A DNA stretch of 63,407 nt, filler included, from Chiloscyllium plagiosum (taxonomy: Eukaryota): the NCBI RefSeq assembly GCF_004010195.1. It is 7 parts of 7 records of this genome, joined end to end, with 100 filler letters (N's around TTAATTAATTAA, not from the genome) between each part and the next. Parts side by side here need not be neighbours in the genome. Positions count along the whole stretch, not along the records: positions 46,912 to 51,497 come from NW_025210775.1; 6 more parts are not named here. The stretch is one strand, 5' to 3'. The notes under the pieces are model-generated. The model saw only the letters and a program-made list of their open reading frames with translations. It was not told the DNA's origin and searched no databases. This document shows, piece by piece, positions 1 through 63,407 of this stretch. Numbering within the stretch: the first letter of the stretch is position 1; each line of letters starts with the position of its first letter. The position numbers were made by a program, and so were the translations under genes.

Positions 1-439
1 TTGATCTTCCCAATATGTTTCACATTGAGCCTGTCTCCTCAGTCCTGACTGCTCTTAGCTGCTGTGATTGTCACTGATTGGACTCTTATTATTAGAGTTT
101 CTGACCACAGCAGAAAGCCCTAGTGTAAAAAATAACTGCAAAGACTGTCAGATCGCAAGGTTGTAACTTCACCAAAAGAGGAAGTGAAAGAAGGAGCTCG
201 GAGCAGCTGGATGTTTGTTACATAATGATGGAAACAGAGTCAGTCACTCTCTCACAAACACACACGCCTGCACTCGGAGATCAGAAACAGAATCCAGCAG
301 CAGCTCTGTCTCCAAGCTGTGAACCTGCACAGAATTGTTCCCACATTCAGTTTATAACTGGCAGGATAGACCAAGCAGGGGAGGCAACACAGTGGTGTGT
401 ACAGTCGGAAGGGAGTTGCCCTGGGAGACCTCACCATTA

Positions 440-880
440 ACTATGGAACCCATGAAGCCTCATGACAGCAGGTCAAACATGGGGAAGGCGCCTTCCTGCT
501 GATTACCACATAGCACCACCCTCCCCTCCAACCTCAACTGAGCAGTCAGTCCTCCTCCATGTTGAACAACACTTGGAGGGAGCAGTGAGGGAGGAAAGGA
601 TGCAGGATATACCCTGGGTAAGGGACTTCAAAGTCCACCATCAAGAGCTGCTCAGGAGCATCACTACTGAGCAAGGTGGTCAGGTTCCACCTGACTAAGC
701 TGCTAGACTGGACCTGGGGCAGGTGGTGAGGGAACCAACAAGAGGGAAAAACATACTCACTATCACCCTCACCAATCTGCCTGCTGTTGGTGTATCTGTC
801 CATGACAATATCAGTAAGAGTGACAACCGCACAGTCCATGTGGAGACAAAATCCCGTCTTCACTTTGAGATTACCTTACA
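440..880 (+). mobile_element. Degenerate LINE AP-endonuclease fragment (paralogous copy at ~33170-33570)
   Basis: Translation VREPTRGKNIL...TNLP...SDNRTV resembles the PTR..N.LDL...SDH motifs of non-LTR retrotransposon endonucleases; stops and frameshifts present. Confidence 0.55.
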
Positions 881-1722
881 TTTTGTTGGGCAAGAGATAT
901 GGGATATCAGGAAGGACTTTGTTTTAGCAGCAATTGGTAATGACTTGGAAATTAGTGCCCATTCAGGTGAGGCAGGTGAAGACACTCAGTGATTGTAATG
1001 GCAGATTGGATGGGCTCTTGATGGAAATAAACCTGCAAGGCCCTGGGGGTCGAGTAGGGGAGGGGGTGGGACTGACTGGATTGCTCCATGAAATGACAGC
1101 ATTTACCTGACAGGCTGAATGTTCTCCCCCTGTGCTGGAAATAGGTCTCACTCAATGAGGGGTTCANNNNNNNNNNNNNNNNNNNNNNNNNNNNNNNNNN
1201 NNNNNNNNNNNNNNNNNNNNNNNNNNNNNNNNNNNNNNNNNNNNNNNNNNNNNNNNNNNNNNNNNNNNNNNNNNNNNNNNNNNNNNNNNNNNNNNNNNNN
1301 NNNNNNNNNNNNNNNNNNNNNNNNNNNNNNNNNNNNNNNNNNNNNNNNNNNNNNNNNNNNNNNNNNNNNNNNNNNNNNNNNNNNNNNNNNNNNNNNNNNN
1401 NNNNNNNNNNNNNNNNNNNNNNNNNNNNNNNNNNNNNNNNNNNNNNNNNNNNNNNNNNNNNNNNNNNNNNNNNNNNNNNNNNNNNNNNNNNNNNNNNNNN
1501 NNNNNNNNNNNNNNNNNNNNNNNNNNNNNNNNNNNNNNNNNNNNNNNNNNNNNNNNNNNNNNNNNNNNNNNNNNNNNNNNNNNNNNNNNNNNNNNNNNNN
1601 NNNNNNNNNNNNNNNNNNNNNNNNNNNNNNNNNNNNNNNNNNNNNNNNNNNNNNNNNNNNNNNNNNNNNNNNNNNNNNNNNNNNNNNNNNNNNNNNNNNN
1701 NNNNNNNNNNNNNNNNNNNNNN

Positions 1723-2160
1723 AAATTAAACTCCATCTGGATTTGTTGACCCACTGGCCCAGTTGATCAAGATGACATTGCACTCTTGGATAACCTTCTT
1801 CCCTGTCCACGATGCCAACAATTTTAATATCAGCCACAAACTTCCTGACCGTTCCTGCTATTTTCTCATCCAAATTGTTCATATAAATGATGAACAACAG
1901 TGGATCCAGGATCGATTCATGAGGCAGACGGCTGGTCACTGGCCTCCAGTCTGAAGAACAACCCTCTCTCACCAGCCTCTGCCTCCTACCATCAGGCTAA
2001 TTTTATATCCAATTGGCGAGCTCTCCCTGGATCCTATGTGATCTAATCTTACTGAGCTGCCTACCAATGGGAACCTTGTCTAAGGCCTTGCTAAAGCCCA
2101 TGTAAACAGAGTGTACTGCTCTACCTTGATCTATCTTCTTGATTACTTCTTCAAAAACTC
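1723..2160 (-). mobile_element. CR1-type LINE RT fragment
   Basis: Translation SDWRPVTSRLPHESILDPLLFIIYMNNLDE...KFVADIKI matches the CR1 RT motifs GVPQGSVLGPLLF..YINDL and KFADDTK. Confidence 0.75.
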
Positions 2161-2312
2161 AGTAATCTGCTCACCTCCATTGGAAACTCCAGTGAATAGT
2201 AGGCCCATGTTTACTGGTTTTCTGGCTTCAGTGATAAAGAGGCCTATGTTTCTCCATCGAGCAGCCTTGTGAACTGAATTTCATGTTTACTGGACTCTGT
2301 TGGAGTATCCAG

Positions 2313-2386
2313 TGTGTCATGGACATCATGGTTGTTGTGTCATGGACATCATGGTTGGTGTGTCATGGACATCATGGTTGGTGTGT
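2313..2386. repeat. 23-bp tandem repeat, about 3 copies
   Basis: Unit tgtgtcatggacatcatggttg(t/g); only one copy at the paralogous site near 36282. Confidence 0.85.
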
Positions 2387-4366
2387 GGCCCAGATTCTTT
2401 CTGTTGTAACTGTGTGATGCTCTGACCCTCATCCCAGTCAAACAGCCTGACTCAAAGACTGATCATGGAAGGGGAAGGAAAGCGAAGGGATTGGAACATG
2501 TTGCGAATGCACGGGATGGGTCAGTGGGTCAGAGCCTGTCCTGCCCCTCCAGCTCACACTGATAACCTGAGGATCTCCTCTCTCTGCTGGGCCTTCATGG
2601 AATAAGGTTTGTGTCCAAACCAGTCCCCAGTGAGAATAGGCCAACAGCACAGAACTGCCCTTCATTTGACAAGAATATGTCAGTCTTCCTGAGAGAGACG
2701 AAACCCTGGTCAATGTGAGAAATGGGGCTTTACTCCAGGAGAAGACATGCTTCTGGGGTCAAGGGTTAACATCCATTAGTGGGGCAGAGCAGAGGGAGAT
2801 TTATCCTGCATTCAACTATCACCACCCGGGACACTGTGAGAAAGAGAGAGAAGCGAGAGAGAGAGAGAGGTAGAGGGTGCATGTGTGTAATTGAGGGATA
2901 GAGGGAGGAGCATCTGAGACAGTGTGAGATATGTGAGGGGACCAAGACCGAGGTAGAGGGAGGTAGAAATGGTGAGGTTGAGGGATAGAGAGAGAGAATC
3001 AAGATGTGACTGAGAGGGATGGAGAGAGAGAAAGAGACAGGATGGGTGTGAATGAAGGGAATCGCGAGAAAGGGTAGGGTTAAGTGTGTGTGTGAGAGAG
3101 AGAGATGAGCATGGTTAGAGACAAAATGACAGAGAGGGAGGGAGAGAGACTGTAGATTGGGAATGCAGACAGGGAGGGAGAGAGACAGTAAATTGGGAAT
3201 GCAGACAGTGAGGGAGCGACAGAGAGAGGAATAGAGAGGGGCAATTAACATTTGGAAGTTTTCAATTGATCCGAGAGATGGAGTGAGTGACAGTGAGAGA
3301 GAAAGATGCAGAAATAGAGATTATGAGACAGAGTAAGGAAGCGTGAGTGAGTTGGAGAGAGTGGCTATGAGACAGAATGAGAGTGAGAGAGAGAGAGAGG
3401 TGGACAGGTCCTGGTCACCACATTCTGGGAAGGATGTGATTGTACTTGAGAGGGTGCAGAGATTAACCAGGATGCTGCCTGGGATGGAGGGTCAGCTGTG
3501 AGGAAAGCTTGGAAAGGTTGGAATTGTTTTCCTTGGAGCAGTGAAGGTTGAGAGGGGACCTGATTTGGAGCAGTGATAAGGTGGGCAGGAAGGCACTTTT
3601 TAAAAGAGTCAAGGATTCAATAACCAGGGACAAACATTGAAGGTTAAGCAGACATGGCCACACAGAAACTGCTGCTGGAGTAGGCCATTCAGCCCTTTGA
3701 GTCTGCTCTATCATTCAGTCTGACCATGACTGATCCTCCATCTCAAAGCCATATTCCTACCTTCTCACCATTCCCTTCATGCTGTGAAAATGCAAAACAA
3801 TTATCTCTCTTTCTCTTGAATATATTCAGTTCCTTGTCCTCCACAGCTTGACTACCCACTGAGTGAAGAAATGTTTCCTCATCTCAGTCTGAAATGGTCT
3901 ACGCTGTATCCCCCTGAGATTGTGACCCCTGGTTCCAGACTCCCCAACCAGGGGAAACCTTCTCCATTCCCAGCCCTGTTAGAATGTTATATGTTTCAAT
4001 CAGATCCTCTCTCATCCTTCTGAACTCGAGTGAGTCCAGGCCCAGTTGAGTTAGAGAGTGAGAGGTGAGTTGGAGAGAAATGTTTTCACCCAGAGGGTGG
4101 TGGGAGACTGGAACTCACTGCCAGAAAGGCTGGCTGAGTCACAAGCTCTTGTGACATTGGAGCAATGTTAAGATATTCCCTTATGTTGCTGTAGCCCCCA
4201 AGTTAATGGGCCAGGAGCTGGTGGATGGGATTAGTGTCATCAGATCTTTGCTGACCAGTTTATACACAATGGGCCAAATGGTCTCATTCAGTGCTGTTAA
4301 CATCAATGACTCTCTGAGACAGAGAGAGAGAATGGGAGAGAGAGAGAGAAGAGGAAGTATGAGGTA

Positions 4367-4447
4367 CTGACGTGGCTCTCCCTGCCTGATGCCTTTTACC
4401 TACTGAGGAACACCCAGTCAGACTCTCACAGGCTGCAGCTTTATAAA
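4367..4447 (+). promoter_or_regulatory. Kappa V1 promoter (TATAAA at 4442-4447, degenerate octamer position ~4394)
   Basis: TATA box ~60 nt upstream of the leader ATG; same arrangement in the V3 and V4 paralogs. Confidence 0.6.
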
Positions 4448-4507
4448 GCAGAGCTCAGTGAAGGGAGAGTTTCTCAGGAACCAGGCACAGGGACAGGAGC
4501 ACACACC

Positions 4508-4556
4508 ATGATTTCACACATCCAGCTGATCTGGCCCTTGGCATTCTGTGTCGCAG
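4508..4556 (+). CDS. IGKV: Ig kappa (NS4-type) leader exon of V1
   Basis: MISHIQLIWPLAFCVA-G followed by a phase-1 GT donor at 4557. Confidence 0.92.
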
Positions 4557-4742
4557 GTACAAATCTCTCTCCTCCCACCTTGAATCTTTAGCTGCTCTCC
4601 ATTTCACTCCAATTCCACTGACTTGTGATTGAAGGGAAAATGCTGAAACCAGAGGAAAGCTCAGTGTCTCCAACAATCTCTCATTTCGCAGTCTCTTTCT
4701 GTGACAGTTCTGACTTCACTGTGTTTCTCTCTGACCCCTCAG

Positions 4743-5026
4743 GTATCAGTGGGGACATCACCATGACTCAGTCTCCCCCGGTGCTGTCAGTGGGACTGGG
4801 CCAAACCGCAACCATCACCTGTACGGCCAGTCAAAGCATTAGCAGCTACCTTGCTTGGTACCAGCAGCGAGAAGGTCAGAAACCCTCTCTCCTGATCTAT
4901 CAAGCAACAAATCGATTCACAGGAGTCTCCAATCGATTCACCGGCAGTGGATCAGGGACCAGTTTCACCCTGAAAATCAGCAACGTTCAGAATGAGGATG
5001 TCGCTGACTATTACTGTCAGCAGTAT
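4743..5026 (+). pseudogene. IGKV: Ig kappa V1 exon, truncated in CDR3, no RSS
   Basis: AG acceptor at 4741-4742; [27 protein letters not shown]...WYQQ...DYYCQQY, then fused to duplicated upstream flank; no heptamer/nonamer follows. Confidence 0.9.
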
Positions 5027-6711
5027 ACTGTGAGAAAGAGAGAGAAGCGAGAGAGAGAGAGGTAGAGGGTGCATGTGTGTAATTGAGGGATAGAGGGAGG
5101 AGCATCTGAGACAGTGTGAGATATGTGAGGGGACCAAGACTGAGGTAGAGGGAGGTAGAAATGGTGAGGTTGAGGGATAGAGAGAGAGAATCAAAATGTG
5201 ACTGAGAGGGATGGAGAGAGAGAAAGAGACAGGATGGGTGTGAATGAAGGGAATCGCGAGAGAGGGTAGGGCTAAGTGTGTGTGAGAGAGAGAGAGATGA
5301 GCATGGTTAGAGACAAAATGACAGAGAGGGAGGGAGAGAGACTGTAGATTGGGAATGCAGACAGGGAGGGAGAGAGACAGTAAATTGGGAATGCAGACAG
5401 TGAGGGAGCGACAGAGAGAGGAATAGAGAGGGGCAATTAACATTTGGAAGTTTTCAATTGATCCGAGAGATGGAGTGAGTGACAGTGAGAGAGAAAGATG
5501 CAGAAATAGAGATTATGAGACAGAGTAAGGAAGCGTGAGTGAGTTGGAGAGAGTGGCTATGAGACAGAGTGAGAGTGAGAGAGAGAGAGAGAGGTGGACA
5601 GGTCGTGGTCACCACATTCTGGGAAGGATGTGATTGTACTTGAGAGGGTACAGAGATTAACCAGGATGCTGCCTGGGATGGAGGGTCAGCTGTGAGGAAA
5701 GCTTGGAAAGGTTGGAATTGTTTTCCTTGGAGCAGTGAAGGTTGAGAGGGGACCTGATAGAGGGCTATAAGATTATTTGGAGCAGTGATAAGGTGGGCAG
5801 GAAGGCACTTTTTAAAAGAGTCAAGGATTCAATAACCAGGGACAAACATTGAAGATAACGCAGACATGGCCACACAGAAACTGCTGCTGGAGTACGCAAT
5901 TCGGCCCTTTGAGTCTGCTCTATCATTCAGTCTGATCATGACTGATCCTCCATCTCAAAGCCATATTCCTACCTTCTCCCCAGTCCCTTCATGCTGTGAA
6001 AATGCAAAACAATTATCTCTCTTTCTCTTGAATATATTCAGTTCCTTGTCCTCCACAGTTTGACTACCCATTGAGTGAAGAAATGTTTCCTCATCTCAGT
6101 CTGAAATGGTCTACGCTGTATCCCCCTGAGATTGTGACCCCTGGTTCCAGACTCCCCAACCAGTGGAAACCTCCTCCATCCCCAGCCCTGTTAGAATGTT
6201 ATATGTTTCAATCAGATCCTCTCTCATCCTTCTGAACTCGAGTGAGTCCAGGCCCAGTTGAGTTAGAGAGTGAGAGGTGAGTTGGAGAGAAATGTTTTCA
6301 CCCAGAGGGTGGTGGGAGATTGGAACTCACTGCCAGAAAGGCTGGCTGAGTCACAAGCTCTTGTGACATTGGAGCAATGTTAAGATATTCCCTTATGTTG
6401 CTGTAGCCCCCANNNNNNNNNNNNNNNNNNNNNNNNNNNNNNNNNNNNNNNNNNNNNNNNNNNNNNNNNNNNNNNNNNNNNNNNNNNNNNNNNNNNNNNN
6501 NNNNNNNNNNNNNNNNNNNNNNNNNNNNNNNNNNNNNNNNNNNNNNNNNNNNNNNNNNNNNNNNNNNNNNNNNNNNNNNNNNNNNNNNNNNNNNNNNNNN
6601 NNNNNNNNNNNNNNNNNNNNNNNNNNNNNNNNNNNNNNNNNNNNNNNNNNNNNNNNNNNNNNNNNNNNNNNNNNNNNNNNNNNNNNNNNNNNNNNNNNNN
6701 NNNNNNNNNNN

Positions 6712-6994
6712 ATCATCATGACCCAGTCTCCCCCGGTGCTGTTAGTGGGACTGGGCCAGACCACAACCATCACCTGTATGGCCAGTCAAAGCATTAGCAG
6801 CTACCTTGCTTGGTACCAGCAGCGAGAAGGTCAGAAACTCTCTCTCCTGATCTATGCTGCAACATATCGATTCCCAGGAGTCTCCGATCGATTCACCGGC
6901 AGTGGATCAGGGACCAGTTTCACCCTGACAATCAGCAACGTTCAGAATGAGGATGTCGCTGACTATTACTGTCAGCAGTATTACAGCTGGCCTT
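6712..6994 (+). CDS. IGKV: Ig kappa V2 exon (5' end and leader fall in the N gap)
   Basis: [22 protein letters not shown]...WYQQ...[11 protein letters not shown], open frame with both Cys and the Trp. Confidence 0.92.
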
Positions 6995-7022
6995 CACAGT
7001 GATGCAGAGCCATACAAGAACC
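6995..7022 (+). other. 12-bp-spacer RSS of V2
   Basis: CACAGTG + 12 nt + ACAAGAACC (one mismatch to ACAAAAACC). Confidence 0.95.
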
Positions 7023-7425
7023 TCAATGTGCACAGCACCACCACCTGTATTGATTCCATTCCAGAGTTTTTTGAAATGTATAATAATTGACACACAGTCC
7101 CACCTCCTGCACTGACACATCCACAGTTATATGTAAATGAAATTGAAGAAATTATCCTATGCTGGGATTGTCACTGTCCATGACACACTCCAGTCCCTGT
7201 GGTATCCACCGCTCACTGAAGGCCTCAAGTTTCCCTCTTACACTCCATGGCCACATGTGAAGGGCCGCTGCAAGATTTAATATCGAAAAATAAAGTTCAC
7301 AAACTGCACAAGCCCAGCAGGACACAACCCAGAGAGACAGAGGGAGGTCAGGGAGAGGGTGAGACTGAGCGAGAAACAGAGAGACAGGGAGAGGTTGAGA
7401 GTGATGGGGGGAAGCAAAGATCAGA

Positions 7426-7464
7426 GGTTTTTGTACATCCTCTGCACTGGGAGCTCTCACTGTG
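7426..7464 (-). other. 23-bp-spacer RSS of J1
   Basis: GGTTTTTGT + 23 nt + CACTGTG; V12/J23 is the kappa-type configuration. Confidence 0.95.
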
Positions 7465-7499
7465 GCTTACATTCGGTGAAGGAACCAAGCTCCGACTGA
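7465..7499 (+). CDS. IGKJ: Ig kappa J1 segment
   Basis: LTFGEGTKLRL with the FGxG motif; GTAAGT donor at 7500. Confidence 0.95.
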
Positions 7500-7939
7500 G
7501 TAAGTAAACTTCAATCCTCCGTTATTATCCCTTTCAATCTCTAAACACAATTTCTAAAACACAAATGTTGAATTGTTGAAGTGTTGCAGTGAATGAAATG
7601 GTTGATTGAGGAGCACTGTCTCTAACAGGGTATCCAGCTGTATTTCTTTAGTTCCATTGCCCCCTTTAAGCAGCAAGATATAAGTCAGTCAGTTTTACTC
7701 ACCGTGTGGAGGAGCTCTGTCCATTTGCAGCCTGTGGTCCCATTCCTGCAGCATGGAGTAAAATCAGTGAGTAGCCCCCTGCCTGTCTCAGTGTGACGGA
7801 CACGGGCAGAGTTTGATGTGAGCTCTGGCTCCCTGTCCCAGTCTCTGATCTCACTGACCTCAGCAGCAGCAGCAGCAGCACAGTGAGACACCGAGCTCCC
7901 ACCTCCCCCAGCTTTAACTCTGCTCAATCACACAATCAC

Positions 7940-9250
7940 AGAATTGTTACAGTGCACAAGGAGGCCATTCCGCCCATCCTTTCTGGACCAGCTCTCTGAA
8001 CATGTTGTTCCCCATCTCACTTTTGTTACTTTTCCCAATTACTTTCAATCTGTAGTCTCTCGGTCTCAATCCTTTCTCAATTGGGAACATTTTCTCCCTA
8101 TTTACTGTATCCAGGCGCCTCCTGCTTTTAATTCCTCGAACAAATCTCTTCTCAGCCTTCTCCAAAGAAGACAGTCCCAAATTCTCCAAACTATCTTCAT
8201 AACTGATGTTCCTCACTCCTGGAATGATCTTTGGGAATATGTTTTGCCATTTCTGCAAAACTTCGCCTGCTTCTTGAATGATTCACATTATCTATGTCCC
8301 TCATGGTTTTATAAACCTCTGTATTGTCACTCCTCAGCCTCTTACACATCAGGGTAAAAAAGTCTCAGCTTTTCCAGCCCCTCATAGTCATGGAGTCATA
8401 CAGCGTGGAAACAGACCCTTTAATCCAACTTGTCAATGCTAACCAGGTATCTTAAACTGACCTCATCCCATTTGCCAGCATTTGGCTTACATTCCTCGAA
8501 ACCCTTCCTATCCATGTACCCATCCCAATGTGTTTTAACTGCTGTAATTGTATCTGCCTCCAACACTTTCTCTGGCAGCTCAATTCAGACACGCACCACC
8601 CTCTGTGTGACAAGTTACCCCTCAGGTCCCTTTTGAATCTTTTTCCTCTCACCTTAAACCTATGTGGTCTTGTTTTGGACTCCCTTTCCCAAAGAAAAGA
8701 TCTTGGATATACACCCTGTCCATACCCCTCATGATTTTGTGTACATCTATAAGGTCATCCCTCGGACTTGGATGCTGCAGGGAAAATAAGCCCAGTTTCT
8801 TCAGCCTCTCCCATCAGCTCAAACCCTCCAGTTCCTGGTCACGTCCTTGTAAATCTTTTCCACAGCTTTTTAAGTTGAGCACCATCCTTCCTTTCACAAG
8901 ATGATCAGAATTGTTCACATTATTCCCAAAGCGACCTCACCAATCTCCTGTATAGCTGCAACATGATGTCCCAACTCCTATACTCAATGCAGTGACCAAT
9001 AAAGAAAAGCGTACCCAACACCTTCTTTATCACTGTCTCCCGGCGGCTCCACTGACAAGGAATAACGCACCTGCACCTTCACCATCGGTCTCTTTGTTCA
9101 GCAACACTCCCCAGGGCCCTACCATTAACCGTGTCGTCACATTTATCTGAACTAAACTCCATCTGCCATTTCTCAGCCCACTGACCCAGTTGGTCAAGAT
9201 CCCATTGTACTCTGAGACAGCCTTCTTCACTATCCACAATGCCACCTGAA
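7940..9250 (-). mobile_element. Nested CR1-type LINE 3' fragments in the J-C intron
   Basis: Translations SYEDSLENLGLSSLEK, GKRFKRDLRGN and DLDQLGQWAEKWQMEF; similar block at ~49010-50950. Confidence 0.7.
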
Positions 9251-10113
9251 AATTCACCTGAACAGATTCTCACAACTCTGGCCCCTCCCTGCCCATTACA
9301 CTGTTACTACTCCAGTCTATATTCAGAAATTAAAGAGCCCACCCCACATTGATAACGACCCTATCATATTTGCAGTTTTCAGTAAATTCCTTGCTTTGTA
9401 TTTCTCTACATCCTTCCCACTGGGTGGTGACTTATTGATTGCACTGAGGATTCTGTGGTCTTTGGTGTTCCTCACTGATATTCCCCCCTGGCTCCCACAG
9501 CTCTGAGAAGTTAGCTTAAACCCTCTCCAAACAACACTAGTAAATCATCCCAAAGGAACTCAGTCCCAGCTCTGTTCAGGAGCAACACTGTCTGGTCTGT
9601 CCAGGTCCCATCTCCCCCGGACCCAGTCCTAATGTCCCAAGAATCTAAAGCCCGTCTTCCTGGAACCCTCTTTCCTGCCCCAGAGTCACCTGTGTTATCC
9701 TCCTGTTCCTCCTCTCACTTGCGTGGGGCACATGGAATAATCCACAGAATCCTACTTTTGAGTTCCTGTTGCTAATTCCCTCCTGAGTTTCCTAAATTCT
9801 GAGTGCAGGACCATATCCCTTTTCTCCCGCTGTCACTGGGACTGATGTGGACCACGACTGTTGCCTGTTACCCGTCTCCCCTTAGGGTGCTTTGCGGCCA
9901 CTCAGTGACATCCTTGACCCTGGCACCAGGGAGACAACACACCATCCTGGATTCCCAGCTGGAGCTGCAGAAACACCTATCGATAGCCCTCACTCTCGAA
10001 TCTCCTCTCACTGTCGCTCTTCCAGTCTTCCGTGTGCCCCTCTGTACAGCTGAGCCCTCCCCATGGAGCCAGGGACTTGGCTCTGGCTGCATCCCCAGAT
10101 GAACCATCATTCA
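9250..10113 (-). mobile_element. CR1-type ORF1 (SGNH-esterase-like) and endonuclease remnant
   Basis: ATVRGDSRVRAIDRCFC...RMVCCLPGARVKDVTE; paralogs at ~42020-43150 and, inverted, ~16450-18290. Confidence 0.7.
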
Positions 10114-10213
10114 NNNNNNNNNNNNNNNNNNNNNNNNNNNNNNNNNNNNNNNNNNNNTTAATTAATTAANNNNNNNNNNNNNNNNNNNNNNNNNNNNNNN
10201 NNNNNNNNNNNNN
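10114..10213. other. Artificial scaffold-joining spacer
   Basis: 44 N + TTAATTAATTAA + 44 N, identical at six sites. Confidence 0.95.
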
Positions 10214-11701
10214 TGACATCCATTTCATTTCTTTATTATTATGTACTCGAACTATTCCAACTGGACGTTTAACACACAGCCCCCATTTCCTCACACTGGA
10301 ATCAAGAATCACACTTGCCCCATCTCAGGTTTATGCACTGATAGTGGAATCAGTTTGCTGTTACCTGTTTGAATCAAAAAGCCACGATGGAAAACTGGGG
10401 CAGAATCCAAGGGTTTATGAGATACCAGCAGCCTCCCCGCTGTGTGAGGGCCTGTTCAGGTAATGTTTCAGCCCCCTTGTGTCTCACTGGTAATTGAGCC
10501 AGTGAGTGACATTGCTGGAGCCATTGGTGGATTGAAGGACATAACAATCAGGACAATGGGATGCCTTGGAATCCACTCGCTGAACAATGCTCACTGAGGT
10601 GGCCTGACCGCTACAGAATTTCACAGCAGAAAGTGTAACCAGTTGATCATTGAGTGTACTTCCCAGCCGTGACTCCCAGAATCCCTGAACTGAACACACC
10701 CAATCTGATCTCAGAAGCACACGGGGAAAACAATCGAAGAGAAAAGAAAACCTCAGTCTAGCTTTTGGAATATTTATTACCCAAACCCTGTTCAATTGAT
10801 ATTCTGGGTAGCAAGATCGTGCTGGTCACGTTGATCATTACAGTGTTCCTTGTGGTTATGGCTCCAAACAGTTGAGGCTTGGAATGTTGTTCTGCTGAAT
10901 GGCTGGTTTGGTGAAAAGGGGAATTACCATCAGACTATTGTGTAATGACCCCTTGAGGGCTGAGCTTTTCAGTTCACACACTATGCTTCAAATTACACTT
11001 CACCTAAGAGACATCAACTTCAAACTTCTTCGAATTTATTCCATTTTGAAGATTAACATTGACAGAGAAAAGGCTCAAATAAGAGCCTAGGTAAAGCAAG
11101 TTGCACGAATTCACAGCTATAACGGAGCTTGAGGGAAACTCTAGTGGAGAATTTCTTAATTACATGAGAATCCTATCGCTTTAAACAGTGACAAAACCCT
11201 AAATTGGAACTAGTGGCTGAGCGGGAAGGAGGTCTGATTTACTAAACCAGAGCCTACAGAGGTACACATCGTTTTTTTCTGCAGCTGACAGACATCAACA
11301 TCTTTGAGGAACGTTACTTCGCATCAGAAGTTGACACTGTCCCCAGCTAACACTCCTAGAAGGAGGTCTGATTTACTAAACCAGAGCCTACAGAGGTACA
11401 CAACGTATTTTCTGCAGCTGACAGACATCAACATCTTTGAGGAACGTTACTTCGCATCAGAAGTTGACACTGTCCCCAGCTAACACTCCTAGGGCAGAGA
11501 CTGCATAAGGTTAGATACAGAGTAAATCTTCCTCTACACTGCCCAAGTGCCCTTTCTTAACCCTTAAAACTCAGAAGTGTCTCTGAGACAGTGCCGAGAT
11601 GGAAGAGAGTTAAAACCCAATGCTGACAATGGCCTTTGTCCTGTCAGCTCAGCCCTGTTTTATTTAAAGTTGTGCCTTCTGTGTGAACTGGCTCGAACAC
11701 T

Positions 11702-12029
11702 CTACACACATTCTTATCTCCTGATGCTCCGGCTGAGGGGAGAGGAGAGGGTCACATGAGTGACGTCACAGGATAAGTGAACATTGGACTCCCAATCGGA
11801 AGGAGAAAGTGTCAGCAGGCTGCTGAGGCTATAGGTGCTGTCTGAAGCTCGCAGGTAGTTGCTTGTCTGAACCCCGTCCGAAATGATTGCACCATTCTTC
11901 TTCCACTGCACTTTCAGCTCTGCGGGATAGAAATGATTGACAAGGCACATCAGAGTGGCAGCACTCTTGGCCTTGACCTGTTCCAGAGAGGGGGTAGCAG
12001 GATCAGCGTGGGCTGAGACCTCTCACGGC
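11702..12029 (-). pseudogene. IGKC: Ig kappa C exon, pseudogene
   Basis: (S)RERSQPTLILLP...AATLMCLVNHFYPAELKVQWKK...LSCDVTH; 328 nt versus 329 in the intact paralog (C5 instead of C6 run at 11990-11994); TCA>TAA at 11714-11716 removes the terminal SECV; AATAAA at 11659-11664. Confidence 0.9.
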
Positions 12030-12053
12030 CTGCAAGACAAAAGAAGCAATTTT

Positions 12054-15000
12054 TTTAAAATAGATATTTTTATTAGATATTTAACATTTTTACAAGTTTA
12101 CAAAATAAACAAAACTCTCAGATATAAACATTGATATACAATTATATACAATAGCCAAAATTTAACAAAAAAAAAACAAAGCAACAAAAAAACCGAAAAG
12201 AAAAAAAAACAGAAAAAAAACAAAGAAAACTCAACTATCTACTAATCTAACCTACAACTAACCAGAGTGTATATTTAAGTCTCTTACATGCTCGGGATGT
12301 GTTAGCATCAGATATAATAAAACCCGTACAAAAAAACCGAAAAGAAAAAAAACAGAAAAAAAAACAAAGAAAACTCAACTATCTACTAATCTAACCTACA
12401 ACTAACCAGAGTGAATATTTAAGTCTCTTACATGCTCGGGATGTGTTAACATCAGATATAATAAAACCCGTATTCGTGCGGGATTCCTCCCCCGAGGGGC
12501 CGCGGACCAGCCAGGTTTGTAATCTCAATTAAATAAATTAGGATAGCCGAAATATCTGTATTTATGTAATTCAAAAGGATTAAATAAATTAGGATAGCCG
12601 AAATATCTGTATTTATGTAATTCAAAAGGGTCTGCCATATTTTATAAAATAATTCGGTCTTTCGGTGCACCATTTTTGTAAGGAAGTCAAGGGGAATACA
12701 TTCCATAAATAGTCTGTGCCAATTTGAAAGTCCAGGGGGGCCCTCAGCCGCCCAGTTCCCCAAAATATTTTTCCTTGCACAGAAAGAAAGAATAGAATAT
12801 AGTCTCTTCCCGTACGTGTCCAGGGAGGGAAAGTTCGAAAAGTCCAAGAGGAGAGATACAGGGTCCACTTTAATTTCCGTTCCTAAAATTTCTGTCAGGG
12901 TACTTGCTACTTTAGTCCAATATCTACGGATCTTATGACAGGTCCATAAGCAATGTACAAGAGTGCCCACCTCTATTTTGCATTTAGGACACATTGGAGA
13001 TGCTCCTGCCTTAAATTTTGCCAATCGAACCAGTGCTATATGGGCCCTATGAAGTATCTTCAGCTGGATAGCCTGGGTTCTGTTACAAATAGTAATTCTT
13101 CTAGCATTTTCCCAAATATCATTCCACGTTTCTATAGAGATTTCTAGTCCCAAATCCTGATCCCATGTTTTAAGCAGATAATCCATATCTCCCGATACTT
13201 CATCATGCAGCAAATGATAAATATTACTGACGGAAGATACCCCCACTGGTCGTAGGACACTACATTCTCTATCGGATTTATAAAGACTATCTAATAACGT
13301 AGTCTTCTTCTGTATAAAATCTCGAATTTGGAAGTATCAAAAGAGGTCTCCATTNNNNNNNNNNNNNNNNNNNNNNNNNNNNNNNNNNNNNNNNNNNNNN
13401 NNNNNNNNNNNNNNNNNNNNNNNNNNNNNNNNNNNNNNNNNNNNNNNNNNNNNNNNNNNNNNNNNNNNNNNNNNNNNNNNNNNNNNNNNNNNNNNNNNNN
13501 NNNNNNNNNNNNNNNNNNNNNNNNNNNNNNNNNNNNNNNNNNNNNNNNNNNNNNNNNNNNNNNNNNNNNNNNNNNNNNNNNNNNNNNNNNNNNNNNNNNN
13601 NNNNNNNNNNNNNNNNNNNNNNNNNNNNNNNNNNNNNNNNNNNNNNNNNNNNNNNNNNNNNNNNNNNNNNNNNNNNNNNNNNNNNNNNNNNNNNNNNNNN
13701 NNNNNNNNNNNNNNNNNNNNNNNNNNNNNNNNNNNNNNNNNNNNNNNNNNNNNNNNNNNNNNNNNNNNNNNNNNNNNNNNNNNNNNNNNNNNNNNNNNNN
13801 NNNNNNNNNNNNNNNNNNNNNNNNNNNNNNNNNNNNNNNNNNNNNNNNNNNNNNNNNNNNNNNNNNNNNNNNNNNNNNNNNNNNNNNNNNNNNNNNNNNN
13901 NNNNNNNNNNNNNNNNNNNNNNNNNNNNNNNNNNNNNNNNNNNNNNNNNNNNNNNNNNNNNNNNNNNNNNNNNNNNNNNNNNNNNNNNNNNNNNNNNNNN
14001 NNNNNNNNNNNNNNNNNNNNNNNNNNNNNNNNNNNNNNNNNNNNNNNNNNNNNNNNNNNNNNNNNNNNNNNNNNNNNNNNNNNNNNNNNNNNNNNNNNNN
14101 NNNNNNNNNNNNNNNNNNNNNNNNNNNNNNNNNNNNNNNNNNNNNNNNNNNNNNNNNNNNNNNNNNNNNNNNNNNNNNNNNNNNNNNNNNNNNNNNNNNN
14201 NNNNNNNNNNNNNNNNNNNNNNNNNTTTTACTTGAGAGGCCTCGATGTCCAACCAGATTGATTGTGGATCAGACAAGGCCCAATCAGCTATATAACTTAA
14301 TAGGGAACTTAATTGATATTTTCTAAAATCTGGGAAGTCCAATCCACCCCTTGCCTGTGGAAGCTGTAGCTTCTTCAGCTTAATGAGGGGCCGCCTATGG
14401 TTCCAGATAAAGGAACTCTGCCAGCCGTATAATTTACATAAAGCTGTCCTCGGCAGCATCACCGGAAGCATTCTCATAGGATATAGGAGATGGGGCAGGA
14501 TATTCATTTTGATTAATGCTATTCTACCCAACCAGGAAATTGGCAGGTCTCCCCATCGCTGGAGGTCCTGCCTTATCCTTTCCAATAAATACACAAAATT
14601 AGCCTTATACAACTGACCAAATACTGGAGTAATGAAAATGCCTAAATATAAGAAACCCTCCAGGGACCAGCGAAAGGGAAAAAGGGAACCGTCCGCTAAG
14701 CGGGGTATCACAGCAAGGCCACCCATTGGCATAGCTTCCGATTTTGAAAAATTAATTTTATAGCCTGAGAATGCACTAAATGTATTAATAACTTGGATTA
14801 AGCGAGGTATGGACATCAATGGGTTACTGAGGAATAGAAGAACGTCATCTGCATAAAGGGTAATTTTATGTTTACCTGTACCAATCCTTGGGGCCACTAT
14901 ATTAGGATCAGCTCGTATAGCTTCTGCTAGTGGTTCAATTATTAGCGTGAATAACAATGGCGAGAGGGGACATCCCTGACGGCAGCCCCTACCCACACTG

Positions 15001-15483
15001 AAGCTATCCGAGCCTAATCCATTGGTAACCACAACTGCTTTGGGATCACTATACAATGTTGAGACCCATTTGGTAAACACCCTGTCCAACGCCAAACCTC
15101 TCCAATGTGTAAAACAAATATGTCCATTCGACCCTATCAAATGCCTTTTCCGCGTCTAATGAAACCACTACGCCTGGTATCTTTCCCTGATGACAAGCTT
15201 GAATCATATTCAGAGCCCTTCTAACATAATTGGATGATCTACGGCCCTTAATAAACCCCGTCTGATCCTCCTTTATAATATGTGGCAGTATCCTTTCTAG
15301 TCTCAGTGCTAACGTTTTAGAGAGGAATTTAAAATCTACATTTAGCAAGGATATTGGTCTGTATGATGTACAATCTTCTGGGTCCTTTCCTTTTTTAAGG
15401 ATAAGAGAGATATTTGCCTCTTTCAGCGAAGGCGGGAGACAGCCCTGACTATATGCATAGTTATACATGTCCATAAGTGGACC
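12054..15483 (-). mobile_element. 5'-truncated L1/Tx1-clade LINE (ORF2 RT to 3' UTR and A tail) with a 14-bp TSD
   Basis: Motifs YRPISLLNVD, SLDAEKAFDRVEW, GCRQGCPLSPLLF, LYADD and a C-terminal CPKC...H...C knuckle; AATAAA and A tail near 12055-12075; AAAGAAGCAATTTT at 12040-12053 and 15484-15497. Confidence 0.92.
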
Positions 15484-16449
15484 AAAGAAGCAATTTTAGT
15501 CTCTGTGTTTGAAAGGTATTTCAATTCTCCGAACAGTAAATTGCAAGACTGTTGGTTTGAATGTTTGTAACTAATATGTACAAAACACAACAAAAGGACA
15601 CTGAAGTCCCCCACCCAGCGTACATTCTGTGCCCTCACATCCTTCAATACTTCCTCGAAGTATTGTTTAATATGAAGAAGAGACTGATTTATCACCGAAG
15701 GGCAGACTGTACATGGGAGGTTTATTGGAATCAGCGGATCAGAGAATCATACAATGATACGATCAAGTATCGAGTATTTCTCACCTCTGGCTCTCCAAAA
15801 GACATTTTCAAACAGTGAAAGACTTCTTTCAAAACCAGCCACTGTTTTAGTGTAAGCAAGTGGCAGCTAGTTTGTACACTGCAAGACCCCACAAGTAGCA
15901 ATGAGGTCATGGAGCAATTTTAGTGATGTTGGTTAAGGGATTTTTAAATATCGACCTGAACGCGACCCCCAAAGAAAACAACTTAGAATACCCTAGGAAA
16001 CGCTGGAACACTGAAAACATTGAATAGAAAGCCCTACTGTAGCTGTTTCCCGTCAGAACTCAGCCAAGAAATAAGCAATGTGTGGACATTATGCACACTA
16101 TTCCATGTGGGAACTTCACGATGGTTCCCAGCTACTGGAGAACAATTTGTATTGGAAGTGTGGTCACTGACAGCCGTTGGAATTGGATTTCAGAGCTTGA
16201 CTAGCAGCTGCTGTCAGTGAGGAGCGTCCATGAGGCGGGGAGTTCCACGGAGAGCAAGTTTCTAGATGTGACCACTCTACAGCCTCAGAGTTAGCAGGGA
16301 GACAGGGAATAGCAGAGCAGCAGACACTTCAAAATGAATAGGTAGTTAGTACAGGAAGCACGTGTGTGCAGTTCGGAAACCTGATAAGGACTCTCGTTTA
16401 ACTGGGGATTGCAGTAACAACCGAGTGACACCATGGGGGAGAGCTGGGG

Positions 16450-18290
16450 GAGACGAAGGAAGATGAAACGACGAGTGACAGAAGATTCGCGAGCAAAAGC
16501 AGTCAATAGGTATTTCTGCAGTATCAGATGGGAACCAAGAGTAGTGTGTTTTCTCCCTGGTTACAAGGTGAAGCCAGTCATTGAGAGGCCCTAAAACAAT
16601 CTAAGGCGAGAATGGGAGCAGCAATAAGGTAAGCAATCATGGTCCACATCTGTCCCAGTGACAGGAGAATAGAGATGTGGTCCTGCAGTTAGAATTTAGG
16701 TAGTTTGGAAGTGTATTCGCATCAAGAAATCAAAAGTTGGAATTTCCAGATAACTCCCAGTGCTCAACGGCAATGTTAATCGGAAGTCGAGGATACAACA
16801 GGTGAATGTGGCTCTAGAAAGATCATCCAGGACGAGGGCATTAGGTTCTTGGAACACTGGCTCTGCCTCTGGGGAGATAGCAAATGGGTTAGACCAGGGT
16901 GGTTGCTCATGAACAGAGTAAGGACTGATATCCATGTGGGTTGTTTTGCTAGTGTTGTTGGAGAGGCTTTATGTGAAATTAACGGGAATATATGGGATCT
17001 AGAAGATTATATCCGAGAGGAATGCCAATGCTTAAAAAAACGGATAGACGGATAGATAGCAGCAGAACGAGGAAAGTAACTTCTTTGGAAAGGTCAGATT
17101 GATGGAGGGTAATAAAGTCTAAATCAGTTAGTCTATTCATGTATGGGACTGCATGAAGTGTCGGAACTAAGACTGGGGAATTGCAGGCACAGATTATAAA
17201 GAGAAATCTGATATTCGGGCTCTAACAAAGACTGGGAACAAAGAAGTGCAGTAGCGAATATTAGATACTCCCGAATACAGCGTGTTCACGAAAGGTAGGA
17301 AAGGGGAAAAAGTGTGAGAGGTGGTGGCACAAGTTAAGGAGATCAGTGCAGAGCTGTAGAAAGAGGATGTCCCAGAGCATGAAGGACATAATCGATTTGA
17401 ATTGAATTAAGAAACAAAACAGATGCAATCAGATTGCTATGTGCAGTCCATAGGTCTGTGTGAAGGATGGAAAGGAAGAAATCTATAAGGAACTTACAGA
17501 GATGTGCAACATGATACAGTCGTTATTATGGGGTCTTTAGTTCTCCGAATATAGACGAGGATAGTCGCTATGTAAATGGCCAGATTGCTTTGTGCAGTCC
17601 ATAGGTCTGTGTGAAGGATGGAAAAGAAGAAATCTACAAGGAATTTACAGAGATGTGCAACATGATACAGTCGTTATTATGGGGTCTTTAGTTCTCCGAA
17701 TATAGACGAGGATAGTCGCTATGTAAATGGCATAGAAGGGCCAGATTTGTGATATTTGTGCAGGTGGACTTTCTCCAACCGTGTGTTTCGTGTCTATTGA
17801 GAAAGGACGCTCCGCTGGACCTGCATTTCAGGAACTAGGAGAGCCAATGACATCAAGTGTCAGTGAGAGACACGTAGGGCAGAGTGATCATTGCACGAGA
17901 AACTTTAAGGTGACCATGGAATAGAACAGATTAAAGTCATGATCATAGAACATACTCCATGGATCTCCTCCTAATGTGTCACACTTTGAAATTGTGGAAT
18001 TTTTATTTAAAATAGTTGGTAGTGCTTTACTAAGCAAATATTCCGCCTCAGTATTTACTGTTGAGAAAGGTATGAAAACAAAGGAATTTCGGGACATAAG
18101 TAGTGATGCCTTGAAAAGCGCCCACGCCACAGAGGAAGAGACGCTGTGATGTGGTCTGGTGGATCTGGGTCATTGGAATGAGCAGACCCAAGTAGATTAA
18201 GTGGCAGTGAAAGGACATTTAGGGATGAATGATCATCATATCACAAGGTTTTGGATTAGAGCGGAAAAGGACAAATGAAATCCAGAGTAA
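16450..18290 (+). mobile_element. Old CR1-type ORF1/endonuclease remnant
   Basis: Reverse-complement similarity to 41600-43000 and 9250-10113 (e.g. gtcagtgagagacacgtagggcagagtgatcattg). Confidence 0.6.
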
Positions 18291-19074
18291 AGTATCACGT
18301 CTCATGGACCACCTCCAAATATCGAACACTTCTAACCTTTTCAATTCAATTCGTAATACAGGAGAGGCAGTGGAATCAAAATCAGGGGAGGTGTGAAAAG
18401 AGAAAACAAGAAAAAATGGATTCTCACTTTTGGAAAACTGAGGCCATGGATTGCAATTAAGACATAAAAGAAGCAAATGTGAGATGAGGAAAAACATTTC
18501 CAGACAGGTGTTAATGTGAGGAATGCACATTAGTGCATTCCTCACCTTTCCATCATGACAGCTTCAATTGAAACTTTTCGAATGGAATGAGAATGTTGCT
18601 TGGAAAGGAACAATTTGCATGGTAACGGGGAGGAGGCAGGAAAATGACAATCAGTGTATTGGTCAGTCAGAGAGACGATTCAAACAGATGGACCGAATGG
18701 CCTCCGTGTGTTTTATGATTGTGTGTTTGAGCAAAGTTAAAGCTCGGGGATGTGGGAGCCGATGCCTTAATGTGATATTCCTGCTGTTGCTGTTTCCGCT
18801 GCTTCTGTTGCAGTTCGGGAAATTACTGACTGACACAGGGAGCCAGAGCTCAAAGTGAACTCTGCCTGGATCCGTCACACTGAGACTTACAGGAGACTAC
18901 TCACTGATTTCACTCCATGCTGCAGGAATTTTGATCACAGGCTGCTAGCAGACAGAGCTCCTCCACATTGTGAGTAAAACTTACTGATTTACATTTTGTT
19001 GCTTAAAGGGGGCATGGAACGCAAGAAACAGAGCTGGACATTCTGTTAGACACAATGCTCCTCATCAACCATTT

Positions 19075-19174
19075 NNNNNNNNNNNNNNNNNNNNNNNNNN
19101 NNNNNNNNNNNNNNNNNNTTAATTAATTAANNNNNNNNNNNNNNNNNNNNNNNNNNNNNNNNNNNNNNNNNNNN
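19075..19174. other. Artificial scaffold-joining spacer
   Basis: 44 N + TTAATTAATTAA + 44 N. Confidence 0.95.
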
Positions 19175-19810
19175 TGAGCATTCTGGGATATGACTATTGC
19201 CTCACACAAGCCCAACCCATTCTGTGTAATCTGTGATGAACAGATTGAACAACTAGAACAAAATTAAAAACATCGCAATAATCTGTGGAAGTTGTACACG
19301 AGGTAATAGGCAATTTAAAGAAATTTACCCTCATCTCCAATCAGCCAGGCTCAGGGGAAGAGATTGCACAGCCCCACGTAGGGAGAGGGTCCTTGTAAAT
19401 AACACACAGAGTCCGATCGTGGGCCAGAGCCTGTGGGAGGCTGACAGAGTGGACACGGACAGACATGGACTACATCCCCCAGAATGCAGCCTGTGATCAA
19501 AATAAATGACCACATGGAACGGGGCTGTCGTTCCAGGACAGTGGGAATGTGAGAGCTGGAATTCTGACCCGGATCAGAGAGCCCGTTCCTTATCTGCTCC
19601 AGGTTGAGGTGTGAGGCAGCCACTGGAGAAAGGGGCAGTGCTGCCTGAGTCTGGGACCCTCTGACAGCACAGGCCGTGGGGATTAGCACCATGTGTAACC
19701 CCCTCACCCTGGGCCTGATACAGGATCCCCATTCACCTTTGGTCATATTGTTTCACAGTTTCAGTTAAGAATTAATTATTGATCATTGATTCTTATTGGG
19801 TTAGTGACAG

Positions 19811-20086
19811 GAATTCACATCTTTCAATGGTTTATTACTGTTGAGGTCAGTGATGGTGGCTCTGTGAAGGGATCGGTGAGATTTGGAGCCAATGGAAAGG
19901 ATTATATTAGTTTAGACCCAGACAGAATGAGATTGATCGTAACCAATCACTTTGCAGTGAAGACAAAAGAGGAATGGGATTCCGATGAATCCTGGAACAA
20001 TTACTGGGAAACACAGCTGCATGGACAGTTTGTTGAGCATTTAAAGAGATATCTGGAAGCTGGAAAGGATTCTTTCACAAGGAAAG
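19811..20086 (+). CDS. MHC class I-like alpha2-domain exon (nonclassical, no cysteines)
   Basis: 276-nt phase-1/phase-1 exon with AG and GT borders; GIHIFQW...NGKDYISLD...AVKTKEEWD...VEHLKRYLEAGKDSFTRK aligns by eye to class I alpha2 (GxHxxQ, DGKDYI, TKxKW, LRRYLENGK). Confidence 0.88.
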
Positions 20087-20267
20087 GTATTGACGATGTT
20101 TCTGTCTTGTCCAGGATTCTAGCACCAGATCTGTCACAGCCCCAGAAATGGGATCTTCAGGAATGACACTGAAGAGTGAAGTCAGGTGTGGGTCAAACCA
20201 ACATTTCAACCAATTTCATCAATTCCCGGTGGGCAAGGCCAGTTAAAATTGTCCCCAATAAATGTCC

Positions 20268-20354
20268 CCTGAAGAAGGGCTAATGCCCGAAACGTCGATT
20301 CTCCTGTTCCCTAGATGCTGCCTGACCTGCTGCGCTTTTCCAGCAACACATTTC
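20268..20354 (+). mobile_element. Penelope-derived short repeat with a hammerhead-like motif
   Basis: CTGAAGA-A-GGGC-TAAT-GCCC-GAAAC-GTC; same family at 47948-48143 and 59370-59467. Confidence 0.7.
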
Positions 20355-20428
20355 CATCCCAAATAACACAGACCTGGGAATGGATTTGGGAACAGAGACA
20401 ATCTTGATATTATTCCAATATGTTTCAG

Positions 20429-20536
20429 AAATCCCAGAAAACAATGTGGGACATTTCCATCTCTTACCTGTGCTTGTATTAGACACTGCAATGGCTGCAA
20501 TATTTGGAATAATCATCTGGAAAAGGCCGTGGAGAG
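20429..20536 (+). CDS. Connecting-peptide/transmembrane exon of the class I-like gene
   Basis: tgtttcAG acceptor and GTAAG donor, 108 nt, phase 1/1; EIPENNVGHFHLLPVLVLDTAMAAIFGIIIWKRPWR (hydrophobic stretch plus basic stop-transfer). Confidence 0.75.
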
Positions 20537-21429
20537 GTAAGAAACAAGGAGTGGAAAATGTAAAACTGAGGGGTCAGGGTGGTTGTGGGGAATATCCAGG
20601 ATACAAAACAAAGTGAATGAGTTGAGTTTGTAGCGCAGGTTGAAATCAGTAGGTATATGGTTCTGGGCATCACAGAGACATNNNNNNNNNNNNNNNNNNN
20701 NNNNNNNNNNNNNNNNNNNNNNNNNNNNNNNNNNNNNNNNNNNNNNNNNNNNNNNNNNNNNNNNNNNNNNNNNNNNNNNNNNNNNNNNNNNNNNNNNNNN
20801 NNNNNNNNNNNNNNNNNNNNNNNNNNNNNNNNNNNNNNNNNNNNNNNNNNNNNNNNNNNNNNNNNNNNNNNNNNNNNNNNNNNNNNNNNNNNNNNNNNNN
20901 NNNNNNNNNNNNNNNNNNNNNNNNNNNNNNNNNNNNNNNNNNNNNNNNNNNNNNNNNNNNNNNNNNNNNNNNNNNNNNNNNNNNNNNNNNNNNNNNNNNN
21001 NNNNNNNNNNNNNNNNNNNNNNNNNNNNNNNNNNNNNNNNNNNNNNNNNNNNNNNNNNNNNNNNNNNNNNNNNNNNNNNNNNNNNNNNNNNNNNNNNNNN
21101 NNNNNNNNNNNNNNNNNNNNNNNNNNNNNNNNNNNNNNNNNNNNNNNNNNNNNNNNNNNNNNNNNNNNNNNNNNNNNNNNNNNNNNNNNNNNNNNNNNNN
21201 NNNNNNNNNNNNNNNNNNNNNNNNNNNNNNNNNNNNNNNNNNNNNNNNNNNNNNNNNNNNNNNNNNNNNNNNNNNNNNNNNNNNNNNNNNNNNNNNNNNN
21301 NNNNNAATGTGAGAGACAAGAGTGGCCTTTGGATCACTGGACGCTGAGGCTGGAGGAACAGTAATGAGGCACAAGGAAATGGTGGGGGAACTGAATAGAT
21401 ACTTTGCATCAGGCTTCCCAACGAAAGGC

Positions 21430-22090
21430 TCGACCCTCTCCACCTCAGCTCTGTTAATGTAGATAAGGGCATGTCCTCCTCCCTGCTTCAGGAAGTCAAT
21501 GATCAGCTCATTAGTTTTGCCAACATTGAGAGAGGGAATGTTATCATTGCACCATGGCACTGAGCACTCTAACTCCTTCCTGTGTTCGGACTCCCCACTG
21601 TTTGATACCCATCCTACCACGGTGGTGTCATCAGCAAATGTGCAGATGGCGTTTGTTGGGAATTTGGTAACACAGCTATGGGGGTGCAGGGAGTATGGTA
21701 GAGGACTGAGTACGCATCATTGTGGGGTGTCAGTGTTAAGGATTATCATGGAGGAGGTGCTGTTATCTATCTTCACTGATTGTGGTCTGTAGGTCAGGAA
21801 GCTGAGGGTGGGGCGGGTTATGGTGTTTAAGGAGGAGCTGTAGTCATAGGTGTCCTTACTGTCCAGATGTTCCAGGGATGAGTGTCGGGCTACGGAAATG
21901 CATCCGCTGTGGACCTGTTTGCTGGTAGGCAAATTGGAGGGGATTAAGAGGGAGACTAAAGTTGGTGTGAGTCATAACCAGCCTCTCGAGCACTTCATGA
22001 TGATGGAGGTCAGAGCCACTGGGCAGTCCACATTAAGGCACATTGTGTGGGTTTTCCTTGGCACTGGAGTGATGGTGGTCTTCTTGAAGC
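21430..22090 (-). mobile_element. Rex1/Babar-like LINE RT remnant
   Basis: WCNDNIPSLNVGKTNELIIDF...IYINRAEVERVE, LEHLDSKDTY, RPQSVKIDNSTSSMIILNT. Confidence 0.65.
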
Positions 22091-22118
22091 AGTAACATGG
22101 GTTGGGAAATGGTTAACA

Positions 22119-22412
22119 ATGGTTAGCACTGCTGCCTCACAGCGCCAGAGACCCGGGTTCAATTCCCGCCTCAGGCGACTGACTGTGTGGAGTTTGCACA
22201 TTCTCCCCGTGTCTGCGTGGGTTTCCTCCGGGTGCTCCGGTTTCCTCCCACAGTCCAAAGATGTGCAGGGTCAGGTGAATTGGCCATACTAAATTGCCCG
22301 TAGTGTTAGGTGAGGGGTAAATGTAGGGATATGGGTGGGTTTCGCTTCGGCGGGTCGGTGTGGACTTGTTGGGCCGAAGGGCCTGTTTCCACACTGTAAT
22401 CTAGTCTAATCA
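22119..22412 (+). mobile_element. tRNA-derived V-SINE (HE1-like)
   Basis: A/B boxes (tggttagcactg...gggttcaattccc), V-domain tgtgtggagtttgcacattctccccgtgtctgcgtgggtttcctccggg, CR1-like tail gggcctgtttccacactgtaatcta. Confidence 0.88.
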
Positions 22413-22994
22413 TAATCTAAACACCCCTGTTCAAAAGCAAAAGAAAGAAATACTTGGCCCTTTAGCCTGCCCTTGGCCATTGGTGAGATTTGAGAGTCTA
22501 TAATGAAGGATGAGAATGTGGAGTATTGGAAGTGAAGGTAAAGTAAGGCTGAGCCAGCAGGTCTGACAGATCCGTTAGAATTCTTCGAGGAGGTAATGAG
22601 CAAGTTTGACAAGGAGAGGCAGTGAATCTATTTGGATTTCTAGAAGACCTTTGACAAGGTGCCACACAGATGGCTGCTCAAGACAACAAGAGCCCACCCT
22701 GTTAGGGGCAAGGTACTGGCACGGGTACAGGATTGGCTGACTGGCAGAAGGCAGAGAGTAGGGATAAAGGGATCTTTTTAAGGATGGTATAATTCTGTAG
22801 GACTCAGTGTTGGGACCACAACTGTTCACGTTGTACAATAAAAGGATCTGGATAAAGGTAAACAATCAGTGGAGATATAGCCCCAAAGAGAGAGAAAACC
22901 AGTTGTACAGACAAAGGAGTGGATAACAGAGCCTGGGAGAATGGGTCACTGCTAATGGGGATTATTAATGGCTGACAAGGGTTGTGGCCAATAG

Positions 22995-22996
<2 letters not shown>

Positions 22997-23056
<60 letters not shown>
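22997..23056. repeat. (GT)30 microsatellite
   Basis: Read directly from the sequence. Confidence 0.95.
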
Positions 23057-23059
<3 letters not shown>

Positions 23060-23069
23060 AAACATGGGG

Positions 23070-25150
23070 AAAGGTACTCAAGCCTGAAATTGTTAAACTC
23101 TGTATTGAGTCCACACAGCTGCAGTGTTCCCAAGCAGAAAATGAAGAGCTGTCCTTCAAGCTTGTGCTGAGCTTCACTGGTGGACTGCAGCAAGCCTGAG
23201 ACAGAGATGTTGGCCAGGGAACAGGGTGATGTGTTGAAGTGATAGGAACTGAAATCTCCAGGTCGTTTCTGCGACTCGAGCATGGGGTTGTGTGGAGCAG
23301 TCCCGCAGTGTATGCTTTGTTTCCCCAATGGAGAGGGGACCACAGTCTCAGCAGTGAATACAGTCGCCGGGATTGAGTGGAATGCTTCACCTGGAAGGTG
23401 TGTTTTGCTTCTGGGATACGGAGGACAGTGGAAGTAAATGGGTAGGTGACACACCTTCTGCCATTGCAGGGAAAGGTGCTGTGGGGCTGTGGATTGGGGG
23501 GATTGGGGAGAGGGTTGGGAGTGAAGAAGAAATGGACCAGGGTTTCCCAGAGGGAATGGTCCCTGTAGAAGGCCGGGAAGGGTCACGCAGTGGAATGTGG
23601 GTTTGGTGCTGGCATCCTGCTGGAGATGGAAATGGCAGCTAATGATCCTCCGGATGTAGATGGTGGGACGGTGGGTGAAGACAGGGGAGACCCTATCACT
23701 GTTGTGGGAAGGGGGGGGGGGGGGGATGGTGGTGGGACGGTGGGTGAAGACAAGGGGACCCTATCACTGTTGTGGGAAGAGAGGGGGGGGGTGAGGGCCA
23801 AAGTGTGGGAGATGGGTCAGACCCGGCCAACTGCCCTGTCAACCACGGTGTTGGGAATTCCTTGGCTGAGGAAGAAGATGGACATTTCTGAGGCCATCTT
23901 GTCGAAGCTGGCATCATTCAAACAGATGCAGCGGAGACAAAGTCGCTCAGAGAATAGAACAGTGTTTACAGGAAGCAGGATGTGAGGATGTCCAGTCAAG
24001 GTACCTGTGGGACTCGGTCGGTTTGCAGTGGGTATTGTCACCAGGCTCTCCCAGAAATGGAAACAGGTGTTAAGGAAGGGAAGGGAGGAGTCAGAGATGG
24101 ACCAAGTGAGGGTGAGAGCAGGGTGGAAACTGAAAGGGAAATTGATAAACTTGATAAACCAATTCTGGATAAGGGAGGGAAGCAGTATTGGTGATATCAT
24201 TGACCTACTGGAGAAACAGTTGTGAGTGGGGGCCAGAATAAGAGTGGGACAAGGAATGTTCCAAGAGGCAGGCATGTGGATATGTCTGGTACGCATACCT
24301 TTGACCTGAAGAAAGAGTTCAGGGAAGTTTTAAGGATGGGCTTGGCCCGGAGGAGGTTGGTGATGAATGGAGATGGTTCAGACCATTTTACCAGGAAGAC
24401 GCGGAGAGCCCTGAGACCATCCTGACTGGGGATAGATGTGTAAAAAGGGGTGATACATCCAAGGTGTAGAGGAGGTAGCCAGAGCCCATGAACTGGAAAT
24501 TCTAAACTGACATAAAGCAGAGGAATGGCAGGTGTAAGAGGGAAGGGACTGGACAAGGGCAGATCACAAAACTAAGTTGAGGAAGGATAAGATGGTTCCT
24601 GTGCATTTGGAGCAGTGAGTCTGCTCAGGCAGCCCTGTGTGGGGATTTTGGGAAGGAGATAGAAGTGAGATGTGTGGAGTTAGGAGACTATGAACTTGGA
24701 TACACAGAGGGTGAGATTCTTGGATGAGATGAGGTTGGTGCCCAAAGTGGACACAATGCCCTGTTGTACCAATGGTAGGGTCATGGGTCAGGGGGAGATA
24801 GGAGGAGGGACCAGAGAGCTGGTGCTCATCCTGTGCAATGTAGAGATCAGTACACCAGGCAACAACCACAGGTCTGAGCCAGCATGAGGCGCTGCTGTTG
24901 GCAGAGGTTGGGATTGTGCATATGACAATGTATGACACTGAGTGTGGATCTCAGGAAATGATGAGAACAGCTGTCAGGGGCCCGTTGAACAGCACAGAGA
25001 TCCCTGTGATGCTGGATGGATTCAACACAAAGGATGGAACTGGAGTTGGAATCCACGTGGGGGGAGTCTGAGCCGAAGGCAGTCTCTGAGAAATATGATG
25101 TGATTGTGGATAGGGGTTTTCACAAATACCTTGTCAAACACCAGGAGTGA
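23070..25150 (-). mobile_element. Degenerate Penelope-like element (RT and GIY-YIG region)
   Basis: FINFPFSFHPALTLTWSISDSSLPFL, LRCICLNDASFDKMASEMSIFFLSQG and C-terminal HKLEGQLFIFCLGTLQLCGLNTEF, typical of vertebrate PLE proteins; many frameshifts. Confidence 0.75.
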
Positions 25151-26267
25151 CAGCAACATTAACGGTGGTGAACAAGAAATAAGAAAGATTGGAATGGAAA
25201 TCCTGTCAGAGAGAGGAGCAGCACTTCTTCAAATTGGCCAAAACGAGAAGAGACGTGACAGTGAGTTAAACAGTTAACAAAAACCTGAATTAACTGTGTG
25301 CGGATGCTGGAAATCCAACAAAAACAGAAATTACTGGGAAAACTCAGCATGTCTGACAGCATCTTTTGGGATAAATGTTGTGGGGGATAGGGATGGGTAA
25401 ACAATAGGTGGAAATAGTCTAAAGAGAGAGATAAACAGTTAGACAAACAAAGGAGTGGATAATGGTTAGTCTGGGAACATTAATAGCTGCTACTGGGACT
25501 ATTTGCATCTGACAAAGGATTATGTACAATAGCAGCTGATGTGATAACAAGGCCTGGTATGTAGGGGTGGGGAAAAGTGACATTTAGCTTGGATCCATTT
25601 ATGTATCTGAGACATTTTCACTCTCTCAGAACCCTGTTTCACCCTCCCAGACTCTTAAACCTGTCAAAATAATTCCCCCCCACCCCGAAGTGATTGCCTC
25701 GTGTCTGTCCAGGCTGGTTGATGTATTTTTTTTTGTCTTTATTGCACATTGACAGAATGCATACTGGCTGCAAGTTATGTGATAGTCCTTTAATGACTGT
25801 CCATTGCTTATGTAGAGTCATGCCGTTTATTGTATTTTTCAACTTCTCCAAAACTAATTTTGACCTCAGGTTTTTATAATTTGCCTTATGTGAAAATTAA
25901 CACCCTTGCTAGAATGCTCCCATGATTTTAAAGATTATATAACATTCTGTCGTTTTAAGATCACTCATTCTTGAAGTGTAAAAAAAATAATAACAAGGTT
26001 ATTAATTAATCATTTCTTCTTACAAAATACTAGATCTCGAATAACACATCCTGTCATTGGCCCTCCAACATTGTGTTTGAGAAAACCACCCGATAAAGAC
26101 TCCACAATCTCGTTCTTCACAGCTTCGGCGTTGAACTGTGTTGTGTTTTCTCATTATAATGCGGATAGAAGTCACCCTTGGCAACTTAGATGTCCATGTG
26201 ACATAACACTCTCATGTCCTGATGAAAATCATGCCACACACCCCCACCGCTATTTGGTGGCCTCTAA

Positions 26268-26367
26268 NNNNNNNNNNNNNNNNNNNNNNNNNNNNNNNNN
26301 NNNNNNNNNNNTTAATTAATTAANNNNNNNNNNNNNNNNNNNNNNNNNNNNNNNNNNNNNNNNNNNN
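26268..26367. other. Artificial scaffold-joining spacer
   Basis: 44 N + TTAATTAATTAA + 44 N. Confidence 0.95.
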
Positions 26368-26940
26368 CAGGGGGTCCCTGCACTGGCTGTTTCCTCCCAG
26401 TCCCCCTCACTGTCACCCATTTATCTGCCATCTTTGGAGTTACTACTTCCCTTACGCTCCGATCTATGACCCCCTCTGCCTCCCGAATGATCCTAAGTTC
26501 ATCCAATTCCAGCTCCAGTTCCCTAACACGGTCTTGGAGGGGCTGGAGATGGGTGCACTTCCTGCAAGTGTTTTCAGCAGGGACGTCCATGGCATCCCTC
26601 ACCTCAAACATGTTGCAAGAGGAACATTGCACTGCCTTCACTGCCATACCTCTGAAAGTAACCTTTTAAAAAAAAACCTGGGTCTAAAGAATACAACAAG
26701 CAAAATGCAGCACTTACCTACTTACCACAACGGGTCTTATTATTTAGGTTAGAGGAGGAGGGCGGGTGGGAGGCACTACCTCTGTAGTGCCTCGGGTTCT
26801 TCTCCTGCGCGCCTTTAAAGAGAAAAAAACCTACCCGGCTGCCCCTCTGGTCTTCATCACTTCCCCCTGCTGCTCCCGCTCTTTCTGTGAAAAAAAAACA
26901 CCGCTGCCCGCTACCGGTAAGTAATTTTAAAACAAACTGT
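26368..26940 (-). mobile_element. CR1-type LINE 5' UTR and ORF1 N-terminus (zinc finger / leucine zipper)
   Basis: MAVKAVQCSSCNMFEV...CRKCTHLQPLQDRVRELELELDELRIIRE. Confidence 0.75.
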
Positions 26941-26949
26941 CTTACCTTT

Positions 26950-28628
26950 CATTTACAAACAGGGTTAAGGAAAATCCCAAAGCCTTTTATTCATATATAA
27001 GGAGCAAGAGAGTGACTAGAGAAAGGGTTGGCCCACTCAAGGACAAAGGAGGAAAGTTATGTGTGGAGTCAGAGAAAATGGCTGAGATTCTTGATGAGTG
27101 CTTTACGTCAGTATTCACCAAGGAGAGGGAAGTGACAGATGTTGAATTTGGGGATAGATGTTTGATTACTCAGGGTCAAGTCAGTTTAAGGAGGGAGGAA
27201 GTTTTGGGTATTTTAAAAGGCATCAAGGTGGACAAGTCCCCAGGTCGGGATGGGATCGATCCCAGCTTACTGAGGGAAACGAGAGAGGAAATAGCTGGGT
27301 CCTTAACAGATATCTTTGTAGCAACCTTGAACATGGATGAGGTCCCAGAGGACTGGAGTATTGCTAATGTTTAAGAAGGGTAGCCAGGATAATCCAGGTA
27401 ACTATCAACCAGTGAGCCTGATGTAGTGGGAGGGAAGCTGCTGGAGAAGATACTGAGGGATAGGATCTATTTACATTTGGAAGAAAATTGACTTATCAGT
27501 TATAGGCAGCATGAATTTGTGCAGGGAATGTCATGTCTTACCAACTTCATAGAAGTTTTTGAAGAAGTGATGAAGTTGATTGATGAGGGAAGGGTTGTGG
27601 ATGTCATACACATGAATTTCAGGAATGCGTTTGATAAAGTTCCCCATGGTAGCCTGATAAAGAAATTAAAGTCACATGAGGTGCAGGGTGTACTCACTAG
27701 ATGGATAGAGAACAGGCTGGGCAACAGAACACAGACAGTAGTATTGGAAGGAGTTTCTCAGAATGGAGAACAGGCATCCATGCTGGTACCACTCTTGTTT
27801 TTGATATACGTAAATGATCTGGAGGAAGGTATAGGTGGTCTGATTAACAAGTTTGCAGATGATACTAATATTGGTGGAGTAGCAGATAGTGAAGGGGACT
27901 GTCAGAGAATACAGCAGAATATAGATAGATTGGAGAGTTGGGCAGAGAAACGGACGGATGGAGTTCAATCCGGGCAAATGCGAGCTGATGAATTTTGGAA
28001 GATCCAAATCTGGAGTAAACTGTACGGTGAATGGAATGCCCTGGGAAAATTGATGCCCAGAGAGACCTGTGTGTTCAGGTCCATTGTACTCTGGAGGTGG
28101 CAACACAGGTTGATAGAGTGGTCAAGAAGGCATATGGCATACTTTCCTTCACCAGACGTGGTATTCAGTACAAGAGTTGGCAGGTCATGTTAGAATTATA
28201 TCGCACTTTGGCTTGGCCACATTTGGAATACTGCCCACAGTTCTGGTTGCCACATTACCAGAAGGATGTGGATGCTTTGGAGAGGGTGCAGAGGAGGTTC
28301 ACCAGGATTGCTTGGTATGGAGGACACTAGGTATGAAGAGAGGTTGAGTAGACTAGGATTATTTTCATTAGAAAGTCGAACGTTGAGGGGGGACCTGATT
28401 GATGTCTACAAAATCATGAGAGGTGTATACAGGATGAACAGCAAGAAACCTTTTCCCAGAGTGGGGGACTCAATTACTCTTGGTCATGAGTTCAAAGTGA
28501 GAGTGGAAACATTTAAGGGAGATATGTGTGGAAAGTTCTTCACACAGAGAGTGATTGGTCCTGGAACACGTTGCCAGTGGAGGGGTAGAGGCAGGCACAA
28601 TAGCATCATTTAAGATATATCTAGATAG
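26950..28628 (+). mobile_element. CR1-type LINE ORF2 (RT), frameshifted
   Basis: KVDKSPGRDGI, SCLTNFIE, NAFDKVPH, LFLIYVNDL, KFADDT, PHLEYCPQFW, RGDLIDVYKIM. Confidence 0.9.
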
Positions 28629-29289
28629 NNNNNNNNNNNNNNNNNNNNNNNNNNNNNNNNNNNNNNNNNNNNNNNNNNNNNNNNNNNNNNNNNNNNNNNN
28701 NNNNNNNNNNNNNNNNNNNNNNNNNNNNNNNNNNNNNNNNNNNNNNNNNNNNNNNNNNNNNNNNNNNNNNNNNNNNNNNNNNNNNNNNNNNNNNNNNNNN
28801 NNNNNNNNNNNNNNNNNNNNNNNNNNNNNNNNNNNNNNNNNNNNNNNNNNNNNNNNNNNNNNNNNNNNNNNNNNNNNNNNNNNNNNNNNNNNNNNNNNNN
28901 NNNNNNNNNNNNNNNNNNNNNNNNNNNNNNNNNNNNNNNNNNNNNNNNNNNNNNNNNNNNNNNNNNNNNNNNNNNNNNNNNNNNNNNNNNNNNNNNNNNN
29001 NNNNNNNNNNNNNNNNNNNNNNNNNNNNNNNNNNNNNNNNNNNNNNNNNNNNNNNNNNNNNNNNNNNNNNNNNNNNNNNNNNNNNNNNNNNNNNNNNNNN
29101 NNNNNNNNNNNNNNNNNNNNNNNNNNNNNNNNNNNNNNNNNNNNNNNNNNNNNNNNNNNNNNNNNNNNNNNNNNNNNNNNNNNNNNNNNNNNNNNNNNNN
29201 NNNNNNNNNNNNNNNNNNNNNNNNNNNNNNNNNNNNNNNNNNNNNNNNNNNNNNNNNNNNNNNNNNTGTACTGTGTGATTTTATGATTC

Positions 29290-29840
29290 TGTAGTGTGTA
29301 GTTTCGGGCTCCTTATCTGAGGAAGGATGTTCTGGCTGTGGAGGGAGGGAAGGAAAGGTTTACCAGATTGATTCCTGGGATGACAGCACTTATGTCTGAT
29401 GAGAAACTGGATCAGTTAGGATTATATTCATTGGTGCTTAGAAGATTGAGAGGAATCACATTGAAACCTTGAAAATCGAACAGGACAAGACCAGAACAAC
29501 ACAGGGAGGATGTTCCTGATGACAAAGGAATCCAGAACTACGAATTATGGTTTAAAGGAAAGGGAAAGGCCATTTCAGACTGAGATGATGAGTCATTTCT
29601 TTAGCCAGAGCCTGGGAAGCTGATGGAATATTCTGTCACAGAAAGCAGTTGAGCCCAAAACATTCAATATTTTCAAGAGAGGATAAGTATAGTTCTTAGG
29701 ACTAAAGGGGTTAAAGTTTATGGAGAAAAAATGGGAGCAGGGGACTAAGTTGGATGATCAGCCATGGTCATATTGAATGGCAGAGCCAACTCGAAGGGCT
29801 GAATGGCTTCCTCCTGCTCCTAGTTCCTTTGCTTCTATGT
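29290..29840 (+). mobile_element. CR1-type LINE 3' fragment
   Basis: CR1 3' motifs and tail gaagggctgaatggcttcctcctgctcctagttcc. Confidence 0.65.
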
Positions 29841-29953
29841 TTGAGAGACTGTTCATAAACATGGAAACATATGGAATTATCGAGTCATAGAGTCATCGAG
29901 TCCTACAGCACAGAGACAGGCCCTTTGGCCCAAACTGGACCGTGCTGACCAAA

Positions 29954-31848
29954 ATGTCCATCCATGCTAACCCCATTTCCTGGCACTTGTCCCATATCCT
30001 TCAAATGTTTTCCTATCTATGTATTTGTCCAAATGTCTTTTAAATGTTAATGTATCCACCTCAATCACTTGAGCTGGCAGCTCATTCCACATGCGTGCCA
30101 TCCTCTGTAAAAATGTTGCCCCTCAGGTTCCCTTTTATTCTTTCCACTCTAACACTAAACTGATGCCCTCTTATCCTCGATTCTCCAACCCTATCCATGT
30201 CTCTCATGATCTTATACATTTCTAAAAGTTCCCCCACCAGTCTCTCATGATCTAAGAAAAAAGTCCTAACTTGCCTAACCTTTCCCTATAACTCAGATTG
30301 TTGAGTCCAGGCAACATCCTTGTATATTTCTTCAGTACTCTTTCTGGTTTAGTAATATCCTTCCTATAACAAGGTGACCAAACTGAATACAATATTCCAA
30401 GTGCGACCTCACTGACATCCTGTACAAGATTAGAGATTAGATTCCCTACAGTGTGGAAACAGGTCTTTAGCCCAATCAGTCCATACCGACCCTTTGAAGA
30501 GTAACCCATCTAGACCCATTTCCCTTTTACTAATGTACCTAACACTATGGCCAGTTTAACATGGCCAATTCACCTGACCTGCACATCAAACTTTCTAATC
30601 GTCCTTACAGATTCTCATCCAAATCATTAATATTGATAACAAACAGTAATGGGGCCAGCACTGAGCCCTGAAGCAATCCACTCAACATAGGTCTCCAGTC
30701 TGACAAGCATCCTTCCAATATTACCCTCTGCTTCCTACCATCAAGCCAGTTATAGAAAAGTATTTGTCTTTGGTTAGGAATTAGTTTGGAGGTAGGAGAC
30801 AGAGAGGAGGGATAATGTGTGTGCTCTCCAATGAACAAGATGTGAATAGTGGTGTCCCCAGGGATTTGTGCAGGGACCTCAGTATTTCACGATATTTCTC
30901 AATGATGTCCATCCATGCTAACCCATTTCCCGGCACTTGTCCCATATCCTTCAAATGTTTTCCTATCTATGTATTTGTCCAAATGTCTTTTAAATGTTGT
31001 TAATGTATCCACCTCAATCACTTCAGCTGGCAGCTCATTCCACATGCGTGCCATCCTCTATGTAAAAATGTTGCCCCTCAGGTTCCCTTTTATTCTTTCC
31101 ACTCTAACACTAAAGTGATGCCCTTTCATCCTCAATTCCCCAACCCTATCCATGTCTCTCATGATCTTATACACTTCTAACAGTTCCACTACCAGTCTCC
31201 TGTGTTCTAAGAAAAAAGTCCTAACTTGCCTAACCTTCCCCTATGACTCAGATTGTTGAGTCCTTGTAAATTTCTTCTGTACTCTTTCTGGTTTAGTAAT
31301 ATCCTTCCTATAACAAGGTGACCAAACTGAATACAATATTCCAAGTGCGACCTCACTGACATCCTGTACAAGATTAGAGATTAGATTCCCTACAGTGTGG
31401 AAACAGATCTTCGGCCCAACCAGTCCATACCGACCCTCTGAAGAGTAACCCACCTAGACCCATTTCCCTTTTACTCATGTACCTAACACTATGGCCAGTT
31501 TAACATGGCCAATTCACCTGACCTGCACATCAAACTTTCTAATCGTCCTTACAGATTCTCATCCAAATCATTAATATTGATAACAAACAGTAATGGGGCC
31601 AGCACTGAGCCCTGAAGCACTCCACTCAACATAGGCCTCCAGTCTGACAAGCATCCTTCCAATATTACCCTCTGCTTCCTACCATCAAGCCAGTTATAGA
31701 AAAGTATTTGTCTTTGGTTAGGAATTAGTTTGGAGGTAGGAGACAGAGAGGAGGGATAATGTGTGTGCTCTCCAATGAACAAGATGTGAATAGTGGTGTC
31801 CCCAGGGATTTGTGCAGGGACCTCAGTATTTCACGATATTTCTCAATG
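29954..31848. repeat. ~950-bp direct tandem duplication (29954-30904 / 30905-31848) of CR1 and SINE fragments
   Basis: Co-linear copies with scattered SNPs and indels; duplicated ORFs 30605-30838 and 31549-31782. Confidence 0.9.
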
Positions 31849-32199
31849 ACTTGGATGAAGGAAAAGAGAGCCAATTATCCAAGATTGCTGACCACACGGA
31901 GTGAGGCAGCTTGGAGGAGGTGACAGAGATAGGGAGGGTGGAGGGCAGGGAGGGATTTGAGAACAAGGATGAGAATTTCAAAATCGAGGTGTTGCGAGAC
32001 CAGGAGCCAATATAGGCACAGGGTGCAGGGGGTTGCGGGATCGTGACTTGGTGCAAGTTTGGATATGAGCAGCAGAAGTTTGGATGAGCTGAAGGATACG
32101 GAGGGCAGTGGCTGTGATATGTGTCAACCACGACATTGGAATGGTCATGTTTGGAGTCCCATAAACATGGCTGAGATTTTCAGTGGCTGTTTAGAGTAC

Positions 32200-32480
32200 T
32201 TACAGTGTGGAAACAGGTTCTTCAGCCCAACAAGTCCACACCGACCCACCGAAGCACAACCCACCCAGACCCATTCCCCAACATTCACCCAACACTACAG
32301 GCGATTTAGCATGGCCAATTCACCTAACCTACACATTTTTGGAGTGTGGGAGGAAACTGAAGTACCCGGAGGAAACCCACGCAGACACGTGGAGAATGTG
32401 CAAACTCCACACAGTCAGTCACCTGAGGTGGGAATTGAACCCAGATCTCTGGCGGTGTAAGGCGGCAGCACTGTACCACC
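32200..32480 (-). mobile_element. V-SINE (HE1-like)
   Basis: Reverse complement of the 22119-22412 family. Confidence 0.85.
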
Positions 32481-35400
32481 GTGATCTTTGTGATATGAAG
32501 GATATCGGGCTCAGATCATTCTCAAAGATAAGACCCAGTTTGTAAAGAGTCTGTTTGAGCAGCAGACAGTGCTCAGGGAGAGGGATGGAGTTTGGACCAA
32601 GATCTGAAGAGGATGGCTTTGATCTTCCCAATGTGTTTCCCAGTGAGCCTGGCTCCTCAGTCCTGACTGCTCTTAGCTGCTGTGATTGTCACTGATTGGA
32701 CACTTACTATGAGAGATTCTGAGCACAGCAGAAAGCCCCAGTGTAAAAAATAACTGCAAAGACTGTCAGATCGCAAGATTGAAACTTCACCAAGAGAGGA
32801 AGTGAAAGAAGGAGCTCGGAGCAGCTGGACGTTTGTTACTGAGACGGGAGAAAACTGTGAACCATCTGCACTCCCTGGAACCTGACAGCACAGGAGGCTG
32901 GTTCTGGGATTTTTTTTTTTGCAGAAACAGCACAATGATGGAAAAAGTGTCAGTCACTCTCTCACAAACACACACGCCTGCACTCGGAGATCAGAAACAG
33001 AATCCAGCAACAGCTCTGTCTCCAAGCTGTGAAACCTGCATAGAATTGTTCCCTCATTCAGTTTTTAACTGGCAGGATAGACCAAGCAGGAAAGGCAACA
33101 CAGTGGTGTGTACAGTCAGAAGGGAGTTGCCCTGGGAGTCCTCACCATTAACTATGGAATCCATGAAGCCTCATGACAGCAGGAAACCTCCTGCTGATTA
33201 CCACATAGCACCGCCCTCCCCTCCAACCTCAACTGAGCAGTCAGTCCTCCTCCATGTTGAACAACACTTGGAGGAAGCACTGAGGGTGGGAAGGATGCAG
33301 GATATACCCTGAGTAAGGGACTTCGAAGTCCACTATCAAGAGCTGCTCAGAAGCATCACTACGAGCAAGCTGGTCAAGTTCCACCTGATTCAGCTGCTAG
33401 ACTGGACCTGGGGCAGGTGGTGAGGGAACCAACAAGAGGGAAAAACATACTCACTATCATCCTCGCCAATCTGCCTGCTGATGATGTATCCATCCATGAC
33501 AGAATCAGTAAGAGTGACCACCACACAGTCCGTGTGGAGACAAAATCCCGTCTTCACATTGAGATTACGTTACATTTTGTTGGGCAAGAGATACAGGATG
33601 TCAGGAAGACCTTTGTTTTTAGCAGCAATTGGTAATGACTTGGAAATTAGTGCTCATTCAGGTGAGGCAGGTGAAGACACTCAGTTATTGCAATGGCAGA
33701 TTGGATGGGCTCTTAATGGAAATAAACCTGCAAGGCTCTGGGGGTTGAGTAGGGGAGAGGGTGGGACTGACTGGATTGCCCCATGAAATGACAGCATTTA
33801 CCTGACAGGCTGAATGTTCTCCCTCTGTGCTGGAAATAGGTCTCACTCAATGAGGGGTTCACAATTAGAGAGTTTGGATGCAGTAAATATAGGACAAATT
33901 GTTTCTCCAGGCAGGAGGCTCAATTACCAGAGGGCATACATTTCAGAAAGGGTCTGAAGGACAAGAGAGAAGATAGGAACATTTTTATCCAACGAGTTCA
34001 CGATGACTGTCTGTAAGGTGAGTGGAAGTGGATTCAACAGCAACTTTCAAAAGGGCATTTGGAGAAATAGCTGAAAAGGAAACAATTGCAGGGTTATACA
34101 GGAAGATCTGGGTAAATGGGACTCATTGGACAAATTTAACTAACAGTCACAATAGGCCCAGTGACCTCTGTCTGTGCTGTATAAGAGCTTACACACACTT
34201 AGTCTCACCTTTACACAAAGAGTGGGAGACGCAGACGCAGACCCAATTCACAAAAGAGTGTTTTCTCAAGGAAAAGCTGTTGTACCAATTCAGGGAACAG
34301 GCCAGACTAGATTGACGAGAATAAATCGGCAAAACAATGGCAAGTGAACAGCGATCCAAAAGCAATGGAAGTGAACAGCATATTCAATAGCACAACCATC
34401 GAGAGGGGGAGAGATGAGGGGCAGGAGGTCAGAGAGCATGCTCTAGGGGTCTGAAGGCTCTGCTGTCAATGGTGGGATGAAGGAAGCAGCAAGGGCAGGA
34501 GACCAGAGACAGAAGGTGGAAGGGGGAGGGAGGGAATGTGAGTCTGCAGCAGGACACAGAGTGAGGGAGGAGGGAGGCCATGGAGGCAATTGGCTGGCAG
34601 TGAGGTCAGGGGTTATTTTGGAATGACATATGCGCAGGACAGGGAAGGGAATACTCCATAATCAGACATGTTGAGGTTTATGGAGTGTGGATTCAGGAAG
34701 CTGAGAGAGGACATTGGAATCATCGAGTTAGGAGGTGGGACGAGCAGGAATTAGGGTTTCTGTCGTCAAGGGGCTGAGGAAGTGCAGAGACAGACAATGC
34801 TGTTGAGATTGAAATCAGAGGCCTACATGATGGAGAGGCTGTGGGGTTTGCAGCTCAGGTACTGGACAGTCCCGAGGGAAGGAGGCCCATGTTTACTGGT
34901 CTCTTCTGGAGCACCTAGTGGGAAGGAGGTCCATCTTTATTGGTCCTATGAGAAGGTGGCTCATGCATTCACCATCATAGAGTCATAGAGGTTTACAATG
35001 TAGCATCAGGCCCTTCAGCTCAACTCATCCATGCTGATCAAGTTTCCAAAACTGAACTAATCCCATTTGCCTATGTTTGGCCCAATCCCCTCTAAATCCT
35101 TCCCATCCATGTTCCTGTAAAAATTTCCTTGAAATGTAGTAATTGTACTCGCCACAATCACTTCCTCTGACAGCTCATTACACATACGCATCAACCTCTG
35201 TGTGAAAAGGTTGCCTCTCAGGTCCCTTCTAATTCTTTCCCCACTCAACTTCAACCTATTCCTTCTAGTACTGGACTCTACTACAATTGGGAAAAGACTA
35301 TGGCAATTCACGTTATCCATGACATTCATGATTCTGTAAACCTCTATGAGGTCACCCCTCATTCTCCTGCATTCCCTGGAAGATCATCTCGGCCTATCCA

Positions 35401-36028
35401 TCCTCGCTTTATAATTCAAACCCTCCAATCTTGGCAACATCCCTGTTAATCTATATTTTTATCCAAACCAGTGTAATAACTTCCTTCCTATCGCAGGGTG
35501 AGCAGAAGCGTACACAGTATCCTAATGTGACCTGACCAATGCCTTGTACGTGATGTTCAACTCCTGTACTCCCTGCTTTGACCAGTGAAGGTGAGCGTGC
35601 TGAATACCTTCTTCACCATCCTGTCTACCTGTGACACCACTTCCAAGGATCTATGTATCTGTGTATCTGTCTCTCTGTTCAACAACACTCCCCATAGCTC
35701 CACCATTAATTGTGTATTTGCTACAAAATAAATGATGAACAACAGTGGATCCAGGATCGCTTCTTGTGGCAGACGGCTGGTCACTGGCCTCCAGTCTGAA
35801 GAACAACTCTCTCTCACCAGCCTTTGCCTCCTATCATCAGGCCAATTTTATATCCAATTGGCTAGGTCTCCCTGGATCTTGTGTGATACAATCTTACTCA
35901 GCAGTCTACATAGGGGAACCTTGTCTAAGGCCTTGCAAAAGTCCGTGTAGACAGAATATACTGCTCTACCTTTATCTAACTTTCTGATCACTTCTTCAAA
36001 AACTCAGTCATCTATTTGTCTCCATCGG

Positions 36029-36220
36029 AAGGAGGCCAATGTTTACTGGTCTCTCTTGGAGGATCCAGTCAGAAAGAGGTCCATGTTTACTGGTCTCACT
36101 TGGAGGATCCAGTCAGAAGGAGGTCCATGTTTACTGGTCTCCTATGAAGAGTACATCAGGAAGGAGGCCAATGTTTACGAGTCTCTATTGGGAGGTTCAG
36201 TGGGAAGAAGGCCCATGTCT
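36029..36220. repeat. Degenerate ~39-bp minisatellite
   Basis: Repeats of aggaggtccatgtttactggtctc...ggaggatccagtcaga; further units near 34880-34950. Confidence 0.6.
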
Positions 36221-37091
36221 CTCCACCAGTCAGCTCCGTGAACTGAATTCCACGTTTACTGGGCACTGTTGGAGAGTCCAGTGAGTCACGGACACCATGG
36301 TGGATGTGGGGTTCAGTTATTTTCTGTTGTAATTGTCTAATGGTCGAGCCCTCATCCCAGTGAAACACGCTGACCCAGAGCCTGATCATGGAAGGGGAAG
36401 GAGAGAGGAAGGGATTGTAACATGATGTGGATGGACAGGATGGGTCAGAGTCTGTCCTGTCCCTCCAGCTCACACTGATGGCCTTAGGATCTCCTCTCTC
36501 TGCTGGGTCTTCATGGAATGAGGTTTGTGTCCAAACCAGTCCCCAGGGAGAATAGGGCAACAATACAGAACTGTCCTTCATTTGACAAGAATCTGTCCAT
36601 CTGCCTGAGACAAGCTAAATGTTTGGTCAGTGTGGGAAATGGGGCCTTACTCCAGGAAAAGACATGCTTCTGGGTCAAGGGTGAACATACATCAGTGGGA
36701 CAGAGCAGAGGGAGATTTATCCTGCATTCAACTGTAATCATCCGGGACACTGTGAGAAAGAGAGAGAAGCGAGACAGAGGGAGAGAGATAGTGTGTGAGT
36801 GTGAGAGAGTATGAATGAGTGAGTGAGTGAGTGAGTGAGAGAGTGAGTGAGTGAGAGAGATTGAGCAACAGAAGGACAGAGGGAGGAGCATCTGAGACAG
36901 TGTGAGATATGTGAGGGGACCCAGAGGGGGGTAGAAATGGTGAAGTTGAGGGATAGAGACAGAGAAACGAGATGTCAGACAGTGTGACTAAGAGGGGTGG
37001 AGAGAGAGAAAGAGACAAGGAGAGAGAGAAAGAGACAGGCTGGGTGTGAGACCAAACATGAAGGGAATCAAGAGAGAGAGGGTAGGGTTGA

Positions 37092-37131
<40 letters not shown>

Positions 37132-38224
37132 TATGAGTATGGTTAGAGACAGAATGCCAGAGAGGGAGGGAGAGAGACTGTAGATTGGGATACAGAGAGG
37201 GAGGGAGAGAAAGAGAGGGAGGAATAGAGAGGGGCAGATAACATTTGGATGCTTTCAATTATAGCGAGAGATGGAGTGAGTGACGGAGACAGAGAAAGAT
37301 GCAGAAATAGAGATTATGAGACGGAGTGAGGAACTGGGAATGAGTTGGAGGGAGTGGCTTTGAGACAGAGAAAGAGAATATGAAAGAGATTAACAGTGGG
37401 GGAGAGAGAGATAGAGGTAGAGAGAAAGAAGTGTAAGGTGTGAGTCAGAAAGGGAGATAGAGAGAGAGAGAAACCAGAGCAATAATAGGCCATTTGGCCC
37501 TTTGAGTCTGCTCTGTCATTCAGTCTGATCATGGCTGATCCTCTCTCTCTCAAAGCCATATTCCTGCTTTCTCTCCATTCCCTTCCTGCTGTTAAAATGC
37601 AAAACAATTATCTCTCTCTTTTTTTGAATATATTCAGTTCCCTGTCCTCCACAGCCTTCTGTGGTACAGAATTCAACAGATTGACCACCCTCTCAGGAAG
37701 GAAATGTTTCTTCATCTCAGTCCCAAATTGTCTACTCCATATCCCCATGAGATTGTGTCCCCTGGTTCCAGACTCCCCAACCAGAGGAAACCTCCTCCCT
37801 GCCCAGCCCTGTTAGAATTTTATATGTTGCAATCAGATCCCCTCTCATCCTTCTAAACTTGAGAGAGTCCAGGCCCAGTCGAGTTAGAGAGTGAGAGGTG
37901 AGTTGAGGACAAATGTTTTCACCCAGAGGGTGGTGGGAGTCTGGAACTCATTGCCTGAAAGGCTGGTTGACTCACAAACTCTCGTGACATTGGAGCAGTG
38001 TTTAGATATTCCCTTGTGTTGCTGTAGCCTCCGGGGTAATGGGCCAAGAGCTGGAGGATGGGATTAGTGTCATCAGATCTTTATTGACTAGCACAGACAC
38101 AATGGGCCAAATGACCTCATTCACTGCTGTTCACATCAATGACTCTCTGAGACAGAGAGAGAGAAAGAGAGAGAGGGAAATGAGGAAGTGTGAGGGGCTG
38201 ATGTGGCTCTCTCTGCCTGATGCC

Positions 38225-38278
38225 ATTTTCATACTGAGGAACACCCAGTCAGATTCTCACAGGCTGCAGCTTTATAAA
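38225..38278 (+). promoter_or_regulatory. Kappa V3 promoter: octamer-like ATTTTCAT and TATAAA
   Basis: ATTTTCAT at 38225-38232 (one mismatch to ATTTGCAT); TATAAA at 38273-38278. Confidence 0.6.
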
Positions 38279-38338
38279 GCAGAGCCCAGTCAATGGAGAG
38301 TTTATCAGGAACCAGGCACAGGGACAGGAGCACACACC

Positions 38339-38387
38339 ATGATTTCACACATCCAGCTGATCTGGCCCCTGGCATTCTGTGTCGCAG
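38339..38387 (+). CDS. IGKV: Ig kappa leader exon of V3
   Basis: MISHIQLIWPLAFCVA-G, GT donor at 38388. Confidence 0.93.
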
Positions 38388-38573
38388 GTACAAATCTCTC
38401 TCCTTCCACCTTGAATCTTTAGCTGCTCTCCATTTCACTCCAATTCCACTGACTTGTGATTGAAGGGAAAATGCTGAAACCAGAGGAATGCTCAGTGTCT
38501 CCAACAATCTCTCATTTGAAAGGCTCTTTCTGTGACAGTTCTGACTTCACTGTGTTTCTCTCTGACCCCTCAG

Positions 38574-38872
38574 GTATCAGTGGGGACATCATCATGACTC
38601 AGTCTCCCCCGGTGCTGTCAGTGGGACTGGGCCAGACTGCAACCATCATCTGTACGGCCAGTCAAAGCATTAGCAATGTCCTTGCTTGGTACCAGCAGCG
38701 AGAAGGGCAGAAACCTTCTCTCCTGATCTTCAATGCAGCAACTCGATTCACAGGAGTCTCCGAGCGATTCACCGGCAGTGGATCAAGGACCAGTTCCACC
38801 CTGACAATCAGCAACGTTCAGAATGAGGATGTCGCTGACTATTACTGTCAGCAACGTAACAGCTACCCTCTA
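38574..38872 (+). CDS. IGKV: Ig kappa V3 exon, apparently intact
   Basis: [13 protein letters not shown]...[18 protein letters not shown]...[12 protein letters not shown]; canonical acceptor. Confidence 0.95.
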
Positions 38873-38900
38873 CACAGTGATACAGATCCGTACAAAAACC
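38873..38900 (+). other. 12-bp-spacer RSS of V3 (perfect consensus)
   Basis: CACAGTG + 12 nt + ACAAAAACC. Confidence 0.97.
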
Positions 38901-39296
38901 TCAATGTGCACAGCACCACCTCCTGTACTGACACATCCCAGAGTTATATAAAATGTATAATAATTGACACACAGTCCCACCTCCTGCACTGACACATCCA
39001 CAGTCACATAAAAATTAAGTTTAACAAATTACCCCATGTTGGGATTGTCACTGTCCAAAACACACTTCAGTCCCTGTGGTGTCCACCGCTCACTGAAGGC
39101 CTCAGGTTTCCCTCTTACATCCATGGCCACATGTGAAGAGCACCTGCAAGATTTAACATCGAAAAATAAAGTTCACAAACTGCCCGAGCCCAGCTGGACA
39201 GAGAGAGAAAAAGACATGAGTGAGGGTGGAAGAGAGAGACCGAGTGAGAGAGAGAGAATTAGAGGTAGAGAGTGACGGAGAGTAACAAAGAGCAGA

Positions 39297-39335
39297 GGTT
39301 TTTGTGCAGCCTCTGCACTGGGAGCTCTCACTGTG
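39297..39335 (-). other. 23-bp-spacer RSS of J2 (perfect consensus)
   Basis: GGTTTTTGT + 23 nt + CACTGTG. Confidence 0.97.
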
Positions 39336-39370
39336 GTTTACGTTCGGTAAAGGAACCAAGCTCAGACTGA
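39336..39370 (+). CDS. IGKJ: Ig kappa J2 segment
   Basis: FTFGKGTKLRL, GTAAGT donor at 39371. Confidence 0.95.
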
Positions 39371-40994
39371 GTAAGTAAACCTCAATCCTCCGTTATTAAC
39401 CCTTTCAAATTCTAAAGACAATTTCTAAAACATAAATGCTGAATTGTTGAAGGTATTAATTGGAAGCTGCAGTGAATGAAATGGTTGATTGAGGAGCACT
39501 GTGTCTAACAGGGTGTCCAGTTGTATTTCTTCAGTTCCATTGCCCCCTTTAAAAAGCTAGATATAAGTCAGTCAGTTTTACTCACTGTGTGGAGGAGCTC
39601 TGTCCATTTGCAGCCTGTGGTCCCATTCCTGCAGCATGGAGTGAAATCAGTGAGTAGCCTCCTGCCAGTCTCAGTGTGATGGACACGGGCAGAGTTTGAT
39701 CTGAGCTCTGGCTCCCTGTCCCAGTCTCTGATCTCATTGACCTCAGCAGCAGCAGCAGCAGCAGCACAGTGAGACACTAAGCTCCCACCTCCCCCAGCTT
39801 TAACTCTGCTCAATCAAACAATCACAGAATTGTTACAGTGCACAAGGAGGCCATTCTGCCCATCCTGTCTGCACCAGCTCTCCGAATGAGCAATTCACTG
39901 AGTGTCATTCTCCTGCCTTCTCCCTGTCACCCTGCACATTGTTCCTTTTCAAATAACAGTCTCATTCCCTTCGGAATGTTTCAATTGAAGCTGCCTCCAC
40001 CACACTCTCAGNNNNNNNNNNNNNNNNNNNNNNNNNNNNNNNNNNNNNNNNNNNNNNNNNNNNNNNNNNNNNNNNNNNNNNNNNNNNNNNNNNNNNNNNN
40101 NNNNNNNNNNNNNNNNNNNNNNNNNNNNNNNNNNNNNNNNNNNNNNNNNNNNNNNNNNNNNNNNNNNNNNNNNNNNNNNNNNNNNNNNNNNNNNNNNNNN
40201 NNNNNNNNNNNNNNNNNNNNNNNNNNNNNNNNNNNNNNNNNNNNNNNNNNNNNNNNNNNNNNNNNNNNNNNNNNNNNNNNNNNNNNNNNNNNNNNNNNNN
40301 NNNNNNNNNNNNNNNNNNNNNNNNNNNNNNNNNNNNNNNNNNNNNNNNNNNNNNNNNNNNNNNNNNNNNNNNNNNNNNNNNNNNNNNNNNNNNNNNNNNN
40401 NNNNNNNNNNNNNNNNNNNNNNNNNNNNNNNNNNNNNNNNNNNNNNNNNNNNNNNNNNNNNNNNNNNNNNNNNNNNNNNNNNNNNNNNNNNNNNNNNNNN
40501 NNNNNNNNNNNNNNNNNNNNNNNNNNNNNNNNNNNNNNNNNNNNNNNNNNNNNNNNNNNNNNNNNNNNNNNNNNNNNNNNNNNNNNNNNNNNNNNNNNNN
40601 NNNNNNNNNNNNNNNNNNNNNNNNNNNNNNNNNNNNNNNNNNNNNNNNNNNNNNNNNNNNNNNNNNNNNNNNNNNNNNNNNNNNNNNNNNNNNNNNNNNN
40701 NNNNNNNNNNNNNNNNNNNNNNNNNNNNNNNNNNNNNNNNNNNNNNNNNNNNNNNNNNNNNNNNNNNNNNNNNNNNNNNNNNNNNNNNNNNNNNNNNNNN
40801 NNNNNNNNNNNNNNNNNNNNNNNNNNNNNNNNNNNNNNNNNNNNNNNNNNNNNNNNNNNNNNNNNNNNNNNNNNNNNNNNNNNNNNNNNNNNNNNNNNNN
40901 NNNNNNNNNNNNNNNNNNNNNNNNNNNNNNNNNNNNNNNNNNNNNNNNNNNNNNNNNNNNNNNNNNNNNNNNNNNNNNNNNNNNNNNNNNNNNN

Positions 40995-41086
40995 GTGCTT
41001 CCAATTAAACCTGTTGGACTATAACCTGGTGTTGTGTGATTTTTAACTTTGTACACCCCAGTCCAACACCGGCATCTCAAAATCAT
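40995..41086 (+). mobile_element. Short repeat terminus, probably a second Penelope-derived family
   Basis: gtgcttccaattaaacctgttggactataacctggtgttgtgtgatttttaac; inverted copies at ~62139-62222 and ~63338-63407. Confidence 0.55.
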
Positions 41087-41089
41087 CAA

Positions 41090-44000
41090 TCAAGTTAGTA
41101 AGACACAATTCCCATGCACAAAACCACATTGACTATCCAAATGCATGTAAATCCTGTCCCTCAGAATCCACTCCAACAACTTACCCAGCACTGACAACAA
41201 GCTCACTGATCTATAGTTCCCTGGCTTTTCCTTCCAGCCTTTCTTAAATAATGGCTAACATTAGCCAACCTCTCCAGTTCTCCAGCACCTTACCTGTGAC
41301 TGTCGATGATAAACATATTTCAGCAAGGAGTCCAGCAATCTCTTCCCTAGCTTCCCACAATATTCTGGGATATACCTGATCAGGTCACGGAGATGTATCT
41401 ACCTTTATGCATTTGAAGCAATCCTCTTCTGTAATGTGGTCTCTTGTCAAGGCATTACTATTCACTTCCCGAGTTCCCAAACATCCATGTCTTTCTCCAT
41501 GATAAATACTGACCCAGAATATTCATTTAGGATCTTGACCATTTTCTGTGGATCCACCCAGAGGTACCTTGTTCATCTTCATGGGGCCCTATTCACTCTC
41601 TAGTTATCTTTTGCCCTTTTCTTATTTACAATAATTCTACCACTTTTGTCCTCAAAAGAGTTCATGAATTGTTTGCCTTGTCTCAAATATACCTTGACTA
41701 TCCCTGGTCTGCATCCTCTACTGCTCACCTCAGACTTTCCTATGAACCTTTGACCCCATATGTCCAGTACTTGTGACTCCACTGTTTTATTTAAATCTGA
41801 TACATCCATATGCCATGGAAGCTGCCATTTTCCCCAGTGAGTTTGTTTGACCCTGAAATGGTCTTTGTTCATTTCCTCCATCACCCTAAACCTTGTGATA
41901 CAATGATCACTCTTCCCTAAATGTCCTCTCACTGACACTTGATCACTTGGGCCTCCTCACTCACAAGATCCAGATCTAGCAGAGCCTCCTTTCTCATTGG
42001 ACTGGAAACACACAGCTGGAGAAAGTTCACCTGAACACACTCTCACAACTCTGGCCCCTTCCTACCCTTCACACTGCTACTACCCCAGTCAATATTCAGA
42101 AATTAAAGCCCCCCCCCCACTCCATTATAATGACTCTATAATATTTGGGCTTGCAGGTGTATTCCTCCACATCCTTCCCACTGGTTGGTGACTTATTGAC
42201 TGCACTGAGGATTCTGTGGACCTTGATGTCCCTCTCTGATATTCCCCCGGGCTCCCTCAGCCCTGCCAAGTTAGTTCAAACCCTCTCCAACAGCACTAGT
42301 AAATCTCCCCAAAGGAACTCAGTCCCAGCTCTATTCAGGAGCAACGCTGTCTGGTCTGTCCAGGTCCCATCTCCCCCAGGGCCAGTCCCAATGTCACAAG
42401 GATCTAAAGCCCTCCCTCCAGGACTCTTTTTCTACATCCTGTTCCTCTTCTCCCTTGCATGGGGTACTGGGAGTAATCCGGAGATTCCTAATTCCTTCAC
42501 AAGCTCTCTAAATTCTGACTGCAGGACCACATCCCTTTTCTCCCTCTGTCACTGGGAATGATGTGGACCACGACTGCTGCCTGTTCCCCCTCTCCCCTCA
42601 GGGTGTTCTACAGACGCTCAGTGACATCCTTGACCCTGGCACCAGGGAGACAACACACCATCCTGGATTCCCATCTGCAGATATACAAACACCTATCAAT
42701 TGCCCTCACTCTCGAATCTCCTCTCATTGTCACTCTTCCAGTCTTCCTTGTGCCCCCCTGAACAGCTGAGCCCCCTGTGGTGCCATGGATTTGGCTCTGG
42801 CTGCACTCCCCAGATGAACCATCATTCTCATCAGGATTCCAAACTGAATCCTGGTTGGAGAGTGGGATGCACTCAGGGGATTCCTGCACTAGCTGCCTGA
42901 TCCTTTTGGACTGTCTGCTGCTCCCCCATTCCCTCTCTTGCTGTATACTCTGAAGCTGCAGAGTGACCACATCTAGAAATGTGCTCTCCACGGAGCTCTC
43001 AGCCTCACGGACACTCCGCACTGAGACCAGCTGCTGCTTAAGCTCCGAAACCTGGAGCTCCAACTGCTGTCACTGACCACACATCCTACACTCATTATAT
43101 TCCAGGAACTGCAAAGTATCCTGAAATTCCCATATAGGTGCACATTCTCTCCATTCTTTGCTAATCTCTTCACAAAGTTCTGATGACAAACAGCTACAGC
43201 AGGGCTCACAGTCCAGTGGGTTCAGATGTTCCAGGCGTTTGGGGAAACTCTCCAGACGACTTTAAGAAACAGGAACAGAAATCAGCCATTCAGCCCATGG
43301 AATCTGCTCTGCCATTTGATCTTGGCAGATTTGCTTCTCACCCCCATTCTCCTGTCGACTCCACAGGAACGTTCGATCCCCTTAACAATCATGTACCTAT
43401 CTATCTCTGTCTTAAATACACTCAGTGACTTGGCCTCCACTGCCCTCTGTAACAATGAGTTCCACAGATTCCCCACCCTCTGGCTGAAGAAATTCCTCCT
43501 CATCTCAGCTCTAAAGGGTTGGCCTTTCATTCTGAGGCAGTGCCTTGCTTACCTCATCTCTCCTGTTTTTGGAAACATCTTCTCTGCATCCACTCTATCC
43601 AGACAGATCAGTATTCTGCAAATTTCAATAAGATCCCTCCTCATCCTTCTGAGCTCCATCGAGTACAGACCCAGAGTCCTCAACCATGCCTCATATGACA
43701 AGCCCTTCATCCCCAGGATCATTCTTGTAAACCCCTCCAATGCCAGCACATCGTTTCTTAGAATATGTGTCCCAAATCTACTCACAATACTCCAAATGCA
43801 GTCTGACCAGAGCCTTACACAGCTTCAGCAGTACATCTCTGCTCTTGTATTCTGGCCCTATTGAAATGAATGCTATCATTTCATTTGCCTTCTCAAGCAC
43901 AAACTGGACCTGCCTGTTAACCTTCAGAGAAACCTGAATGAGGTTTGTGCTTTAGATTTCGAAAGGCTTTTTTCATTTAGAAAATAGTCTTTGCATCTCT

Positions 44001-45790
44001 TCTTCCTACCAAAGTGCATAATCTCACACTGTAACGCATTGTATTCTATCTGCCACTTCTTTGCCCACTCTCCGAGCCTATCCAGAACCTTATACAGCTT
44101 TCCCACTTCCTAAACACTACCTGTCCCTCCACCTATCTCATGTCATCTGCAAACTTAGCAACAATGTCTTCACTTCCTTCATCCAGATTGTTAATGTATA
44201 ACGTGAATAGTTATGGTCCTAACATTGACGCCTGCAGAACTCTACCGGTCACCAGCTGTCATTTTTCCTCACGCTCTGCTTTATGCCAAACTGCCAGTCT
44301 GCAGTCCATGCCAGTGCATTGCCCCTAACACAATGGGTGCTTATCTTATGTCAAATGCCTTCTGGAAAATCCAAATAGATTACCTCCTCTGACTTCCCTT
44401 TGTCTGACTGGCCCATTGCCTCCTCAAAGAATTCTAATAGTTTTGCCAGGCACGATGTTGACTCAGCCCTATTTTACCATTGCACTTCCAGGTCCTCTGC
44501 AATTTCATCCTTAAATTGAAGTCTAAAACCTTACCAACAACTGAGTCCAGGCGAACTGGCCTGCAATGTCCCACCTTCTACCTCCCTCCTTTCTTAAACA
44601 GGGCTGCTATGTGAGCCATTTTACTGTCCCTTGTCCCCACCAAATTCCTCCCCACCCCACCTCCACACCCTGACTCCATTGATTCCTGATAGATCCTCAC
44701 CAATGTCCCCACAATCTCCTCAGCGATCTCCTTCAGAACACACTGGTGTAGTTCATCCAGTCTGGGTGAGTTATCCACATTCAGACCTTTCAGCTTCCCC
44801 AGTACCTCCTCCTTAGTGATGGCCACGTGTTTGCACATTCTTCCTGTGTCTGTGTGGGTTTCCCCCAGGTGCTCTGGTTTACTCCCATTGTCCAAAGATG
44901 TGCAGGTCAGGTCAATTGGCCGTTCTAAATTGCCTGTAATGTTAGGTGAAATAGTCAGGAGTAAATGTAGGGAAGGTTCCTCATTGGGCTGCTCTTCGGA
45001 GAGTTGGTGTGGACTTGTCAGACTGAACTGCCTGTTTCCACACTGTAGGGAATCTAATCAGGCCAATATTTATCATTAATCCAACATCCATTATTGCTCT
45101 TTGATTTCATTGCTTCTACTTGGATCTTGCTGTGTAGAAATTGGCTGCCACGTTCCTGACATTGCATATGTGACTGTTTGTCAAACAAAACTGTCTGTAA
45201 ATGTCTTTGGAAGAGCCTGAAATGTTAAGGGCTGGATTGATGCCCATATTCCTCTAAACTCTTCCTATTTACATACCCATACATTTTAAATGTTGTAATC
45301 GTACCAGCCTTCACCACTTCTTCTGGCAGCTCATTTCATACATTTAACACCCTCTGAATGAAAACGTTGTCCCTTAGGTCCCTTTTAAATCTTTCCCCTG
45401 TCACCTTCAACCTCTGCCCTCCAGTTCTGGACTCCCCCACTCTGGAGAAAAGATCTTCTCTATTTACCCTATCTATGCCCCTCATGATTTTATAAACCTC
45501 TATACGGTCACCCATCAACCTGCAATGATCCAGGGAAAACAGCCTCAGCCTATTCAGCCTCTCCCAATAGCTCAAATGCTCCAACCTTGGCAACATCCTT
45601 GTAAATCTTTTCTGGATCATTTTAAGGTTCACAATATTTTTTTCTACAGCAAGGAGAACAGAATTGCACACAGTATTCCAAAAGTGCCCTAACCAATGTC
45701 CTGTAGAGCTCCCAACTTCAATACTCAATGCACTGCCCAATAAAGGAAAGCAAACCAAATGACTTTGTCACTCCTCTACCGACCTGCAAC
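41090..45790 (-). mobile_element. Mosaic of CR1-type LINE fragments (ORF1 at ~42020-43150, ORF2 3' parts at 43265-44820 and 45250-45790) with a plus-strand V-SINE fragment at ~44826-45058
   Basis: RMVCCLPGARVKDV, RLGEWAKKWQIEYN, MRRNFFSQRV, GDRIEVYKIMRGIDRV. Confidence 0.75.
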
Positions 45791-46769
45791 TTCATCTTCA
45801 AGGAACTATTCTTCATTTTTTGGATGAACTGGGAGTCTTTCAGTTGTGAAAGATGCCATTCCATGGCACTATTGGATGAAGAGCAGGCAGTTTCCCCTGG
45901 TGTCCTGATCAATATTTAGCCCCCAATCAAAATCACTAAGAATGTATTTCTCTGCTAATTATCCCACAGTGTTTGGGATCCCGCTGTGCACAGACTGCTG
46001 GAAAGATCCATTGGGTCATTCTGAGTTGGGGATAGGGCTTTCAGGGTCCCTCTGATTCTATGACTCTTTTATTACATTTTATGAATAACTGAGTACCAAG
46101 GCCTGACCCCTGTGGCACCTTAAGTTGTAACTACCTGTCATTCAGAAAAAAAAACTCATTCTTTTTTTCCTGTCTGCCAATTACCTCCCAATCCATATCA
46201 GTATATGAACCTCAATCCTCTTGTTCATTCGGTCTAGATCTTGGAGTCTGACCCTTACTCATTGTGGGAGCAGATTCTGAATGATCTCTGTCTCGTCTTT
46301 CGAGGGCTCTCACTGCCTTGACACTGATTTCCCATCATGCCGCTGTTTCCGGTCCAGTTCCCAACGCACCACACAGTTTAGTAAAATGAAAACTTTTACA
46401 CTTACAGTTCTCCATTTCCATCCCTACTCTCAATCTCACTGAGTTCTGATCACTGTCACTAAATTACTCCCCAATTGATAGCCCTTCCAGCTGCCCACAT
46501 TCATTCCATAAACAATGGTCCATAACTGTCCCTTCTCTCTCTGCTGCTTTACCATCACCCTCTCAGGGGCAATTAGGAATGGGTAATAAATGCTGGCCCT
46601 GCCAGTGACACTCACATCCCACGAAGCAATGTGAACAATGCCTGTTCTTTTGTCGGGTTTATTCTGTATTGACTATAAATGCTCCAAAAGATTGTTTTGC
46701 CAGTGATTATTGTGAGGGTTGAAATCCCTTAGAATGGCAGGGATTAAAATTGTTTCGCTTGTCTTTCAG

Positions 46770-46811
46770 GCCGTGAGAACTCTCAGCCAAAGCTGACCCT
46801 GCTGCCCCCCT
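46770..46811 (+). CDS. IGKC: Ig kappa C exon, first 42 nt (cut by a spacer)
   Basis: gtctttcAG acceptor; (S)RENSQPKLTLLPP, in phase with J2. Confidence 0.9.
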
Positions 46812-46911
46812 NNNNNNNNNNNNNNNNNNNNNNNNNNNNNNNNNNNNNNNNNNNNTTAATTAATTAANNNNNNNNNNNNNNNNNNNNNNNNNNNNNNNNN
46901 NNNNNNNNNNN
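46812..46911. other. Artificial scaffold-joining spacer
   Basis: 44 N + TTAATTAATTAA + 44 N. Confidence 0.95.
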
Positions 46912-47947
46912 GGACAAGTCCTGGTCACCACATTCTGGGAAGGATGTGATTGTACCTGAGAGGGTACAGGGGAGATTTCCCAGAATGCCGCCTAAATCTG
47001 AGCTTTGAGAAAAGATTGGAAAGGTTGGGATTGTTTTCCTTGGAGCAGATAAGATTATTCGGAGCAGTGATAGGGTGGGTAGGAAGGCACTTATTGCGTG
47101 AGACAAGGACTCAATAACCTGGGACAGAGATTGAAGGTAACACAGGCATGGACACATAGAAACTGCTGCAGGAGTTGGCCATTCAGCCCTTTGAGCCTGC
47201 TCTGTCATTTAGTATGATCATGGCTGATCCTCTATCTCAAAGCCATATTCCTGCTTTCTCCCTATTCCCTTCATGCTGTTAAAATGCAAACAATTATCTC
47301 TCTCTTTTTCTTGAATATATTCAGTTCCTTATCCTCCACAGCCTTCAGTGAAGAGAATTCCACAGGTTGACCATCCTCTGAGTGAAGAAATGTTTCCTCA
47401 TCTCAGTCCAAAATGGACTACCCCGTATCCCCCTGAGACTGTTCCCCAACCAGGGGAAACCTCCTTCCTGCCCAGCCCTGTTAGAATTTTATACATCCAT
47501 CTGAATTCGAGTGAGTCCAGGCCCAGTCGAGTTCGAGAGAGAGAGGAGAGTTAAGGAGAACTGTTTTCACCCAGAGGGTGGTGGGAGTCTGGAACTCACT
47601 GCCTGAAAGGCTGGTTGAGTCACAAACTCTCGTGACATTGGAGCAGTGTTTAGATATTCCGTTGTGTTGCTGCAGGCTCCAGGGTAATGGGCCAAGAGCT
47701 GGAGGATGGGATTAGTGTCATCAGATCGCTGTTTAACAGCACAGATACAATGGGCCAAATGGCCTCATTCAGTGCTGTTCACATCAATCACTCTCTGAGA
47801 CAAATAGAGAGGGAGAAGAGGAAGTGCGAGGGACTGATGTGGCTCTCTCTGCCCGATGCCATTTACATACTGAGGAACACCCAGTCAGACTCTCACAGGC
47901 TGCAGCTTTATAAAGCAGAGTCCAATGAAGGGAGAGTTTATCAGGAA

Positions 47948-48143
47948 AAGCGCAGCAGGTCAGGGAGCTTCCAAGGAACAGGAGAATTGACGTTTCAGGC
48001 ATAAGCCCTTCTTCAGGAAGAAGGGCTTATGCCCGAAACGTCGATTCTCCTGTTCCTTGGATGCTGCCTGACCTGCTGCGCTTTTCCAGCAGCACATTTT
48101 CAGCTCTGATCTCAGGCATCTACAGTCCTCACTTTCTCCTCGA
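47948..48143. mobile_element. Palindromic Penelope-derived insertion between the TATA box and leader of V4, 15-bp TSD
   Basis: AGAGTTTATCAGGAA at 47933-47947 and 48144-48158; absent from V1 and V3; 71-bp inverted arms. Confidence 0.88.
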
Positions 48144-48185
48144 AGAGTTTATCAGGAACCTGGCACAGGGACAGGAGCACACACC

Positions 48186-48715
48186 ATGATTTCACACATC
48201 CAGCTGATCTGGCCCCTGGCATTCTGTGTCGCAGGTACAAATCTCTCTCCTTCCACCTTGAATCTTTAGCTGCTCTCCATTTCACTCCAATTCCACTGAC
48301 TTGTGATTGAAGGAAAAATGCTGAGAGGAATGCTCAGTGTCTCCAACAATCTCTCATTTGACAGGCTCTTTCTGTGACAGTTCTGACTTCACTGTGTTTC
48401 TCTCTGACCCCTCAGGTATCAGTGGGGACTTCATCATGACCCAGTCTCCCCCGGTGCTGTCAGTGGGACTGGGCCAGACTGCAATCATCACCTGTATGGC
48501 CAGTCAATCTGTTAGCAATGAGCTTTCCTGATACCAGCAGCGAGAAGGTCAGAAACCCTCTCTCCTGATCTATGGTGCAACAACTCGATTCACAGGAGTC
48601 TCCGATCGATTCACCGGCAGTGGATCAGGGACCAGTTTCACCCTGAAAATCAGCAACGTTCAGAATGAGGATGTCGCTGACTATTACTGTCAGCAGTATA
48701 GCAGTCCCCCCTATA
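48186..48715 (+). pseudogene. IGKV: Ig kappa V4 pseudogene (leader 48186-48234, V exon 48416-~48715)
   Basis: Conserved Trp codon is TGA at 48529-48531; no RSS; V end abuts J-C intron sequence. Confidence 0.92.
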
Positions 48716-51497
48716 TGTTATTAACCCTGTCAATAGTGAAATACACTTTCTAAAACACAAATGCTGAATTGTTGAAGGTGTTAGTGGGGAGCTGCAGTGA
48801 ATGAAATGGTTGATTGAGGAGCACTGTGTCTAACAGGGTGTCCAGCTGTATTTCTTTCGTTCCATTGCCCCCTTTAAGCAGCAAGGTATAATTCAGTAAG
48901 TTTTACTCATCGTGTGGAGGAGCTCTGTCCATTTGCAGCCTGTGGTCCCATTCCTGCAGCATGGAGTGAAATCAGTGAGTAGCCTCCTGCCAGTCTCAGT
49001 GTGACCACAATCACAGAATTGTTACAGTGCACAAGGAGGCCATTCTGTCCATCCTGTCGGTACTGGTTCTCTGAAAGAGCAATTCACTGAGTGTCATTCT
49101 CCTGCCTTCTCCCTGTCACCCTGCACATTGTTCCTTTTCAAATAACAGTCTCATTCCCTTCGGAATGTTTCAATTGAAGCTGCCTCCACCACACTCTCAG
49201 GCAGTGCATTCCACACCTTAACCACTCACTGGCTGAACATGTTGTTCCCCATCTCACTTTTGTTACTTTTCTCAATTACTTTCAATCTGCGGTCTCTCGG
49301 TCACAATCCTTTCTCACTTGGGAACATTTTCTCCCTATTTACTCTGTCCAGGCCCCTCCTGGTTTTAATTCCTCGAACAAATCTCCTCTCAGCCTTCTCC
49401 AAAGAAGACAGTCCCAAATTCTCCAATCAAACTTCATAACTGATGTTCCTCATCCCTGAAATGATCTTTGGGAATATTTTTTGCCATTTCTACAAAACGT
49501 CACCTCCTTCCTGAATTATTCACATTTTCTATGTCCCTCATGATTTTATAAACCTTTACGAGGTCACTCCTCAGACTCTTACACATCAGAGTAAAAAGTC
49601 TCAGCTTTTCCAGCCTCTCATTGTCCTGGAGTCATACAGCGTGGAAACAGACCTTTCAGTTCAACTTGTCCATGCTAACCAGATATTCTAAACTGACCTC
49701 ATCCCATTTGCCAGCATTTAGCTTACATCCCTCTAAACCCTTCCTATCCATGTACCCATCCCAATGTATTTTAAATGCTGTAATTGCATCTGCCTCCAAC
49801 ACTTTCTCTGGCAACTCGATCCATACACATACCACCCTCTGTGTGACAAGTTACCCTCAGGTCCCTTTTGAATCTTTTGCCTCTCACCTTAAACCTACGC
49901 CATCTTGTTTTGGACTCCCTTTCCCAAGGAAAAGACCTTGGATATGCACCCTGTCCATGCCCCTCATGGTTTTTTAGGTTAGATTTAGATTAGATTACAT
50001 TACAGTGTGGAAACACATCTATAAGGCCATCCCTCAGCCTTGAATGCTGCAGGGGAAATAGCCCCAGTTTCTTCAGCCTTTCCCTGTAGCTCAAACCCTC
50101 CAATTCCTGGCCATGTCCTTGTGAATCTTTTCTGCAGCTTTTTAAGTTTAACAACATCCTTCCTATCGCAGAATGATCAGAATTGTTCACATTATTCCCA
50201 AAGTGGCCTCACCAATCTCCTATTCAGCTGCACCATGATGTCCCACCTCCTGTACTCAATGCAGTGACCAATAAAGGCAAGCATACCCAACACCTTCTTC
50301 ATCAACCTGTCTACCTGTGACCCACTTTCAAGGAATAATGCACCTGCATCTTCACCCCTAGGTCTCTTTGTTCAGCAACACTCCACAGGGCCCTACCATT
50401 AACTGTATAACTCCTGCCCTGGTTTGCCTTTCCAAAATGCAACATCTAACATTTATCTAAACTGAACTCCATTTGCCACACCTCTGCCCATTGCCCCATC
50501 TGATCAATGTCCCGCTGTACTCTGAGATGATTTTCTTCACTATCCACTGTCCCGCCAATTTTGATGTCCTCTACAAACTTACTGAAACTCCTATATTCAC
50601 ATCCAAATCATATCTTTAAATGACAAAAGCAGTGAACCCAACACCAATGCCTGTGGCACACAGCTATTCACAGATCTCCAGTCTGAAAAACAACCCTTTA
50701 CCACCACTCTCTGTCTCATATCTTCAGTCCAATTTTTTTACCCCAATGGCTCACTTCCTCTGGATCCCATGTGGTCTAACCTTACTAACCAGTCTATCAT
50801 GTGGAACCTTGTCAAACACTTTACTAAAGTCCATATAGACAATGTTTACTGTTCTGCCTTCATCAATCTTCTTTGTCACCTTCTCAATCAAATTCAGGAG
50901 ACATGAATTCCTATGCATTGAACCACATTGATTATCCAAAGAATGTAAATCCTATCCCACAGAATCCACTCCAACATCTTACCCAGCACTGACATCAGGC
51001 TCACTGGTCTATAGTTCCCTGGCTTTTCCTTACAGTCTTTCTCAAATAATGGCATAACATTAGCAAACCTCTCTGGTTCTCCAGCTCCTTACCCATGGTT
51101 GTCAGTGATACATATATCTCAGCAAGGGGCCCAGCAATCTCTTCCCTAGTTTCCCACAATGTTCTGGGATACACATGATCAGGTCCTAGGGTTTATCTAT
51201 CTTTATGTGTTTTAAGATCGTTTGCGTCTCCTCATTTGTGTGTGGTCTCTTTTCAAGACATCACTATTTTTCCAAATTCCCGAGCTTTCTCCCCAATAAA
51301 TACTGACCTGAAATATTTGTTTGGGATCTCACCCATCTCTTGTGTCTTACCAAAATACAGCACTCACATTTATCTGAATTAAACTCCATCTGCCATTCCT
51401 CAGCCCACTGGCCCAGTTGGTCAAGATTCCATTGTATTCTTAGACAGCCTTCTTCGCTGCCAATAATTAGATTAGATTCTCTACAGTGTGGAAACAG

Positions 51498-51597
51498 NNN
51501 NNNNNNNNNNNNNNNNNNNNNNNNNNNNNNNNNNNNNNNNNTTAATTAATTAANNNNNNNNNNNNNNNNNNNNNNNNNNNNNNNNNNNNNNNNNNNN
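51498..51597. other. Artificial scaffold-joining spacer
   Basis: 44 N + TTAATTAATTAA + 44 N. Confidence 0.95.
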
Positions 51598-52628
51598 CCT
51601 CTGTTGCAGTGATAGAACTTCTGTCTCTGATAGAAAAGGCGTGAGTTCAAATCCCCACTGCCCCAGAGATAACATTTCTGAATATTGTTATTAGAAAATG
51701 TCTACTTGTGTTCTGTATGAGAAACAAAATGATATCAGGTATTCAAATACCAGAATTGATCCCATGTGCTCCAGAAAACTGAGACAAAACTATGGAATTC
51801 AAACTGGGACGATGCAAACACCAGTTTTGGATTATGGGAATCAATGTTAATCATTTGTTAACAGAGCCAAGCGTGTCTAACATGTTTCAAAAGTATTGTT
51901 TTGCATGGGAATGTTAAATCTTTGGACAGTAAGCAAGAAGCTGACTGTTCCTGTTAGCAACAGGGTTACATTACAGAGGACATCCTCCATGAAAACTCTG
52001 CACAGGGAGCAAGAGGACAGACCATTCATCGTTCCCCTCCCCTCTGCTCCACAACAACTTATCTGTTGATTCTCATTGGTGTGAAAGTGAAGATACATTC
52101 TGTCAACTCATGAGCTGACGCAAAATCCCTGGCAGTTCCCCAGAAACACAGGTTACATTCAAACTGTTCTGCACTCTTTACGATTGGTATGTTCCAATCA
52201 AATTTAATTTTAAAGTGTCTTAAATTTACATTTCCAATTGGTGCAATTTGGCAGTTTAAAACTGACTTGAATTTTGTAAGAATGTCCAATCGGGGGAATC
52301 AAAAACACCAAGTTCAAAATTCGTGCCCTACTCTTGACATAAAATGGAGATTGTCAGATTTTGTCACAGAGGGATTTAGGATGGATAAGGTACTTGGTGG
52401 AATCCTGCAATGAGTGAGCTTTATTCTGTCTCTGACCCAGGGTGTATCTGAGCAGAGAACATTAACTGCACAAGACACTCATCCTAGACCTGTTAATAAT
52501 CCACTTTAACTACACAGATGGAATGTAAGTCAGAGTGAGAAACAACTAATTCAGTATTTAACTCATAACGGGAGGGAAAAAAACACTTCATTACTTCTGT
52601 TGAATTATTAAATGCAACTTTGAAATTT

Positions 52629-53020
52629 TTATTGACATGAATTAACAGTGTCCATCAGTGCAAGTGAAATGTTTACAAAACTCGGTTTACCGCTGGACTT
52701 ATTGACTGTTCTGTTGATAATCTTCAATGGAATCGCTTCATGTCCCACCACACAGGAGTAAGAAGCACCGCTGGCCCACTCCTCCGCTGTAATGGATAAC
52801 AGGCTGTAGATGAAGAAGGAGGTGTTGTCACTCTCCGCCATCACCTCGGTGTTCTTGTAGTTACTGGGATTCACCGGCTTGTCATTGTTTGTCCACTTGA
52901 CAAAGATCTCTCTGGGGGAGAAACCTCTCACTAAACAGGTGAGCGAGAGAAACCTCTGAGCGGAGATTTCTTCTGTTGGTGGCAGGAGGACCGACACTGA
53001 TGGCTCCAGCGGATTAATCA
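52629..53020 (-). CDS. IgNAR: IgNAR C5 (or IgW terminal C) exon with secretory tailpiece
   Basis: [33 protein letters not shown]...[49 protein letters not shown]; internal G|GTAAA donor for TM splicing at 52690; AATAAA overlaps the stop codon. Confidence 0.88.
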
Positions 53021-53477
53021 ATGCAGAATATTTGAGACAAATATAAATCAACCAAAAAAATCCTGAACCGATATCACAATTTTGCTAAATATTAAAATAC
53101 GCCATGTTTAATTTGGGATTTATTTACTTTCATTTTCTAAAGGCGCAGTATGGTACACATTCTGTTCATTAAAAAAAAAGGAAAGTTTAATGTGAAAGTT
53201 GCCTCCATGTTTCCAGCCCACAACAAGGACATTCTGGCCATTTGTCATTGCTGATGGTGGCGTCACAACTCAGGCTTCTTCCTACCTTATCTGACTTAAT
53301 CAGAATACAATATCCTTTGGTCCATCTTTTTCTTAATCAGCTACTCAGCTATCCTGCCTTCAGATGCATCATTAATGCCCCCAACGGTGTTGGTTCATTA
53401 CCAATCAAAGCCTATCATTGATGTAACTGGATCTGGATTACACATGGGATCCTTTGTGCTTGAATCTCACCGCTCAC

Positions 53478-53786
53478 CTTTCTCCTTGTGGATGGAGTCT
53501 CTCAGCGGAGTCGGTAGATTCTGATGGTACACCACGCATTCAAAAGTAACGCCACTCATCCAGGCTTCAGTAGAAATGTCTAATTTGCTGATCACGCTGT
53601 CGGGATTCTGTCCAGGCTGCTCAGCAATCTCTGATTTCAGAGGCTTCTTTTCGTGTTTCCAGGTCACGTTGACTCCAGAAGGAAGATTGGACACAACGCA
53701 GGTTAACGTCACCGTCGCCTCCAGTAAGACTTGTTCTACTGCCGGTGGGAGGATTTTAACGGTTTTAGGGTGGCACTCGGTATCTT
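53478..53786 (-). CDS. IgNAR: IgNAR C4 (or IgW penultimate C) exon
   Basis: 309-nt phase-1 exon with AG/GT; [31 protein letters not shown]...W...[22 protein letters not shown]. Confidence 0.88.
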
Positions 53787-54061
53787 CTATGAAACAAAAA
53801 TCAAAGTCAATGAAAAATGCCCCTTTCTGATACAAACAGCCAATCTTCAGATTACTCCTTCACAGGGTGAAGACACCACCTTCAAAATGGCAACTCCAAC
53901 TATTCTGAAACGATGCTTACTATTGTTGATGTATTTTGATCTGTGAAACATTTGTGATTATCTATAACATACCCTGTGTAATTATTCCGAAAGAACACTG
54001 GCTTTATAACAAGTGAAACCGGTGAAACAAGTAAAATCATCGAAGATACCATCATGTAACC

Positions 54062-54161
54062 NNNNNNNNNNNNNNNNNNNNNNNNNNNNNNNNNNNNNNN
54101 NNNNNTTAATTAATTAANNNNNNNNNNNNNNNNNNNNNNNNNNNNNNNNNNNNNNNNNNNN
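54062..54161. other. Artificial scaffold-joining spacer
   Basis: 44 N + TTAATTAATTAA + 44 N. Confidence 0.95.
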
Positions 54162-54457
54162 TGCCCCCCTCCCCAGAGCAGGTCCATGCCAAGCGCACTG
54201 CCACCCTGCTGTGCCTTGCCACTCACTTCTATCCCGATGAGCTGGAGGTGCAGTGGAAGAAGGATGGTGCAGTCATTTCGGACGGGGTTCAGACCAGCAA
54301 CTACCTGCGAGCTTCGGACAGCACCTACAGTGTCAGCAGCCTGCTGACCCTCTCTGGGTCTGACTGGGAGTCCAACGCTCGCTTCTCCTGTGCCCTCACC
54401 CACGTGACCCTCCCCTCTCCCCTCAGCAAGAGCATCAGGAGATCAGAATGTGTGTAG
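54162..54457 (+). CDS. IGKC: Ig kappa C exon, 3' 296 nt, open to the terminal SECV*
   Basis: PPSPEQVHAKRTATLLCLATHFYPDELEVQWKKDGAVISDGVQTSNYLRASDSTYSVSSLLTLSGSDWESNARFSCALTH...SECV. Confidence 0.93.
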
Positions 54458-56167
54458 AGTGTTTGAGACAGTCCACAGAGGAGACACAACTTTAAATAGA
54501 ACAGGGCTGAGCTGGCAGGACAAAGGTCATTGTCAGCACTGAATTTCAACTCTCTTCCTTCTTGGGATTGGCTCGGTGACATTTCTGAGGTTCAAGGGTT
54601 AAGGCAGGTCATTGGGATCATCAAAAGGAAGCTTTACTCTGTATGAAACCCCGTGCTGACCCTGTCCTGGGAGTGTTTTATGGGGACTTGTGATGCCAAG
54701 TAAAACCTCTCGAAGATGCTGAAAACTGTCAGCTATATAAAAAAATGTGAACCTCTGAAATCTCTGCTTCAGTAAACCAGCTCTCCTTCCTGCTCAGCCG
54801 CCAGTTCGAATTTAAGCTTCTGTCACTACTTAAAGGGACAGGATTCTTATGTCATTGAGAAAATCTCCACAAGTGTTTTCCTCAAGCTCCATTATGGCTG
54901 TGAATTTGTGCAGCTTCCTCTGGGCTGTTAATTGCAATCTGTTTTCTGTCAATGTAAATCTGGAAAAAGGAATAAAGATCAAGAAGATTCACTCTCTGTC
55001 TCGTGTGTGCTTTGGAAATGGCCAGAGCTACTGGGAACCCTGCATTGATGAATATGATCGGCAGCATCTTGTTACTCAGAATAACAATTTCACAGGTTTT
55101 GGAAAATAAATATTCCTTAAATTAAACTTGGGTTTTCTTTACTCTTAAAGTGCAATGGAATGGTCCCGTGTGTCCCTGGAGTAAGATTGAGAATGTTAAA
55201 TCTGGGGAGTCTGGGAGTCACGGCTGGGGAAGGCAGTCAATGATAAACTGGTTCCACCTTCTGCTGTCATATTCTGTAACCCCTGGGCCATCTCAGTGAG
55301 AGACATCCAGGGCTCAGGGTGGATTCCAGAGCAGATCATTGACCTGACTGTTGTCTTCCTTAGTCCACATGTGACTCCAATAATCTCACTCGAGGGCTTT
55401 AGCATCAGTGGGAATCAATGGGGCTGAAATCTTATCCAAACAGACCCTCACACAACAGGGAGGCTGCTGGTGGCTCAGAAACCCCTTGGATTCAGTCCCA
55501 GATTCCACTGGGACTCTTTCATTCAAACACAGCATTAGCACACTGACACCACATTCAGAGGGCAATCCTGAGATGGGGAAAGTTTGGTTCTTGATTGTGG
55601 GGAAATGGGGGCTGGGTGTGAAATGTTCAGTCTGAAGCTGGTGGGGGTACTTTATAATGAAGAATAGAAACTGTTGTTAGAATAAAGTCAGGTGTTGATG
55701 GGAGTGAGGAATATCTCAGTGATCTGTCTCCAGAATCCACACACTACACACATCCTTCTGTCAGACCCTGAAGGCAGAGAAACTGCTCCTTGACACCCTA
55801 TATTTCTCTATCTTTCCCAGAAAAGGTGAAGTATTCTCTGCCTCAGTGATTCCCTGGGACAGGACATTTTAAAAAGCGCTGTGGGAAGGGAACTGTTGCC
55901 TCTCATTGACAAAGCCTCTCATTGGAAGGATGTGGAGCTGGCTCTGTGAAACGTTAGGGCACAGAGGATGACACCAGAAGCAATTCAATGTGGTCATTCT
56001 CTCCTTTGCAATTGCTAAACTGGTAACAATTACTTTTTGCTCACAATTTGCTCTCTCGAATTTGATCCACTTGCCTTTCTTACTTTGCTTTTTTTGACTT
56101 CAGTCTGTGGGTAGTTCCATCAAAACCCAATCTCCTCACACTCATCCAGGCCCCTAAAGAGATTAGA

Positions 56168-56554
56168 GACAAACTGCAAATGCTGGAATCCAAGGTTGAC
56201 AAGCAGGAGGCTGGGAGAACACAGCAAGACTGGCAGCATCAGGAGGTGGAGAAATCGACGTTTTGGGTATAAACCTTCTTCAGGAAGTGGGGTGGGTGGG
56301 AGCTGCAGATGAAGGGAGTGGCCGGGGCAGGGTGGTTAGGTGGGGATAGGTGGAGACAGGTCGAGGGTAGGACATGGTTGGTCGAAGGGAGGGATAATTC
56401 TGAATTCATCTCTCCTATCGACCAATCAGGTCACACTCTCTATCTTTCTCAACCTATCCCCACCTCACCACCTCGCTCCCACCCACCCCTTGAAATGCAA
56501 CTCCCCTCACACCTATCCCCTCTTCCTGAAGAAGGGTTACACCTGAAACGTCGA
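56168..56554. mobile_element. Penelope-derived insertion with two oppositely oriented hammerhead-like motifs and a ~17-bp TSD
   Basis: CCCCTAAAGAGATTAGA at 56151-56167 and CCCCTGAAGAGATTAGA at 56555-56571; motifs at ~56257-56284 (-) and 56526-56552 (+). Confidence 0.65.
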
Positions 56555-59369
56555 CCCCTGAAGAGATTAGACGAGGTTATTTCATTGAATCAAATCATCG
56601 AGCCCATCATTCCTGAGAACAGATTCCAACATTGAAGTCCCATTTGCTGGTTGCACATGTAAAGTCTCTTTCAGGCTGAAAGAAGGAAGCTTTCGATTGA
56701 GAAATGAGTGAGCTTAACCCAGATCCTGAACAACAGAACTTCAGAATGGAGTGATATAAATCAGAAGCAATATAAATACAGGGCAGCTTGTTCTGCAGCT
56801 TGCACTGAGTGCAGCCAGCATAGAGGGGAATGCTGGGAAGTTTGGTCAGTGTGGGAGTTTGGTGAACTCAGGGAAGGAGTCCAGCTTTGCTTTTCCAAAG
56901 TGATTTGGAACTGTCACTTCAGCTGTTGGGAGCCTGCACGTGCACTTGCTTTGAATGAAACAAAATGGTAAACAAGAAAATAGGAGTCTGGAAATTGTTT
57001 AGTTTGAGGGAATGTGTAAATAGACTGCTTCAGGACATGTCCATTAGGGAAGGTTAATAAATGCAAAGTACTGAAACTTCAAAACAGAGACTGAAGACAA
57101 TTACTGGACCAATGAAGGAATGGATATTTTTCAGTTGTAAGTAATATCAACATTTCTTTATTGCATTGAAATGACTCAGGGTAAATATATCTGCAGTGAA
57201 TGTAAAAAACTACAGGAACTCCCACTCAGGGGGTTTGGAATGAAGGCTGAATTGAAAAAGCAGTGATATATCAGGGAGTGCCGGATATACCTGGAGACTT
57301 AGTTCCAGAAGGAAGTTATAGGCCTCAGGACTGCGCAGTTCAATTCCACATGTAGTAAGGGGCAGGAGGGTATGACCCGTGAGGGAGGCAGATAGGGAGT
57401 TGGAGAATACAGTGGGACAGGAAAACCCCTCACTCTTCTAAACCCCAGTGAGAACAAGGCCAGCCTTTCCAATCCTTCCTCATCTCACAGCCCCCTCATT
57501 CCAGGGATCAATCGGGTAAAACTCCTCTGAAACACCTCTAATGCATTTATATTCTTCTTTCAATAAGGAGACCAAAACTACACACAATACGATATTTGAG
57601 ATGTGATCACACCAATGTCCAGGAATAACTGAGAAATCACAGTCTCACTTCCTGGTCCCGAATCACACCTACTCGTAATTTTCCCAGCGTTTTTACTGTC
57701 CATCTTTAATTGTCCTGGACAAGATGGTGCTGAGCTGCCTTCTTCAACCGCTGCAATCTGTGTGCTGTAGGTAGACTCATAATGTCCTTAGGAAGGGAAT
57801 TCCAGGATTCTGACCCAGTGACGATGTTTCCAAGTCAAACTGGTGAATGGCTTGGAGAGGAACTTGCTGGGGTGATGCTGCCCTTGTCCTTCTTGATTCA
57901 AGTAATCATGGGTTTAGAAGGTGTTGTCTCAGGAACTTTGCTGAATTTCTGCAATGCATCTTGTAGATAGTACACACAAATGTAGGTGTGGAGGGAATGG
58001 ATATGTGTGGAAGTGGTGCCAATCAAGCGGGCTAAAATTTGATAAACAAAATTTAAATAAAATAATATAAAACAACCTAAAATGAAATAAAATAAAATGT
58101 TGCTGCTTTTTTGATAAAACATCACTGAATCCCAAATATTAACTCCTCCCTTTTACATGATAATGAGGAAAGAACTCTTGTTGATGCAGCGTTTTTTAAT
58201 CATCTCAGAATATTCAAAGCTGTGAGCACAGAGCAGTCACGTTCCCGGACAAGATGGTGAGGTCCCGCAGACAGGAAACGAATGACGAGACAAATCTGTT
58301 TTGTTGGCACTCGTTAAATAGTGAGAGGATACCCAAGGGAATCTCTTCAGAATGGGATCTTGTCGAGCCCCCTGAAGTGGGGTTGGGGGTGGTCGGGGTG
58401 TGGTGGTGGTGGAGCGTCAAATGATGGAGCCAGAGACTGTGCAACTTTCAGCAGTGCACCACAGTCACAGCCTGGATTCTGTGCTCTCATTTCTGAGGTG
58501 GGTATCAATCCGATGACCATTTTGACGATGAGACAGCTCATTCTCCTGAGGGATAGTTGTGCTTGGAGTCGAGAAGTGTGGCGCTGGAAAAGCACTGCAG
58601 GTCAGGTAGTTGTGCTCAGGCTGAGGACATGACCTTGTCCCTCTGTCAGATCCACTTCTAGAAACCACCGCCCTCTGCAGGACAGAGGGGAAGGGCAACA
58701 AGCAAGGATGGAGATGGGGACGCGAAGCCTCAAGTGCTGTTCTCTGCAGTTTGGGGGCACACTTTGATAGCCGTTTGTTAGATCTTTGAGTATAATTCAT
58801 TTTTTGCTGATCCCAATGATAATCCAAAGGACACTCCACCTTTCAGTCTGACAAACCAGGCTCACCCATGTCATGGCTCTGTTTCTGGCCTAGGCTGCAG
58901 TCTTTCAAAGAGATGAATTCACGCCTCACCAGTTTGATCATTTGAATTGTATGCTTTTTATTTTGATTTCTCCTGGGATGGGTCGGGCGTTGACGTGTCG
59001 GTTATTTGTTGCCCTTCCTGAATTGTCCTGCAGATAGCGGTGGTGAGCTATGTAATATCTGGGAAGCAACTGTCAGGTCATTCCCACTGGATTCGACTGG
59101 GATGAATGTGGGTTTATTCATGGCTAATGGCAAGAGTCATTACCCATAATCCTCAGCTGCTGTGCAAGTACTCTATAGTTACTAGAAGGCATTTGTATCT
59201 CTCTGCCTGAAAAATACAAAGTCAGAAGTCACACCTTTCGGACCAGGATAGTTACCGCATCGCAATGAAAATGCCCTGCATGCTATGATGTATCCAAACT
59301 TTGGTGTGATTTTTGATTGTCTCCAGATTGTGCTTTTTTTCATTCTATGATATACGTGGACTATGTCAA

Positions 59370-59411
59370 GAGATTCCTGAAGAAGGGCTTATGCCCGAAA
59401 CGTCGATTCTC
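59370..59411 (+). ncRNA. Minimal type I hammerhead ribozyme motif (Penelope-associated)
   Basis: Stem I GAGATTC/GATTCTC (6 of 7 pairs), core CTGAAGA(+A), stem II GGGC-TTAT-GCCC, GAAAC-GTC. Confidence 0.7.
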
Positions 59412-59479
59412 CTGTTCCCTGGATGCTGCCTGACCTGCTGCGCTTTTCCAGCAACACATTTTCAGCTATGTCAGTATTG

Positions 59480-59536
59480 GGTATCACAAAGCATGTTTGG
59501 TATCACAAAGCATGTTTGGTATCACAAAGCATGTTT
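59480..59536. repeat. 19-bp tandem repeat x3
   Basis: Unit ggtatcacaaagcatgttt. Confidence 0.9.
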
Positions 59537-59849
59537 CCTCCATTGAACACTTTCCAACACACTCTCTCCATCTTGCTTTGAGCCGTTTTGATTCTTGGAC
59601 ATTCCCCCTACACTCTCACTCCGTCCCGGTCCCAGAGGAATTGATGGCCTGAGTTCATGACCCCGCACTATGTGAAGGTTGGTGTGAAGTGAGGCCAGTG
59701 TGTTGGAGCTTGGGCCCCTGCCTCAGGCCCAGGTGTAGGGGCCTGTTGAACAATCTGCACATTGTCCTTTTTCTCTTTCGGAATGAACTGGATCAAGTTG
59801 CAGTAACGAGCTGGAAACAAGGTGTCTTGTCTAAAATGTTCCCAGCACT

Positions 59850-60905
59850 GGATACAGAACTGGCTTAGTCACAGGAAACAGAGGGCAGTAATGGAAGGAC
59901 AGTTTTCAGAATAGAGGGTGGAGACTCATGATGTTCCACAGGGTTCAATGGTGGTCTACATAGATGAATTGGAGGAGGGCATAGCTAGTCTAATGAGTAA
60001 GTTTACAGTTAATACAAAGATTGGTAGAGTTGTGGAGAATGAGAAGGTTTGTCAGAGGATACTGCAGTATATCGATCAGTTGGCTGCTTGGACAGAAAAA
60101 TGGCAGATGTAGCTTAATCCAGACAAATGTGAGGTGATGCATTTTGAAAGGTGATATACAGGTGGGAATTATACCGTGAATGGCAGAATCCTCTGGAGTA
60201 TTGATATGCAGGGAAATCTGGGTGTGCATGTTCACAGATCACTGAAGGTGGCAGCACAGGGAGGTAAGGCAGTAAAAAAGGCTGATGGCCTGCTTGCCTT
60301 CATTGGAAGGGACACTGAGTATAAGGATTGACAAGTTATTCTGTAGTTTTATCGAACATTAGTTAGGCCACACTTGGAATATTGCATGCAGTTCCGGTCA
60401 GCACACTACCAGAAGGATGTAGGTATTTTGAAGATGGTGCAGAAAATGTTTACCAGGGTATTGTTTGGTATGGGGGATTGTAGTGCTGAAGAAAAGTTGG
60501 ATAGACTGGTTTTTTTTTCATTGGAATACGGGAAAATGAGGTGTGTCCTGATAGAAGATTACAGAGTTGTGAAGGGCATTGGTAGCGTGGAAAATATGAG
60601 GATTTTTTCAGGGTGTATGCGTCACTTACTCAGGGACAGAGGTTCAAGGGGCGGGGGAATTTAAAAGAAATGTGTGAGGTAAGCATTTCACACAAAGGGA
60701 GTTGAGTACCTGGAGCACACTGCCAGAGGAGGGGGTGGAAGCAGACAGAATAGAAGTATTCAAGAAATACTTGCACTAATGTATGAATCGGAAGGGAATA
60801 GAGGGATACGAATCCTGTAGGTGAAGACAGTTTCAGTATGGAAGGGCAAAAATGTGTCAGCACAGGCTTGGAGGGCCGAAGGGCCTGTTCCTGTGCTGTA
60901 TTGTT
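59850..60905 (+). mobile_element. CR1-type LINE 3' remnant
   Basis: VPQGS, IDQLAAWTEKWQM, EYCMQF...HYQKDV; tail gggccgaagggcctgttcctgtgctgta. Confidence 0.8.
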
Positions 60906-62796
60906 CCTTGTTCTTTGGTCCCTGCTGTTGAATTGGATTCTCGGGAGCCAGCTCCGTATGAAGAGCCTGTTCTCATTCTTTTGTTGGAGTCCATGGGGCA
61001 GCTGCTGCTTCCTTGCTACGTCACTGATCAAACCAACAATGTGGAAAGCCTCTTGATATTTTAAATACACTGTCTGCAGGAAAATGTTTGGCTGAGGTTT
61101 TAATGTTATTTAATAAGATAATGACGTCAATACACCAGTGTTGTTTACGGCTCGGAACATTTACCATCATGATCCAAGATTTAAATGCACCATCTCTCAC
61201 TCGTGATAATACAGTTTTCAATGTTTCTCTCCCCTGACGTGGTATGAAGAGGTTTGCAAATGTGTTTTGATGAGGACAGTGCATCTTCAACACCATGTGA
61301 CGGAGTGGGTGTCTGGTTGAATTCTCGCTTGTTTTAAATGTGTCAGTGTTACTTTCCCCACTCTCTGGGGGATGTCGCTGCCACTATCCTCACCCCATCC
61401 TTCACTCTCGGGGTGATACCATTTTTAGCATCCTTTCTGTCTGAGAATGTCATTGTTCTTGTCCCTCCCTCTCTCAGGGACTGGGTGGGTGTTTCACATC
61501 CACCTGGTTTGTCAGTTCCATTTACTCTCTTGTGAAATGGGTAATCCCTGTTTTACTCTGGTAAAAGTGAGTTAAACGCCGGCACAGTTCACCCTTCATC
61601 TCCATCATATCTCAGGGCCTAAGGTTGGTCAGTACTGTCTGGCACCAGATCAATCAAACCACTTCCCACAGTTTTCCCTCGTTCCTATCTTTACTGGACA
61701 CCTTGTATCCAGGAATCCCCAATCCCGGATCTCTGTTAGAGCCACAAGATCAGATTTTCACTTGACAATCTGCATTTGTAAACTCCCAATACTGTATTAT
61801 TAACCCATTTCAGTCTGTATCCCATCAATCAGGGTCCCTAATATGCAAAGGCTGTATTTAAATAATCTCAGTGACTGTGGGGACCTGGTGAGGTTGGGAA
61901 CAATCAGAAGGATCAGTCACACCATTTGCATTCTGCACAGGGCTCGGGATTGTGCTCGGGTCTGGGACTGAGGAGCAACAGCGGGGCCTGCAATCTCTGG
62001 TCTTTGTCCCTGATTTGTGGGTCCGCTCTGATGGAGACCATTGTGAAAGCCATAGTCAACATCGCCACCTGCTGATCTGGAGAAGCAAGAACATGCAGTG
62101 CCCGTGGGAATAACCTGAATGTGATCAGAGGACAAGGTCAAAAATCATACCACACCAGGTTATAGTCCAACAGGTTTATTAGAAAATACAATCTTTCGGA
62201 GCCTTGCCCCTTCTTTCAGGTGCTCAGAGGAGCAAACAAGGTGAATTTAATTGACAGAGAAAACAAATTCTGCAGTTCATTTCCTTCTCGGTTGACTCTG
62301 TTCTCCTAAATGACATGAACAAGAGAAAAGGCAAGAATAAAGAATATAAGGACACCACACCAGTGACCTCCGAGTATGTGAAAAATATTTGGTGAGAATA
62401 CTTTCCTGCTTTTTCAATGTTTGGTATCAATTCAAAGCAGAAAGAGTCTTTCTCTCTCCTGCCCTCCTTGAAACGTTTACTGAGATGATCAAACCAAGCA
62501 ACAGTTCATGTGATGGGTTGAGGGGATTGTCTAATGATCGAGGGAGGGGACTGGGTCAGGATTTAGAAGGTTGGGAGGAGATTTCACTGAAACATTTTAA
62601 GTTCTCCAGGGCCCTGACAGGGTAGATTTTGGAAGGATGTGCCCCTGCCTGGGTTTGGAGATGCCGGGGTTGGACTGGGGTGTACAAATTTACAAATCGT
62701 GTGATTTTTAACTTTGTCCCCCCTACCTGGGGATTCTAAAGCAGAGTCGCAGTCTGGGAATAAGGGATTAGGCATTTAGATCAAAGATGAGGAATA

Positions 62797-63070
62797 GGTG
62801 GCACAGTGACGAGCACCACTGTCTTACAGCACCAGGGAGCTGGCTTCCATTCCACCCTGAGGTGATTTTCTTTGTGGAGTTTGCATGTTCTCCCCATGTC
62901 TGAGTGGGTTTCCTCCAGGTGCGCTAGTCTCCATTCTCAGTCCAAGGATGTGCAGGTTAGGTGAACTGGCCATGGGAAGTGTAGGGTTACAGCAATAGGA
63001 GAGGGGTGTGGTTCTGGGTGGAATGCTGCTTGGACTTGATGGCCTTCTTCCACACAGTAGGAATTCTATG
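62797..63070 (+). mobile_element. Degenerate V-SINE (HE1-like)
   Basis: tgtggagtttgcatgttctccccatgtctgagtgggtttcctcc core. Confidence 0.75.
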
Positions 63071-63407
63071 ATCCTACATTGCTGAGTCATGTGTCAGTCG
63101 GTATGGGCAAGGAGAGCAATCTAAAGGACATTGGTGGGACCAATGAAGTTTGCCCCCAACAATGGTCATCATTAGACTCATAATTTCAGAGTTTTTTTTA
63201 GTTTAAATGCCTTGCCAGGATTTGAATGCAGGTCCCCCAGAACATTACTTGGCTCTCTGGATTAACAATCTCGTGATGATCCCACTAGGCCATTTGCCCG
63301 CCGACACGTGGGCAATCTCTATCTTGAATTTATTCAGTTAAAAATCACACAACACCATGTTGTTGCCCAACAGGTTTAATTGGAAGCACACTAGCTTTCG
63401 GAGCGCC

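What the first reader, a model, noticed from the sequence alone, without database searches (positions are those of the whole stretch)
48690..48760. Fossil aberrant V-to-intron join: V4 fused ~21 nt past the J donor, with J and both RSSs deleted
Seen: V4 runs to a full-length coding end (...CAGCAGTATAGCAGTCCCCCCTATA) and continues with TGTTATTAACCCT...TTTCTAAAACACAAATGCTGAATTG, which matches 39391 onward and 7520 onward, just inside the J-C intron. About 520 bp (12-RSS, spacer, 23-RSS, 35-nt J, donor) are missing relative to the V3-J2 cluster. The left break falls where the heptamer would start. Established: sharks carry germline-joined Ig genes attributed to RAG activity in germ cells, including in this light-chain type. 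Inference: a RAG-initiated germline join with ~56 nt of one-sided resection, i.e. a failed germline joining event. The Trp>stop and promoter insertion fit a long-dead germline copy.
Basis: partly seen in the sequence, partly recalled or inferred. Interest (0 to 1): 0.7.

Follow-up and report, generated by a model that had tools for sequence, protein, structure and literature searches.

The report
Broken pre-joined shark antibody gene copy
The odd junction is real and sits in four copies in this shark genome, but it is likely an ordinary inherited, pre-joined antibody light-chain gene that later lost 50 letters between two short repeats, not the scar of a failed cut by the antibody-gene recombinase.

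Summary
The junction is real: V4 runs into the J-C intron, 518 nt short of the split V3 cluster. It is not unique. Three more loci in the genome break at the same base, and an independent sequencing run holds that form letter for letter over 60 nt. It is therefore inherited and was duplicated. J is probably not wholly gone: 48714-48719 reads like J bases 5-10 as seen in 28 ordinary joined V-J genes of this genome, all of which lost at most 5 nt of J. The J start and the intron landing site share CGTT, 50 nt apart; only 2 of 386 landing sites would. Best reading (0.75): a normal germline V-J join of the NS4/kappa kind, then an ordinary 50-nt deletion. One-step 56-nt resection remains possible (0.15), since no J-intact sister on the same flanks was found. 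The scan had not noted this stretch; it had noted an ordinary joined kappa gene in this genome (e1-9988099). Low interest.

The parts
47909..47914 (+). TATA box of V4
   Evidence: sequence; same motif before V3
47934..48158 (.). 211-nt insertion (47948-48158) with 14-nt target-site duplication, between TATA box and ATG; internal inverted repeat; likely a retroelement fragment
   Evidence: private to V4 at this site among 62 loci
48186..48234 (+). leader exon
   Evidence: matches V1 and V3 leaders
48416..48713 (+). kappa-type V exon, ending in a full-length-looking coding end (CCCCCTA, as in split genes L020 and L066); mosaic of paralog patches
48529..48531 (+). TGA stop at FR2 Trp
   Evidence: run X4 shows only G at 48531
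48714..48719 (+). junction hexamer TATGTT: likely J bases 5-10 with CpG decay; 48716-48719 is also the tetramer shared with the intron landing site
48720..51497 (+). J-C intron from base 25 onward, no donor; the C exon lies about 7.2 kb downstream on contig C97370, outside the window, one base short near its start
49004..49010 (+). second, V4-private deletion of about 135 nt in the intron
   Evidence: gap 4 nt in V4 against 125-153 nt in all other loci where both anchors were found
38873..39394 (+). reference split cluster V3: 12-RSS from 38873, 23-RSS heptamer 39328-39334, J 39335-39370 (CGTT at 39341-39344), intron CGTT at 39391-39394

Best explanation
V4 is a dead shark kappa-type light-chain gene whose V-to-intron junction likely arose in two steps: an ordinary germ-line V-J join, then a likely later 50-nt deletion between two short repeats that removed the rest of J and the splice donor. 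Step 1 (inferred, by the mechanism of Lee et al. 2000): RAG removed both RSSs and the spacer, and J lost about 4 nt. Step 2 (inferred): slippage or microhomology-mediated repair joined J's CGTT to the intron's CGTT 50 nt on. Step 3 (shown as four loci with one breakpoint; order inferred): the cluster was duplicated and patched by exchange with paralogs. V4 then gained its own stop codon, insertion, intron deletion and C-exon frameshift (shown).
For: Census of 62 V loci: 29 split, 28 ordinary joined V-J, 4 J-less, 1 other (L021 was auto-labelled 'other' because its contig ends, and reclassed by eye). J 5' loss in the 28 is 1-5 nt, never near 56. TATGTT precedes the J core in 7 of 28 joined genes (8 with a variant) and in 0 of 27 split J segments. 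L002, L016 and L021 have the same junction length (n=25) as 15 of 28 joined genes and lie 2 substitutions from L007 and L054. L002 and L021 share the KWV CDR1 with 7 n=25 joined genes, 6 of which have TATGT, and fall in a starred 13-row clade with 9 joined and 2 split genes (100/97). V4's own junction (n=27) has the in-frame length of 4 joined genes. CGTT or TGTT occurs at 2 of 386 possible landing sites, and the observed site is the only exact one. No CAC or GTG lies near the landing site. 44 gaps of 10 nt or more, 14 of them 30-140 nt, occur in 73.7 kb of aligned paralogs; joined genes L060 and L062 have 20-21-nt deletions with 3-4 nt of homology beside the same donor (counted by hand).
Against: No J-intact gene with the same junction and the same flanks was found. 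In the 1.35-kb downstream tree the nearest rows are split genes L022, L028, L029 and a joined gene with another junction, L009; by raw identity V4's intron is nearer L022 (97%) and L009 (96%) than L002 (95%) or L016 (93%). Best edit distances tie between one-step and two-step models (2 and 2 for L002, 4 and 4 for V4). None of the 14 deletions of 30-140 nt shows 4 nt or more of homology against the V3 reference, so homology use is not the rule here. The intron tetramer itself decays to TGTT in 7 of 50 loci. V4's TA at 48714-48715 fits P nucleotides as well as J. V4 differs from the other three copies in CDR1 and CDR3, so its V end may be a later patch.
Confidence: 0.75

Rival explanations
1. 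One-step aberrant RAG join in a germ cell: the V coding end was kept whole, perhaps with two P nucleotides, and the J end was chewed back 56 nt before ligation.
For: V4's end matches the full coding end of split genes L020 and L066, and L020 plus two P bases plus the intron tetramer fits V4 as well as L020 plus trimmed J (4 edits each). The nearest downstream relatives are split genes. No J-intact sister was found.
Against: It needs the resected end to stop on one of 2 of 386 sites that reproduce J bases 7-10. 0 of 28 other joined genes lost more than 5 nt of J. Three of four copies match the commonest ordinary junction in length and in the TATGTT state.
Confidence: 0.15
2. Out-of-register exchange between clusters: a crossover or conversion tract from a joined TATGTT-type gene resolved at the intron tetramer of a different cluster, so V-J remnant and intron come from two genes.
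For: The V of L002 and L021 groups with KWV joined genes, but their introns group with L022, L028, L029 and L009, and the intron variant right after the junction differs from that of L005, L007, L008 and L050. Nearest neighbours switch along the gene.
Against: Mosaicism is general in this family (trees disagree for many rows), so a later patch explains the same pattern. It still needs a prior ordinary V-J join, so it is a variant of the best explanation.
Confidence: 0.08
3. Assembly chimera, or a somatic lymphocyte rearrangement caught in the assembly.
For: The assembly is fragmented (101,977 contigs). No laid run holds V4's own alleles: X4 lacks the stop at 48531.
Against: Four loci differing from one another by about 4-7% share the breakpoint. 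In run X4 a 60-nt contig (depth 32.4, no mismatch) covers the L002 junction and abuts a 66-nt contig with L002's upstream letters. It has 30 and 26 letters outside the shared tetramer, just under the tool's 31-letter bridging rule.
Confidence: 0.02

Closest known systems
Germline-joined NS4 (kappa, type III) light-chain genes of nurse shark, including pseudogenes R6 and R19 (Lee et al. 2000, PMC2193156)
   Same: Cluster-type leader-V-(J)-intron-C gene, both RSSs wholly excised, small trimming at the joint, mixed with split genes of the same isotype, decayed to a pseudogene.
   Different: All six published joints keep J (they were scored by PCR with a J primer, which would miss this form). Here the J body and donor are gone and the form exists in four copies. 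At least 28 joined genes were found here, against six there.
Ordinary small deletions between short direct repeats (slippage or microhomology-mediated end joining; general knowledge, recalled)
   Same: 50-nt loss bounded by a shared tetramer, one copy kept; neighbours L060 and L062 show similar losses beside the same donor.
   Different: Nothing in kind; the left break happens to lie in the first bases of J, which hides the J origin.
Kappa-deleting-element or cryptic-RSS recombination into the J-C intron (mammals; recalled)
   Same: A V or J-region break joined to intron sequence, inactivating a kappa gene.
   Different: No heptamer-like CAC or GTG lies near the landing site, and the C exon is retained.

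Membership tests
Shark Ig kappa (NS4, type III) cluster gene | [quoted passage not shown] | tested here: met
   Leader, intron, V and a same-strand C exon 7.2 kb downstream on C97370; layout as in PMC5192425 (passages)
Shark Ig kappa (NS4, type III) cluster gene | 12-nt spacer RSS at V, 23-nt at J, about 500 nt apart in split members | tested here: met
   12 in 29 of 29 split V, 23 in 24 of 24 J RSS matched; V-J distances 435-633; Lee et al. give 502-524 for NS4
Shark Ig kappa (NS4, type III) cluster gene | Sequence groups with nurse-shark NS4 | tested here: inconclusive
   V3 hits antibody light-chain V domains in the PDB, some named IgG1-kappa; no NS4 sequence was on hand for a direct comparison
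Germline-joined V-J gene (Lee et al. 2000) | Both RSSs and the intervening DNA fully excised, V ending at or just short of the heptamer border | tested here: met
Germline-joined V-J gene (Lee et al. 2000) | V joined to a recognisable J segment | tested here: inconclusive
   Only 6 nt fit J (48714-48719), 4 of them shared with the intron; the J body and donor are absent
Germline-joined V-J gene (Lee et al. 2000) | Present in germline, not only lymphocyte, DNA | tested here: met
   Indirect: four diverged loci share the breakpoint and run X4 holds the L002 form; V4's own alleles were seen only in the assembly, and tissue of origin is not on record
Germline-joined V-J gene (Lee et al. 2000) | RAG activity in germ cells as the cause | not testable with these tools
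   Inferred in PMC2193156 from RSS excision and P-like bases
Cryptic-RSS or kappa-deleting-element join | Heptamer at the intron breakpoint | tested here: not met
   No CAC or GTG in 39366-39420

The most novel reading that the evidence does not exclude
A single RAG break in a germ cell was repaired with 56 nt of one-sided J-end resection, fixed, and then copied to at least four clusters: a genomic fossil showing that germ-line V(D)J breaks can be handed to resection-prone end joining unlike that of lymphocytes.
Probability: 0.15. Interest if true: 0.5.

Novelty: new member of a known kind. Interest (0 to 1): 0.2.

Why it matters
On the best reading it matters little: a decayed copy of a gene type described in 2000, of use only as a marker that dead joined clusters keep being duplicated and patched. 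On the one-step reading it would be a rare look at how germ cells repair RAG breaks, which is inferred but not observed in sharks. The side result may be worth more: at least 28 joined kappa-type genes in one genome, 23 out of frame and 15 with one junction length that three split V ends could give through a 3-nt overlap with J.

Tried and rejected
Trees on 290 nt of intron and 528 columns of leader-V were poorly resolved and did not return the J-less copies as one group; the AU test did not reject it (p 0.62 and 0.157). The first tree was discarded because the V4 insertion entered the alignment. In one search, 8 of 42 rows were dropped for under 600 aligned bases. Edit distance did not separate the models. 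Searches with V4's flanks for a J-intact sister gave one new V locus (split, L111) and C73225, whose junction lies in an assembly gap. Genome searches score only 40 candidates each, so the census is a lower bound, and it is biased towards joined genes by the queries. No RNA holder was listed for the stretch. Runs X5, X8, X9, X10, X13 and X1 showed no listed piece across the junction (tables were cut, so this is not absence). No Pfam scan was obtained, and the C exon was not compared with the PDB. A cryptic RSS at the landing site was rejected. Five paper searches showed no description of a J-less germline join in their listings; most subscription journals are not in that library, and no supplements were read. 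No absolute date is given because no rate was tested.

Full report
Observation. The window is a pack of stretches; V4 lies at G000:C97370:10844-11454. Self-comparison and alignment show V4 matching V2 and V3 to about 48700 and their J-C introns from 48717. Against split cluster V3, 518 nt are missing from the heptamer start (38873) to the intron tetramer at 39391. The TGA at 48529-48531 and a 211-nt insertion with a 14-nt target-site duplication between TATA box and ATG are confirmed. V4 also has a private deletion of about 135 nt near 49005, and its C exon, 7.2 kb downstream, is one base shorter near its start than the paralog at window 46771; that could also be an assembly error.

The junction is shared. 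Genome searches and fetches gave 62 distinct V loci: 29 split, 28 ordinary joined V-J, 4 J-less and 1 other. The J-less loci are V4 (L001), L002, L016 and L021, all entering the intron at the same base. L002 and L016 are 95% identical over 5.7 kb; V4 is about 92-94% identical to L002 in long blocks. V4 and L002 are each other's nearest rows in 3 upstream windows each. On 1,347 downstream columns the three scorable copies form one group with weak support (78/72; 76% of 200 bootstrap trees; 34 of 42 rows kept). In public run X4 a 60-nt contig matches the L002 junction without a mismatch at depth 32.4 and overlaps by 30 nt a 66-nt contig with L002's upstream letters; this falls just short of the tool's 31-letter rule. 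X4 lacks V4's stop allele, so it is not the window's source. A chimera or a somatic event is therefore unlikely, though V4's own alleles were seen only in the assembly.

What the junction letters say. Split J segments begin with an 8-mer such as GGCTTACG before the TTCGG core. The hexamer ending two bases into that core is TACGTT in 15 and TATGTT in 7 of 28 joined genes, and never TATGTT in 27 split J segments. All four J-less loci have TATGTT just before the intron sequence. The intron site reads CCTCCGTT in 25 of 50 loci and CCTCTGTT in 7. J's CGTT and the intron's are 50 nt apart, and joined genes of the n=25 class are exactly 50 nt longer than L002 (intron anchor at 73 against 23). Among 386 positions downstream of J base 10 in V3, CGTT occurs once, at the observed site, and TGTT once more. 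L002, L016 and L021 differ by two substitutions from the junctions of L007 and L054. L002 and L021 share their CDR1 with seven n=25 joined genes, six of which have TATGT. V4's junction is 2 nt longer, which is the in-frame length of L011, L012, L053 and L055.

Weighing the models (my estimate, rough). Two steps need a deletion starting in the first 10 nt or so of J in one of about 29 joined lineages. With 14 deletions of 30-140 nt per 73.7 kb (counted by hand, single reference, some may be insertions in V3) that is about 0.05 expected events, times perhaps 0.05-0.1 for a 4-nt overlap. One step needs a resection ten times longer than any of the 28 other joins (1-5 nt), rate unknown, times 0.005 for the landing site. 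These terms alone give between about even and several to one for two steps. The TA before the tetramer, the modal length and the shared TATGT state add to that. Against it: no J-intact sister was found, the closest introns belong to split genes, none of the 14 larger deletions shows a 4-nt overlap, and edit distances tie. The family is mosaic, so flanks cannot settle descent of a 25-nt junction. I put two steps at 0.75, its inter-cluster variant at 0.08, one step at 0.15 and artefact at 0.02.

Shown and inferred. Shown: the junction, its four copies, the repeat, the lesions, and abundant ordinary joined genes. Inferred: RAG as cause of the first join, the order of join and deletion, the repair route, and which of the V4 and L002 junction forms is older.

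Comparison with the literature. Lee et al. 2000 (PMC2193156; parts 2-4 of 7 and found passages read) describe six joined NS4 genes among about 50 in nurse shark, two of them pseudogenes, with RSSs fully excised, small trimming and little TdT activity. Their PCR scoring used a J primer. PMC5192425 (passages) gives kappa = NS4 = type III, mostly split with a few joined. Other papers were seen only as search listings; those listings showed no J-less germline join. V3 matches antibody light-chain V domains in the PDB, and the RSS spacers are 12 at V and 23 at J; that this order is kappa-like is recalled. The scan's index has no look-alike of this stretch; note e1-9988099 describes an ordinary in-frame joined kappa gene in this genome and calls the animal a bamboo shark, which I did not test.

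Verdict. A real, inherited, duplicated pseudogene junction, most likely a known kind of joined gene plus an ordinary deletion. Interest 0.2.

Noticed in passing
28 joined loci (L003-L015, L035, L044-L046, L050-L058, L060, L062): 23 of 28 joined kappa-type genes are out of frame counted from the V cysteine (L060 may be put back by an upstream indel), and 15 share one junction length (n=25) across several V clades. Split genes L019, L048 and L049 end in CCCTTGA and their J begins GGCTTAC, so a 3-nt CTT overlap would give this junction; L048/L054 and L049/L056 look like such pairs. Likely recurrent homology-directed joining without TdT, or spread by conversion. The census is biased towards joined genes and may include alleles.
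   Followed up: partly
window 4466-5030 and 2833-4200: V1 breaks inside CDR3 at about 5026, well short of the heptamer position, and runs into a 96.8% copy of its own upstream sequence: a tandem duplication of about 2.2 kb ahead of V2. The upstream break lies in a CACTGTG at 2832-2838, of which 6 bases are kept, which is not the RAG cutting side.
   Followed up: partly
window about 39766 and 7880; J-C intron of most loci: A CACAGTG follows the CAG run in the J-C intron in 30 of 41 loci scored, recalling the mammalian kappa intron heptamer (recalled). No good nonamer was seen by eye; V4 lost it in its 135-nt deletion. May be chance.
   Followed up: partly
L020, L059, L043, L028, L060, L062: Small deletions hit functional signals in other clusters: beside the V nonamer (L020, L059), the J heptamer (L043), the donor (L028) and just past the donor (L060, L062).
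   Followed up: no
L071 = G000:C73225:1614-1919: Locus whose upstream flank ties as V4's closest, J intact, V-J junction inside an assembly gap whose length fits neither joined nor split form.
   Followed up: partly
window 54199 onward (+), about 11960 downward (-), about 52760 downward (-), 46771-46811 (+): Constant-domain exons in other stretches: two kappa-like, one cut at a joint, and one of another kind with a heavy-chain-like secretory tail; the minus-strand kappa-like exon has a frameshift and a stop.
   Followed up: no
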